Assembly (NCBI GenBank): GCA_963693055.1
Contig: OY843751.1
Location: 1,824,001-1,888,000 of the forward strand
Source of the DNA: a bacterium
Lineage (GTDB): Bacteria; Zhuqueibacterota; Zhuqueibacteria; Residuimicrobiales; Krinioviventaceae
DNA length: 64,000 bases
Direction: 5' to 3'
Shown here: positions 1 through 64,000 of the stretch, piece after piece
Numbering within the stretch: position 1 is the first letter of the stretch
Layout of the letters: every line of letters starts with the position of its first letter
Position numbers and translations under genes: made by a program
Notes under the pieces: generated by a model
What the model saw: only the letters and a program-made list of their open reading frames with translations
Told to the model about the DNA's origin: nothing
Databases searched by the model: none

Positions 1-56
1 CCACCAGACCTTCGTTTCTCAGAATAGATAAGCATTAAACAGTACAGGATATTTTT

Positions 57-1259
57 ATGAATCTGAAAAAATATATAGCATTTTTGACTTTGTTATTAAC
101 AGGTTTGTTCTTTACCGGATCCGTTTACGGAGATTCATACTATTCTTCAATTGGAATGGGTATGCCGCATTATTTTGTTTCTCCCAAAGCTGTAGGTATG
201 GGAGGCGCTGGCTTGGGTGTTATGGATAGATTTGCATTAAATTCAATGAATCCGGCAGCTGTTTTTGTTCAAGGTAAAACCTCAATTTCTATCGATTCTT
301 ATATGGAAATGGTTGAAAGTGAATATCATGATCAAAGTTCTGTAACCCGTAATGGTAATCCATCAGGTTTTCATTTCTATGTACCATTACATAAAAGGGT
401 TACTTTTTTAGCTGGTTTAAAAGCTTTAACCCGTGCAAAATATAATTTAGAAATTGATGGACAAACTGATTATGTTGAATACACCCGTTTTGTAAGAGGT
501 TCTGGTGGAATAAGTGCGGGTGTTCTTGGTTTGCAATATTTAATAACAAAAAATTTGGTTTTAGGTGCAAATGCCAAATTTGATTTTGGTAGTTTTAATG
601 AAGAGTGGAAAACTGAATTTAGTGAAGATGCTTATACAGATGCTGCAGATAAATTGACCAGTCATTTGTGGGGAGCTGGTTTTGAGTTGGGTATGTATTT
701 ACTTCCGACAGATTGGTTTTCTTTGGGCATTATTTATCATAGTAAAAGTAAATTGAATGTTGAAGACAATATCACTTTGGGTAGCGCTTTGGTTACTGAT
801 ATTGTAGAATCTACTGCAAATTATCCCCAGGCATTGGGTATTGGAACTTCGGTTTCAATGAAAAAGGTCCAATTTGCATTCGATGTATATACACAGTTCT
901 GGGACCAATTTGAATTAGATGGAATTGTTGCAAAAGAATTTAATAATTTTACCCGCATTGGCGGTGGTATGGAATACAGAGATTCACGCAGCTATCTTGA
1001 CGCGTATCATAGACGAATTGCTTACAGATTGGGTGGTTATTTTAGTCAATTACCATATACAGATGTTGATGGCTCAACTGTGAACGAGTTGTTTGCAACG
1101 GCTGGTTTAGGATTTCCTTTTTTCGGTGGTACCGGTCAACTCGACTTTGCAATTGAATATGGTAAACGAAGCGGTAATAACGTAGGATATAGCGAAAATG
1201 TACTACGTTTTTCTGCAAGCTTTAGTGGTTCTGAACTGTGGTTCCAAAGACGTCGTTAA
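57..1259 (+). CDS. Outer-membrane beta-barrel protein, FadL/PorV-like
   Basis: Signal peptide; N-terminal SYYSSIGMG...GMGGAG...NPAA plug motif typical of the FadL family; alternating aromatic beta-strands. Confidence 0.65.
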   Translation: MNLKKYIAFLTLLLTGLFFTGSVYGDSYYSSIGMGMPHYFVSPKAVGMGGAGLGVMDRFALNSMNPAAVFVQGKTSISIDSYMEMVESEYHDQSSVTRNGNPSGFHFYVPLHKRVTFLAGLKALTRAKYNLEIDGQTDYVEYTRFVRGSGGISAGVLGLQYLITKNLVLGANAKFDFGSFNEEWKTEFSEDAYTDAADKLTSHLWGAGFELGMYLLPTDWFSLGIIYHSKSKLNVEDNITLGSALVTDIVESTANYPQALGIGTSVSMKKVQFAFDVYTQFWDQFELDGIVAKEFNNFTRIGGGMEYRDSRSYLDAYHRRIAYRLGGYFSQLPYTDVDGSTVNELFATAGLGFPFFGGTGQLDFAIEYGKRSGNNVGYSENVLRFSASFSGSELWFQRRR

Positions 1260-1285
1260 TTCCTCAATTTCAGTTAAAAAATGAC

Positions 1286-1314
1286 TTGATTTTTACTCTT
1301 GATTTGACTAAAAT
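1286..1314 (+). promoter_or_regulatory. Putative sigma70 promoter
   Basis: TTGATT-N17-TAAAAT upstream of SD GAGGAGG and the GTG start at 1384. Confidence 0.5.
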
Positions 1315-1383
1315 TACATGATATTTTTGTGATTGAATTGCTAGTTATTGGTTTATATTTAAAATTTACGAGGAGGTACCACG

Positions 1384-2658
1384 GTGCTTGAAAAAGGCAA
1401 ACTTTATTATGGAATCAGTTTTGTGGCTTTGTTTCTCATGTTACTCATTGCTGCAGCATCCATGATGACAGGTTGTACACCTGCGCAACAGACTGTTCAA
1501 ATCAGCCCTGAAAGACAAAAAGCCATTCAAGATTCATTAGATAAAGCTTATCGCCATCAATTGGATTTGAATTTCAGTATTGGCCGCGAACATCAGAAAA
1601 ATGGAAATCATAAAGATTCTATCAAACCATACTGGAAAGTTGTAGAATTAGATACCATAGATCGCTTTCCTGATATTTACACCTTTTTGGGTGACTGTTA
1701 TATGAAGCTCGACAAACCGGATAGTGCATTGATTGTATTTAAAATGGGTACCGAGCGCGCTCCTCAAAAAATACACAATCATAGAATGACTGCTTATTTG
1801 AGTATTCCTTTGGGTGACAATGAAACTGCTATTCAGGAATATAATAAAACCATCGAGTTGGATCCTGATAATCTTTCTGATTATAAAGCTCTTGGAACAT
1901 TATTGTTACAGGAAAATATGTTAGAAGATGCTTTGGAAATTTATAACAAGATTCTTGAACTGTCACCTCAGGATGCTGAAGCTGCTGATACAAAAACCCG
2001 TATCATGTCTTCACTTGGATTTGATGATTATGATATTATAGATGCTAAAAAAGAAGCATTGGCTACAAATACTACAGATACACAGTTAATGAGTGAAATA
2101 GCAGACAAATATTTTAAACTGGCAGAATACCAGAATGCTTTGGAATATTATAATATGTACCTGGCAATTAAATCTGATGATGAACGCGTTCTGGAATATG
2201 CAGGAAGTTGTTATCAGAATATGACTCAGTACAAAGATGCAATTGATGTATATGAAAAAGTACTGGCAATAAATCCTGAGCATAAAAAAGTATTGTGTGA
2301 AATGGGTGTATGTTACAAAGAACTGAAACAGTTTGTTAAGGCTCGTGCTATGGCAAATAAGGCTGTTGCAGTAGATTCTGAATATGGTTTAGCATATATG
2401 GTCCGTGGATTAACCTATGAAGCATGTGCTGATGAATGTATTGGTAAACGTGAAAAACGCGTTTCCAAGATTGATGATAAATTAGTATATAAACTGGCTT
2501 ATGATGAATACCAAAAAGCTGCCAAAGATGTCATGTTTTCAGATCAGGCACGTAATCGCATGAACTATATTAAACCTGAAATTCCTTCTCAGGAAGATTT
2601 GTTCATGTACCCGAACAAAAAGAAAGCAGAACTTGACTGCTATAAATGGATATATTAA
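1384..2658 (+). CDS. Tetratricopeptide-repeat lipoprotein
   Basis: Hydrophobic segment plus lipobox-like MTGC; many TPR motifs (A..Y.K..E..P). Confidence 0.8.
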   Translation: MLEKGKLYYGISFVALFLMLLIAAASMMTGCTPAQQTVQISPERQKAIQDSLDKAYRHQLDLNFSIGREHQKNGNHKDSIKPYWKVVELDTIDRFPDIYTFLGDCYMKLDKPDSALIVFKMGTERAPQKIHNHRMTAYLSIPLGDNETAIQEYNKTIELDPDNLSDYKALGTLLLQENMLEDALEIYNKILELSPQDAEAADTKTRIMSSLGFDDYDIIDAKKEALATNTTDTQLMSEIADKYFKLAEYQNALEYYNMYLAIKSDDERVLEYAGSCYQNMTQYKDAIDVYEKVLAINPEHKKVLCEMGVCYKELKQFVKARAMANKAVAVDSEYGLAYMVRGLTYEACADECIGKREKRVSKIDDKLVYKLAYDEYQKAAKDVMFSDQARNRMNYIKPEIPSQEDLFMYPNKKKAELDCYKWIY

Positions 2659-2680
2659 TATCAGATTGAGTTGATTTTAT

Positions 2681-2710
2681 CAGGAGGGCCAATGCCCTCC
2701 TGTTTTTTTT
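2681..2710 (+). terminator. Intrinsic terminator
   Basis: CAGGAGGGC-caat-GCCCTCCTG followed by T8. Confidence 0.75.
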
Positions 2711-2730
2711 GGCAAGTAATGGAGATTTAC

Positions 2731-3171
2731 ATGACAATTGCTATCGGTTCGGATCACGCCGGTTTTGATCTCAAACAAGAAGTTATAAAATATTTACAAG
2801 AACTAGAGTTTAATGTAGAAGATTTTGGTACTTATTCTGCTGAACGTGTTGATTACCCTGATTATGCTATCAAAGTAGCACACAGTGTTACTTCTGGTGA
2901 AAATCAGTTTGGTATTCTGGTTTGCGGCTCGGGAATAGGTATTTCAATTACAGCAAACAAGGTTAGGGGAATCCGTGCAGCACTTTGTTGTTCGGAATAT
3001 ATGGCGGAAATGGCACGTAAACATAATAACGCCAATATACTTGCCATGGGTGGTCGTACGACTTCTCCCGAACTTGCAAAAAAAATTATTGATGTATTTT
3101 TCTCAACAGAGTTTGAGGGAGGTCGTCATTTAACGCGTGTTAATAAAATACATACATTAACCGGGAAATAA
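2731..3171 (+). CDS. rpiB: Ribose-5-phosphate isomerase B
   Basis: [29 protein letters not shown] motifs; start moved to ATG 2731 after GGAG. Confidence 0.95.
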
Positions 3172-3175
3172 TATA

Positions 3176-4465
3176 ATGAACAGTTTAGATTTGTTGCAGT
3201 CCTTTGATCCTCAAGTTTATAATGCGATTAAAGATGAAACTGAACGACAGAATCAAAAACTTGAATTGATTGCGTCAGAAAATTTTGTAAGCGTGCAGGT
3301 AATGCAGGCTATGGGTCAGGTAATGACCAATAAATATGCGGAAGGATATCCCGCAAAACGATATTATGGTGGTTGTGAATATGTAGACGTGGTAGAAGAT
3401 CTGGCTCGTGAGCGAGCAATGAAATTGTTTAATGCAGAACATGTTAACGTACAACCGCATTCAGGCTCACAAGCAAATATCGCCGCGTATTTCACATTTT
3501 TGAAACCTGGTGATAAAGTAATGGGTATGGATTTATCTCATGGTGGTCATCTTACTCATGGCAGCCCCGCAAATTTTTCCGGTAAATTGTTTGATATAGT
3601 CAGTTATGGTGTAGATAAAAGCGGTTATATTGACATGGACCAGATGGAAAAAATTGCTTTAAAAGAAAAACCCAAAATGATCATAACAGGTGCAAGCGCG
3701 TATTCACGTGAAATTGATTATGCTGGCTTTCGTGCAATTGCAGACAAGGTTGGCGCTAAACTCATGTCAGATATTGCTCACCCGGCTGGATTGATAGCTG
3801 CCGGATTAATTAAAAGTCCTGTTCCTCATTGTCACATTGTTACTACTACCACCCATAAAACTCTTCGCGGACCCCGTGGTGGAATGATCCTTATTGGTAA
3901 AGATGAAGAAAATGATTTAGGATTAACCACATTAAAGGGTAGAGTTAAAAAAGTATCCGAAATTGTAGATTCAAACGTTTTCCCCGGTTTTCAGGGTGGT
4001 CCTTTGATGCATGTAATTGCAGCCAAAGCTGTTGCTTTTAAAGAAGCATTGCAGGATGATTTTGTTGAATATCAAAAACAAGTAATTAAAAATGCTCAGG
4101 CCTTAGCCAAAGCATTACAAGATAAAGATTATAATATTGTTTCAGGTGGTACAGATACACATGTAATGCTTATAGATCTTCGTAACCATAATCTTACAGG
4201 TAAAGTTGCGGAAAAAGTATTAGAAGATGCTGGTATTACCGTAAATAAAAACATGGTACCCTTTGATGACCAAAGTCCCTTTGTTACAAGTGGTATCAGG
4301 CTGGGCACACCGGCTTTGACAACGCGTGGCATGAAAGAGGATGCCATGGTCGAAATTGCAGGTATGATAGACACAGTATTACTTGATGTTGAAAACGAAT
4401 CAACTATGAGTAAAATTCGCAGCCAGGTGAATGATTTGTGTGATCGTTACCCCCTGTATTCGTAA
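3176..4465 (+). CDS. glyA: Serine hydroxymethyltransferase
   Basis: [28 protein letters not shown] motifs. Confidence 0.98.
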
Positions 4466-4511
4466 TTATTCTCCCCATTGCGGGAACACCATAAAACGGG
4501 CCTAATGTGAC

Positions 4512-4958
4512 ATGAGATGTCCATTCTGTAATTATCATGATACAAAGGTAATAGATTCTCGTACCCGCGACGGAGGGCGATCTATTCGTCGTCGTCGTGA
4601 GTGCCTGAAATGTAGACGACGCTTTACTACCCGCGAACAAGTCGATGAAATTCCCTTATGGATCATAAAACAGGACGGACGCCGTGAAGAATTTGACCGT
4701 GCAAAAATTTTGCATGGACTTCAAGTAGCTTGCGCAAAGCGGCCTGTTTCAATATCTACAATTGAGCAACTGGTCAATAAAATTGAATATGATTTTAGAG
4801 ACCAGGGAGTTGAAGAAGTTGATTCTTCCGTAATTGGGCAATTGATTATGGATGCTTTAAAAGAACTCGATGAAGTTGCTTATGTTCGTTTTGCTTCGGT
4901 TTATAGAAATTTTCAGGCCAAAGAAGAATTTCTTGATGAATTGAAGCAGTTAAAATAA
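4512..4958 (+). CDS. nrdR: Transcriptional repressor NrdR
   Basis: MRCPFC...VIDSR...RRRREC..C Zn ribbon, ATP cone, AYVRFASVY. Confidence 0.97.
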   Translation: MRCPFCNYHDTKVIDSRTRDGGRSIRRRRECLKCRRRFTTREQVDEIPLWIIKQDGRREEFDRAKILHGLQVACAKRPVSISTIEQLVNKIEYDFRDQGVEEVDSSVIGQLIMDALKELDEVAYVRFASVYRNFQAKEEFLDELKQLK

Positions 4959-4990
4959 CTGGCCAGGTTTTTTAAAATAAAAATTTTGGA

Positions 4991-6331
4991 GTGATTTTGG
5001 GATTGTTTAATTCAAATTCTTTTTCCGGTGGCATTCATCCTCCCGAAAAAAAGAACACATCAAAAAAACAGATTGAAAAATGTCCCATTCCTAAAGAGGT
5101 TATTATCCCCGTTCAACAGCATATTGGTGCTCCGTCAAAACCTATTGTTGAAAAAGGAGATTCAGTTCTTGTAGGTCAACCTATTTCTGAAGCTGGCGGT
5201 TTTGTTTCTGTTCCGTCTCATGCTTCAATATCAGGTACAGTTAAAGCTGTAGAAGAACGGCCTCATCCATTGGGTACACCCGTATTGTCTGTAGTGATAG
5301 AGAGTGATGGCGAAGATAACTGGGAGCCGTCAATAGCTCCTCAGGAAAATTATCTGGAGCTCGATAAAAATGAAATGATAACCCGAATTCAATCTGCAGG
5401 TATTGCAGGTATGGGCGGTGCTACATTTCCTACGCATGTAAAGTTGAGCCCTCCACCAGACAAGCCCATTAATACTTTGATATTAAATGGTGTTGAATGT
5501 GAGCCATATTTAACTTCAGATCACCGGGTAATGCTTGAAGAACCCGAAAAAGTTTTAAAAGGTATTCAGATTTTAACCAAAATCCTTGGATGCAGCCGTA
5601 CGGTAATTGGAATTGAAAGCAATAAACCCGATGCTGTCAAACTGATGAAAAAAATGTCTGCAGATATGGGACTTGACTATGAAGTGATCTCGCTCCATGT
5701 TAAATATCCCCAGGGAGCTGAAAAGCAGTTGATTAAAGCGGTAACAGGCAAATTTGTACCTGCAGGCGGACTTCCTATGGATGTTGGTTGTGTGGTGCAA
5801 AATGTGGGTACAGCAGCAGCCGTGTATGATGCTGTTGCACTGAAAAAGCCGCTTGTTGAAAGGGTTGTTACTGTTACGGGAAACGGAATTTCTGAGGCTA
5901 AAAATATACTTGTACGCATTGGTACCCCCTATACTGATGTTTTTGAATATTGCGGTGGTATTAAAGAAAATGCCGGAAAATTAATTCTTGGTGGCCCCAT
6001 GATGGGTCTCGCACAGTCTTCTATGGATGCCCCAGTGATCAAGGGAACATCTGGTTTGTTAGTATTAGATGAAAAAGAAAGCAAACGTCGACAGGTTACT
6101 GCATGTATTTCCTGTGCTCGATGTGTTGATGTGTGCCCCATGGGTTTAATGCCCAAAACAATTGCCGGTTTTGTGAAAAACGACCGCTTTGATGATGCCA
6201 AAAAATATAATGTGATGGATTGTATAGAGTGCGGTTCTTGTGCATATGTATGCCCTGCTCATATTAACCTTGTGCATTTAATTAAATACGGAAAATCTCA
6301 GGTATTAAAACAAATTAAAAAAGCCGGTTAA
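4991..6331 (+). CDS. rnfC: Rnf electron transport complex subunit C
   Basis: GGIHP, QHIGAP, GMGGA.FPT, ECEPYLT.D, two C-terminal 4Fe-4S motifs. Confidence 0.95.
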   Translation: MILGLFNSNSFSGGIHPPEKKNTSKKQIEKCPIPKEVIIPVQQHIGAPSKPIVEKGDSVLVGQPISEAGGFVSVPSHASISGTVKAVEERPHPLGTPVLSVVIESDGEDNWEPSIAPQENYLELDKNEMITRIQSAGIAGMGGATFPTHVKLSPPPDKPINTLILNGVECEPYLTSDHRVMLEEPEKVLKGIQILTKILGCSRTVIGIESNKPDAVKLMKKMSADMGLDYEVISLHVKYPQGAEKQLIKAVTGKFVPAGGLPMDVGCVVQNVGTAAAVYDAVALKKPLVERVVTVTGNGISEAKNILVRIGTPYTDVFEYCGGIKENAGKLILGGPMMGLAQSSMDAPVIKGTSGLLVLDEKESKRRQVTACISCARCVDVCPMGLMPKTIAGFVKNDRFDDAKKYNVMDCIECGSCAYVCPAHINLVHLIKYGKSQVLKQIKKAG

Positions 6332-6369
6332 CTCTGAATTTTTTGCTAAAGGAAAGACGAGTCTTTTAG

Positions 6370-7404
6370 ATGGAAAAGAAATTTTTTGTATCAAGTTCTC
6401 CTCATGTATTTGACAAGGAATCTACATCCAAAATTATGTTTACAGTTAACCTGTCACTGGTGCCTGCTGGCATTGGTGCTGTTTACTTTTTTGGATTGCG
6501 CGCATTGTGTATTATTTTGATTGGTATTGCAACTGCCGTTGTGACCGAAGCATTAATGAACAAGATGATGAAAAAGCCGCAAACTATTTCTGATGGTAGT
6601 GCAATATTAACAGGTTTATTACTTGCTTATAATGTGTCTGCTCAGGTACCTTTATGGATGCCGGCAGTGGGCTCCTTTTTTGCCATTGCGGTAGGAAAGA
6701 TGGTATTTGGCGGTTTGGGATTTAATCCCATGAACCCGGCCCTACTGGGTCGTGCATTTTTGCTTGCGTCGTGGCCTACACATATGACCATTTTTGATAA
6801 AACTATACCCAAAGGTGGCACGGTTTCAGGTATTGATATGATGACCCAGGCAACCCCGTTAAATGTTTTAAAGCAATCCCGTCAGGTCTTGTTAAACGCT
6901 TCAGATTACCCCGTTGATAAATTTACCCAGGCGCATGATGCGATAAGCCAACTGTCAGATTCCATAGGGAATTTGTTCTTTGGACGAATTGGTGGCTGTT
7001 TGGGTGAGACTTCAGCTATTTTGTTATTAATTGGTGCTGCTATTCTGATGTATAAACGTTACATTGGTTGGAAAATTCCTTTCAGTTATATTGGTACAGT
7101 TGCCTTGTTGAGTTGGATTTTTGGCGGGACCGATGGCCTGTTTACAGGTAATGCATTGTTCCATGTAATGTCTGGCGGATTGATTCTTGGCGCCTTTTTT
7201 ATGGCAACTGATATGGTAACTTCTCCGGTTACATTTTGGGGACGTATTTATTTCGGAATTGGCTGTGGTGTAATTACGGTTTTAATTCGTCTTGTTGGCG
7301 GGTATCCCGAAGGTGTTTCTTATTCTATATTGTTAATGAACTTGATGACCCCACTGCTTGACCGCTGGACTCGACCCAAAGTTTTTGGAGGTGCAAAAGC
7401 ATGA
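6370..7404 (+). CDS. rnfD: Rnf complex subunit D
   Basis: SSSPH, FGGLG.N..NPAL, QATPL FMN site, GGYPEGV. Confidence 0.95.
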   Translation: MEKKFFVSSSPHVFDKESTSKIMFTVNLSLVPAGIGAVYFFGLRALCIILIGIATAVVTEALMNKMMKKPQTISDGSAILTGLLLAYNVSAQVPLWMPAVGSFFAIAVGKMVFGGLGFNPMNPALLGRAFLLASWPTHMTIFDKTIPKGGTVSGIDMMTQATPLNVLKQSRQVLLNASDYPVDKFTQAHDAISQLSDSIGNLFFGRIGGCLGETSAILLLIGAAILMYKRYIGWKIPFSYIGTVALLSWIFGGTDGLFTGNALFHVMSGGLILGAFFMATDMVTSPVTFWGRIYFGIGCGVITVLIRLVGGYPEGVSYSILLMNLMTPLLDRWTRPKVFGGAKA

Positions 7405-7973
7405 ATGATATTCTAAAACTGGGCGGAATTTTAATGCTGTTTACTGCTATTTCCGCTTCCAGTCTTGCAGGTATATATTCTATTACCAAACCGCGAATTG
7501 AATTAAAAAAACAGCAGGAAATTGAAAACGCGCTGTCTCTCGCAATTCCTACTGCAGACAAAGATGTGATCAAACCTGTTTATGACGATGAGACCATAGT
7601 ATACTATACGGGTTATACCACACCCGATACATCAGAAATTGCCGGCTATGCTTTTGTTGCCTATGGACCCGGTTATTCAAGCACAATTGAAACCATGGTT
7701 GGTGTTGATCAAGCCGGTAAAATTATTGGGCTAAAAGTATTGTCACAAACCGAAACTCCCGGTCTGGGTACCAAAGTAGAAGAAATCAAGTACGGAGATG
7801 ATGATCCTTGGTTTTCAAGGCAGTTTATTGGTAAATCTGCCCAGTCTCTTGCAGTTGACAAGGATGGTGGTGAAATAAACAGTATCACCGGAGCTACCAT
7901 TTCTTCACGCGCGTTAACCAATTCCGTGGTCAGCGGATACGATGAATTTTTGAAAAAAATTCAAGCCAACTAG
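7401..7973 (+). CDS. rnfG: Rnf complex subunit G
   Basis: N-terminal TM segment, ETPGLG, ITGATISS FMN-binding motif. Confidence 0.93.
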   Translation: MNDILKLGGILMLFTAISASSLAGIYSITKPRIELKKQQEIENALSLAIPTADKDVIKPVYDDETIVYYTGYTTPDTSEIAGYAFVAYGPGYSSTIETMVGVDQAGKIIGLKVLSQTETPGLGTKVEEIKYGDDDPWFSRQFIGKSAQSLAVDKDGGEINSITGATISSRALTNSVVSGYDEFLKKIQAN

Positions 7974-8003
7974 ATCAGAAACAGGCGAGAAATAGAGGAA
8001 TAT

Positions 8004-8597
8004 ATGTCAGCATTAAAATCATTAACCAACGGATTGTATTCAGAAAATCCGGTATTCAAACAGGCTTTGGGACTTTGTCCCACTTTGGCGGTGAGCAGTT
8101 CCGTTTTGAATGGAATTGGTATGGGCGCTGCCGCAACTTTTGTTTTGATTTGTTCAAACATGATTATTTCCATGATCCGTAAAATTGTTCCCGCGAAAAT
8201 CAGAATCCCAATCTATATTGTAGTTATTGCTACATTTGTTACAATGATTGATCTGTCAATGGCCGGATTTTTACCGGACCTTCACAAATCATTAGGGATT
8301 TTTGTACCCCTGATTGTTGTAAACTGTATTATTTTGGGGCGTGCCGAAGCATATGCAAGTAAAAACAATGTCGGCAAATCCATTCTGGATGGTATCGGTA
8401 TGGGAGTTGGATTTACATTGGCTCTGGTACTTTTGGGCTCCATCCGTGAATTGTTGGGCAATGGCAGTCTTTTGGGTTTTCCTATAATGAGCGCTTCATT
8501 TGAACCGGTATTGATTTTTATTTTACCTCCGGGAGCTTTTTTGACTATTGGTTTTGTAATGGGATTTTTTAACTGGCTTGAAGGCCGCAAGGCATAA
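8004..8597 (+). CDS. rnfE: Rnf complex subunit E
   Basis: ENP...LGLCPTLAV, PLIVVNCIILGRAE. Confidence 0.95.
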   Translation: MSALKSLTNGLYSENPVFKQALGLCPTLAVSSSVLNGIGMGAAATFVLICSNMIISMIRKIVPAKIRIPIYIVVIATFVTMIDLSMAGFLPDLHKSLGIFVPLIVVNCIILGRAEAYASKNNVGKSILDGIGMGVGFTLALVLLGSIRELLGNGSLLGFPIMSASFEPVLIFILPPGAFLTIGFVMGFFNWLEGRKA

Positions 8598-8606
8598 GAG
8601 GGTATA

Positions 8607-9236
8607 ATGGAACTCAGAATGTTATTTGTAATTGTTATTAGTGCAATATTTATTAACAATTTTATTTTTTCAAGATTTTTAGGGATCTGTCCTTATATTG
8701 GTGTATCAAAACAATTAGATTCTGCGGTAGGTATGGGTGCAGCTGTTACCTTTGTGATGTCTTTGGCTTCTATGGTAACCTGGTTAATCTTTCGTTATTT
8801 GCTTGCACCGGTTGAAACCAATGTGTTTTATCACATGTTTTCAATGGAACAGCCCCCAGATTTAACCTTTCTCAGAACTATTGCTTTTATTCTGGTCATT
8901 GCATCGCTTGTGCAATTTGTTGAAATGGTGATTCAAAAAACCAGCCCTGCTTTGTATAAATCTTTGGGTATTTTCTTACCTTTGATTACAACCAACTGTG
9001 CTATTCTGGGTGTAGCTCTGTTAAATATTGATGAAAATTATGGATTTATAGAAAGTGTAGTACATGGTATTGCTGCGGGTGTTGGTTTTACCCTGGCCCT
9101 GGTGTTGATGGCGGGAATACGTGAAAAGCTCGAACTGGCAGATATTCCCAAACCTTTACAGGGAATTCCTATTGCGTTTATTGTTGCAGGTTTAATGGCT
9201 ATAGCATTTTTAGGGTTCTCTGGTCTAAAATTGTAA
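8607..9236 (+). CDS. rnfA: Rnf complex subunit A
   Basis: [24 protein letters not shown]. Confidence 0.95.
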
Positions 9237-9255
9237 TTTTGTATGTTTTAAAAAC

Positions 9256-9284
9256 TTGATTTTGTAAACATTTTTCTCTAAGTT
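9256..9284 (+). promoter_or_regulatory. Putative sigma70 promoter for tatC
   Basis: TTGATT-N17-TAAGTT. Confidence 0.4.
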
Positions 9285-9320
9285 AGCCTCTTGCGTTTTC
9301 AAGAGGCTTGTTTTTTATTT
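9285..9320 (+). terminator. Intrinsic terminator after the rnf operon
   Basis: AGCCTCTTG-cgtttt-CAAGAGGCT followed by TGTTTTTTATTT. Confidence 0.7.
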
Positions 9321-9339
9321 ACTAAAAGCGAATCAAAAG

Positions 9340-10467
9340 ATGACAGACGAAAAAAATAAAGACAAAAAAAATCAAAAAGAACAGGATAATACTGAAAATC
9401 AGAATACTGAAAATCAGAATACTGAAGATCAGAATACTGAAAATAGTAATGAACCTGATTCCGGAAAAGAAGAGAAAATCGATACAGACCGCGAGCAGGA
9501 TGCATTCAAAGAACCTGCCGGTTATGAAGATTATTATGATGCGGATGATGTTGATTATGATCCAATGACTGAATCACATACATCACGATCTGACCGACAT
9601 CCTGATGAAGAGCCCTTTGATGAGGAAGTTGATAAAGAAGGAAAACAGGTAGACGACAAGCAGGATGACTCTAAACCACCAACGTCAGATGATAACGATG
9701 ACGATGACTATGATGATGATGATGACGACGACGATGAAGATGGGGAAGGGAAAATGCCATTCCTTGATCATCTGGAAGAGTTGCGTTGGACAATTTTACG
9801 TAGTCTGGTTGCTGTCCTGGTTGGTGCTATTGTATGTTGGTTTTTCTCTGAACAAATCATCACATTGTTACGCAGACCCGGCCCCAAAGATATGGAATTG
9901 ATCTTTTTGTCACCTACAGAAGGTTTTATGACCTACATCAAAGTGGCAATATACGCGGGTATTGTTGTAGCTTTTCCCTATATCGCTTACCAATTCTGGA
10001 AATTTATTGTACCGGGCTTGTTGGAAAAAGAAAAAAAATTTGTACCACATATTGCATTCTTTACAACACTCTGTTTTATGGTTGGAGCCACCTTTGCCTA
10101 TATGGTAATTATTCCTTTCGGTCTTCGTTTCCTTTTGGGATTTGAAACCAGTTTTTTGCAAGCCAATATAACAATTGGTAAATATTTAGGTTTTGTAATT
10201 ACAATTATTCTTGTTTTTGGTGCTGTATTTGAACTTCCTGTCATGTCTTTCTTTTTAACTCATATTGGCATTATTACGCCTGATTTTTTGAGAAATAACA
10301 GAAGATATGGTATTGTGATTATATTTATTATGGCTGCAGTATTAACACCTCCTGATATTTTTACCCAGTTAATGCTTGCAGGCCCCTTGATTCTTTTATA
10401 TGAAATTAGCATTTGGGTATCTCGTTCTGTATATAAAAAGAAAGTCAAAGCTGAAGAAGCTGGTTGA
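9340..10467 (+). CDS. tatC: Twin-arginine translocase TatC with long acidic N-terminal extension
   Basis: MPFLDHLEELR, W.FI.PGL...EK, FELP, LTPPD motifs, starting at about residue 139. Confidence 0.93.
   Translation: MTDEKNKDKKNQKEQDNTENQNTENQNTEDQNTENSNEPDSGKEEKIDTDREQDAFKEPAGYEDYYDADDVDYDPMTESHTSRSDRHPDEEPFDEEVDKEGKQVDDKQDDSKPPTSDDNDDDDYDDDDDDDDEDGEGKMPFLDHLEELRWTILRSLVAVLVGAIVCWFFSEQIITLLRRPGPKDMELIFLSPTEGFMTYIKVAIYAGIVVAFPYIAYQFWKFIVPGLLEKEKKFVPHIAFFTTLCFMVGATFAYMVIIPFGLRFLLGFETSFLQANITIGKYLGFVITIILVFGAVFELPVMSFFLTHIGIITPDFLRNNRRYGIVIIFIMAAVLTPPDIFTQLMLAGPLILLYEISIWVSRSVYKKKVKAEEAG
9388..9447 (+). repeat. Four 15-bp coding tandem repeats (AATACTGAAAATCAG; NTENQ)
   Basis: Units at 9388, 9403, 9418 and 9433; the last two carry a few substitutions. 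Confidence 0.9.
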
Positions 10468-10476
10468 TAGACAAAT

Positions 10477-11292
10477 TTGAAGTATATTGATTTACATATT
10501 CATTCCACACATTCTGATGGAATTATGACTCCGGATGAAATTGTTCAGTTTGCTAAAAAAATTGAGCTTGAAGCAATTTCTATAACGGATCATGATTCTG
10601 TGGATGGTATTCAACCAGCGCTGGATGCTGGTGAAAAATATGGTATCAAGGTAATACCTGGAATTGAAATTAGTGCAAATCATTATGGCAAAGATTTACA
10701 CATTTTAGGTTACTTTTTTGATTATACTAATCCTGTTGTTCAGGATTATGGTAAGCGGATCCGATTATACCGTGAAAATCGTGCAAGGAATATTTTAAAA
10801 AAGTTAAAATCCTGTGGAATAGACATCCCTTACGAATTGGTTGAAATGAAATCCAATGGGGGGGTAATTGGTCGTCCGCATATTGCGGATATTTTAATTG
10901 AAGAAGGTCATGCGTATTCCTTTAGAGAAGCTTTTGATAAGTATTTAGGAGAAGCGGGAAAGGCATTTGAACCTAAAACGCTTGTAACTCCGCGAGAAGC
11001 TATTGATATGGTACACCAGGCGGGTGGTATTGCATGTATTGCGCATCCCGGTGTTGATGTGCCGGATGAAATTTTAATGCATCTAATAAAGATGGGTTTG
11101 GACGGAATAGAGGTATTTCATCCCAAACATATTGATGCAGAGATTAAACACTTTGAAAATTTTGCGAAACATCATAACCTTGTAATTACAGGCGGCTCCG
11201 ATTGTCATGGGCCCAGAACCTATGATGTGACTATAGGTGCATACAAGGTACCGGCTTTTTACCTCACAGAAATGGAAAAAGTTCTGGTTTGA
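10477..11292 (+). CDS. PHP-domain phosphoesterase (TrpH/YciV-like)
   Basis: DLHIHSTHSDG, ITDHD, GRPHIA, AHP, GGSDCHG. Confidence 0.9.
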   Translation: MKYIDLHIHSTHSDGIMTPDEIVQFAKKIELEAISITDHDSVDGIQPALDAGEKYGIKVIPGIEISANHYGKDLHILGYFFDYTNPVVQDYGKRIRLYRENRARNILKKLKSCGIDIPYELVEMKSNGGVIGRPHIADILIEEGHAYSFREAFDKYLGEAGKAFEPKTLVTPREAIDMVHQAGGIACIAHPGVDVPDEILMHLIKMGLDGIEVFHPKHIDAEIKHFENFAKHHNLVITGGSDCHGPRTYDVTIGAYKVPAFYLTEMEKVLV

Positions 11293-11371
11293 TTTTTTAA
11301 TATTACCTGGAATATTGTTTGGGAATATTAATTAAAGTCCTTATGTTTAAGGTGAAAGTAATAAGCAACAT

Positions 11372-11453
11372 ATGGAGGTCGTTTCGTAGCCTCCCTCCTG
11401 CAACGACCTCTGTTGAATGGCAAGCTTGAAAGAGCTTGCCATTCTTACTTTTC
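11372..11453 (+). ncRNA. Candidate small RNA: stem-loop with C-rich anti-SD loop followed by a terminator
   Basis: GAGGTCGTT/AACGACCTC stem; inner GTAG/CTGC stem closing loop CCTCCCTC; then GAATGGCAAGCT/AGCTTGCCATTC hairpin and TTACTTTT. Confidence 0.45.
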
Positions 11454-11493
11454 CACCTTTTCCCACTGAAGAAATCTTGATATTGGAGTTATT

Positions 11494-12114
11494 GTGATAA
11501 TAGAGAATGTTTCCGTTGGCCCTTTGGATGTGAACTGTTATATTGTGGGCTGTGAATCAACACGACAGGCTGCAATTATTGATCCTGGTGAAGATGAAGA
11601 AAAGATACTTGAGCGTTTAAAAGCTCTTAATTTGAATGCAACACATATTGTACTTACCCATGGTCACGTAGATCACATAGGAGCTGTACCTGAAATTCAA
11701 CAAGCCACAAATGCTTTAATTCTTATGGGACAGAATGATCGTTTGTTGGTTGAAAATGCTGTTTTGCAGGCAGAGATGTTTAGTCTAAGGGTGCCAGGTT
11801 TGTTTAATGTAGATCAATATCTTGCGGATAATGATGAAATTGTTGTGGGATCATTTTCATTCAAAGTTATTACAACTCCGGGGCATTCGCCTGGAGGAAT
11901 TTGTTTGCTATATGAAAGGCATCTGTGGGCAGGAGATACACTGTTTTTTAATTCAGTTGGCAGAACCGATCTTCCGGGGGGATCAATGGAAGAACTTTAT
12001 AGTTCTATAAAAAATAAATTGTATTTACTGCACCCTGAGACCATTGTTTATCCGGGCCATGGAGATTATACGACAATTGGTCATGAAATGAAACACAATC
12101 CTTATATCTCTTGA
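11494..12114 (+). CDS. Metallo-beta-lactamase-fold hydrolase (glyoxalase II-like)
   Basis: THGHVDHIG, TPGHSPG, GDTLF, PGHG. Confidence 0.9.
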   Translation: MIIENVSVGPLDVNCYIVGCESTRQAAIIDPGEDEEKILERLKALNLNATHIVLTHGHVDHIGAVPEIQQATNALILMGQNDRLLVENAVLQAEMFSLRVPGLFNVDQYLADNDEIVVGSFSFKVITTPGHSPGGICLLYERHLWAGDTLFFNSVGRTDLPGGSMEELYSSIKNKLYLLHPETIVYPGHGDYTTIGHEMKHNPYIS

Positions 12115-12206
12115 AATAGTTGAGGGAAAATTTCCTTGCAAATGAGGGGATAATTGGTTATACTGGTTGGTAAAAATTTTTGGTCTCACCAAACGTGAGG
12201 TGTGGT

Positions 12207-12455
12207 ATGGCAGAAGGCCTAAAGGAACCAATTGTCGTTATTCGTGAAGACGAATGTAAGGGGTGCGGGCTATGCATAAGTATTTGCCCGGAAAATGTAC
12301 TAATTGAGCAACACAAGTTAAACCGAATGGGATATCACCCGGCCGGTTACACAGGGGAAGGCTGTATAGGATGCGGCTTTTGTTTTTACCAATGCCCGGA
12401 ACCGGGTGCAATAACAGTCTACAAAAAAGGTTATGTGGAAGAGGAGGTTAGCTGA
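12207..12455 (+). CDS. 2x[4Fe-4S] ferredoxin, delta subunit of 2-oxoacid:ferredoxin oxidoreductase
   Basis: [10 protein letters not shown] and CIGCGFC..QCP; start moved to ATG 12207 after GAGG. Confidence 0.88.
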
Positions 12456-13495
12456 TGGCAAAACAACTCATCAAGGGAAATGAAGCCATTGTAAAAGGAG
12501 CCATATTGGCAGGTTGCCGATATTACTTTGGTTATCCAATTACCCCAGCCTCCGAAATTGCAGAAGCAGCCGCGTACTATTTGCCTCTCGTCGGAGGCAC
12601 TTTTTTGCAGGCAGAGAGTGAAGTCGCTTCTATTAACATGCTGTATGGTGCAGCTTCTGGTGGTATACGGGCAATGACCGCATCATCTAGTCCCGGTATC
12701 AGCTTGAAAATGGAAGGTCTGTCTTATTCGGCCGGTGCGGAATTACCAATGGTTATTATTGATGTGATGCGCGGCGGTCCGGGATTGGGCAATATTGCTC
12801 CGGCACAAGCTGATTATAACCAAATCATTAAAGGTGGCGGGCATGGTGGTTACAAGGTTATAGCACTTGCACCCAATTGTGCCCAGGAAATGAGTGATTT
12901 AACAATTCTGGCATTTGATCTTGCAGACAAGTACAGAATTCCTGCTGTAATTATGGCAGATGGATTTATTGGGCAGATGATGGAACCTGTCGAGTTCCCT
13001 GAACCTGTCAAAGAGATCCCTGCAAAAGATTGGGCAATACTTGCCAACAAAGATGATGAGCACAAGCTCATAAGCTCTATTGACCTTGAAGCAGAGGCCC
13101 TTGAAGAGCACAATATTCATCTCAACAAAAAGTACCAGGATATCCAGGAAACAGAAGTTCGTTATGAAGATTACAAGGTTGATGATGCTGAACTTGTATT
13201 AATTGGATATGGTGTGGTTTCTCGAGTGCTTCAAACTGTAGTAGATGAATTAAGAAATAAAAATGTAAAAATTGGAATGATGCGGCCAATCTCATTGTGG
13301 CCTTTTCCGGAAAAACATATCACAGAATTGGCAGAACAGGGAAAGAAATTCCTTGTTGTAGAACTGTCAAACGGACAGATGGTTGATGATGTTAGACTTG
13401 CAGTTAACGGACGTCAACCCGTTCATTTTTACAATCGTATGGGAGGTATTGTACCCTCTCCGGAAGAGATCATTGAATTTGTTGAGAAACTATGA
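12455..13495 (+). CDS. vorB: 2-oxoisovalerate/2-oxoacid:ferredoxin oxidoreductase alpha subunit (VorB-type)
   Basis: [33 protein letters not shown]. Confidence 0.85.
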
Positions 13496-13504
13496 GGCAG
13501 GAAA

Positions 13505-14926
13505 ATGGCCAAAGTATTAAGAAAATCTGACAGTTTTTATGAACTTTATACACACAAAAGTGGTAATCAGGATGTAACTCATTATTGTCCCGGTTGTGGA
13601 CATGGTGTGTTGCATAAATTGATTGCAGAAGCGATTGACGATTTTGAAATTCGTGATCGTACAATTTTAATCAGCCCTGTTGGTTGTAGTGTGTTTGCAT
13701 ATTACTACTTTCGGGTTGGTAATATTCAGGCTGCACATGGACGCGCTCCGGCAGTTGCTACCGGTATTAAACGTGTGCATCCCAACAGTGTTGTTATCAG
13801 CTATCAAGGTGATGGTGACCTTGCAGCGATTGGTGGTAATAATATTCTACAGGCTGCAAACCGTGGCGAGAATATTACTGTATTCTTTGTTAATAACGCA
13901 ATATATGGAATGACCGGTGGACAGATGGCGCCAACAACTCTTATCGGTCAGAAAACAACAACTACTCCTTATGGACGAAATAGTGATAATGAAGGATTTC
14001 CGATTAAGGTTAGCGAGTTGATTAATTCTCTCGAGGCTCCCGTTTATATTGAACGTGTAGCATTGACAGATGCAAAGAATACATCCAAAGTTAGAAGAGC
14101 AGTACGAAAAGCACTGAAGAATCAAATTGAAAATAAGGGATTCTCTCTTGTTGAAGTATTGTCCGCTTGCCCGTCAGGCTGGAAGATGACCCCCAATCAA
14201 GCCAAAGAGTGGATAGAGGATCAGATGGTTAAGAATTTTCCTCTGGGTGTATTTCGAGACAAGAGTGAAGAAATTGAAAAAACTGATATCATTAAATCCG
14301 CATATTCCATAGATAAAATTCAGGAAAAACTCAACATTCCAACAGACGAGAAAAAGATTGATACAAGTGTGTCTGTAAAAAAAGAGTTTGTGAATCCCGG
14401 AATTAAAATGGCAGGATTTGGAGGACAAGGGATTTTGATGCTGGGTGTGGGACTAGCGCAAGCGGCAATGCAGGCAGGACACCAGGTATCATGGATACCT
14501 TCTTATGGTCCCGAGATGCGAGGGGGAACAGCAAACTGTCAGGTGAAATTTTCAGAATCCCGAATTGGATCTCCACTTGTGTCCAAGCCCACTGTACTGG
14601 TAACTATGAATTTGCCTTCTTTGGACAAGTTTGAAGATAGTGTGGTTTCAAACGGTTTGATTATTTATGATTCGTCGTTGATCAATCGGGCACCTGTTCG
14701 TTCTGATGTTCAGGTATTGGGAATACCTGCAACACAAATCGCTGATGAATTGGGGAATACTCGAATAGCGAATATGGTTATTTTAGGTGCTTTGATCCAG
14801 TATACCGGATTATTATCAAAAGATACGGTTTTTAATGCATTACCTCATGTCATCAAGCGGAAAAACCTCATTCCTCTTAATGAAAAAGCAATTGAAGCTG
14901 GCATCAAGTATGTAATTGAAAAATAG
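13505..14926 (+). CDS. 2-oxoacid:ferredoxin oxidoreductase, fused beta (TPP-binding) and gamma subunits
   Basis: YCPGCGHG, QGDGD, YGMTGGQ; C-terminal AGFGGQG...PSYGPEMRGG gamma domain. Confidence 0.9.
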   Translation: MAKVLRKSDSFYELYTHKSGNQDVTHYCPGCGHGVLHKLIAEAIDDFEIRDRTILISPVGCSVFAYYYFRVGNIQAAHGRAPAVATGIKRVHPNSVVISYQGDGDLAAIGGNNILQAANRGENITVFFVNNAIYGMTGGQMAPTTLIGQKTTTTPYGRNSDNEGFPIKVSELINSLEAPVYIERVALTDAKNTSKVRRAVRKALKNQIENKGFSLVEVLSACPSGWKMTPNQAKEWIEDQMVKNFPLGVFRDKSEEIEKTDIIKSAYSIDKIQEKLNIPTDEKKIDTSVSVKKEFVNPGIKMAGFGGQGILMLGVGLAQAAMQAGHQVSWIPSYGPEMRGGTANCQVKFSESRIGSPLVSKPTVLVTMNLPSLDKFEDSVVSNGLIIYDSSLINRAPVRSDVQVLGIPATQIADELGNTRIANMVILGALIQYTGLLSKDTVFNALPHVIKRKNLIPLNEKAIEAGIKYVIEK

Positions 14927-14972
14927 CAATTTGCTTTTTTGATTTTTTTTGTTAAATTATTAAAAATCTGTT

Positions 14973-15004
14973 AAAATCCCCGTTTTGTATTAAAACGGGG
15001 TTTT
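14973..15004 (+). terminator. Intrinsic terminator (possibly bidirectional)
   Basis: CCCCGTTTT-gtatt-AAAACGGGG flanked by A and T runs. Confidence 0.65.
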
Positions 15005-15025
15005 ATATATATTTAACAAGTTTGG

Positions 15026-15158
15026 GGTATGTTGGCATACCTGAATTGTAGAGATTTCCATCTCCTATGATTGGTAGACTTCGCTGTTTAAAAAGATATT
15101 ATCGTTACATTTAATAACGACAAAGTATCTTACCTGTAAGGTTGTAGCGAGTTGCCAA
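15026..15158 (+). promoter_or_regulatory. Structured 5' leader of the rne/rng gene
   Basis: Several hairpins, including a long stem 15071-15086 pairing with 15145-15158 and nested stems. Confidence 0.4.
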
Positions 15159-15190
15159 GCATGGTCAGTAAATTATGAAATTGAGGTTGT

Positions 15191-16729
15191 ATGAAAAAAA
15201 CAATAGTTATTAATGTTTCCATTGGAGAAACACGTATTGGTATTCTTGAGGGGAAAGATCTGGTAGAACTCTATTTTGAACTACCAGAGAATGAACGAAT
15301 GGTGGGGGATATTTATTTCGGACGTGTTGGTAAAATAGTTAATGGAATTCAAGCTGCATTTGTTAATATTGGGCACAAAAAAGATGCTTTTCTTCATTTT
15401 TCTGATATTAATAAAAACGTGCTTGAATTAACAGGTGTAAAACAGGAACCTGTTGCCAATCAGCCCAGAAGAAGGGGGCCACGACAGCGGAATCCGCACG
15501 GAAACCAGACATTAAAAAAGGGTCAAGATATTCTGGTACAGATTACCAAAGAGCCACTTTCAAACAAGGGTGCCAGAATTACAACAAATTTAACTTTGCC
15601 AGGTAGATTTCTGGTATTGTTACCCGGTGAAAAATCTATCGGTGTATCACGTAAAATTCAAAATCGACGTGAACGTTACAGATTGAAAAAATTGGGCCAG
15701 GCAATAAAGCCCAAAGACTTTGGTTTGGTAATAAGAACCGTATCAGAAAACAAGGATGAAAATCTGTTAAAAGCAGATTTAGACTCTTTGGTTAAAGACT
15801 GGGCAAAAATCCAGAAAAAGCTCAACAAAAACCATCCACCTTGTATCGTTCATAAAGATATGGGAATGCTTTCAAGTGTGATTCGAGATCTGTTTACAAC
15901 CGATATTGAAAAGCTGGTTGTTGACAATAATAAAATGCACAAGCAGATTGTAAAATATCTCAACGAGGTTGCCCCTCAACTTGCAGAGCGTGTAGAGTTG
16001 TTCAAAAACAAAGAACCCATCTTTGATCATTTTGATATAGAAAATCAGTTATCAAGAAGTTTGGCCCGCAAGATCTATATGAAAAGAGGCGGCTATATCT
16101 TTATTGAGCATACTGAAGCATTAACAGCTATTGATATTAATAGCGGCAGCTTTAGTGGAAAAGCAGATCATGATACCAATAGCTTGAAAATAAATCTGGA
16201 TGCTGGTAAAGAAATTGCCAGACAATTACGGTTGCGGGATATTGGTGGAATTATCATCATCGATTTTATCGACATGATAGATCCTAAAAATAAAAAGAAA
16301 CTGTACGACGAATTCTGTCGCGAAGTGAAAAAAGACAGGGCCCAGGTTTCTATCGCTCCAATTTCTGAATTCGGCCTGATAGAGATGACACGTGAACGTG
16401 TTCGTCCTACACTGCTGTATTCAATAAGCGAACCTTGTCCTGCATGTAGTGGAACAGGCAGAGTAATATCCAAGACAACCATTGTTGCCCGTATTGAAAG
16501 ATGGTTAAAACGTTACCGTACAGAAGGCGGTGACAGATCGCTGCAATTGTTTGTTCACCCTGAATTGGCCAAATTTTTATCTTCAGGATATCGCAGCCGT
16601 ATCCGCAGAATTGCTTGGAAATACTGGACCCGCGTCAAGGTACACCAGGATGAAAATATAAGCCTTGAGGAATTCAGGTTTGTTGACAAAACCGGTGAAA
16701 ACGATATAACAAGTAAATTTATGCCTTGA
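15191..16729 (+). CDS. Ribonuclease E/G family protein
   Basis: S1 domain (AAFVNIG..KDAFLH), IDINSG, QLRLRDIGGIIIIDFIDM, CPACSGTG. Confidence 0.95.
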   Translation: MKKTIVINVSIGETRIGILEGKDLVELYFELPENERMVGDIYFGRVGKIVNGIQAAFVNIGHKKDAFLHFSDINKNVLELTGVKQEPVANQPRRRGPRQRNPHGNQTLKKGQDILVQITKEPLSNKGARITTNLTLPGRFLVLLPGEKSIGVSRKIQNRRERYRLKKLGQAIKPKDFGLVIRTVSENKDENLLKADLDSLVKDWAKIQKKLNKNHPPCIVHKDMGMLSSVIRDLFTTDIEKLVVDNNKMHKQIVKYLNEVAPQLAERVELFKNKEPIFDHFDIENQLSRSLARKIYMKRGGYIFIEHTEALTAIDINSGSFSGKADHDTNSLKINLDAGKEIARQLRLRDIGGIIIIDFIDMIDPKNKKKLYDEFCREVKKDRAQVSIAPISEFGLIEMTRERVRPTLLYSISEPCPACSGTGRVISKTTIVARIERWLKRYRTEGGDRSLQLFVHPELAKFLSSGYRSRIRRIAWKYWTRVKVHQDENISLEEFRFVDKTGENDITSKFMP

Positions 16730-16754
16730 CATTTATAATTTAATTCTTTAAATT
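16726..16754 (+). promoter_or_regulatory. Putative sigma70 promoter of rplU-rpmA
   Basis: TTGACA-N17-TAAATT. Confidence 0.55.
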
Positions 16755-16796
16755 TATTAGCTTTGTTGAAAAATAATAATTAATGGAGATATCTGA

Positions 16797-17108
16797 ATGT
16801 ATGCCATAGTACAGGTTGGCGGCCAGCAGTTTAAAGTAGCCAAAGATAAAAAAATTGTCACCAATCGTTTGTCTGGAAATATTGGTGATTCTGTGGACAT
16901 TGAAAATGTATTGTTACTTTCAGGTGATGATGGTGTTAAAGTAGGTGCACCTTATATTGAAGGTGCTAAAGTACAGGCTACCATTCTTGAACACGATAAA
17001 GGTAAAAAAGTAATTGTATTTAAAAAGAAACGCCGCAAAAATTACCGTGTTTTGAAAGGTCATCGCCAGGCGTTAACAACTATACAGATTAATGAAATTA
17101 CTGCTTAA
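16797..17108 (+). CDS. rplU: 50S ribosomal protein L21
   Basis: MYAIV..GGQQFKV, KKKRRK...KGHRQ. Confidence 0.98.
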   Translation: MYAIVQVGGQQFKVAKDKKIVTNRLSGNIGDSVDIENVLLLSGDDGVKVGAPYIEGAKVQATILEHDKGKKVIVFKKKRRKNYRVLKGHRQALTTIQINEITA

Positions 17109-17134
17109 TTGTTTAGAACTAAAGGGAGATTGTA

Positions 17135-17386
17135 ATGGCTCATAAGAAAGGAATGGGAAGCTCCAAGAACGGTCGGGATAGTAACCCGCAAATGCTTGGT
17201 GTGAAAAGATTCGATGGTCAGGTAGTGACCGCAGGAAGTATTCTTGTGCGCCAACGTGGAACAAAATTTCATCCCGGTGCTAATGTAGGTATAGGTAGTG
17301 ACGATACCTTGTTTGCAAAAGTAGATGGTAAAGTGAAATTTGAAACACGCGGCAAGGATAAAAAATATATCAGTGTATTTTCCTGA
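17135..17386 (+). CDS. rpmA: 50S ribosomal protein L27
   Basis: [20 protein letters not shown]. Confidence 0.98.
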
Positions 17387-17416
17387 TTCTGTAACATACA
17401 TCAATTTTATTTTTTG

Positions 17417-17450
17417 AAACGCAACTATATTATTTAGTTGCGTTTTTTTT
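17417..17450 (+). terminator. Intrinsic terminator after rpmA
   Basis: AAACGCAACTA...TAGTTGCGTTT followed by a T run. Confidence 0.75.
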
Positions 17451-17520
17451 ATTTATAGCAATAACTTTTTATATAAAATGAAAACGCGTGTCTACAAAAA
17501 TTATGCCATGTGAAAGAAAA

Positions 17521-17554
17521 TTGACTTGACTCTGACTGTGCTATATTATATATT
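17521..17554 (+). promoter_or_regulatory. Putative sigma70 promoter(s) of the gatC-kdsB operon
   Basis: TTGACT-N17-TATTAT (17521) overlapping TTGACT-N17-TATATT (17526). Confidence 0.55.
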
Positions 17555-17583
17555 TATTTCGTTTAAGAACATAGGAGATATTT

Positions 17584-17871
17584 ATGTCAGTTACATTACA
17601 GGAAGTAGAAAATATTGCCCGTCTTGCCAAACTCTCTTTTTCTGAAGAGGAAAAAGAAAAATTCACAGTTCAGTTTAACCAGATTCTGGGATATATAGAA
17701 AAATTGAACGAGTTGGATACTGATAACGTTGAACCAACAGATCATGTACTTGATTTATACAATGTATTCCGTGAGGATGAGGTTAAAACCTGGCTTACTC
17801 AGGAAGAAGCCTTGGCAAATGCACCAAACGCAAAACATGGTTTTTTCAGTGTGCCCAAGGTGATAGGGTAA
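17584..17871 (+). CDS. gatC: Asp/Glu-tRNA amidotransferase subunit C
   Basis: IARLAKL...LNELDT.NVEPT...FRED...NAP...FF.VPKV. Confidence 0.95.
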   Translation: MSVTLQEVENIARLAKLSFSEEEKEKFTVQFNQILGYIEKLNELDTDNVEPTDHVLDLYNVFREDEVKTWLTQEEALANAPNAKHGFFSVPKVIG

Positions 17872-17874
17872 TTC

Positions 17875-21108
<3,234 letters not shown>

Positions 21109-21111
21109 AGA

Positions 21112-21975
21112 ATGAAATATATTATTTTTTACATATTATATATTTTTTTATCAGTTAATCTGATATTTGCTCAAACTATAGAACCGGTTGTTTTGGCTGT
21201 TTCAGATTTTAAAAACAGTACCGGGATTTATAGTATGGGTACCTTTGAAAAAAGCTTGCCCGAAATGCTCAAGACCGAATTGTCGCAATCTCCTGAAATA
21301 ACAATTGTTGAGCGCTCCAAACTTGAGGCCGTTTTTAACGAACTTGCATTGGTTCAGGCGGGAGTGATCAATTCTGATCAGGCACGCCAGGTTGGAGAAT
21401 TGGTAGATGCAAAGTTTGTTTTAACCGGTGAGATCAGTAAAGTGGGTGATCGGTTTAGAATTGATACCCAGATTATTGATGTTGTTACCGGTAGAGTGTT
21501 TGGAGAAAAGGTGACTGGTCCTGATGCGGCGTCTATGGAAACCATGGTCAGGGTTTTAGCCCGTAATATTGTCTATAACCTCACCGGCAGTGGAAATGTG
21601 CAAACTGTTCAGTATGTAAATCAATATTATGCCCCCTGGGTACTTGCTGCAGGAACTGGTGCAGCAATTATTACCGGAATAATGCATTCACAATATAATG
21701 ATCATTGGAACAAGTACAAATCTGCTACCTTGTTGAGTGATTTTGATAAACATTATGATAAAGCAAACAGTGCTTACAAAACACGTAATATTATGTTAGG
21801 TGTAACTGCTGGCTTGTTGACAACCGGTGCTGTTTTGTGGTTTAAAAGTAAAAGTAACGGTAATAAAGTTATGGCACTATATTCTTTTGGAGATGAAACC
21901 CAAATCTCTATACAGCCGTATTACTGCCATCAAAGTAAGGCATTTGGAATTCAGTTGATGGTGTTATCGTTATGA
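21112..21975 (+). CDS. Exported CsgG/FlgO/TolB-N-like domain protein with C-terminal hydrophobic hairpin
   Basis: Signal peptide; LAVSDF, IVERS.LE....EL.L...G.I....A..VG pattern; two hydrophobic segments near the C-terminus. Confidence 0.65.
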   Translation: MKYIIFYILYIFLSVNLIFAQTIEPVVLAVSDFKNSTGIYSMGTFEKSLPEMLKTELSQSPEITIVERSKLEAVFNELALVQAGVINSDQARQVGELVDAKFVLTGEISKVGDRFRIDTQIIDVVTGRVFGEKVTGPDAASMETMVRVLARNIVYNLTGSGNVQTVQYVNQYYAPWVLAAGTGAAIITGIMHSQYNDHWNKYKSATLLSDFDKHYDKANSAYKTRNIMLGVTAGLLTTGAVLWFKSKSNGNKVMALYSFGDETQISIQPYYCHQSKAFGIQLMVLSL

Positions 21976-22742
21976 GCAAATATGGTTACATTTTTTTGTG
22001 CAGTTTATTTTTTATAACTGTTGCATGTAGCGATCTCGATAGAACGAATCCTCTTGATCCCAGGAACCCCAACAGCAAAAGAGCTGAAACGGTTTTGATT
22101 GAATCTTTTGTGAATCAATCGGGTGGAGATGTTATAGCCAGCTCCATTGAAGCATTTGAAAGACTGTTAACAGAATATGGCAAAGAGTCGTTTATTTATC
22201 TGGAACACCATGTTGAAAAGACAAGCGGAACTGATCCATGGGCGCTTGATGCCAGTTTGAGCAGGTATTTGCTACTGGTGCCACAAACCGATGAACAGGC
22301 AATACCGGATGTGATGTTTAATGGGAGTAAGGCAAGAGTGCAAGGTGCATCGGATGCCGAAGCGGCTTATCAGCGTTACAAAGTTACGTTGGAAGCGGAA
22401 TTGGCTCGCGAGACGACTTTTACGATTGAGCAACAGGTTGCCATATCCGCTAATCAGATAAATGTCTCTGCTGATATTGCAAAATTGGGCAATACCAATT
22501 CATCAGATATTGTAGCCATTGTGGCTATTATTGAAATTCTGGACAATGGTATCCGGCAGATTGTACGCACATGGGAGTCTGTGAAATCTATTGGGACTTT
22601 GGTGCATGGCGAGATTGTCTCTGTTGATCGTAGTATAGATATTCAAAATGGTTGGAATACGAATCATTTAAAATGTGTAGTACTGGTTCAGGATGCTCAA
22701 AACTTGCAGGTTTTTCAATGTAACAGTGTTGAATTGAAATGA
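21972..22742 (+). CDS. Lipoprotein, Omp28-like domain
   Basis: Lipobox TVAC; NPLDP; VLIESF...P.VMFNG...W....L..VVLVQD....V.Q pattern. Confidence 0.55.
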   Translation: MSKYGYIFLCSLFFITVACSDLDRTNPLDPRNPNSKRAETVLIESFVNQSGGDVIASSIEAFERLLTEYGKESFIYLEHHVEKTSGTDPWALDASLSRYLLLVPQTDEQAIPDVMFNGSKARVQGASDAEAAYQRYKVTLEAELARETTFTIEQQVAISANQINVSADIAKLGNTNSSDIVAIVAIIEILDNGIRQIVRTWESVKSIGTLVHGEIVSVDRSIDIQNGWNTNHLKCVVLVQDAQNLQVFQCNSVELK

Positions 22743-23392
22743 AAAGTTTGAAAATAAATATATTTTTGATTTCATTGATTGGGTTGTTGTTTTTGTCATG
22801 TGGTGTGGTTGAAAAGTTGGCAAACCGGGTACCGGTAATTAAAGATATTCAGGCAAGCAGATATACAATACTTGTTGGTGATACGGTAACCGTTCGTGTA
22901 ATTGCAGAAGACCCTGATGATGATGAATTGATATACAGTTGGAGCGCCAACAGCGGTACTTTTGATAAACGAAATCTGGCTTCAGTTGTTTGGAAAGCAC
23001 CATTGATTGAAGATATTTATAATATTCAGGTTATTGTTAAAGACAGTAACGAAGGCGAGGCAACAGAAAATATGGATATTACCGTTATATCCAATTCTGA
23101 GCCGAGTGTTAATATCACCAATCCTGTTAATGGTGAGTTTCTGGTTGCAACACAGAATGTAGAAATTCGTTCAGAAGCAACACCTGTAGCATATATAGAT
23201 AGAGTAGAATTTTTTATAAATGATCAATTAACAGCAACAGATACAACGCCACCATACTTGTATGTGTGGCAGCCGCGTGATTACATTGGCACAGTAGAAA
23301 TTAAATCCGTGGCTTTTCGTTCTATACCCAGCAATATTAAAGCTGCCGATTCAATTTCAGTTTCAATTCAAGGAGTAGTGCCAATCCCTTGA
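22739..23392 (+). CDS. Lipoprotein with two Ig-like (PKD/Big) domains
   Basis: Lipobox FLSC; A.DPD.D.L.YSW, P.V.ITNP..G, VEFFIN......DTTPPY...W. Confidence 0.7.
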   Translation: MKSLKINIFLISLIGLLFLSCGVVEKLANRVPVIKDIQASRYTILVGDTVTVRVIAEDPDDDELIYSWSANSGTFDKRNLASVVWKAPLIEDIYNIQVIVKDSNEGEATENMDITVISNSEPSVNITNPVNGEFLVATQNVEIRSEATPVAYIDRVEFFINDQLTATDTTPPYLYVWQPRDYIGTVEIKSVAFRSIPSNIKAADSISVSIQGVVPIP

Positions 23393-24396
23393 TGGAAAAG
23401 TTAGAGATGGAAAACGCTGAGAATATTGAAGATAAAATAATTCAGGATGCGAAACGTGTCCTGGAAATAGAATATCAGGCAATAAAAGATATGCGAGACC
23501 GAATAGGTCTTGAATTTGCTCAAGCAGTAAATTTAATTCTGCAATGCAAAGGGCGTGTTATTGTTACTGGAATTGGAAAATCCGGTATCATTGGTAAAAA
23601 AATTGCAGCTACACTCACAAGTACCGGAACATCGGCAATTTTTTTGCACCCTGCCGAAGGCGTGCATGGCGATCTTGGAATGGTTTTAAAAAATGATGTG
23701 GTTATTTGTATTTCCAAGAGCGGCAACACGGGTGAAATTAGCAGGTTGATACCAGTTTTTAAGACGATTGGCGTTCACATTATTACCATGACTGGAAACT
23801 TGCGTTCGGCAATAGCAGAACATAGTGATGTGGTGTTGAATACAAGTGTTCAGGAAGAAGCGTGTCCTAATGATTTGGCACCTACAGCTAGCACAACCGC
23901 AACACTGGCTATGGGAGATGCATTGTCTGTTGCTTTGTTGAAAGAAAGAAACTTTGGTAAAGAAGATTTTGCTTTTTTACATCCCGGAGGTGCTTTGGGA
24001 AGGCAATTGATCAAAACCAAAGAAATAATGTTTGCCAATGATAAAGTACCCAAAGTGGCATTAGACGCATCGTTAAAACAAATTATTTTGGAAATAACAT
24101 CCAAGCGTTTTGGTTGTACGTGTGTTGTTAAAGCCGATGGTAAATTGATCGGCATTATTACTGATGGCGATCTTCGCCGTTTAATGCAGCGAGATGAAGA
24201 ATTACAGCATTTGACAGCTCGTGATATAATGAACAATAATCCCAAGTTTGTTGATGTTGAATGTCTGGCATCCAAAGCACGTCAGCTAATGGAAATGCAT
24301 AATATTATGCAGATGGTTGTAGTCGATAGTGAACTAAAAGTTGTAGGAATGATGCACTTGCACGATTTACTGGAAGCGGGAATTGAAATAGCGTGA
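23389..24396 (+). CDS. kdsD: Arabinose-5-phosphate isomerase (KpsF/GutQ; SIS plus CBS domains)
   Basis: TGIGKSG, HGDLG, EACP..LAPTASTT, HPGG.LG, TDGDLRR. Confidence 0.95.
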   Translation: MMEKLEMENAENIEDKIIQDAKRVLEIEYQAIKDMRDRIGLEFAQAVNLILQCKGRVIVTGIGKSGIIGKKIAATLTSTGTSAIFLHPAEGVHGDLGMVLKNDVVICISKSGNTGEISRLIPVFKTIGVHIITMTGNLRSAIAEHSDVVLNTSVQEEACPNDLAPTASTTATLAMGDALSVALLKERNFGKEDFAFLHPGGALGRQLIKTKEIMFANDKVPKVALDASLKQIILEITSKRFGCTCVVKADGKLIGIITDGDLRRLMQRDEELQHLTARDIMNNNPKFVDVECLASKARQLMEMHNIMQMVVVDSELKVVGMMHLHDLLEAGIEIA

Positions 24397-25301
24397 TAAG
24401 TAAAAAGACAAGAAAAAAAATAAAGAATGATTTAATATATTTTCTAGTTGTTTTTTTCGTCAAACTGTTGCGGAGTATATCGCGAATGCAGGCTATGCGT
24501 TTGATGCGTGGAGCTGCAAGTTTGGGATTCCGTTTTGCAAAGAAAGAACGTGAAAAAACAATTAGGCATCTTTCGTGGGCATTTGAAAATAAAGTACCAG
24601 ATGAAATTGAAAAAATGGCAAAATCCGTGTTTTTGCATTTTGCCATGGCAGCTGTAGATGCTATTCGGATGCCGCTGATTCTAAAAGAGGGAATCAATAA
24701 CTATGTTTCATGTGATCGTCAGGATATTCTTGACCGTCATTTAAATGAAAACCGTGGTGCCATAATTCTTACCGGTCATATTGGAAATTGGGAAATGCTT
24801 GGAGCGTGGATGGCAAACAATGGTTATCCGCTCAAAGTTGTTGGGACCTCTGCTTATGATCCACGTTTGGATGAAATGATTGTAGGTGGTAGAAATATGG
24901 CGGGGTATACGAATATTGCGCGAGGCAAAGGAACGCGAGAGATTATTCGGCATTTACGTGATAAAGGATTTTTAGGTATTCTAATAGATCAGGACACCAA
25001 GGTTGAAGGTGTATTTGTTAATTTTTTTAATCGTCCTGCTCATACTGCTGTAGGGCCTGTAGTTTTGTCACAAAAAACCGGTGTACCTATTGTACCTGCA
25101 TTTGTATATATGACACCGGATTATAAATATAAAATTGATGTTGCGGAACCTTTACAATTGGTAGAAATGGACGATAAAGATAAAGAGATGATAAGGAATA
25201 CGCAAATCTGTTCTGATGAGTATCAGAGAATTATTTCCAGGTATCCTACCCAGTGGGTATGGATGCATGAACGATGGAAAAAACAACCCAAGGATGTATG
25301 A
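24393..25301 (+). CDS. Lipid A late acyltransferase (LpxL/HtrB family)
   Basis: GHIGNWE, LIDQD, FF.RPA, P.QWVWMH.RWK. Confidence 0.88.
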   Translation: MISKKTRKKIKNDLIYFLVVFFVKLLRSISRMQAMRLMRGAASLGFRFAKKEREKTIRHLSWAFENKVPDEIEKMAKSVFLHFAMAAVDAIRMPLILKEGINNYVSCDRQDILDRHLNENRGAIILTGHIGNWEMLGAWMANNGYPLKVVGTSAYDPRLDEMIVGGRNMAGYTNIARGKGTREIIRHLRDKGFLGILIDQDTKVEGVFVNFFNRPAHTAVGPVVLSQKTGVPIVPAFVYMTPDYKYKIDVAEPLQLVEMDDKDKEMIRNTQICSDEYQRIISRYPTQWVWMHERWKKQPKDV

Positions 25302-25969
25302 AACATTATTATATAAAAATTGCACTGATTTTACTTTTTATTTTCTTTTGGGCATGTGAAAAAAAAGATCCGGTAAATGCTGTTGCAAAAGAACAGCAAT
25401 CTATTCCTGATCAGGAGATGTGGAACTTTGAAGTCAAGGTAACCAACCGTGGATTACTGGAAGCGCATTTGCGTTCAGGCCATATGGTATTCTATAGCGA
25501 TGAGAAAAATCCTCAATCTATTTTAAACCAGGGTGTTCTGGTAGATTTTTATGACAAAAATGGAAAAAGGGCATCTACTTTAACCGCAGACAGTGGTATG
25601 TTTAATGAAAAGACCCAGGATGTTAAAGCGTTTAGAAATGTAATTGTAGAATCAGATAGTGGTGTAACCTTGTTTACCGAAGCAATTGAATACGACCAAA
25701 AACGGGAAAAGATTTTTACAGATCTTGATGTGCTAATCACTACGGATAATGGTGATAGTCTGTGGGGACATGGATTTGAGTCTGATCCGCAGATGAATCA
25801 CTGGCAGATTACAAAATTGCGAGGTGTTGCACACAAGGGTGTTGATATGTCCCAGGATTTTTCCAAACCCAGAAAAAAAGAAAAAACTGATTCTGTTCAA
25901 GTGGATTCAGTTGGTTTGGAACCACAATTTATTTCACCTGATAGTAGTGTTTTAAATGATGAATCTTGA
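25298..25969 (+). CDS. lptC: LPS export protein LptC (lipoprotein type)
   Basis: FWAC lipobox; V.FYD..G.....LTAD.G, G.GFESD; kdsD-lptC-lptA-lptB context; start at ATG 25298. Confidence 0.8.
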   Translation: MKHYYIKIALILLFIFFWACEKKDPVNAVAKEQQSIPDQEMWNFEVKVTNRGLLEAHLRSGHMVFYSDEKNPQSILNQGVLVDFYDKNGKRASTLTADSGMFNEKTQDVKAFRNVIVESDSGVTLFTEAIEYDQKREKIFTDLDVLITTDNGDSLWGHGFESDPQMNHWQITKLRGVAHKGVDMSQDFSKPRKKEKTDSVQVDSVGLEPQFISPDSSVLNDES

Positions 25970-27143
25970 TAAATTATTGTTATATTGCTTAATATTGCTT
26001 TTGTTCTTTGTTAATGCTTTTACAGCGGAAGAAACAAATGCCCGTCCTGTGTTAGAAAATGCAGACAGAGGGTACGGAGACTTTGTTAATAATCAACAGG
26101 TATGGAATTTTATTGATAATGTTCGTTTTCGTCAGGATAGTGTTATTATGCTTTGTGACAGAGCTATACGTTATATGGATGAAGAACGAACACTGTTAAT
26201 TGGAAATGTGCAAATATATGATAGTACAAAAACCTTGTATGGTGATCAGGTTGATTATTATGAGCCTCAAAGATTAGCTCTTGTAAAGGGTAATGTTAAA
26301 TTTGTAGACACCACAAAAACTTTTACTTCAGATTTTCTGAAATATTTTCAGGATTCAGAAATTTTAATTGCAGATTCTAATGTTGTAATCTCGGATAATG
26401 TTGAAAACAGTTCTCTCACGGGTGATCATGTGGAATATCATCGTGAAGATGGATATGCCAAGTTGCTGGGTGACCCTGTTTTTACCCGAGTAGATACAGT
26501 TGAAGATACCGAATTGCTGATAGCTGGTGTTTTTATGGAGATGTTTAATGATGGAGACAGTATTCTGGTTAAGGAGAATGTTTCTATTCATCAGGGTGAA
26601 ATTTCTGCATTCGGAGATTCACTCAAATATCTCAATGACGCACAAAAAGTTGTATTGGAATCTTTCCCTTATGCCTTTGAAAATGAGGATAAATTAACAG
26701 GTGAAGCTATTCATTTGTATCTTGTTGAAAACAAGGTAAGACGTATTCATGTTATTGGAAACGCAATTGTTACAACTAAGGTAGATACACCTGTTGTTAC
26801 AACAATTCCATATAATTTGTTGACTGGAGATGAAATTTGGGTTAAATTAAAAGAGCAAAAAATTGATTCGGTCAATATTCTTGGTAAAGCCACAAGCTAT
26901 TATCACATTATTGAAGATAATGCGGAAAAGGGAATAAATAAAATATTATGTGACGAATTGTTGATCTTGTTTGCTGACAATATGGTAAATAAAGTTTATG
27001 GATCCAGCACGCCGGGAATGTCAACAGGGCAGTTTTCACCACCCGGAAACAAGAAAAAGCTGGAACAGGAATTGCGTGAAATGCTGCAAAAGCTGGAAAT
27101 GATAGAAAATAAAGAATCGGAATCGGATGGAACCAATCAGTAA
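25956..27143 (+). CDS. OstA/LptA-like beta-jellyroll protein
   Basis: Signal peptide; repeated NV.F/I.D....L.GD...Y units; lies between lptC and lptB. Confidence 0.75.
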
Positions 27144-27879
27144 TCATAGCATGGCAATTTTAAGATCAAAGGATCTTGTGAAAAATTATGGAAAGCGCCG
27201 TGTAGTTAACAAAGTCAGTATAGAAATCAAAGAAGGTGAAATTGTAGGATTGTTGGGTCCAAACGGGGCAGGCAAAACCACTACCTTTTATATGCTGGTG
27301 GGTATGATACGTCCGAACAGTGGTAATATATTTCTATCTGATAATGATATTACCAAACTACCCATGTATAAAAGGGCCAGGCGCGGTGTTTCTTATTTAC
27401 CACAAGAAGCATCAGTCTTCAGACGTTTGACTGTAGAACAAAATATAATGGCAATACTTCAATCGCTGCGCTTATCCCGGGCTGAACAGGTTCAGAGAGC
27501 ACAGTCTTTGATGAACGAATTACGAATATCTCACCTCAGGAACAACCTGGCATACACACTGTCAGGAGGTGAACGTAGAAGAGTAGAAATCAGCAGGGCG
27601 CTGGCAACGAATCCACGATTTATTTTGTTGGACGAGCCATTTGCAGGAGTGGATCCCATTGCTGTAGAAGATATACAGCAAATTGTTGCACAATTGAAAA
27701 GTAAAGGAATAGGTGTTTTGATTACTGATCACAATGTGCACGAGACACTGTCTATTACGGATCGCGCTTATCTCTTGTTTGAGGGCAATGTTCTAAAATC
27801 CGGTACGGCTGAATTTTTAGCCAACGATGAAGAAGCCCGAAAATTCTATCTTGGAGATAGTTTTAAATTAGATCGATAA
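27127..27879 (+). CDS. lptB: LPS export ABC ATPase
   Basis: [34 protein letters not shown]; the true start may be 27151. Confidence 0.97.
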
Positions 27880-27952
27880 TTACTAAATAAATTGTTATTT
27901 TATAATGTTTATAAAAAGACATATCAAAAGAATGAGGAATTTATATTAAGGA

Positions 27953-29389
27953 ATGGTACGGTTAGGTCAACATCTTAGTTTGCAAATGAAGCAATCACCG
28001 CAACAGGTTCTGTTGTCATCCTTGCTTCAATTGCCAATCATCAGTCTTGAACAACGAATCACTACAGAGCTAGAGTTGAATCCTCTCTTGGAAATTGATG
28101 CAGAACAAGAGATGGAACAAGAACTGGATGAAATAGATCATGATACGGATAATGACAATGATGAAGAAGATGATGAACCTTTAAAAGAGGTCGAGGTGGA
28201 AAATGATAAAGATACTGAAGAAATTGATTGGGATGAGATCCTGAACGATGAAGACAGTTATGAAGTGCATTTTCCCAAAGAAAAGGATTCTGAAGAATTT
28301 GAGAGACCTGAGGTTTATCGTGAAACACTGACAGATCACTTGATTAGTCAGTTGAATATGTCAACTTTGGAACCAGCAGAGATTACTATTGGTGAATACA
28401 TTATATGGAATATCAATAATGTAGGGTATCTGACAATAGATGTTGAAACCATTGCAGAAAATTTAGAAGAGGATATTGATACAATTGATATCATTCTAAG
28501 TACTATTCAATCATTTGATCCACCGGGGATTGGTGCAAGAAATTTACAGGAATGTTTATTAATTCAATTATACCAACAAAGACCCCAACACGAGCTTGCT
28601 ATAATGGCAGTACGTGATAATTTTGATGATTTTAAAAACAAGCGCTATGAAAAATTAGCAAAAATGTTAGAGATTGATCTTGAAGAAGTCAAAGATATTA
28701 TAGATCATATTATTAAATTGAATCCCAAACCAGGCGAAGGTTACCTGACTTTTGAAAACCATTATATCGTTCCGGATTTGGAAGTAAAAAAAGAAGATGA
28801 TGAATTTAAAATATCAATGCATGACTGGAACATTCCCCATCTTCGTATTAATAATGAATATCGTAAAATGATGCTTGACCGTAAAAAGTCAAACAAGGAA
28901 ACACGCGATTTTATTAGACAGCGTTTAGAGTCTGCCCGCTGGTTGATTAATTCTATACACCAGCGACGTATGACTATAATACGTACTGTTGAAGCCATTA
29001 TTGAAAAACAGCATGATTTTTTTGAGTTTGGCCCCGAGTACTTGAAACCCATGATATTAAAGGATATTGCAGAAGAAATCAGTATGGATATTTCTACAAT
29101 CAGCCGTGTTACAAATGGAAAATATCTGCAAACAGAGTGGGGCGTATTTGAATTAAAATCCTTTTTCAGTGAAAAATATACCACTGATGATGGAGAAGAT
29201 GTTTCAAATAAAAAGATCAAAGCCTTTATTAAAAATATTGTGGAAAAAGAACCACCCAACAAGCCTTATAATGATCAAAAGATTTCAGAAATGCTTAAAA
29301 AAGAAGGCTTTCCGGTTGCCAGAAGAACTGTTGCTAAATACAGAGAACAGATGTCCATTCCTGTTTCTCGGTTACGCCGTAAAATTTAA
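27953..29389 (+). CDS. rpoN: RNA polymerase sigma-54 factor
   Basis: LLQLP, NPLLE, STISRV, RpoN box ARRTVAKYRE. Confidence 0.97.
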   Translation: MVRLGQHLSLQMKQSPQQVLLSSLLQLPIISLEQRITTELELNPLLEIDAEQEMEQELDEIDHDTDNDNDEEDDEPLKEVEVENDKDTEEIDWDEILNDEDSYEVHFPKEKDSEEFERPEVYRETLTDHLISQLNMSTLEPAEITIGEYIIWNINNVGYLTIDVETIAENLEEDIDTIDIILSTIQSFDPPGIGARNLQECLLIQLYQQRPQHELAIMAVRDNFDDFKNKRYEKLAKMLEIDLEEVKDIIDHIIKLNPKPGEGYLTFENHYIVPDLEVKKEDDEFKISMHDWNIPHLRINNEYRKMMLDRKKSNKETRDFIRQRLESARWLINSIHQRRMTIIRTVEAIIEKQHDFFEFGPEYLKPMILKDIAEEISMDISTISRVTNGKYLQTEWGVFELKSFFSEKYTTDDGEDVSNKKIKAFIKNIVEKEPPNKPYNDQKISEMLKKEGFPVARRTVAKYREQMSIPVSRLRRKI

Positions 29390-29401
29390 TTCAAGGAACC
29401 T

Positions 29402-29947
29402 ATGCATAATCCACAACAAATTTACGCAACAACAGTCATCGGGCTGATCCACAAAAATAAAGCCGTATTGGCGGGAGATGGACAGGTTACCTACGGTGAT
29501 CTGGTTTTAAAAGCCAATGCTCGCAAAGTGCGAAGACTGTACAATGATCAGATTTTGGCGGGTTTTGCCGGAGCCGCAGCAGATGCCTTTACCCTTTTCG
29601 AACGCTTTGAAGCGCGTCTTGAAGAGTATAATGGAAATCTTGGTCGTTCCGCTGTAGAACTTGCCAAAGATTGGCGTGCTGACAGATATTTACGTCGTCT
29701 CGATGCTCAGCTGGCTGTACTTGATAAAGAACGTATATTTTTAATCTCTGGTACTGGTGACGTGATTGAACCGGATGATAATATAATAGCAATTGGTTCT
29801 GGTGGACCTTTTGCTCTTGTTGCCGCAAGAGCTCTGCTTTCGCATTCCAAGCTTGATGCGGTACAAATTGCCAAAGAATCTATGGAACTTACCGCACAGG
29901 TTTGCATTTATACAAATAACAATCTCACCATCGAAGTGCTGGATTAA
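29402..29947 (+). CDS. hslV: ATP-dependent protease peptidase subunit HslV
   Basis: Short propeptide then [22 protein letters not shown]. Confidence 0.95.
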
Positions 29948-29992
29948 TTATACGTTTCCATAACATTATTTGTATTCTTACGGGAAACTACA

Positions 29993-31336
29993 TTGCATAT
30001 GACTCCTAATGAAATTGTTAAAAAGCTTGATAAATATATTATTGGTCAGGATGATGCTAAAAAATCTGTCGCAATAGCGTTGAGAAATCGTTGGCGCAGA
30101 CAACAGGTACCTGAGGAATTGCGTGAAGAGATCATGCCCAATAATATTATCCTTATTGGACCTACAGGAGTAGGGAAAACCGAATTAGCCCGTCGTTTGG
30201 CCAAATTAGACAATGCTCCCTTTATCAAGGTAGAAGCCTCAAAATTTACCGAAGTGGGATATGTTGGCCGGGATGTTGAGTCTATCATTCGGGATCTGGT
30301 AGACCTTGCCGTCAGTATGGTAAAAAGTGAATATACTGAAAAAGTGCAAGACAAAGCCTATGAAATGGCTCTTGATAGAATGGTAGAAATTCTCTTACCC
30401 GCACCAGATGCTCTTGATTTAAATATTGATCTGGCAGATATTGATCCTGTTAAAGAAGATCTGGAAATGCAGGACAAGCTTTATAATCAGCTAATTAATG
30501 GTGAACTTGATGACAAGATTGTAGAGCTTGAAACACAAAGTGATACTTCACCCTTGATGCAGATTATTTCTCCCATTGGTATTGAAGAAATGGGATTAAA
30601 TATTCAAGACTTGTTGGGTCCTATGATGCCGCAAAAGACCCAAAAGCGTAAAGTTAAGGTTTATGAAGCTCTGGTGCATTTGCAGCAGGAAGAGGCAAGT
30701 AAACTGATTGATATGGAAGAAGTTATCCGGGATGCTATTTTCAGGGTGGAAGAAACAGGTATAGTATTCCTGGATGAAATTGATAAAATCGCCGAAGATG
30801 AAGAAGGTGGTCCTGATGTTTCACGAGAAGGTGTACAAAGAGATTTGCTTCCGGTTATTGAAGGCACAAATGTTATTACAAAATATGGTATGGTAAAATC
30901 GGATCATATTTTGTTTATCGCTTCTGGTGCGTTTCATGTTTCAAAACCTTCCGATCTGATACCCGAATTGCAGGGACGTTTTCCCATACGTGTTGAACTC
31001 AATAGTTTGACTGCTGAAGACTTTGAACGAATATTGACAGAGCCCAATAATGCTTTGATTAAACAATATACAGCATTGATTGCAACTGAAAATGTTAAAA
31101 TAAAATTTACCCGAGGTGCCATTAAGGAAATTGCCAGAATAGCTTATGAAGTCAATATGGATGCTGAGAATATTGGTGCACGCCGCTTACATACAATAAT
31201 GAGCTTGCTGTTGGAAGATTGCTTGTTTGACTTGCCCAACACTGAAATTGAACTCATTAATGTTGACAAGAAAATGGTACAGGGAAAACTTGAAAAAGTT
31301 ATTTTAAATGAAGATTTAAGCCAATACATTTTGTAA
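29993..31336 (+). CDS. hslU: ATP-dependent protease ATPase subunit HslU
   Basis: [33 protein letters not shown]. Confidence 0.97.
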
Positions 31337-31346
31337 GGGAACTGCC

Positions 31347-32264
31347 ATGAAAAAAGATTTTTTACTAATTACAGATCTTGTTACTGATGAGATTTATGAA
31401 CTGTTTGATCTTGCAAAAGAACTTAAAGCAAAGACCAAAGCGCGTCAGGAACATCACATTTTAAAGGGACAAACATTGGCAATGTTGTTCCAAAAACCTT
31501 CAACCCGTACCCGTGTTTCCTTTGAAGTGGGCATGTACCAGCTTGGCGGTCATGCATTGTATCTTAGTCCCGCTGAAGTTGGTTTGGGCAAGCGTGAATC
31601 TGTTGCAGATGTTGCACGTGTTTTGTCACGTTTTAACGATGGCATAATGGCGCGTGTATTTGGTCATGAAATTGTGGATGAGTTGGCTGAATATGCCAGT
31701 GTACCTGTAATTAATGGATTGTCTGACCTGGCACATCCCTGTCAAATATTGGGTGATATGTTGACCGTTATTGAACACAAGGGTAAAACAGAAAATTTGA
31801 AAATCGCTTATATAGGCGATGGCAATAATGTTACCAATTCATGGATTAATTTGGCTTCCAGAATTCCTATGCAATTGTATGTAGGTTGTCCCGAAGGTTA
31901 TGAACCTAATGCGGATTTAATAAAAGCAGCCGAAGCTGAGGGACTTAGTGAAATTGTGGTTACCAATGATCCGGTTAAAGCGGTTGAAAAAGCAGATGTA
32001 GTGTATACGGATGTTTGGGCAAGTATGGGACAGGAAGAAGAGGCCGAAGCACGGAAAAAGATCTTTAAGCCTTTTCAGGTAAACACAGATCTTGTATCGC
32101 ATGCTGCTGACGATTCTCTGGTATTGCATTGTTTACCAGCACATAGAGGTGATGAAATTACTGATGACATAATGGATGGATCGCACTCGGTTGTTTTTGA
32201 TGAGGCTGAAAATCGACTGCATATACAAAAAGCCATTATGGTTCAATTGATGAAAGATAAATAA
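31347..32264 (+). CDS. argF: Ornithine carbamoyltransferase
   Basis: STRTR, HPCQ, W.SMG, HCLP, AENRLH. Confidence 0.95.
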   Translation: MKKDFLLITDLVTDEIYELFDLAKELKAKTKARQEHHILKGQTLAMLFQKPSTRTRVSFEVGMYQLGGHALYLSPAEVGLGKRESVADVARVLSRFNDGIMARVFGHEIVDELAEYASVPVINGLSDLAHPCQILGDMLTVIEHKGKTENLKIAYIGDGNNVTNSWINLASRIPMQLYVGCPEGYEPNADLIKAAEAEGLSEIVVTNDPVKAVEKADVVYTDVWASMGQEEEAEARKKIFKPFQVNTDLVSHAADDSLVLHCLPAHRGDEITDDIMDGSHSVVFDEAENRLHIQKAIMVQLMKDK

Positions 32265-32275
32265 GGGGATCTGGC

Positions 32276-33253
32276 TTGGCACTGGAAATTGTTCGCTTTA
32301 CACAGTCTGATAGGGAAGCATGGGAAGAATTCGCATGGTCTTCAAACAATGGTACAATTTTTCATACACGCCAGTTTTTATCTTATCATCCCAAAGACAG
32401 GTTTGTTGATCATTCTTTGATTTTTTTCAAAGATGGTAAACGAATTGCTCAATTGCCTGCCGTAGATTTTAAAGAGGGTGATAAGCGCATTTTGATTTCT
32501 CACCGCGGTGCATCTTATGGTGGATTTATTTGCAAAGATACCTTGTCTATTAAAGATTCTTTTACTATGGTCAAGGCACTTGTTGAATATCTAAAGTCAG
32601 AAAAATTTGATGGCGTAGATATTACCCCTGTTCCCCAGGTTTATATGCGTAGACCCAGTAATTATATTGATTTTGCCATGATTCAGAATGGATTTAATTA
32701 CCGTAAACGGGAGATCTCGAGCGTTATTCCCCTGGATTTTAGTAGAGAACAGATTTTAGCAACCTTTAATGAAGGTTCCAGACGTGCAGTTAGAAGGGCC
32801 TGGAAGCAGGGAACTGTTGTGAGAGAATCTGATGATTATGCAGCGTTTTACAAAATTCTTGAAAAGAATTTGAGATTGCGACATGATGTTACACCTACTC
32901 ACACTTTGCAGGAATTGGAATTGCTGAAATCTATGTTTCCTCAGCGTATTAAACTTTTTGCAGCCTATCATGATGATATTATGGTGGCAGGTGTTGTAAT
33001 GTTTATTTGTAACCCCCAGGTTGTACTTGCGTTTTACATAAGTCACAATGAAGATTATCAGCAATTCAGGGGTGTGAACTTGTTGTTCCATGATATTATT
33101 CAATGGGGAATTGCTGAAAAATACAACTTTTTAGATTATGGTATTTTTACCGTGAATGAAGACCCAAATTGGGGACTAGCACGTTTTAAAGAGAGTTTTG
33201 GTGCCCAGGGTGTGTTTAGAGACAGTTTACGATTGATGCTGGGTAATTCATAA
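32276..33253 (+). CDS. GNAT/FemAB-like acyltransferase
   Basis: NGTIFH...FLSYH, YGG, RRAVRRA...G, GL..FKESFG. Confidence 0.75.
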   Translation: MALEIVRFTQSDREAWEEFAWSSNNGTIFHTRQFLSYHPKDRFVDHSLIFFKDGKRIAQLPAVDFKEGDKRILISHRGASYGGFICKDTLSIKDSFTMVKALVEYLKSEKFDGVDITPVPQVYMRRPSNYIDFAMIQNGFNYRKREISSVIPLDFSREQILATFNEGSRRAVRRAWKQGTVVRESDDYAAFYKILEKNLRLRHDVTPTHTLQELELLKSMFPQRIKLFAAYHDDIMVAGVVMFICNPQVVLAFYISHNEDYQQFRGVNLLFHDIIQWGIAEKYNFLDYGIFTVNEDPNWGLARFKESFGAQGVFRDSLRLMLGNS

Positions 33254-33255
33254 TA

Positions 33256-34332
33256 ATGGCTGTTACAAAAATTTTACATATTGCTCCTTCCAATACTTCG
33301 GGTGTTCCCGGACAACTCGTACTTACAGAAAGACGCATGGGATATGACAGCAGGTTGGTGACACTTTTTCATGACAAACGCAAGTATTATGAAGATATTT
33401 GCCTACATCTTCCATTCATTGATTTTTGGGGAACAAAGCTTTTAAAGAAACTTGTATCCAATCCCGATAAAATTGTTGTTGATAATGTATTAAAGATCCC
33501 GGAGAAAATACCTGTTCAATGGAAACCCCATTCTCTTGCGGAAAAAGCATTGACAAGTATTCGTGATATGCTTTGGAAGACCAAAGTTGAAGCTACTATA
33601 ACAAAGTATAATCTTTTAGATTTTGATGTTGTTCAACTGGATGGTGGATTAGATTTTTATCGGCATTCCGGATTTGTTAAAAAAATGAAGTCTAATGGTA
33701 AAAAAATTATATGCTTATATACAGGCAGCGATTTGCGTACACGTGGCGTGATCCCTGCTGTAGAGCGAATATCTGATTATAATTTTACAGTAGAGTATGA
33801 TCATATGCAGCTGCATCCAAATATAAAACATGTTTTTTTTCCGTTCGATGCAGGGCAGTTTAAAACCAACAGACCGAAAAATGCCAAGATCCGGATTGGC
33901 CACGCTCCTACCAATCGACGCGCAAAAGGCAGCGATATCATTGTACCCATTCTTCGCAAGTTGGCCTATTCTCATAATATAGAACCGGTTATTATTCAAA
34001 ACTTGCCTTATACCTTTGCTATGGAAACCAAGCAGACTTGTGATATTTTTATTGATCAAATTGGTGATCTGGGCTATGGTATTAATTCTTTGGAAGCATT
34101 AGCAATGGGAATTCCCTGTTGTTCTTGTCTTGCAAAAGGATTTGCGGAAGCGTATCCGGATCATCCGTTTGTAGAAATAGATGCTAATAATCTTGAAGAA
34201 AAGCTGATTGATTTGATAAATGATACGGAAAAGCGTACAGAGTTTGGTATTAAAGGGCGTGAATGGGTTGAAAAATACCATGATGCAAAAAATATTGTAA
34301 AGCAGATCCATGACCTTGCCGGAATTGAGTGA
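33256..34332 (+). CDS. Glycosyltransferase (GT4-like)
   Basis: HAPT....KGS, DIFIDQ...GYG...LEALAMG.P. Confidence 0.75.
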   Translation: MAVTKILHIAPSNTSGVPGQLVLTERRMGYDSRLVTLFHDKRKYYEDICLHLPFIDFWGTKLLKKLVSNPDKIVVDNVLKIPEKIPVQWKPHSLAEKALTSIRDMLWKTKVEATITKYNLLDFDVVQLDGGLDFYRHSGFVKKMKSNGKKIICLYTGSDLRTRGVIPAVERISDYNFTVEYDHMQLHPNIKHVFFPFDAGQFKTNRPKNAKIRIGHAPTNRRAKGSDIIVPILRKLAYSHNIEPVIIQNLPYTFAMETKQTCDIFIDQIGDLGYGINSLEALAMGIPCCSCLAKGFAEAYPDHPFVEIDANNLEEKLIDLINDTEKRTEFGIKGREWVEKYHDAKNIVKQIHDLAGIE

Positions 34333-35429
34333 TTATGAACATTCTTTTTGTTAATAGTATACAAATGTTTGGTGGCGGGGAAATGTGGATGCTGCGGACT
34401 TTGAACGGTTTGCGCAAAAGAGGACATAACGTCCATCTAATTTGCAGGCCGGACACTGAACTAGAAAAAAGAGCCATTGAACAAGCTATACCTGTCTATA
34501 GTTTCAAGATCAGAGGAGATTTTGGCCCAATTTCTATATTCCGGACCTGGAGATATATCAAACGAAATAATATCGATGTAATGCTTGCGAATATGGATAA
34601 AGAATTGCGATTCGCGGGAACTGCTGCTAAATTAGCTGGCAATTGTGCCGTAATACCCAGACGCGGTAGTGATTATCCTTTAAAAGATAAAATACAATAC
34701 AAATTTTCATATTTAACACTTGCTGACCTGGTGATAGCCAATTCTGATGCTACCAAGCAAACACTTTTGCGCAATGCACCCTGGTTACCGGCAAAAAAGA
34801 TCAATATCCTTTATAATGGTATTGATCCACAAAATTTTATGACACCTGCTGAAACAGATCTTCGCATGGAGTGGAATATACCCCGTGATGAATTTGTCTT
34901 TGGATTTGTAGGGCAACTTGTAAAGCGTAAAGGTTTTGATACAATATTACCGGCATTTGCTGAACTTGCCCGTGATCGTCAGGTTCACCTGGTTCTGGTT
35001 GGTGAAGGAGAATTGCAGCAGGATATTGATGATTTTATAAAATTAAACGGCCTCGAAAATAAACTGCATAGGGTAGGATTTCGTAAAGATGTTGAAAATG
35101 TTATGAAAGCCATAGATTGCCTTCTTTTGCCATCAATTCTAGAAGGCTTTGGTATTGTTTTAATTGAAGCTATGGCTGCCGGCAAACCCGCTATTACTAC
35201 AAATGTAAGTTCAATGCCTGAGATTGTAGTACATAACCAAACAGGTCTTGTCTTACCGGTAAATGATAAAGATGCATTGCTCGAAGGTATGAAATATCTT
35301 TATGATAACCCGGATATTGTGAAACAATGGGGAGAAAACGGCCGTAATCATGTATTAAATAAATTTACTTTGGATTTAATGCTAGACCGGTTAGAGCACC
35401 TCATAAAGCTTGCCATGGACCCTAAATAA
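34329..35429 (+). CDS. Glycosyltransferase family 4
   Basis: GGGE, YNGID, GQL..RKG, PS..EGFG.VLIEAMAAG. Confidence 0.9.
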   Translation: MIMNILFVNSIQMFGGGEMWMLRTLNGLRKRGHNVHLICRPDTELEKRAIEQAIPVYSFKIRGDFGPISIFRTWRYIKRNNIDVMLANMDKELRFAGTAAKLAGNCAVIPRRGSDYPLKDKIQYKFSYLTLADLVIANSDATKQTLLRNAPWLPAKKINILYNGIDPQNFMTPAETDLRMEWNIPRDEFVFGFVGQLVKRKGFDTILPAFAELARDRQVHLVLVGEGELQQDIDDFIKLNGLENKLHRVGFRKDVENVMKAIDCLLLPSILEGFGIVLIEAMAAGKPAITTNVSSMPEIVVHNQTGLVLPVNDKDALLEGMKYLYDNPDIVKQWGENGRNHVLNKFTLDLMLDRLEHLIKLAMDPK

Positions 35430-35442
35430 TAAGGAAGTAATT

Positions 35443-36540
35443 TTGAAATTGTGGAGACAAATTGAGCGATTTTTCAAGCATAACCAGTTAAGGTTCCTTG
35501 AAAAGTGGCTTGGTGTGCCAGAACTTTTGCCTGAAAAAATTGAATTTGAAAAGATAAAAAAGATTATTGTTATACGCCAGCATGATCAGTTGGGTGATTT
35601 TTTGCTTTCTACACCTGTTTTTCATGCATTGCGTAAACAATTTCCTGATGCACATATTGCTGTTATGGCCAGAAAGTATACTGCTGCACTAATGCAACAC
35701 AATGAATATATTGATACAGTAATTACTTTTTATGAACATGGAAAAGACTGGAACTTGGGAAGAATTACCAAGTTTATTAAATTATTGAGGCATGGTTACG
35801 ATCTTGCGATTGTTTTGAACACGGTATCACACTCATTGACAAGTGATTTAGCTGCACGATTATCAGGGGCCAAATATGTTTTAGGCTCCGAACACTTGAC
35901 CTTTCAAAGAACATCCCGAAACTTTTTTTACCATTTTAATGCACCCTATATTAAAGAGGAAAGAAACCAAAGCTTAAGAAATCTTGATATCCTGAGTTAT
36001 ATTGGAATTCCGCCTGTTGATCCTTATGAGCATATTACCTTACTGGAAGAAGAAAAAGAAAAGGCGCATGATTTATTGATACAAAAGGGCTGGGACGGAG
36101 AACAAATGTTGATCAGTGTGCATCCCGGAGCCGGCAAATTGATGAATCGATGGCCTGTAGAACATTTTGCCCTGGCAGCACAAACGTTGGCGGATTATTA
36201 TAATGCGAAATTGCTCATAACATGGGGCCCCAATGAAAAAGACCTTGGAGAATCATTATGTTCGCAATTAAAAGGTGAAATTATAACAGCTGTGGATCCG
36301 GATATCAGACGTTTTGCAACAATTCTGTCTTGTTCTGATATGATATTATGTAATGATACAGGTGTACTACATGTCGCTGCTGCAATAGATTTGCCGCTTG
36401 TTGTGGTGTTTGGCCCAACAAATCCTGCTGAATGGAAGCCTTTTGGCAAAAAATTTGTAGCATTGCAAGGCGATAATGGCCGGTGCGACGAAATTGGCCC
36501 TGAAAAGGTAATTGAGGCCGCAAAAATGCTAATAAATTAA
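35443..36540 (+). CDS. Glycosyltransferase family 9 (heptosyltransferase-like)
   Basis: DQLGD..L..P, HPGAG....RWP, CNDTG..H.AAA, FGPT; probable TTG start at 35443 after AAGGA. Confidence 0.88.
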   Translation: MKLWRQIERFFKHNQLRFLEKWLGVPELLPEKIEFEKIKKIIVIRQHDQLGDFLLSTPVFHALRKQFPDAHIAVMARKYTAALMQHNEYIDTVITFYEHGKDWNLGRITKFIKLLRHGYDLAIVLNTVSHSLTSDLAARLSGAKYVLGSEHLTFQRTSRNFFYHFNAPYIKEERNQSLRNLDILSYIGIPPVDPYEHITLLEEEKEKAHDLLIQKGWDGEQMLISVHPGAGKLMNRWPVEHFALAAQTLADYYNAKLLITWGPNEKDLGESLCSQLKGEIITAVDPDIRRFATILSCSDMILCNDTGVLHVAAAIDLPLVVVFGPTNPAEWKPFGKKFVALQGDNGRCDEIGPEKVIEAAKMLIN

Positions 36541-36649
36541 AAAAGTGCTTGTTTTTTTAATTAAAAAGTTTACAATTAGAATGCGTTATTAAATAACAGT
36601 ATTATTTGTATTATAAAAAAATCTTGCATTATTAGTTTCCATGTTGTAA

Positions 36650-36667
36650 TTTTCGCCGCGGCGAAAA
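36650..36667. promoter_or_regulatory. Perfect 18-bp palindrome in the promoter region of the acidic protein gene
   Basis: TTTTCGCCGCGGCGAAAA, overlapping or just downstream of TTGCAT-N17-TAATTT. Confidence 0.4.
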
Positions 36668-36705
36668 ACTTGGAAAGTTTTAAAATTAACAAAAAAGAGG
36701 ATACT

Positions 36706-37032
36706 ATGAGTGACAATTCAAACATTATTGATGATTATATTGATGATTCCTTTGAAAACAACGAGTCTGAAGAGGAAGAGTCGTTGAATGAAGAGGAAGT
36801 GATTGACGAAGATTGGGATGAAATTCAAGAAGATGATGATTTGGATGAGATTGAAGAAGTAAGCGATGATTCCAGTGAAGATTGGGAGGAAGAATACTGG
36901 GAGGACGAAGAAGAGGAAGAAGAAGAGGAAGAAGATGATACTGAATGGAGTGATGGTGACGAGCCTTGGGATAATACTAATGATTGGATGGACAGAACAC
37001 CTTCATGGGAAGGTGATGATGAATGGGACTGA
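36706..37032 (+). CDS. Hypothetical hyper-acidic, Trp-rich low-complexity protein (108 aa)
   Basis: SD GAGG before ATG 36706; about 55% D/E by hand count, 8 Trp, no Lys. Confidence 0.7.
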   Translation: MSDNSNIIDDYIDDSFENNESEEEESLNEEEVIDEDWDEIQEDDDLDEIEEVSDDSSEDWEEEYWEDEEEEEEEEEDDTEWSDGDEPWDNTNDWMDRTPSWEGDDEWD

Positions 37033-37050
37033 TAGTCCTGTTTTATAAAT

Positions 37051-37506
37051 ATGATATCCAATGAGAAGGACATTCGTATATATCCCCAACATCCACGTTT
37101 AGGTGTGGGCGTTGTCATATTTAAAAATGAACTCGTATTACTCATAAAACGGGGGAAAGAGCCCAACAAAGGAATCTGGACAGTACCTGGCGGTCTGGTC
37201 CAAATCGGAGAATCTGTTGAACAAGCTGCTCATCGTGAAGTATTGGAAGAATGTAATATCAATATAGATCTCGCCGGATTGATTGATTATTTTGAGTTTG
37301 TTGAAAAAGATATTGAGCAAAAGATTAAATATCATTATGTTGTTCTTGATTTTGCTGCTGAATATGTGTCGGGTACTCTTTTAGCGTTAACTGATGCAGA
37401 AGATGCGAAATGGGTAAATCCAAACCAGTTGGAGAACTGGGAAATTACTGAAAAAACTTTATTGTTGATTAATAAAGCATTATTATCAAAAGCCCGGATG
37501 GATTAA
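37051..37506 (+). CDS. Nudix hydrolase (ADP-ribose pyrophosphatase-like)
   Basis: Nudix box GG.V..GES...AA.RE..EE. Confidence 0.9.
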   Translation: MISNEKDIRIYPQHPRLGVGVVIFKNELVLLIKRGKEPNKGIWTVPGGLVQIGESVEQAAHREVLEECNINIDLAGLIDYFEFVEKDIEQKIKYHYVVLDFAAEYVSGTLLALTDAEDAKWVNPNQLENWEITEKTLLLINKALLSKARMD

Positions 37507-37523
37507 CAACACCGGGCTTTTTT
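37488..37523 (+). terminator. Possible terminator overlapping the Nudix stop
   Basis: AAAAGCCCGG...CCGGGCTTTT followed by TT. Confidence 0.5.
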
Positions 37524-37532
37524 ATAGGAATT

Positions 37533-38567
37533 ATGGATAGTTATAACAAAATACTCGTAATAAAACTTCGTGCAATTGGTGATGTTTTACTGTCAACAAT
37601 TGTTATAAACAATCTGCGGTCTGCGTTTCCTGAGGCCCCAATTGATTTTTTAACTGAAAAAGCTGGTTCAAAGATTGTATTGGGAAATCCTGCTTTGAAT
37701 AAAGTCCATATTCTGACAAAAGATAAAAATAAATCTGGGTTTGGCAGATTTTTAGATGATGTTGCTTTTATCCGAAATATTCAAAAAGAAAAGTATGATC
37801 TGGTTTTTGATTTTTTCGGAAATCCACGTAGTGCTATTTTGACTTTATTGTCTCATGCAGATATACGTGTGGGTTATGATTACCGGTTTCGACAGATTGC
37901 TTATAATCGGGTAGTAAAATCACGGGCAAGTGAAATACATGAAGCGCTTTGGCATTTGGATGCATTGCAACATTTGGACATCCCAATCAGTGATAAGAAT
38001 TTAAATTTTTTTATCGATGAATCAAGCACCGGGTTTGCAAACCAATTTTGGAAACAGGAACAATTTGAAAACAAGCCTGTTGTAGGAATTAATTTTTCCG
38101 GAGGCTGGCCTGCTAAAAAATGGCCTGTTGACAGGTTCGCGCAGCTTGTAGATAGAATTAAAAAAGATTATGAGACCGAGGTGCTTGTGTTTTGGGGACC
38201 GGGTGAAAAAGGTGAGGCCCTAAAACTTGCTCAGTTGACAAATCATAAAACTATACTGATCCCTGAAACAGATTTGAAACAACTTGGTGCAATTTTGAAA
38301 AAGATTGACATGTTGGTAACTACAGATTCTGGACCCATGCATATTGCCGCTGCTGTAAATACTCCATGTGTAGCTATTTATGGACCTACCAATTTCCGAT
38401 TACAGGGGCCCTATGGCACAGGTCATGAGATTGTTTATAAAGATAAATTAGATTGTTTGGGGTGCAACCGTTTGGATTGTGAGCATACAACTTGTATGAA
38501 TGCTCTCAGTGTTGACAGAGTCTATAAAAGTGTTAAGGATTGTTTTGTGAAAAACGGAATTTTGTAA
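37533..38567 (+). CDS. Glycosyltransferase family 9 (LPS heptosyltransferase-like)
   Basis: LRAIGDV, K.WP, TDSGPMHIAAA, YGPT. Confidence 0.9.
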   Translation: MDSYNKILVIKLRAIGDVLLSTIVINNLRSAFPEAPIDFLTEKAGSKIVLGNPALNKVHILTKDKNKSGFGRFLDDVAFIRNIQKEKYDLVFDFFGNPRSAILTLLSHADIRVGYDYRFRQIAYNRVVKSRASEIHEALWHLDALQHLDIPISDKNLNFFIDESSTGFANQFWKQEQFENKPVVGINFSGGWPAKKWPVDRFAQLVDRIKKDYETEVLVFWGPGEKGEALKLAQLTNHKTILIPETDLKQLGAILKKIDMLVTTDSGPMHIAAAVNTPCVAIYGPTNFRLQGPYGTGHEIVYKDKLDCLGCNRLDCEHTTCMNALSVDRVYKSVKDCFVKNGIL

Positions 38568-38568
38568 T

Positions 38569-39348
38569 ATGAAAAAAATTTCTGTATCTATTATTACATT
38601 AAATGAAGAAAAGAATATTGGTGACTGTTTAAAAAGTGTAGACTGGGCTGATGAGATTGTTGTTGTTGATGGCGAAAGCACAGATAAAACAGTTGAGATC
38701 TGCAAACAGTACACAGATAAAATATTTTCAAAACCTTTTGTCGAGTTTTCATCGCAGAAACAATATGCACTTGATCAATGTCAATATCCCTGGGTGCTTT
38801 CATTAGATTCTGATGAGCGGGTTTTACCTGAATTAAAAGAGGAGATACTTGAACTCTTGTCAAATGATGATGTTCCTCATCAAGGGTATTATATTGCCAG
38901 ACGCTCATACTTTATGAATAAATGGATTAAATATTGTGGTTGGTACCCTGGGTATCAATTGCGTTTATTTAAAAAGGATGTGACCCATGTTAGCCCTAAC
39001 CGTGTCCATGAGGGGTTTCTTGTAGATGGCACAACTGCCAGACTTGAGCATGATATTGATCATTATTCTCACCCTACCATTGAAAGCAGTATAAAGAAAC
39101 TCAATCACTATACTACGCTTGAAGCCAGAGATCGTGTAAATAAAAAGAAAGTTGGCGTGCACAATTTTATTTTTAACCCGCTAAGTGCTTTTCTGATTAA
39201 ATATGTTCGTCAACAGGGATATCGGGATGGAATGCATGGATTTCTGCTGAGTTGGATTGCCTCTTTCCTTAAAATGGTTTTGTATATGAAGATTTGGGTT
39301 TTACAAAAATATGGTGATTCTGTTGTCAATGCTGATGGAGAATCATGA
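38569..39348 (+). CDS. Glycosyltransferase family 2 (KdtX/WaaE-like)
   Basis: IITLNEE, S.DKT, LDSDE, GWYP, VHE. Confidence 0.9.
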   Translation: MKKISVSIITLNEEKNIGDCLKSVDWADEIVVVDGESTDKTVEICKQYTDKIFSKPFVEFSSQKQYALDQCQYPWVLSLDSDERVLPELKEEILELLSNDDVPHQGYYIARRSYFMNKWIKYCGWYPGYQLRLFKKDVTHVSPNRVHEGFLVDGTTARLEHDIDHYSHPTIESSIKKLNHYTTLEARDRVNKKKVGVHNFIFNPLSAFLIKYVRQQGYRDGMHGFLLSWIASFLKMVLYMKIWVLQKYGDSVVNADGES

Positions 39349-40130
39349 TTATGAGTAAACTTTCTGTTATTATCATTACTTTAAATGAAGAACGACATAT
39401 TGCTAACTGTTTAAAAAGTGTAGAATGGGCAGATGAAATTATAGTAGTAGACTCGCAAAGCACGGACCGTACGGTTGACATTGCAAAAGAATATACTGAA
39501 AAGGTATTTATAAATGAATGGTTGGGGTACTCTGAAAATAAAAATATTGCTTTGGGGCACGCGAGCAATGAATGGGTACTTTGGCTTGATGCAGATGAAA
39601 GCGTAACACCGGAATTAGCCAGGGAAATTCAAGAGCTTTTAAAAACGAAACCTGAAGAAAATGGATTCGTGATGTCAAGACGAGCTTATTTCCTTGGCAA
39701 GTGGATTAAACATTGCGGTTGGTACCCTGATTATGTAATGCGACTGTTTCGCCGTGAAAAGGGAGTTTTTAATGATAATCGGGTACATGAAGGCGTGCAG
39801 CTGGAAGGAAGTATAAAGCGTTTGAATCATGATTTATTACACTTTACGGATGATTCTCTGGAACATTATCTGTGGAAGTTTAATAGATACACATCGCTTG
39901 CTGCTGAAGAACAGGTTAAACGAAAAAAACGCTCGGGATTGTTTAAAATTTTATTTAGACCATTGCATACATGGTTAAAAATGTATATATTTAAATTAGG
40001 ATTTCTTGATGGAGTCCAGGGATTTATTTTGTGTTCATTGTCTGCCGGGTATGTGGCTGTTAAATATGCAAAGACCTGGGAATTGGATCGCAAACTTGAG
40101 AAAGACAGTTCAGGAGGTAACAATAAATGA
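39345..40130 (+). CDS. Glycosyltransferase family 2 (KdtX/WaaE-like), tandem paralog
   Basis: IITLNEE, LDADE, GWYPD, VHE, GFLDG. Confidence 0.9.
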   Translation: MIMSKLSVIIITLNEERHIANCLKSVEWADEIIVVDSQSTDRTVDIAKEYTEKVFINEWLGYSENKNIALGHASNEWVLWLDADESVTPELAREIQELLKTKPEENGFVMSRRAYFLGKWIKHCGWYPDYVMRLFRREKGVFNDNRVHEGVQLEGSIKRLNHDLLHFTDDSLEHYLWKFNRYTSLAAEEQVKRKKRSGLFKILFRPLHTWLKMYIFKLGFLDGVQGFILCSLSAGYVAVKYAKTWELDRKLEKDSSGGNNK

Positions 40131-40468
40131 ATTTTTTGCTCGAAGAAGTTAATGATGTTAAAATATTACGTATTAAAGAAGAACGTCTGGATACTGCTAT
40201 TGCTCCGGATTTAAAAGCACAATTGCTTGTACTGATTAAAGAACCGGACAATAAAGTTCTTGTTGATCTTTCAGATACAAAATATGCTGATAGTTCCGGT
40301 TTGGGCGCAATATTGTTAGGTCTAAGACAAGCACGTGAAATTGGCGCCAAGTTTGCGGTATTTGGAGCACAAAAACGCGTAGAGAGCCTGATAGAAATTG
40401 CTCAATTGGGTGAAATTTTAATTAATTATGATAACGAGTTCAAAGCACTTGAACAGTTTGGAGCCTAA
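40127..40468 (+). CDS. STAS-domain anti-sigma-factor antagonist
   Basis: VDLS...YADSSGLGA with the phosphorylatable Ser. Confidence 0.88.
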   Translation: MNFLLEEVNDVKILRIKEERLDTAIAPDLKAQLLVLIKEPDNKVLVDLSDTKYADSSGLGAILLGLRQAREIGAKFAVFGAQKRVESLIEIAQLGEILINYDNEFKALEQFGA

Positions 40469-40475
40469 TACGTTT

Positions 40476-40703
40476 TTAAACATATTCGTATGAAAATCCG
40501 GCATGTTTAATATATTTATTAAAGAATTGATCTCTTGATGCTGATTTAACCAGTTTACTGAAAATATAATCTGGCACTCCAAAGTATTGAATTGTTTCAT
40601 TATTTGTAAATTCAACTGTAAGGGTAAATAGATCAGCATCATATTGAAATGTACTTATTTTGGGGGCGTTGTTCTTAATCTTTTCAAACAGAATCTCGAC
40701 CAT
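40476..40703 (-). CDS. KTSC-domain protein
   Basis: YD....TL.VEF.....QYFGVP..IF..L..SAS...FFNKYIK; SD GGAG upstream. Confidence 0.75.
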   Translation of the reverse strand: MVEILFEKIKNNAPKISTFQYDADLFTLTVEFTNNETIQYFGVPDYIFSKLVKSASRDQFFNKYIKHAGFSYEYV

Positions 40704-40853
40704 GTGATATCATCTCCATATTGATTCAATTGGAAAAACTGTGAAAATATTTCATGTTTGTGCATAATTTGCATCTCATGAAATTATTTTATTCTTGTTT
40801 TTATTGAATTTAAGTGTTGTAAGCAGCTTTTTTTACTTTCAGAACAATTTAAA

Positions 40854-40869
40854 AGCAAAATTTATGCCT
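40854..40869 (-). promoter_or_regulatory. Putative sigma-54 (-24/-12) promoter upstream of the KTSC gene
   Basis: Minus strand AGGCATAAATTTTGCT = GG-N10-GC. Confidence 0.5.
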
Positions 40870-40926
40870 TGTGTTGCCCCATCCCGTTGTAATAAATGTA
40901 ATGAATTAAAAATTGTAATGCAAGAC

Positions 40927-40956
40927 ATTTCGCCCTGCCAAGAAACAGGGCGAAAT
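40927..40956 (-). terminator. Hairpin at the 3' end of the trp operon
   Basis: ATTTCGCCCTG-N8-CAGGGCGAAAT immediately after the trpA stop; weak U tract. Confidence 0.55.
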
Positions 40957-40960
40957 ATTA

Positions 40961-41743
40961 CTAGATTGTTGATTTGAGTGTTTTTACAAATTCCCCTGCA
41001 AAGTCTGCTTTATTTTCCACTTTTTCCAACTTTGCTATTAACCAGCTGCCTATGATAACAGAATCTGCTATCTGGCTTGCTGCTTTAGCATCCAGATTTG
41101 ATGCAATTCCAAATCCAATAGCCAATGGTATATTTGTACTTTTACGAACGGATTGAATAATGTTTTTCAATTCATCGCTGGCGTGAAAGCCCTTACCGGT
41201 TGTTCCATAATTGGATACACAATACAAAAAGCCCTGAGATGCTTGAATGATTTTTTGTGTACGTTCATTTTCAAGCTCTGGTGCTATGAGTTGAATGAGA
41301 GAGATGTTGTATTTTGTACACTGTTCCGCAAGATCATGACTTTCTTCAAAAGGCAGGTCTGCCATGATCAATCCATCTCCACCAGCCGTGTTTAAATCTT
41401 TAGTAAAAGCTTCCAATCCATATTGGTAAACAGGATTATAATAGCCCATCAATACTATCGGAGTATTATGGGTTTGTCGAAAGGATTTGACCAAATCCAA
41501 TATTTTTTGAATATTGACATTGTTTTTCAATGCTCTGTTTGAAGCACGTTGTATAACCGGCCCATCAGCAATGGGATCAGAAAAGGGAACTCCCAATTCT
41601 ATACAATCTACACCATTGTCAGCCATTGCTTTCATAATGTCGAGTGTGGTATCAATATCAGGATCCCCGGCGGTGATATAGAGTATTAATCCTTTTTCCT
41701 GATTTTGTTTCAATGTATTTAAATGGGTTTCCAATCTGTTCAT
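40961..41743 (-). CDS. trpA: Tryptophan synthase alpha chain
   Basis: TAGDP, ELGVPFSDPIADGPVIQ, GFGI; start moved to 41743. Confidence 0.95.
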   Translation of the reverse strand: MNRLETHLNTLKQNQEKGLILYITAGDPDIDTTLDIMKAMADNGVDCIELGVPFSDPIADGPVIQRASNRALKNNVNIQKILDLVKSFRQTHNTPIVLMGYYNPVYQYGLEAFTKDLNTAGGDGLIMADLPFEESHDLAEQCTKYNISLIQLIAPELENERTQKIIQASQGFLYCVSNYGTTGKGFHASDELKNIIQSVRKSTNIPLAIGFGIASNLDAKAASQIADSVIIGSWLIAKLEKVENKADFAGEFVKTLKSTI

Positions 41744-41753
41744 TTTTCCCTCT

Positions 41754-42917
41754 CTAATCATGTTGTAAAGTTACAATATCTTTGTCACCACGCCCGGACA
41801 AACAAACCAGAATAGATTTGTCTTTATCAAGTTGTGGTGCCAATTTCATGGTATGTGCAATTGCATGTGAACTTTCCAGTGCAGGAATAATACCTTCTTC
41901 GCGGGCTAAAAGTTTATATGCTTCAATTGCTTCATTGTCATAGATTTTAACATATTCCGCGCGGCCCGATTCTTTCAGGTATGAATGCTCTGGACCTACT
42001 CCCGGGTAATCGAGTCCTGCGGCTATAGAGTGTGCCTCGGAAATTTGGCCATTTTCTGTCTGGATAAAAAATGTTTTTTTACCATGAAACACACCAATCG
42101 TACCAAATGTGAGAGATGAAGAATTATCACCAATTGCATCGCCTCTACCGCCGGCTTCAACACCAACAAGCTTTGCAGTAGTGTCGATAAATGGATGAAA
42201 CGTGCCCATCGAGTTACTTCCACCACCAACACAGGCAACAACATAATCTGGAACATTAACATTATATGCCGGTAATTGTTCACGTGCTTCACGGCCAATT
42301 ACGGATTGAAAATTACGCACCATTTGAGGAAAAGGGTGTGGTCCAATTACCGATCCCACCAGGTAATGAGTGGTCTTTACGCTTTGCGCCCATTCACGCA
42401 TCGTTTCATTAACAGCGTCTTTTAATGTTTGTGATCCACTTTCAACCGGAATAACCTGCGCACCCAATAGCTTCATGCGAAAAACATTCAATTCCTGCCT
42501 TATTGTATCTTCTTTGCCCATATAAATATGACATTCCATGCCCAGCAACGCACACACTGTAGCAGTTGCAACACCATGCTGTCCGGCACCGGTTTCAGCA
42601 ATGATACGGTTTTTGCCCATTTTTTTTGCCAACAGTGCTTGTCCCAAACAGTTGTTTAATTTATGAGAACCGGTATGATTCAGATCTTCACGTTTTAAAA
42701 AGATTTTTGCACCGCCTGCTTTTTCAGTCAGATTTTTTGCATAGTAAACAGGGGTGGGTCTGCCGGAATAATTTGCCAGCAACCAGGCCAGTTCCTGCTG
42801 AAATTCAGGATCTGATTTAGATTCTTTATAAAACTTTTCAAGTTCTATCAATGCCGGCATCAGCAGTTCTGGAACAAACTGACCACCGAATTGACCAAAA
42901 TATCCATGATTAGCCAT
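41754..42917 (-). CDS. trpB: Tryptophan synthase beta chain
   Basis: [39 protein letters not shown]. Confidence 0.98.
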
Positions 42918-43521
42918 TTTTATATATTTCCTTTACTGTTTTAATCAAGCGTTCCATTTTTGAGTGATTTTTTATTCCCGGTGCATCTTCTATCCCGGAG
43001 CTGGTATCAATTCCAAAAGGAGTAAACTCCTCCAGTAATTCCAGCACGGTATCCGGCGTTATGCCACCAGCCAGTATGATTTCATCAAGATTCAAGTTCT
43101 TTAATAGTTGTTTGTCTACCAGTTTTCCCGTTCCACCAGCCTGCCCAGGTACATAAGCATCAAATAATTTTTTAAAAATCTGATTGTAATTTCCGGCAGT
43201 AGTAATTGTATCTGAATCTTTGACTCTGAAAGCCTTTATTACCGGTTTTTCAATTTGTTCACAATATTTTGGTGATTCACTACCATGCAATTGAATATAA
43301 TCAAGATTGCATAGCGTTGCAGTATTGTTTACGAATTGTATTTCCTGATCCATAAAAACACCCACTTTGGGTACCGTTGTTTTATTACATATTTCTGCTG
43401 CAGCTTGCGGTGTAATCTGTCTCGGACTATGGGTGAAAATAAAACCAACAGCATTTACTCCCAGTTCCTGTGCATACAAAACATCCTCTAATCGGGTCAT
43501 TCCGCAGTATTTAATCCACAT
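42910..43521 (-). CDS. trpF: Phosphoribosylanthranilate isomerase
   Basis: K.CG.T, QLHG.E, GGTG, LAGG, D.SSG.E..PG.K. Confidence 0.95.
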
Positions 43522-44332
43522 GGTTGATTCCTTTTAATTCGTTTAGGAATGACTCTTTATCTGGTTTTTTCATTAACGATTCTCCAATCAATGCGGCATT
43601 AAAGCCTGCCTCTTGCAACATGACAATATCCTCTCGTGTAAAAATACCGCTTTCACTCACACGAATTGTTTCTTTTGGCATCATGTCGCTCAACCGTTTG
43701 CTGGTTTCCAGTGTAGTTTCAAAGGTTTCCAGATTTCGATTATTTACACCAATAATTGAAGCATCTGCCTTGACTGCAATTTCCAGTTCTTTTTCATCAT
43801 GTACTTCTACTAACGCATCCAGATTCATTGAACCAGCCAATTGTAAAAGCTCTGATATTTGTTGAGGATCCAGAGCTGCTACGATTAATAATATTGCGCT
43901 TGCTGAATGGTTTACGGCTTCATAAATCTGGTATTCATCAACAATAAAGTCTTTGCGTAAAGTTGGTAACCCGATGAATTCAGAAATCTCGTATAAATAA
44001 TTCAAATGTCCTTGAAAATACAATTCTTCAGTCAAAACCGATATCGCTGCTGCACCGCCTTGTTCATATTGTTTGGCAAAAAAGAGCGGATAAAAATGCT
44101 CGCAAATCACTCCTTTACTGGGAGATGCTTTTTTTACCTCTGCAATGATTGCCATATTATCAGATACAAGTGAGTCTCTAAACCGGTGCGGTGTTTTGTT
44201 TTGTGCTTTTTCTTCTGCAATTCTTTTAACTTTTAAAATGGAATTTAATTTTTTCCGTTCTACAAGCTGTTTTTTTGTATCTGTTATAATTTTATCTAAT
44301 ATATTCATTATTCTGCCAGTTTCAGTTCGCAT
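43511..44332 (-). CDS. trpC: Indole-3-glycerol-phosphate synthase
   Basis: IAEVKKASPSKG, LRKDF, GVNNRNL, SESGI; alternative start 44308. Confidence 0.95.
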   Translation of the reverse strand: MRTETGRIMNILDKIITDTKKQLVERKKLNSILKVKRIAEEKAQNKTPHRFRDSLVSDNMAIIAEVKKASPSKGVICEHFYPLFFAKQYEQGGAAAISVLTEELYFQGHLNYLYEISEFIGLPTLRKDFIVDEYQIYEAVNHSASAILLIVAALDPQQISELLQLAGSMNLDALVEVHDEKELEIAVKADASIIGVNNRNLETFETTLETSKRLSDMMPKETIRVSESGIFTREDIVMLQEAGFNAALIGESLMKKPDKESFLNELKGINHVD

Positions 44333-45344
44333 TTACAGTAGTGGATTGGGTGAATTCTATGCATTCGTTTAATTTATTTTTGGCTTTTCCGGAATAAATG
44401 GTTTCAAAAGCAAGCTCTACACCTTCTTTGATTGAGCTGCTTTTTCTGCCAATATACATTGCCACACCGGCATTAAATGCGGTAATATCTGTTTTTGCAT
44501 CCTTTTTACCGTCAAGAATTGATTTGATAATTTGTGCATTCTCATCGGCTTCATTGCCCTTGACTGATTCTATGGGTTGTTTTGTAATGCCAACGGATTC
44601 CGGTGAAATGGTGTATTGTTTGATCTCGCCATTTACCAGTTCAAACACATCTGTGTCGCTGCTGATAGAAAATTCATCCAATCCATCTTGACTGTGAATT
44701 ACCATTACATGCTCGCTGCCAAGTGATTTTAATACATTGACCATTTTCTCTGCGGTTTCAAGATTAAAGGCTCCAATAACCTGACGCTTAACCAGTGCCG
44801 GGTTAGACATGGGCCCCAGTATATTAAAAACGGTTCGAATACCCATTTCTCTGCGTGGAACAACCGCATGTTTCATAGAAGGATGAAAGAGGGGAGCAAA
44901 AAGAAAGGCTAGCCCGGTTTCATGCAGGCATTTTTCAGACTGTTCAGGAGTTAAATCAATATTCATTCCCAGTGCATTGAAAACATCCGCACTGCCGCAT
45001 TTGCTTGAAACTGAACGATTTCCATGCTTGGCTACTGGAATGCCAGCAGCCGCTGTAACAATAGATGATGCTGTTGAAATGTTAAAAGTTGAAGAACCGT
45101 CACCACCTGTACCACAGGTATCAATGGTACCTACCGGAGCGGATATTGTATTTGCCTTTTTTAACATTGCCTTTACAAAAGAAGAAATTTCTTCTGTTGT
45201 TTCACCTTTTATCTTTAATCCCATCAGAAATGCTGCAACCTGAACTGGTGTAAATTTTCCGTTCATTATAGATAACATGGTTTCATATGCTTCTGCACTG
45301 CTTAAAGCAGTCTGGTTTGCAAGTTTATCTAAAATGGTTTTCAT
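44322..45344 (-). CDS. trpD: Anthranilate phosphoribosyltransferase
   Basis: DTCGTGGDG, NIST, KHGNRS.SS..GSAD, GLDE. Confidence 0.97.
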   Translation of the reverse strand: MKTILDKLANQTALSSAEAYETMLSIMNGKFTPVQVAAFLMGLKIKGETTEEISSFVKAMLKKANTISAPVGTIDTCGTGGDGSSTFNISTASSIVTAAAGIPVAKHGNRSVSSKCGSADVFNALGMNIDLTPEQSEKCLHETGLAFLFAPLFHPSMKHAVVPRREMGIRTVFNILGPMSNPALVKRQVIGAFNLETAEKMVNVLKSLGSEHVMVIHSQDGLDEFSISSDTDVFELVNGEIKQYTISPESVGITKQPIESVKGNEADENAQIIKSILDGKKDAKTDITAFNAGVAMYIGRKSSSIKEGVELAFETIYSGKAKNKLNECIEFTQSTTVNAN

Positions 45345-45356
45345 AATTTTCTCCTG

Positions 45357-45923
45357 TTAATTTTTTCTTACAAAATTTTCAATGATTTTCATACCATCTT
45401 TGGTCATAATCGATTCAGGATGAAACTGAACGCCCTCTACAGGATACTCTTTATGACGAATGCCCATAATCTGGTGATCTGCAGTTTCAGCAGTAATTTC
45501 AAGACAGTCTGGTAAAGATTCCCTTTCTACAATTAGAGAGTGATATCTGCCGCCTTTTAAAGGATTTGGAACATTTGCAAATAGCCCTTTACCATCATGA
45601 TTAATATCGCTGTCCTTTCCATGAACCAGTTCTTTGGCCTGAATAACTTTGCCTTGAAATGCTTCTGCAATGGATTGGTGTCCCAGGCAGACCCCAAGCA
45701 ATGGATATTTTTTGTAAAATGTTTTAATTACATCCAGAGAAATTCCTGCTGAATTCGGATACCCCGGTCCCGGAGAGATCACGATCTTGTCCGGATTCAA
45801 CTTTTCAATTTCTTCCAAGGTGATTTCATCATTTCGTTTAACTATTAGTGTTTCACCTAGCGTACCAATATATTGGACCAAATTATAAGTAAATGAATCA
45901 TAATTATCTATTACCAGTATCAT
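45357..45923 (-). CDS. trpG: Anthranilate synthase component II
   Basis: [29 protein letters not shown]. Confidence 0.95.
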
Positions 45924-47392
45924 AACAAACCTCCCTGCGCATATTCTATTGCTGTCAAAAGCCCTTTGGCTTTATTCAGTGTCTCTTGATATTCACTTTC
46001 AGGTACAGAATCCGCAACAATACCTGCGCCTGCCTGTACATAAGCATTATTATCTTTTATGTATATCGTTCTTATGGCAATACACACATCCATATTGCCG
46101 TTAAATCCAAAATATCCTGCTGCTCCGGCGTAAATACCGCGTTTTGTCGGTTCCAGTTCTTCAATGATTTCCATAGCTCTTACCTTTGGCGCTCCCGAAA
46201 CAGTACCGGCAGGAAAGCATGCTTTAAAAACATCAATGGCATCCATGCCTTCTTTTAGCTTGCCGCTAACAGTAGAGACAATGTGTATGACATGAGAATA
46301 TTTTTCCGTTATCATTAAATCTTCAACTTTGACAGATCCATATTCAGCAATACGGCCAATATCATTTCGACCCAAATCGACCAGCATGGTATGTTCAGCT
46401 CTTTCTTTGGGATCTGCCAACAACTCGTTTATGATTTCCTTATCTTCCTGTTCGTTTAAGCCTCGTTTCCGTGTGCCGGCAATCGGTTTGACCAAAACCT
46501 TGCCGTCTTCTAGTTTAACCAGTGTTTCCGGAGATGAGCCAAGAATGCTTGTATTATCCATGTCGAGATAAAACATATAAGGGGAGGGATTAATAACGCG
46601 TAAAGCCCGGTAAATATCAAAAGGATTGGTGTCTGTACTGACTCTGAGCCGTTGAGAGAGCACGCCCTGAAAGATATCGCCCTTTTTAATATATTCTTTG
46701 GTTTTTTCAACTATTTTTTTGTATTCCTCTTTGCTGATATTGCTTTCAAAGTAATCTGATTTAAGCAAGCTTGTTCTGCCATTCCGAAATTCGGGGCTGG
46801 AATGAATAGAATCTATAATATCTTTGATCTTGTTAACAGCTTCTGCATATTCTTTTTCTACGTTTCCTTTTGTTACAACATTATAGATAATTGTAATCGT
46901 ATTAAAGAGGTTGTCAAATACGATTACTTTTTGAGGAATGAACAATTGTATATCCGGTAATTCCATATCATCTATAGTCTGATCCGGAAGTTTTTCAATA
47001 TAACGGATAGAGTCGTAACCCATATAGCCAAAGAATCCATTATCGATAAATGGTATTTGATGAGAACTGTTGCTTTTGTATTGTTTATAAAGATTTTTAA
47101 GAACCTGAAATGGATTTTCTGTAAATGTCTCTTTTTCACCTGAATAAACATACTCGATATCTGTAACATTATTTTTGCATGTGAAAATTACAAGCGGGCT
47201 GTCACCAATTATTGAATAGCGCCCACGTTGTACTCCACCTTCAACGCTTTCCAGTAAAAAGCGAAATTTTCCGTTTGTTGCTTTCAGGAAAGTAGAGACG
47301 GGTGTGTCCATATCACCCAGAATTTCTGCCGTAACCGGATGAAAGTTTGAACTGTATTGTTCTCTAAATTCTTCAAAAGTCGTAATTTTCAT
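45920..47392 (-). CDS. trpE: Anthranilate synthase component I
   Basis: [38 protein letters not shown]. Confidence 0.96.
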
Positions 47393-47408
47393 AATTTCTC
47401 CTATAAAT

Positions 47409-47446
47409 AAAAAAGGCGCTGTGATTTCGAGTGCTCACAGCGCCTT
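47409..47446 (-). terminator. trp attenuator terminator 2 (proximal to trpE)
   Basis: Minus strand AAGGCGCTGTGA-gcactcgaaa-TCACAGCGCCTT followed by TTTTATTT. Confidence 0.8.
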
Positions 47447-47450
47447 AAAC

Positions 47451-47486
47451 AAAAAACGCCGTGAATGTAATGGTACATCCACGGCG
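47451..47486 (-). terminator. trp attenuator terminator 1
   Basis: Minus strand CGCCGTGGATGTA-ccat-TACATTCACGGCG followed by TTTTTTGTTT. Confidence 0.8.
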
Positions 47487-47511
47487 AACATTTTTTATAT
47501 ATTAAATTATT

Positions 47512-47583
47512 TTACCGATGGCGTACCTTAAAACTCCAACGCCACCACCAATTTAAAAGATTTTGTAAAATAATTTGTGTCAT
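47512..47583 (-). CDS. trpL: trp operon leader peptide MTQIILQNLLNWWWRWSFKVRHR
   Basis: 23-aa ORF with WWWRW, SD-like GGAAAAAG, directly upstream of the terminators and trpE; too short for the ORF track. Confidence 0.88.
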   Translation of the reverse strand: MTQIILQNLLNWWWRWSFKVRHR

Positions 47584-47613
47584 TCTTTTTCCATAAAATT
47601 GTTAACGAGCCAA

Positions 47614-47642
47614 AAATTAACATAATAAAATGTGAATGTCAA
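47614..47642 (-). promoter_or_regulatory. Putative trp promoter
   Basis: Minus strand TTGACA-N17-TAATTT. Confidence 0.5.
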
Positions 47643-47708
47643 TACTTTTTTAATTTTTTTTGTCAATATAATAAAAAATTCAATAGAGCAGATGTTTTTA
47701 AAATTGAC

Positions 47709-47737
47709 TTGACTTGATTTTCTATTATTTATATATT
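47709..47737 (+). promoter_or_regulatory. Putative rib operon promoter
   Basis: TTGACT-N17-TATATT, divergent from the trp promoter. Confidence 0.45.
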
Positions 47738-47859
47738 GAGGTTCGAATTTTGTAGGCTTGGTTCTTTTTTAAAATATCTAAAAATTTAAGCCCAAGTATT
47801 TGGGCTGTTTTGTGTTTATTTTGTTTGTTCAAGATTTAGTATAATATAAAGGTTTTTTT

Positions 47860-48993
47860 TTGACTAATCATTCAGATTCCAGTGTTGCTGAGACAGATTT
47901 ACAATTTATGAAACGGGCCCTAACGCTTGCTGAACGCGGGCGGGGTATGGTGAGCCCGAATCCTATGGTTGGGGCATTGGTAGTTAAAGATGGCAAGGTT
48001 GTAGGTGAGGGGTATCATGAAAAGTTTGGACTCGCGCATGCTGAAGTAAATGCGCTGGATAATGCAGGTGATGATTCAATTGGGGCCACTTTGTATGTTA
48101 CATTAGAACCCTGTTCTCACCATGGAAAAACACCCCCCTGTACAGAAAAGATATATGAAGCAGGCATCTCTCGTGTAGTTGTGGGTATGTCTGACCCTAA
48201 TCCCATTGTGAACGGCAAGGGTATTAATTTTTTGCGATCAAAAGGGATTTCTGTAACTGAAAATGTATTGCAGGATAAATGCTCGGAATTGAATGAAGGT
48301 TATATATTTTATATTACCCATAATCGTCCATTAATTACCTTGAAATTTGCCCAAACCCTGGATGGTAGAATTGCTACCAGTACAGGTCATTCTAAATGGA
48401 TTACATCTGAAGAATCACGTTCGCAGGCGCACAAGCTACGCGCCCGTAACGATGCTATTTTGGTTGGCATTGGCACTGTATTGATGGATGATCCCAGTTT
48501 GACTGTACATATGGCCAAAGGGCCTTCTCCTAAACGAATTATTCTAGATAGTCAACTTCGTGTTCCTCTGGATGCAGGAATTTTTTCAGATTCTATGACC
48601 AATCAGACTATAATTATGACAACAGATTCCGCATCAAAAGAAAAAATCAGCAGAATTGAGGAAAAAGGAGCTTTTGTTTTAATACTTGACCCGGATGAGA
48701 GAGGTTGGGTACCCCAGGAAAAATTGTGGAATAAACTTGCAGAAATTGGCATTACATCAGTAGTTGTTGAGGGAGGCAGTTCTATTTTTACGGAATGTCT
48801 CAGACACGGGTTTGCAGACAAGTTCTTTTGTTTTATTGCACCCAAAATATTAGGCAGCGGAATTGATACCATTGGTGATTTGAATATCCGGAATATAAAT
48901 TCAGCAATTCAATTGACCAATACCAAAGTTAAAAGATTAAAAACAGATTTCCTGATAACAGGAGATTTTAAAGATTTGTATCCTCTCGGTTAA
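47860..48993 (+). CDS. ribD: Riboflavin biosynthesis deaminase/reductase
   Basis: PNPMVG, HAE, TLEPC......PPC, SKWIT, VEGG. Confidence 0.96.
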   Translation: MTNHSDSSVAETDLQFMKRALTLAERGRGMVSPNPMVGALVVKDGKVVGEGYHEKFGLAHAEVNALDNAGDDSIGATLYVTLEPCSHHGKTPPCTEKIYEAGISRVVVGMSDPNPIVNGKGINFLRSKGISVTENVLQDKCSELNEGYIFYITHNRPLITLKFAQTLDGRIATSTGHSKWITSEESRSQAHKLRARNDAILVGIGTVLMDDPSLTVHMAKGPSPKRIILDSQLRVPLDAGIFSDSMTNQTIIMTTDSASKEKISRIEEKGAFVLILDPDERGWVPQEKLWNKLAEIGITSVVVEGGSSIFTECLRHGFADKFFCFIAPKILGSGIDTIGDLNIRNINSAIQLTNTKVKRLKTDFLITGDFKDLYPLG

Positions 48994-48995
48994 AA

Positions 48996-49637
48996 ATGTT
49001 TACCGGATTAATTGAAGAAATTGGACAAATACGATCCATTGAAAATTTTGGCGATGGGTCCAGAATACATATAAATGCAACAAAAATCCTTGATGATATC
49101 AATCTGGGTGACAGTATAGCTGTAAATGGCGTCTGTTTAACAGTTGTATCCCACTCTGATAATTCGTTCAGTGTTGAAGCTGTAAAAGAAACCATGACAC
49201 GCTCAGCACTATCTGAGTTAAAAATCCATCAAAATGTCAATCTGGAGCGCGCATTAAAAGCAAACAGTCGTTTGGGTGGCCATTTTGTACAAGGCCATGT
49301 GGATGGGATTGGTACGGTTTTGGCAATGGATAAACAGGATCCTGGTTATTTGTTAAAAATACAATTACCAGCTGAACTGTCTAAATTTTTGGTTGAAAAA
49401 GGATCTATAGCTATTAATGGCATTAGTTTGACACTGGCTTCTGTAGAAAGTGACCGAATCTCATTGGCAATCATTCCACATACGGTGCAAGCAACAACTT
49501 TACATGCGCTCAAAAGTGGAGATTCAGTCAATATTGAAGTTGATGTGCTTGGTAAATATATTTATAAAATGGTTGGGCCATTTGCCCAGCAAAGTGGTAT
49601 TACACTTGAAAAATTAAAAGATTTTGGATTTGATTAA
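48996..49637 (+). CDS. ribE: Riboflavin synthase
   Basis: MFTGLIE, GDSIAVNGVCLT, GGHFVQGHVDG. Confidence 0.96.
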   Translation: MFTGLIEEIGQIRSIENFGDGSRIHINATKILDDINLGDSIAVNGVCLTVVSHSDNSFSVEAVKETMTRSALSELKIHQNVNLERALKANSRLGGHFVQGHVDGIGTVLAMDKQDPGYLLKIQLPAELSKFLVEKGSIAINGISLTLASVESDRISLAIIPHTVQATTLHALKSGDSVNIEVDVLGKYIYKMVGPFAQQSGITLEKLKDFGFD

Positions 49638-49651
49638 CAACAAGAGGCATT

Positions 49652-50869
49652 GTGACTAGAGAAATTAAATTTAATACAATACCGGAAGCAATCGAAGCGT
49701 TAAAGCGGGGCGAGATCATTATTGTTTCTGATGATGAAGACCGTGAGAATGAGGGTGATTTTATTATGTTGGCGGACAAGGTCCGTCCTGAAGATATTAA
49801 TTTTATGGTAACCCATGGCAGAGGACTTGTATGTGTTGCAATGCCAGGGCAACGTTTGGAAGAGCTTGATATACATCTGATGGTTGGTAGAAATACCGCA
49901 TTACTTGGAACCAATTTTACTGTTTCTGTGGATTGCATGCATGGCATTGCAACTGGAATTTCTGCATATGATCGTGCAACTACTATAAAAAAACTTATTG
50001 ATCCTGACGCGCAACCCTCTGATTTTGCCAAACCGGGACATATTTTTCCTATTGCCGCAGAAGAAGGTGGGGTACTGAAACGTGCCGGTCATACTGAAGC
50101 AGTTGTAGATTTGGCTAAACTTGCGGGTGCTACACCTGCGGGTGTTTTGTGTGAAATTATGGAAGAAAATGGAGAGATGGCCCGTGTACCCTCTCTTATG
50201 AAAATTGCTAAAAAGTTTAATCTCTGTATTGTTTCTGTACGTGAACTTATACATTACCGCCATAAAAATGAAGTTTTGGTTGAAAAAATTGCTTCGGCAG
50301 AATTTCCTACAAAGTATGGCCACTTTACCTTGCATGCTTTTAAGAGCCAGTTAGAAATTGAAGAACATTTAGCTATTGTTAAAGGTGATGTCAATACAGA
50401 TGAACCCATACTTGTACGTGTGCATTCTCAATGTCTGACTGGAGATATTCTGGGATCCATGCGTTGCGATTGTGGAGACCAACTGCAAACAGCGTTAAAT
50501 GCTATTGAGGAAGAGGGCCGCGGTGTTGTTTTGTATATGAGACAGGAGGGGCGTGGAATTGGCCTGGGCAATAAAATTAAAGCCTATCATTTACAAGACA
50601 AGGGCAAAGATACTGTAGAAGCCAATCTTGAATTGGGCTTTAAGGCCGATTTACGCGATTATGGTATAGGCGCGCAGATTTTATTTGAATTGGGTGTACG
50701 TAATATTAAATTATTGACCAATAACCCCAAAAAGATTGTAGGGTTGGAAGGGTATGGGCTCAAAGTTGTTGAACGCATACCGATTGAAATCCAGGCAAAT
50801 GATGTAAATTCCTGTTATCTGACAACCAAGCGTGACAAGCTTGGTCATATGATAATGAACGATAAATAA
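49652..50869 (+). CDS. ribBA: Bifunctional DHBP synthase / GTP cyclohydrolase II
   Basis: DDEDRENEGD, RAGHTEA, RVHSQCLTGD...RCDCG, QEGRGIG. Confidence 0.97.
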   Translation: MTREIKFNTIPEAIEALKRGEIIIVSDDEDRENEGDFIMLADKVRPEDINFMVTHGRGLVCVAMPGQRLEELDIHLMVGRNTALLGTNFTVSVDCMHGIATGISAYDRATTIKKLIDPDAQPSDFAKPGHIFPIAAEEGGVLKRAGHTEAVVDLAKLAGATPAGVLCEIMEENGEMARVPSLMKIAKKFNLCIVSVRELIHYRHKNEVLVEKIASAEFPTKYGHFTLHAFKSQLEIEEHLAIVKGDVNTDEPILVRVHSQCLTGDILGSMRCDCGDQLQTALNAIEEEGRGVVLYMRQEGRGIGLGNKIKAYHLQDKGKDTVEANLELGFKADLRDYGIGAQILFELGVRNIKLLTNNPKKIVGLEGYGLKVVERIPIEIQANDVNSCYLTTKRDKLGHMIMNDK

Positions 50870-50899
50870 GAAATTCATATAAATTATACAGGTGTAAAA

Positions 50900-51367
50900 A
50901 TGCCCAATATTTTAGAAGGACAATTATCTGCAAAAAATAAAAAATTTGCCATTGTTGTGAGTCGGTTTAATGAGCTGATTTGCCGTAAACTTTTGGACGG
51001 AGCACTGGACTGTATCTCCCGTCATGATGGTGATCTTGGTAAAGTTGACATTGCCTGGGTACCTGGTTCATTTGAAATACCGGTTGCTACCAAAAAATTT
51101 GCCGATTCCAAAAAGTATGATGCCATAATATGCCTGGGTGCAGTGATTCGAGGTGCTACACCACATTTTGAATATATCTCTGCCGAAGTGACCAAAGGTA
51201 TTGCACAGGTAAGTCTGGAATATGGCGTGCCGGTTTCTTATGGTGTAATTACTCCGGATACCCTGGAACAGGCGCTTGAACGTGCCGGGACTAAATCTGG
51301 CAACAAAGGGTGGGATGCCGCCATGAGTGCCATTGAAATGGCAGACTTGTTCACCAAAATGGCTTAA
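50900..51367 (+). CDS. ribH: Lumazine synthase
   Basis: [24 protein letters not shown]. Confidence 0.97.
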
Positions 51368-51390
51368 TATAATTCAGATTTTACATTTTC

Positions 51391-51422
51391 GGGTGATAAT
51401 TTTAAAATTGTCACCCATTTCT
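51391..51422 (+). terminator. Probable terminator after ribH
   Basis: GGGTGATAATT/AATTGTCACCC hairpin followed by ATTTCTTT. Confidence 0.55.
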
Positions 51423-51512
51423 TTATATTGCTGTGAATAACGGGAACCCGTATATTGTTCATAGAGTTTGATATACTAAACGAATTCAACCTGCAATAAG
51501 ATTGGTTTATCT

Positions 51513-53672
51513 ATGAAAAAAAATATTCTAGTATGTTTGATGATTTTTGTTTCTGCAATATCTGGTTTTGCTGATGTTTCAGATTGGACAACTTTTACCA
51601 ATGCCGATGATGTACGGGATTTTGTTATTGTAAATAGCACCTTATGGAATGCAACAAATGGTGGTTTATTAACATTGGATCTGAACACATATGAATTTTC
51701 AAAATATACGAATATTGATGGATTAAAAGATATACTATTGTCAACACTCACTGTTGATAAATATAATAATATCTGGGTGGCCATGGAAGATGGAACCATT
51801 CAACGTTTTGATCCTGATTCTAAAACTTGGGATATGATCTCTGATTATGAGGGATATACGGTAAATGATCTTTTTGCAATTGGTGATTCTGTTTTTGTTG
51901 GTTTAAATATTGGCATAAGCCTGTTTGATTCATACCGTTGGGAAGTAAAAGAAACATATAAAATTGGTGATGTAAATAATATTGCTGTTGTAAATAATTC
52001 AATTTGGGCGGCAACCTCAATGGGAGTCAAGACTGCCAGTCTTGATTTTCCTAATCTTATAGCACCCAGTGCCTGGACAACCTACACAACTTCACATGGG
52101 CTTCCTGATAATAATGTTATGGTCGTTCATGGCGCAGATGGTGTAATATATGCCGGAACGGAAAACGGTCTTGTCTCTTTTCAAAATGGTTTATGGGGAA
52201 ATATCGCTTTTGAAAATGTTGATATAAATGCCATTTGCGACTGGAATGATACAGTATTGCTATCAACAAGATCAGCAATTTATTATTTAAATGAAAATAG
52301 CTGGACCCAACTGGCTGGGTATAGCAATATCACTCAACTTTGTGCAGAATCTAATGGTCACATTTGGGCCAGCCAGGGTGATAACGGACTCTATATGTAT
52401 GATGGCAACAATTGGACCCACCACATTCCCAATGGCCCTTCAACCAATAATTTTGCTGCACTGGCTGTTGATAAAACGGGCAACTTGTGGACAGCTTCTG
52501 CAAGTGATGGGATATCCATGTTTAATGGTACCGAATGGTTTAATTATTCAACTCGAAATGGGTATTTAAATTCTAACGATTTTCGTGATCTTGAAGTTGA
52601 TAATCAAAACAGGGTTTGGGCTGCAAGTTATGGCGGTGGTGTAACCGTCTTTACTCCTAACGGAGATGATACTTTTGATTTAACTTTATTTTATACTGAT
52701 CATTTGTCAGGAAGCGCCGGCAGCCCCAATTATGTTCCCACTCATGGTGTGAAATTGGATGATCAGGGGAATATGTGGATTTTAAATTATGCTGCAGCCA
52801 GTAATAATCCGGTAGCTGTTGTAGATTCTACTTTTGAGCATTGGCAGTATTTTTCAGTTTCAGATGGTATTCGGTCAAAAGACCTGGTGACAATGGAATT
52901 TGACCAGTACGGACGGAAGTGGTTCGGCTCTACAAGCGGTGGTGTATTTGTTTTGAATGACAATAATACACCCTTTGATAAATCTGATGATCAGCTTGAA
53001 GGCACTTTGACCAGTGTTGATGGACTAGCAAGTAACAATGTTACATCATTGGTGATGGATCTTGATTATATTATGTACATTGGTACCCCTGAAGGTTTAA
53101 ATACATATTTTTCAGGCGAATTGAGTGAATATCTTGATAATCGTGTAATCAACAGTACTATTAATACAATAATGCTGGATGGTGTTAATAATAAATGGGT
53201 AGGAACAAGTGGCGGTCTAAGTATGCTTCACTCGGACGGGTTTGATACTACGCATTATGTTTCAGAGACCCATCCTCTGGTGTCAGATAATGTAACCAGC
53301 CTGGCATTTAATGAAGATACGGGAGAGTTGTTTATAGGTACTACCAATGGTCTTTCCCGGTTTGTTACACCCTATACACGTCCTCAGGAAACGTTAAATT
53401 TAGTTAAAGGTTATCCAAATCCGTTTGTTCTTGAATCCGCCATGTCTCGATTTTATATTGATAACCTGGGTAGAGAATCACAGGTACGTATATTTACTGC
53501 TGAAGGATATTTTGTAACCCAGTTAACGGATAGTCAGGTTATGGGCTCTCGTGCGGTATGGGACGGTAAAAATGACCGTGGAGAATGGGTAGCCAGCGGT
53601 GTATATTTATATCAGATAATCACCCAGGATGGTGATACAAGTGTGGGTAAGGTTGCAGTTGTTCATCCTTAA
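51513..53672 (+). CDS. Secreted beta-propeller protein with C-terminal T9SS-CTD/FlgD-like Ig domain (PorZ-like)
   Basis: Signal peptide; many D..G..W.(A/G)T..GL propeller blades; YPNPF...RIFT.EG...WDGKN..G..VASGVYLY...GKVAVV. Confidence 0.7.
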   Translation: MKKNILVCLMIFVSAISGFADVSDWTTFTNADDVRDFVIVNSTLWNATNGGLLTLDLNTYEFSKYTNIDGLKDILLSTLTVDKYNNIWVAMEDGTIQRFDPDSKTWDMISDYEGYTVNDLFAIGDSVFVGLNIGISLFDSYRWEVKETYKIGDVNNIAVVNNSIWAATSMGVKTASLDFPNLIAPSAWTTYTTSHGLPDNNVMVVHGADGVIYAGTENGLVSFQNGLWGNIAFENVDINAICDWNDTVLLSTRSAIYYLNENSWTQLAGYSNITQLCAESNGHIWASQGDNGLYMYDGNNWTHHIPNGPSTNNFAALAVDKTGNLWTASASDGISMFNGTEWFNYSTRNGYLNSNDFRDLEVDNQNRVWAASYGGGVTVFTPNGDDTFDLTLFYTDHLSGSAGSPNYVPTHGVKLDDQGNMWILNYAAASNNPVAVVDSTFEHWQYFSVSDGIRSKDLVTMEFDQYGRKWFGSTSGGVFVLNDNNTPFDKSDDQLEGTLTSVDGLASNNVTSLVMDLDYIMYIGTPEGLNTYFSGELSEYLDNRVINSTINTIMLDGVNNKWVGTSGGLSMLHSDGFDTTHYVSETHPLVSDNVTSLAFNEDTGELFIGTTNGLSRFVTPYTRPQETLNLVKGYPNPFVLESAMSRFYIDNLGRESQVRIFTAEGYFVTQLTDSQVMGSRAVWDGKNDRGEWVASGVYLYQIITQDGDTSVGKVAVVHP

Positions 53673-53755
53673 TTTTTAAATTTTTATTTTTCTATTTGTA
53701 TTGTTCAAAATCTTGCTTATTTTTTATCTGTTTATTACAGATTAGATGAATTAAT

Positions 53756-55483
53756 ATGCTTAAAACATTATCAATAAAAAATTTTGCCCTAGTAGATCAA
53801 TTAAAAGTTGATTTTAATACCGGTCTAAATATAATTACAGGTGAGACGGGTACCGGTAAATCTATTATTATTGGTGCATTGGGAATTATTTTAGGTGAGA
53901 AATTCAAGATCGATACGCTACGGCATGGAGCAGATAAATCTGTACTTGAAGCAGAGTTTGAAATAGAAAATGCACCTGAATTGTTTGAATATCTGAATGA
54001 ACAAGATGTTGATTCGGATGGGAATTATGTAATTATTCGTCGGGAATTAAATGAATCCGGACGAAGTAGAAGTTTTATCAATGACACACCTGTTTCAATG
54101 CCTATACTGGAACATGTTGGGAATTTGTTGGTTGACTTGCATGGACAACACCAGCACCAGTTACTGTTGCAAAGTTTTAGACATATTTCATACCTTGATA
54201 ATTTTGCAAATATTGCGGAAAAGGTAGATGAATATAAAACGATCTATACAGGATATTTGGATTTAAAAAAACAACTGGATGAAATTGTAACTCGTGAAAA
54301 AGAAATAAAGCAAGCCAGTCAAATGTACGAGTTTCAATTAAACGAGATTAATTCTGTTGATCCAAAGCCGGAAGAGTTGGATGAGGCTGTCAAAGAAGAA
54401 CGGATTTTAAAAAATTCTGAAAAGCTTTTTGACATTACTCATATATTGTTCCGTCAACTATATGAAGAAAAAGGTTCTGTTACTGAAATTCTGAGTTCTG
54501 CTAAAATTAAATTGGATTCGCTGATTCCTATTGATGAATCTTTTGGCAGTTTAAAAGAAGAATGTGAAAATGCATCAATAATAATTCAAGAGCTTGCAAA
54601 TGCTCTGGGTGATTATAGCAGCAAAATTCAATTTGATCCTGATAGATTAGAAACGTTACGGCAGCGTATTGCTGTTTTAAACGGTTTATTGAAAAAATAT
54701 GGTGGCACGATTGATGCAGTTCTGGAGCATAAAGAACATTTGCAAAAAGAACTTGACCGTATTGACAATTTTGATGAAGAGATAGCTCATATTCGCAAGC
54801 AAACGGATACGGCTTTAACTCAATTAAAAAATAAAGGGTTAGAGCTTTCTAAAATCCGAATAGAGTTTGCTGAAAAATTAAGTGACTCTGTTACTAATGA
54901 ATTGGCATCTTTGGGTATGTCCAAATCAAGATTCGATGTATCAGTTCGTTACAATAATTCAGGTAATGATAACAATATTGCTATTGATGGAGAGACTGTC
55001 AAGGTTACTCAAAAGGGCCTTGATCGGGTTGAATTTATGATTTCCGCAAATCCTGGAGAAGCATTAAAACCTTTGACAATGGTAGCATCCGGAGGTGAGA
55101 TATCTAGAATTATGCTTGCATTAAAGTCTTTATTGGCAGAAGCGGATCATGTTCCGGTACTGATTTTTGATGAGATTGATATTGGTATTTCCGGAAGAAT
55201 TGCACAGGCTGTTGGTAAGAGTATGAAAAAACTGGCCCATTCGCATCAAATATTATGTATTACCCATTTACCCCAAATTGCAAGTTTGGGAGATTACCAC
55301 TATCTGGTTGAAAAAAAACAAGATGATCATTCAACACAAACTTCAATACGAATTCTTGAAAAATCTGAAAGAGTTGAACACATTGCCCGATTGATTGGCG
55401 GCGATACCTTGTCTGATGCACATTTGTCAAGTGCTGCGGAATTATTGAATGAATCTGAATCAAGTAAGACAAAAATATTATAG
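53756..55483 (+). CDS. recN: DNA repair protein RecN
   Basis: TGETG.GKS, DLHGQH, ASGGE.SRIMLA, FDEID.G.SG, THLPQIA. Confidence 0.97.
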   Translation: MLKTLSIKNFALVDQLKVDFNTGLNIITGETGTGKSIIIGALGIILGEKFKIDTLRHGADKSVLEAEFEIENAPELFEYLNEQDVDSDGNYVIIRRELNESGRSRSFINDTPVSMPILEHVGNLLVDLHGQHQHQLLLQSFRHISYLDNFANIAEKVDEYKTIYTGYLDLKKQLDEIVTREKEIKQASQMYEFQLNEINSVDPKPEELDEAVKEERILKNSEKLFDITHILFRQLYEEKGSVTEILSSAKIKLDSLIPIDESFGSLKEECENASIIIQELANALGDYSSKIQFDPDRLETLRQRIAVLNGLLKKYGGTIDAVLEHKEHLQKELDRIDNFDEEIAHIRKQTDTALTQLKNKGLELSKIRIEFAEKLSDSVTNELASLGMSKSRFDVSVRYNNSGNDNNIAIDGETVKVTQKGLDRVEFMISANPGEALKPLTMVASGGEISRIMLALKSLLAEADHVPVLIFDEIDIGISGRIAQAVGKSMKKLAHSHQILCITHLPQIASLGDYHYLVEKKQDDHSTQTSIRILEKSERVEHIARLIGGDTLSDAHLSSAAELLNESESSKTKIL

Positions 55484-55494
55484 GAGAGGGGCTC

Positions 55495-56478
55495 ATGTCT
55501 GTTTTAAAAATTAAATCACTTGGAATATTGACCTTGACGTTAATGCTCTGTTTGTTTTGGGGGTGTGCATCTCAACAAGCATCCTTAATGGAAGATGAAT
55601 TTGACTCTGATAGTGATATTGATGCAGAGCTTGAAGATCTGTTTGATTTAAACGATATGAGTGTTGCAGACAGTAATAATGAATTGAATGCAAGCGAAGA
55701 TTTTTTGACCAGACTGGAATCTGATGCTCCTTTTCAAAAAGCAGAAGAAGAACCTTTTGCTCCTGTTGCTCAAAGTCAATCTGAAGAAGAATCGCTGCAA
55801 GAAGTTCTGGCGCTATTGCTGGATGACGATGAGGAAGAAGATCCCTTTCCCACAACGATGGATTCATTTAATTCAATGGAGACGTTTACTCCTGTTGAAC
55901 AATCTGAATCTGAAACAACAGGATTAGAGTCTTATGCCCTTGAAAATGATGTATTGAGGCTTGAAGATGAGTTGGAAAATAAAAATCAGGAAGCCCAAAG
56001 ATTGCGTCTACTGATTGATGAGAAAAATAAACGAATTGAACAATTGGAGCGTAATGGCACCCCTACACAAACCAGGGCACAACCCAGATCTTCTGTTGTT
56101 GTAAATACCAGCCAGTTTTCTGAAGGTTATGCTTCTGCGCGTTCTTTATTTGAGAGCTTTAAATATTCTGATGCGCTTGCAGCTTTTAAAAGTTTACTGG
56201 CATCTCAACCCAATCATTATATGGCTGACAATTGCCAGTATTGGATTGGTGAATGTTATTTTGGTCTAAAGCAATATGACCAGGCAGTAGTCGAGTTTGA
56301 AAAAGTTTTCTCATTTAGTAGAAAAGATAAATTTGATGATGCACAAATGATGATTGCGTTATCATATATTCGTAATGGTCAACGGGATATGGCAAAACAG
56401 GCTTTTGATAAATTGTTTAGCAATTATCCTGATAGTGAATATTCAGCACGTGCCCGTAAAATGTACCAAAATTTATAA
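55495..56478 (+). CDS. CpoB/YbgF-like TPR lipoprotein with acidic linker and coiled coil
   Basis: FWGC lipobox; ADNCQYWIGE.YF, K.DDA, YPDS C-terminal TPRs. Confidence 0.75.
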   Translation: MSVLKIKSLGILTLTLMLCLFWGCASQQASLMEDEFDSDSDIDAELEDLFDLNDMSVADSNNELNASEDFLTRLESDAPFQKAEEEPFAPVAQSQSEEESLQEVLALLLDDDEEEDPFPTTMDSFNSMETFTPVEQSESETTGLESYALENDVLRLEDELENKNQEAQRLRLLIDEKNKRIEQLERNGTPTQTRAQPRSSVVVNTSQFSEGYASARSLFESFKYSDALAAFKSLLASQPNHYMADNCQYWIGECYFGLKQYDQAVVEFEKVFSFSRKDKFDDAQMMIALSYIRNGQRDMAKQAFDKLFSNYPDSEYSARARKMYQNL

Positions 56479-56508
56479 AAAACTGTTTTTCTTCGAAATG
56501 AATTCTTG

Positions 56509-56536
56509 CGGGGTCATGTTGTAAAATATGACCCTG
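56509..56536. other. Intergenic hairpin before dnaE
   Basis: CGGGGTCATGTT-gtaa-AATATGACCCTG. Confidence 0.4.
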
Positions 56537-56595
56537 AAATTGTTTTTAACAATTTCCCACCTTGAATATCTGTAATAAAATTCTGAGAGGTTCTA

Positions 56596-59500
56596 GTGTC
56601 CGAGTTTATACATTTGCATAATCATACGCATTTTAGTCTGCTTGATGGCGCATGTCGTATTGAAGATATGGTAACACAAGCGCTTGAATATAATATGGAT
56701 TCACTCGCTATAACAGATCATGGATGTCTTTTTGGTGCTGTTGAGTTTTATCAAAAGTGTACTGCCCGAGAAGTAAAACCCATTATTGGTTGTGAAGTAT
56801 ATTTGGCTCCCGGAAGTCGTTTTGATAAAAAGACAGGTGACAAAACAGGCACAGCTTATCATCTGGTTTTATTGAGCAAGAATGAAACCGGATATAAAAA
56901 TCTTATGAAGCTGGTATCTATGGGATACCTTGAAGGATTTTATTACAAGCCCAGAATTGACTGGGAGATCCTCAGTCAATATTCTGAAGGTTTGGTTGCT
57001 CTTAGCGCTTGTTTAAAAGGGGAAGTTTCTCAGGCAATATTAAAAAAGGGGAAATCTGACGCTTTAAATGTTATAGAGAAATATAAAAATACCTTTGGTG
57101 ATGATTTTTATCTTGAAGTTCAAAATCATGGCATTCCTGAAGAAGATACAGTTCGGGAAAATATTATTCAAATTGCCAGTGAAAATGATCTCAAGGTTGT
57201 CGCTACAAACGATATCCATTATTTGAAAAAAGAACATCATGAAGCTCACGATGTTTTGTTATGTTTGCAAACCGGAAAGGATTTTGATGATCCTAACCGT
57301 ATGAAATATTCTACCCACGAGCTCTATTTTAAAAGCCCAAAAGAAATGGCAGCAATGTTTCCCGGCCATCCCGAGCTGCTTGAAAATACTCTTGAAATCG
57401 CTGAAAAATGCAACATGACCATGAATTTTAAAGAGTATCTCATTCCTGATTTCGAGATACCTCCTGATGATGGATCAAAAGATCTGGGCGAATACCTTCG
57501 AAAACTTTCATTTGAGGGATTAAAAGAAAGATATGATGAAATAACACCTGAATTAACCGAACGTCTGGATATGGAATTGGATATTATTATATCCATGGGT
57601 TATGCCGGTTATTTTCTAATTACCTGGGATTTTATCCGTTACGCACGAGAAAATGATATACCGGTTGGGCCAGGACGTGGATCGGCTGCAGGTAGTTTAA
57701 TTTCTTATTGTTTGCATATCACAAACCTTGATCCCATGCGATATAATTTGATTTTTGAAAGGTTTTTAAATCCCGAACGTGTCAGCATGCCTGATATTGA
57801 TATTGACTTTTGCTATGAACGCCGTGAAGAAGTCATTGATTATGTAAAAGAAAAATATGGTTATAATAATGTTTGCCAGATCATAACCTTTGGTACAATG
57901 GCTGCCCGCGGAGTAATTCGTGATGTTGGTCGTGTATTGAAAATGAGTTATGGTGAGGTAGACAAGATAGCCAAACTGGTTCCAACTCAAATTAATATAA
58001 AGCTGGCAAAAGCAATGGAACAGGTCCAGGAGCTGCGAGAGTTGGAAAATAAAGATTCTCAGCATAAACGTTTGTTCCAGTTTTCCCGGGTTTTGGAAGG
58101 GCTTGCGCGTCATGCTTCCACTCACGCTGCGGGGGTTGTAATTGCTCCCAAGGAATTAACCAATTACGTGCCCCTTTATAAAACCAAAGATGGCGATATT
58201 ACAACCCAATACGAAATGAAGGTATTGGATGATGTGGGCCTTTTGAAAATGGACTTTTTGGGTTTACGTACACTTACTGTAATTCAAAAAGCGGTTGATT
58301 CTTTAAAAGAGAAAAACATCCATATTGATATTGATCATATTGATATTCAGGATAGTAAAGTTTACGAGTTATTTTCACGCGGTGAAACCGTTGGCGTGTT
58401 CCAGTTTGAATCTTCAGGAATGCAAGAATATCTCAAAAAATTGCAGCCTGAATGTCTTGAAGATCTAATTGCTATGAACTCTTTGTATCGTCCGGGTCCT
58501 ATGGATTTTATTGATGATTTTATTAGAGGTAAAAAGGACAATACCAAAGTTAAATATATCCACCCCATACTTGAAGATATTCTCAAAGAGACCTATGGTA
58601 TTGCGGTATACCAGGAACAGGTAATGAAAATGGCAAGTGTGGTGGGTGGTTTTACCCTGGGTGGCTCTGATATCCTTCGCCGTGCTATGGGTAAAAAGAA
58701 AGTTGATGTTATGCAGGCTAAGCGTGTGGAATTTGTTGAAGGTGCTGCAGAACGTGGTGTGCCTGAAAAGCAGGCCAATGAAATTTTTGACATGATGGAA
58801 AAGTTTGCCGGGTACGGTTTTAACAAGTCTCACGCTGCTTGTTATTCTCTGGTTGCTTTTCAAACTGCTTTTTTGAAAACCCATTATCCTGCCGAGTTTA
58901 TGGCCGCAACCATAAGTAGTGAAATGGGCAGTTCGAACAGAGTTACCATTCTTTTGGAAGAATGCCGTAGAATGGGTTTAAATGTTTTACCTCCTGATGT
59001 GAATGAGAGCTATTCTGATTTCAAGGTTATAGGGGATGACATTCGTTTCGGACTTGGAGCGGTTAAAAATGTGGGATTGGGAGCCATAAAGGCGATAGAA
59101 AAAGCCAGAGATGAAAACGGAAGTTATAAAACAATTTTTGAGCTGTGTCAACGTGTAGATAAATCTACAGTGAACCGTAAGGCGCTTGAAAGTCTTGTGC
59201 TTGCCGGTGCTATGGATTCACTGGATGGCACACGTGCCCAGCTTTTTGATGCTATTGATACTGCGGTTGATTTTGCACAAAAAACACAGGCAGACAGTAA
59301 TAGCAATCAGGCATCTATATTTGATATGGAAACTACTGAAATGGCAATTGCTGAACCTCTGTTAAATGATGTTGATGAATGGTCACAAACCGATGTCCTC
59401 AACAAGGAAAAAGAGATTCTTGGGTTTTATCTTTCAGGTCACCCGCTTGATAAATTCAGAGAAGAAGTCTATACGTATTCCACTGTCACAATCGATTCTG

Positions 59501-60018
59501 TTGGTGAACTTAAAGATGGTTCTAGTGTACGGTTATGCGGTATCATTACCGATTTAAAGAAACATATTGATCGTAAAAATCGCACTATGGCCTTTTTCAA
59601 GATTGAAGATTTTACCGGGAATATTGAAGGTTTGGCGTTCTCTATTCCCTATGAAAAGTATAAAGACTTTATTTTTGAAGATTCAATGATTATGGCAATT
59701 GGCAAGATCAATACCCGTGAATCAGAGTCTCCTAAAATATTGATTGAAGAAGTTATTACGCTTGAAGAAGCGCGTAAACGCTATACTAAAAATTTATGTG
59801 TATCTTTACAAACCGATTCGATTTCAGATGAACTGCTAGCAGAAGTGAAACAGCTTTTGGAACAATGTCAGGGACAGGTTCCGGTTTATTTTAATGTAAA
59901 AACGCCAGACAAAGGCGATTATATGTTAAGATCCAAGTCTTTGAAAATTGCACCAAATCTAGATCTGGTAGAACAATTGCGTGACAAGGTTGGCAGAGAA
60001 AATGTGTGGATTGGGTAA
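56596..60018 (+). CDS. dnaE: DNA polymerase III alpha subunit
   Basis: HLHNH...SLLDG PHP domain, GRGSAAGS, PDIDIDF, GYGFNKSHA, OB fold. Confidence 0.98.
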   Translation: MSEFIHLHNHTHFSLLDGACRIEDMVTQALEYNMDSLAITDHGCLFGAVEFYQKCTAREVKPIIGCEVYLAPGSRFDKKTGDKTGTAYHLVLLSKNETGYKNLMKLVSMGYLEGFYYKPRIDWEILSQYSEGLVALSACLKGEVSQAILKKGKSDALNVIEKYKNTFGDDFYLEVQNHGIPEEDTVRENIIQIASENDLKVVATNDIHYLKKEHHEAHDVLLCLQTGKDFDDPNRMKYSTHELYFKSPKEMAAMFPGHPELLENTLEIAEKCNMTMNFKEYLIPDFEIPPDDGSKDLGEYLRKLSFEGLKERYDEITPELTERLDMELDIIISMGYAGYFLITWDFIRYARENDIPVGPGRGSAAGSLISYCLHITNLDPMRYNLIFERFLNPERVSMPDIDIDFCYERREEVIDYVKEKYGYNNVCQIITFGTMAARGVIRDVGRVLKMSYGEVDKIAKLVPTQINIKLAKAMEQVQELRELENKDSQHKRLFQFSRVLEGLARHASTHAAGVVIAPKELTNYVPLYKTKDGDITTQYEMKVLDDVGLLKMDFLGLRTLTVIQKAVDSLKEKNIHIDIDHIDIQDSKVYELFSRGETVGVFQFESSGMQEYLKKLQPECLEDLIAMNSLYRPGPMDFIDDFIRGKKDNTKVKYIHPILEDILKETYGIAVYQEQVMKMASVVGGFTLGGSDILRRAMGKKKVDVMQAKRVEFVEGAAERGVPEKQANEIFDMMEKFAGYGFNKSHAACYSLVAFQTAFLKTHYPAEFMAATISSEMGSSNRVTILLEECRRMGLNVLPPDVNESYSDFKVIGDDIRFGLGAVKNVGLGAIKAIEKARDENGSYKTIFELCQRVDKSTVNRKALESLVLAGAMDSLDGTRAQLFDAIDTAVDFAQKTQADSNSNQASIFDMETTEMAIAEPLLNDVDEWSQTDVLNKEKEILGFYLSGHPLDKFREEVYTYSTVTIDSVGELKDGSSVRLCGIITDLKKHIDRKNRTMAFFKIEDFTGNIEGLAFSIPYEKYKDFIFEDSMIMAIGKINTRESESPKILIEEVITLEEARKRYTKNLCVSLQTDSISDELLAEVKQLLEQCQGQVPVYFNVKTPDKGDYMLRSKSLKIAPNLDLVEQLRDKVGRENVWIG

Positions 60019-60029
60019 GTGAGGTTTTG

Positions 60030-60308
60030 GTGATAGATCGTGATGAATTGATAATATTATTGGTTGGTTTGGTTGCTATTACTGTTATTACCCGCATTAT
60101 TGCCGGCAAAGTCGTTAAACATTTATCTCCCTCCATTGCAAGATATACCTTTATTTTTACGGGTGTATTGGGTTTATATTATCTTGTTGATATATTAATC
60201 CATATTTCACTTTTTTATCTCAATATTTATTTTTATTTTTGGCTGATTGTAATTTCAATTCAAATCGTCTATTATATTCGTTCAAAATACATGTGGAAAA
60301 ATGACTAG
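60030..60308 (+). CDS. Small hypothetical membrane protein
   Basis: Three hydrophobic segments; GAGG SD before GTG 60030; fills the gap between dnaE and rnhA. Confidence 0.55.
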   Translation: MIDRDELIILLVGLVAITVITRIIAGKVVKHLSPSIARYTFIFTGVLGLYYLVDILIHISLFYLNIYFYFWLIVISIQIVYYIRSKYMWKND

Positions 60309-60831
60309 CGAAAAAAAAGTTTGGGATCTTTTAAAATCAAAAACAAGAGCAGAAGCTATAGGAGTATCAGACTCTGACTGGACTGCTTTTGTAAACAAAG
60401 TTGATGTTTTATTTGAAAAACCGAAAATTGAAAAATACAATCTATATTCTGATGGTGCTGCACGCGGCAACCCCGGTCCTTCAGGGGTTGGTATATATAT
60501 TGAAGATGCTCAGGGTAATATCGTTAAACAGCATTTTGAATATTTGGGTGATCAAACTAACAACTGTGCGGAATATATGGCTTTGTCAATAGGCCTGGAT
60601 ATAGCAAAAGATATGGAGCTGGATAATATAACCGTTTTTACAGATAGCGAATTAATGGCGAAACAGTTGAATGGAATTTATAAAGTTAAAAATAAATCGC
60701 TTATTGAATTGTATATGCAGGTTACGCAAAAAATTAATTCCTTTAGTAGTATTGAAATACAACATGTAACTCGTGATAAAAATAAAAATGCTGACCGATT
60801 GGCCAATATGGCAATCGATTCTCATGCTTGA
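60301..60831 (+). CDS. rnhA: Ribonuclease HI family protein with N-terminal extension
   Basis: DGAARGNPGP, TNN.AEY, DSEL...Q..G.YKVK, N..AD.LAN. Confidence 0.85.
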   Translation: MTSEKKVWDLLKSKTRAEAIGVSDSDWTAFVNKVDVLFEKPKIEKYNLYSDGAARGNPGPSGVGIYIEDAQGNIVKQHFEYLGDQTNNCAEYMALSIGLDIAKDMELDNITVFTDSELMAKQLNGIYKVKNKSLIELYMQVTQKINSFSSIEIQHVTRDKNKNADRLANMAIDSHA

Positions 60832-60841
60832 GGGAGGAAAT

Positions 60842-61906
60842 ATGAAAGCCCTGATAACCGCTGGCGGTAAAGGTACTCGTCTGCGCCCGTTAACACACAC
60901 TCAAAATAAGCATATGCTTTCTATTGCCAACAAACCTATACTGCATTATGCTATTGAAAAAGTTGTGAATGCAGGGATAACTGAAATAGGTATAGTGACC
61001 AATCAGGAAGGCACCGAAGTTAAAGAAGCCATTGGTGATGGCAGCACCTGGGGTGTTAATATAACATATATTCCTCAAGATGCTCCATTGGGTCTGGCAC
61101 ATGTTGTGAAAATATCTCAGGATTTTATTGGCGATGATTCATTCATATTTTATCTTGGTGATAATATGGTTGTTGGCGGGTTGGAAAAGTTTATTCAGGC
61201 TTTTAAAGAATCCGGTGCCAACTGTCATTTGACACTGTCCAAGGTCAAAGATCCTGAACGTTTTGGCGTTCCGGAGCTCAAAGATGGCCATATCATTGGT
61301 ATTGAAGAAAAACCGAAAGCACCCAAAAGTGAGTATGCCGTTTCGGGTATATATATTTATGACAGCAATATCTTTAAAGCTGTTAATGCTATCGAACCCA
61401 GTGCGAGAGGGGAGCTTGAAATTTCAGATGCACATCAGTACCTGCTTGACAACGGATATCAAATCGGCTATTCTGAAATTACCGGATGGTGGAAAGATAC
61501 CGGCAAGCCTGAAGATATTTTGGAAGCCAACAGACTTGTACTGGAACATACAACAGGTAAAACACTGGGTAATGTAGATTCTCTATCAACCATAACCGGT
61601 GAAGTTGTCATTGAAAAAGGTGCTTCGGTCATTAATAGCGTTGTACGGGGACCGATTGTAATTGGAAGTAATACACGCATTGAGAACAGTTATGTGGGCC
61701 CCTTTACATCTATTGGCAAGAATTGTATCATAAACGAAAGTGAAGTTGAATTTAGTATCATACTCGATTCGTGCAAGATAAATGATGTTGGTGTTCGAAT
61801 AGAAAATAGTCTGTTAGGAACCGGCGCACGTGTTGTACGCGCTACCTCTCGGCCGCAAACGCATCGTTTTATGGTGGGTGATCAAAGCTTGATTGAAATA
61901 CGGTAG
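60842..61906 (+). CDS. Glucose-1-phosphate thymidylyltransferase (long form)
   Basis: GGKGTRLRPLT, PLGLAH, YLGDN, EEKP, WWKDTG, C-terminal left-handed beta-helix; start at ATG 60842 after GGGAGG. Confidence 0.9.
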   Translation: MKALITAGGKGTRLRPLTHTQNKHMLSIANKPILHYAIEKVVNAGITEIGIVTNQEGTEVKEAIGDGSTWGVNITYIPQDAPLGLAHVVKISQDFIGDDSFIFYLGDNMVVGGLEKFIQAFKESGANCHLTLSKVKDPERFGVPELKDGHIIGIEEKPKAPKSEYAVSGIYIYDSNIFKAVNAIEPSARGELEISDAHQYLLDNGYQIGYSEITGWWKDTGKPEDILEANRLVLEHTTGKTLGNVDSLSTITGEVVIEKGASVINSVVRGPIVIGSNTRIENSYVGPFTSIGKNCIINESEVEFSIILDSCKINDVGVRIENSLLGTGARVVRATSRPQTHRFMVGDQSLIEIR

Positions 61907-61943
61907 TAAAATTATCATAATGTTAGTAATTTAAAATTACATC

Positions 61944-62056
61944 TTGCGATTCTTGAAAAAAAATATTACTTTACACTATTAAAATTCTGCACGACAACTC
62001 TAAAATTGACATACAACCCCGATCCGCTGAAGGAAAGCTGGCGAATTGGGGTTTTT
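61944..62056 (+). promoter_or_regulatory. Putative carAB promoter and leader with terminator-like hairpin
   Basis: TTGCGA-N17-TACTTT; AACCCCGAT...ATTGGGGTT followed by TTT, ahead of carA. Confidence 0.4.
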
Positions 62057-62094
62057 AGCACACTAATCAATCATTTTTTTTAGCAAAGATAATT

Positions 62095-63168
62095 ATGGAA
62101 AAAAAGAAAATCAAAGCAAGACTCGAACTAGAAGATGGCTCGGTTTTTCATGGATTTTCCTTCGGTGCCCAAAAATCTGTCGCGGGTGAGGTGGTTTTTA
62201 ATACCAGCATGATGGGATATCCTGAAAGCATGACTGATCCGTCATATTATGGACAGATACTGGTTCTAACTTATCCACTTGTAGGAAATTACGGAATACC
62301 TGAAAAAGAACTTGTAGACGGTCTGGACCGTTGGTTTGAATCTTCAAATATCCAGATCACAGGATTAATTGTTTCCGAATATTCTTTTAATTACAGTCAC
62401 TGGAGCGCTGTAAAAAGCCTGGGTGATTGGCTTACTGAACATGATATCCCCGGATTATATGGTATTGATACCCGTATGTTGACCATGCGTTTGCGAGATG
62501 AAGGTACAATGCTGGGACGTATGTTGTTTTTTACTGATGAAATAGATTTTTACGATCCGAACAAGAGCAATCTTGTTGAAAAAGTAAGTATTGATGAGCC
62601 TGTAGAGTATGGCAAGTCTGGTCAAAAAGTCATTTTAATTGATTGTGGATGCAAAGATAATATTATTAGAAATTTGGTAAGTCGAGATATTATTGTAAGG
62701 CGGGTACCCTGGAATTATGACTTTACCAACGAAGACTATGATGGGGTGTTTATCTCTAATGGTCCTGGCGATCCTAAAATGTGTAGGGAGACTGTAGACA
62801 TTATTTCAAAAACACTTGAAGGTGATCGACCGGTTTTTGGTATCTGTATGGGGAACCAACTGCTTTCCCTGGCGGCAGGTGCCGATACTTATAAATTAAA
62901 GTTTGGTCATCGCAGTCAAAACCAGCCTTGTGTAGAAGTTGGAACAAAGCGCTGTTATATTACATCTCAGAACCATGGTTTCGCAGTTGATGGACGTACA
63001 TTACAGGAAGGGTGGGAGCCCTGGTTTGTAAACGCTAATGATGGTACCAACGAAGGCATTCGTCATGTATCTAAACCATTTATGAGCGTTCAGTTTCATC
63101 CGGAAGCAGCTCCGGGGCCGGTTGATACTTCTATACTTTTTGATGATTTTAAAAGGATGCTTTTATGA
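62095..63168 (+). CDS. carA: Carbamoyl-phosphate synthase small subunit
   Basis: GEVVFNT, TDPSY.GQ, SNGPGDP, GICMG, SQNHGF, QFHPE. Confidence 0.97.
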
Positions 63169-64000
63169 TAAATAAACCGAAAAAAGTCATAATTCTCGGC
63201 AGTTCGGCTTTAAAGATTGGCGAGGCGGGAGAGTTTGATTATTCCGGAAGCCAGGCCATCAAGGCACTCAAAGAAGAAGGTGTATATACCATTCTGGTAA
63301 ATCCCAATATTGCCACTATTCAAACTTCGGACCATTTGGCAGACCAGGTATACTTTTTGCCTGTTACACCATATTTTGTAGAACAAATCATTCAAAAGGA
63401 AAAACCGGATGGAATCCTTTTGGGATTTGGCGGTCAAACTGCTCTGAATTGTGGTATAGAACTTGAAAAAAGCGGTGTCTTGAGTCGTTATGGCGTCAAT
63501 GTATTGGGTACTCAGGTAGAAGCTATTCTCAATACCGAAGACAGACAGTTGTTTGTTTCCAAGCTGGACCAGATTAAAGTAAAAACCGCAATCAGCAAAG
63601 CTGTGGAAAATATTGATGATGCTGTTAAATATGCGGAAAAGATCGGTTATCCGGTTATGGTTCGTATCGCATTTGCTTTGGGTGGTCTTGGTTCAGGTAT
63701 TTGTAGAAATGAAGAAGAATTACGAGAGCTCGCCCAAAAGGCTTTTTCTTATACCAACCAGATATTGATTGAAGAATATCTCTTGGGTTGGAAAGAAGTT
63801 GAATATGAAATTGTACGGGACCGGTTCGATAATTGTATTGCCGTTTGTAATATGGAAAATTTTGACCCAATGGGCATCCATACTGGTGAGAGTATTGTTG
63901 TTGCACCCAGTCAGACATTGACTAATCGTGAATATCATAAACTTCGTGAGATTGGTATTCGCACCGTGCGTCATATGGGCATTGTTGGCGAGTGTAATAT
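63165..64000 (+). CDS. carB: Carbamoyl-phosphate synthase large subunit (partial, runs off the window)
   Basis: ATGA overlap with the carA stop; [47 protein letters not shown]; absent from the ORF track. Confidence 0.95.

What the first reader, a model, noticed from the sequence alone, without database searches (positions are those of the whole stretch)
47405..47590. trp attenuator with two tandem terminators apparently coupled by strand exchange
Seen (minus strand): leader peptide with WWWRW; 1:2 pairing GGTGGCGT/ACGCCATC; antiterminator GGTACGCCATCGGT pairing with the 5' arm of terminator 1 (GCCGTGGATGTACC); then two complete U-tailed terminators. The 3' arm of T1 (TCACGGCGTT) resembles the 3' arm of T2 (TCACAGCGCC) and can pair with the 5' arm of T2 (GGCGCTGTGA) over 10 positions including G-U pairs. 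Known: classical ribosome-mediated attenuators (E. coli trpL) use one terminator. Inference: when stalling at Trp opens T1, its freed 3' arm acts as antiterminator of T2. One ribosome event would then switch two terminators in series, lowering leak and raising dynamic range.
Basis: partly seen in the sequence, partly recalled or inferred. Interest (0 to 1): 0.7.

Follow-up and report, generated by a model that had tools for sequence, protein, structure and literature searches.

The report
Tryptophan attenuator with relayed twin terminators
In front of the tryptophan-synthesis genes of uncultured KSB1 bacteria sits a conserved RNA switch with two back-to-back stop-signal hairpins whose arms can swap partners, so one stalled ribosome likely opens both stops, a variant of the long-known histidine-operon switch.

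Summary
A Trp-rich leader ORF (47583-47512, minus strand), 1:2 and 2:3 pairings and two U-tailed hairpins (T1, T2) precede trpEGDCFBA. The T1 3' arm pairs with the T2 5' arm (13 bp, -16.7 kcal/mol). The layout is in 20 of 20 same-order genomes with DNA upstream of trpE, 10 of 10 pattern-found leaders, and 4 of 28 leaders from other orders, where the stem letters differ. The relay helix keeps 239 of 240 core cells. All 16 changed cells of the T2 5' arm still pair with T1 3', while T2's own 3' arm drifts. The T1 U-tract holds in 30 of 30. What looks new is the combination, a his-type relay whose middle hairpin is itself terminator-like, on a trp operon, likely born by terminator duplication. Termination at either hairpin is untested because no RNA data were found. 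This scan noted similar relayed twin terminators before, on other DNA. New variant of a known kind.

The parts
47614..47642 (-). likely sigma-70 promoter: TTGACA (47642-47637), 17 nt, TAATTT (47619-47614) preceded by TGn
   Evidence: read by eye; not listed by the consensus scan; a TTG(A/C)(C/A) box lies 86-95 nt upstream of the first Trp codon in 14 of 19 leaders
47512..47583 (-). leader peptide ORF, 23 aa, MTQIILQNLLNWWWRWSFKVRHR*; Trp codons at 47550-47542 and 47538-47536
   Evidence: Trp-rich leader in 30 of 30 homologues
47539..47552 (-). strand 1 (Trp codons); pairs with strand 2
   Evidence: 1:2 helix -14.6 kcal/mol
47514..47527 (-). strand 2 (GGTACGCCATCGGT), last codons of the leader ORF; pairs with the T1 5' arm and loop (2:3 antiterminator)
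   Evidence: -16.2 kcal/mol; 96.7% of 270 cells paired, 3 pairs with changes on both sides
47457..47486 (-). hairpin T1 (strands 3:4), 13 bp, 4-nt loop
   Evidence: 99.4% of cells paired
47447..47456 (-). U-tract of T1; its first 4 U also close the relay helix, the rest form its loop
   Evidence: at least 6 T in 8 in 30 of 30 homologues
47434..47465 (-). relay helix (strands 4:5): T1 3' arm 47465-47453 with T2 5' arm 47446-47434
   Evidence: -16.7 kcal/mol; 239 of 240 core cells paired; 99.4% of 325 cells
47413..47446 (-). hairpin T2 (strands 5:6), 12 bp, 10-nt loop
   Evidence: 96.9% of cells paired, 6 of 11 pairs with changes on both sides
47405..47414 (-). U-tract of T2
   Evidence: at least 6 T in 8 in 30 of 30 homologues
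47398..47402 (-). trpE ribosome-binding site AGGAG, outside the T2 stem
45920..47392 (-). trpE, first gene of trpEGDCFBA (operon runs to 40961)
   Evidence: TIGR00564 trpE_most over its cut-off; trpG, D, C, B, A over cut-offs; trpF best hit just below its cut-off

Best explanation
This is likely a ribosome-stalling transcription attenuator of the trp operon, with six pairing strands and two predicted terminators in series, in which the freed 3' arm of the first hairpin is predicted to block the second. With Trp plentiful the ribosome would run to the stop codon at 47514-47512 and cover strand 2. T1 (3:4) folds and is predicted to release most polymerases at about 47450. Any polymerase that leaks through still carries folded T1, so T2 (5:6) folds and is predicted to stop it at about 47408. 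With Trp scarce the ribosome would stall on the Trp run, and strand 2 captures strand 3. Strand 4 is then single-stranded when the T2 5' arm emerges, pairs with it (4:5), and T2 cannot nucleate before its U-tract is passed. Shown: sequences, pairing potential, conservation. Inferred: ribosome control, termination at each hairpin, lower leak, origin by terminator duplication.
For: (1) Both hairpins with U-tracts and the relay are in 20 of 20 same-order genomes with upstream DNA, chosen by TrpE and not by the RNA, and in 10 of 10 further leaders found by a T1-only pattern. (2) Relay columns 1-8: 239 of 240 cells paired. In the top three columns the relay pairs in 90 of 90 cells and T2's own stem in 76 of 90. 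(3) All 16 changed cells of the T2 5' arm keep pairing with T1 3'. The T2 3' arm has 45 changed cells, 13 of them breaking T2. In 34 cells T2 stays wobble or mismatched where a 5'-side repair would break the relay. (4) Relay column 1 shows U-A, U-G, C-G and A-U. C occurs only opposite G, in two separate TrpE clades, each with a U-G intermediate; L016 keeps A-U in the relay while T1 and T2 are both mismatched there. (5) A sister clade (L259, L261, L263, L265) has other stem letters, including a G-C to C-G swap, and still a relay of -13.5 to -17.0. Both groups form one TrpE clade (SH-aLRT 98, quick tree of 23 rows). (6) With the last two stem bases hidden, the relay beats T2 in 29 of 30 leaders when T1 is open, and T2 wins in 29 of 30 when T1 is folded; T1 forms in 30 of 30 with the ribosome at the stop codon. 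(7) T1 tail positions 5-8, mostly in the relay loop, are 78% T against 36% in the upstream spacer. (8) T1 3' is the best upstream partner of the T2 5' arm in 30 of 30.
Against: No transcript ends were seen. Equilibrium folding favours T1+T2 on full-length RNA even with strand 1 removed. With a crude ribosome mask, 2:3 beats T1 in only 15 of 30 leaders on a stall at the first Trp codon and 13 of 30 at the last; for this window P(T1) is 0.03 and 0.99. The ON state must therefore be kinetically trapped, as also seen for E. coli his. The relay-to-T2 barrier here (9.2 kcal/mol; median 11.1, range 8.6-18.9) is below the E. coli trp (12.5) and his (15.6) controls. L164 has a weak relay (-11.1; T2 wins). 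True two-sided changes in the relay rest on about 3 events in one column; the pair-count measure is reached by 98 of 500 shuffles. In the sister clade that top column is unpaired. Sequences are related, so counts overstate. T1 tails are interrupted in some lineages (L013, L147, L164, L167). TrpR is missing in single-terminator relatives too (0 of 22 over cut-off), so lack of a repressor does not explain the double design.
Confidence: 0.62

Rival explanations
1. Plain his-type attenuator: T1 is only the middle (anti-antiterminator or pause) hairpin, T2 is the one effective terminator, and the U-run after T1 is kept for pairing with the purines at the base of T2 and for pausing.
For: The E. coli his leader has the same relay with a single terminator. 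T2 tails are on average cleaner than T1 tails (7.3 against 7.0 T in 8; several T1 tails broken at positions 3-5). The first four U pair in the relay, and in the sister clade U-tract:A-tract pairs make up much of it.
Against: The his C:D hairpin has no U-tract. T1 has a 4-nt loop, a -18 to -28 kcal/mol stem and at least 6 T in 8 in 30 of 30 leaders, including tail positions not needed for pairing. In L069 and L177, where the spacer is much longer, 8-9 U stay directly behind T1.
Confidence: 0.22
2. Duplication by-product: T2 is a copy of T1, the cross-complementarity is inherited and has no function, and T2 is a constant partial terminator that only scales expression down.
For: T1 and T2 resemble each other, and in the sister clade their stem bases are identical. 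Any tandem copy of a hairpin gives 3'-arm/5'-arm complementarity. Few independent two-sided changes.
Against: Loops and spacers are fully diverged across an order, yet the T2 5' arm follows the T1 3' arm more faithfully than its own partner. An unregulated -21 kcal/mol hairpin with a 7-of-8 U tail would block most operon transcription in all conditions (established terminator behaviour; inference).
Confidence: 0.08
3. T2 is not a decision point but a post-transcriptional element: a 3' end or stabiliser for a released leader RNA (rnTrpL-like), or a control on trpE translation.
For: Attenuator-derived trans-acting RNA is known for Sinorhizobium trpL (PMC6614838, search listing only). T2 has unusually long loops (median 10 nt, up to 21).
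Against: The trpE ribosome-binding site is outside the T2 stem. The distance from T2 to trpE varies from 22 to about 200 nt. The conserved U-tract and relay fit termination control.
Confidence: 0.08

Closest known systems
his operon attenuator of E. coli/Salmonella (strands A-F; labels recalled, structure recomputed on the fetched E. coli leader)
   Same: Leader peptide, a middle hairpin between the first helix and the terminator, and a 4:5 (D:E) helix as the real antiterminator; middle and terminal hairpins resemble each other. The extra hairpin is proposed to minimise basal read-through in a repressor-less operon (PMC1183508 section 13, read in full).
   Different: Senses Trp, not His. No Rfam His_leader match. 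The middle hairpin carries a conserved U-tract, which the E. coli C:D hairpin lacks. The 4:5 helix is a compact near-continuous hairpin.
trpL attenuator of E. coli (Rfam Trp_leader) and Bacteroid-trp motif (RF01692)
   Same: Trp-codon leader ORF, 1:2 and 2:3 helices and a U-tailed hairpin ahead of trpE.
   Different: Those have four strands and one terminator; no Rfam match. The stop codon lies after strand 2. No TrpR or TRAP found in this genome.
ermK/ermD transcriptional attenuator of Bacillus licheniformis
   Same: Ribosome-stalling leader with two adjacent Rho-independent terminators (one sentence in PMC4335068).
   Different: Induced by macrolide stalling, unrelated sequence. Whether its terminators are coupled by arm exchange could not be checked: the primary papers are not held, and the ermD leader was only read by eye in a supplement.
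rimP leader of some Gammaproteobacteria
   Same: A second terminator in tandem upstream of the first, with a potential antiterminator (PMC2965389 passage).
   Different: No amino-acid leader peptide mentioned in the passage; no arm exchange between the two terminators described there.

Membership tests
Ribosome-mediated (leader peptide) transcription attenuator | Short leader ORF rich in codons for the operon's amino acid | tested here: met
   4 Trp codons; 2-5 in 30 of 30 homologues; operon is trpEGDCFBA
Ribosome-mediated (leader peptide) transcription attenuator | Mutually exclusive antiterminator and terminator, conserved | tested here: met
   2:3 helix 96.7% paired with two-sided changes; T1 and T2 98.2% paired
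Ribosome-mediated (leader peptide) transcription attenuator | Trp-dependent premature termination that needs leader translation | not testable with these tools
   needs transcript-end or reporter data
his-type six-strand relay attenuator (works like) | Middle hairpin whose 3' arm is the antiterminator of the downstream terminator | tested here: met
his-type six-strand relay attenuator (works like) | Middle hairpin is not a terminator (no U-tract) | tested here: not met
   U-tract in 30 of 30; absent in E. coli his
Rfam Trp_leader / His_leader / Bacteroid-trp families | Score above the gathering threshold | tested here: not met
   none among 15 matches to E 10; RF01692 in 0 of 41 genomes, control Bacteroides positive
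Intrinsic terminator (T1) | GC-rich hairpin followed by a U-tract | tested here: met
Intrinsic terminator (T2) | GC-rich hairpin followed by a U-tract | tested here: met
   loop longer than the 3-8 nt consensus, so missed
Intrinsic terminator (T1 and T2) | Measured RNA release at the U-tract | not testable with these tools
   needs Term-seq or in vitro transcription
ermK-type two-terminator attenuator | Two adjacent leader terminators under one stalling event, and how they are coupled | tested here: inconclusive
   two adjacent terminator-like hairpins present; the ermK mechanism was seen only in one secondary sentence
TRAP- or TrpR-controlled trp leaders | Regulator gene in the genome | tested here: not met
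   PF02081 0 of 1; PF01371 1 of 43 order genomes, not this one

The most novel reading that the evidence does not exclude
Tandem duplication of an attenuator's terminator automatically creates a strand-exchange relay, giving two true terminators switched by one ribosome stall with multiplicatively lower leak. This KSB1 trp leader is a long-conserved example, the same scaffold also stands before cysK, and the his attenuator's extra hairpin may be a duplicate terminator that lost its U-tract.
Probability: 0.35. Interest if true: 0.65.

Novelty: new variant of a known kind. Interest (0 to 1): 0.47.

Why it matters
It gives a compact (about 170 nt) natural test case for whether terminators can be chained under one input without losing inducibility. 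Leak would fall as the product of two read-through rates while one stalling event opens both. It makes testable a published model in which the his extra hairpin exists to lower basal read-through, and it suggests a simple evolutionary route, terminator duplication, from four-strand to six-strand attenuators. Relatives with one terminator, and one-terminator trpB2-like and hisG leaders in the same genome, supply natural controls. It is also a trp leader RNA family not in Rfam.

Tried and rejected
Spacer extension: extra pairs in the long spacers of L069 and L177 looked like support for the relay, but 30-59% of spacer shuffles fold as well (4 leaders), so it was dropped as evidence. Repeat element: T2 has no other copy in the genome, and the leader has no plasmid match. 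SD sequestration by T2: rejected. Lack of TrpR as the reason for two terminators: not discriminating. Sequencing runs: no RNA holder listed, so no reads were laid. The AT-to-T1 barriers used a fixed window that in some leaders includes strand 1 and were not used. Rows dropped before counting: L012, L018 and L026 (no DNA upstream of trpE); 18 pattern loci that by eye repeat genome leaders already held; and all pattern loci without trpE, mostly chance hits. Six leaders with short TrpE were left out of the tree. MAFFT places gaps for L016 and L019 in relay column 1, so one search does not count them there; one search uses hand-set registers. Literature: searches listed no paper on a trp attenuator with two arm-exchanging terminators or on KSB1 trp leaders. 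Subscription papers and the classic his and ermK papers were not available, so absence from print is not established.

Full report
Observation. The minus strand of 47600-47392 carries, in order, a likely promoter, a 23-codon leader ORF with WWWRW (47583-47512), two hairpins with U-tails and the start of trpE. The downstream genes are trpE, G, D, C, F, B, A. Folding gives 1:2 at -14.6, 2:3 at -16.2, T1 at -20.6, T2 at -20.7 and a T1-3'/T2-5' hairpin of 13 bp at -16.7 kcal/mol. The stretch from strand 2 to the T2 5' arm folds as 2:3 plus relay (-32.9), and the full leader as 1:2 + T1 + T2 (z -6.7). Rfam has no matching family (RF01692 in 0 of 41 genomes). T2 is not a repeat. It is the only tandem pair among 496 terminator-like sites of the genome.

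Distribution. Record titles of close relatives name candidate division KSB1, among other labels. Of 43 genomes in the order, 22 have a TrpE match. Two have it at a contig start; the other 20, this genome included, all show leader ORF, T1, U-tract, T2 and U-tract. Outside the order I examined 28 of 46 class genomes with TrpE. Four have two U-tailed hairpins (L259, L261, L263, L265), 22 have one (16 by scan, 6 by eye) and 2 show no leader. On a quick TrpE tree of 23 rows the two double-terminator groups form one clade (SH-aLRT 98), apart from single-terminator leaders (midpoint root). A single origin is therefore plausible but not proven.

Is the relay under selection? In 30 leaders the eight core relay columns pair in 239 of 240 cells. 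In the top three columns the relay pairs in 90 of 90 cells and T2's own stem in only 76 of 90. The T2 5' arm differs from the majority in 16 cells, none breaking the relay. The T2 3' arm differs in 45 cells, 13 breaking T2. In 34 cells T2 is left wobbled or mismatched where the repair on the 5' side would break the relay. Column 1 takes U-A (22), C-G (5), U-G (2) and A-U (1). C appears only opposite G, in two separate clades each with a U-G intermediate, and L016 keeps A-U in the relay while T1 and T2 both mismatch there. The pair-counting tool gives 99.4% of 325 cells, with 0 of 500 shuffles reaching the percentage or the covariation score but 98 of 500 reaching the number of two-sided pairs; slid controls pair 36-56%. 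The 2:3 helix and both hairpins also covary. In the sister clade the stems read differently (a G-C column becomes C-G) and the relay persists at -13.5 to -17.0, with more weight on U:A pairs and an unpaired top column. Against: related sequences inflate counts, independent two-sided events are few, L164's relay is weak, and the apparent extension of the relay by longer spacers is not beyond shuffles.

Is T1 a terminator? Both tails have at least 6 T in 8 in 30 of 30 leaders (means 7.0 and 7.3). T1 tail positions 5-8, mostly in the relay loop, are 78% T against 36% in the spacer and 21% in the T2 loop. This favours termination or at least pausing at T1, but some tails are interrupted and nothing was measured.

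Mechanism. With the ribosome at the stop codon T1 forms in 30 of 30 leaders. If T1 is folded T2 forms in 29 of 30, and if T1 is open the relay excludes nascent T2 in 29 of 30. The weak step in equilibrium terms is 2:3 against T1 (15 of 30 on a stall at the first Trp codon, 13 of 30 at the last), so the ON state relies on 2:3 and 4:5 forming first. Direct-path barriers from relay to T2 are 9.2 kcal/mol here and a median 11.1 overall, against 12.5 for E. coli trp and 15.6 for his computed the same way. T2's long loop (median 10 nt) would slow its folding and favour the relay (inference). TrpR was found in 1 of 43 order genomes and TRAP not in this genome, so attenuation may be the main control. 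Single-terminator relatives lack TrpR too, and the trpB2-like and hisG leaders of this genome have one terminator.

Comparison. The fetched E. coli his leader folds as A:B, C:D, E:F or as B:C, D:E, with C:D resembling E:F and no U-tract after C:D (letter labels recalled). [quoted passage not shown] The primary papers were not held, and the ermD leader in the supplement of PMC6333372 (part 1 of 3 of one file) was only read by eye. PMC2965389 (passages) describes a tandem second terminator in some rimP leaders. PMC10065794, PMC9291695 and PMC11721399 (passages) added only background and references. So the relay is known, and two leader terminators are known. Their combination in an amino-acid attenuator was not found in the searches listed under Tried and rejected. 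Unchecked notes of this scan describe similar relayed twin terminators in other genomes; none concerns this leader.

Verdict. A real, conserved trp attenuator. The relay is very likely functional (about 0.85); termination at both hairpins is likely but untested (about 0.6 for the whole model). It works like the his attenuator but is not a member of any Rfam leader family. New variant of a known kind, interest 0.47.

Noticed in passing
L291:72-165 (G096:C242, contig start): The same two-hairpin relay scaffold (relay -15.7 kcal/mol) stands before a cysteine synthase gene (cysK-like, partial protein scanned); the leader ORF is cut off by the contig end.
   Followed up: partly
window 47594-47580 (-): A 4-codon ORF (MEKE*) overlaps the leader start as ATGA in this genome and G001; its GGAAAAAG may simply be the leader's ribosome-binding site.
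   Followed up: no
G000:C1 near 4335613 (+) and 2919142 (-): Leader-peptide attenuators with one terminator before a trpB2-like gene (MTKQNNNWQFTWAWWWNMFCYSG*) and hisG (MPNYTVHHHHHLHIT*); gene names are from the N-terminal sequence by recall.
   Followed up: partly
L022-L027, L260, L262, L264, L268, L269, L271: Single-terminator trp leaders of other KSB1 orders mix Trp with Tyr and Phe codons (for example YWYWYYY), suggesting they sense aromatic amino acids jointly.
   Followed up: no
L008, L009, L011, L014, L016, L017: Insertions put 73-198 nt, some palindromic by eye, between T2 and trpE without disturbing the switch.
   Followed up: no
window 47789-47806: Perfect hairpin AGCCCAAATACTTGGGCT between the divergent trp and riboflavin-synthesis (ribD-like, name by recall) promoters, also in G001; could be an operator or terminator.
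   Followed up: no
L257 (G004:C23:834056-834304): The only TrpR-family gene among 43 order genomes, in a genome that also has the double-terminator leader.
   Followed up: no
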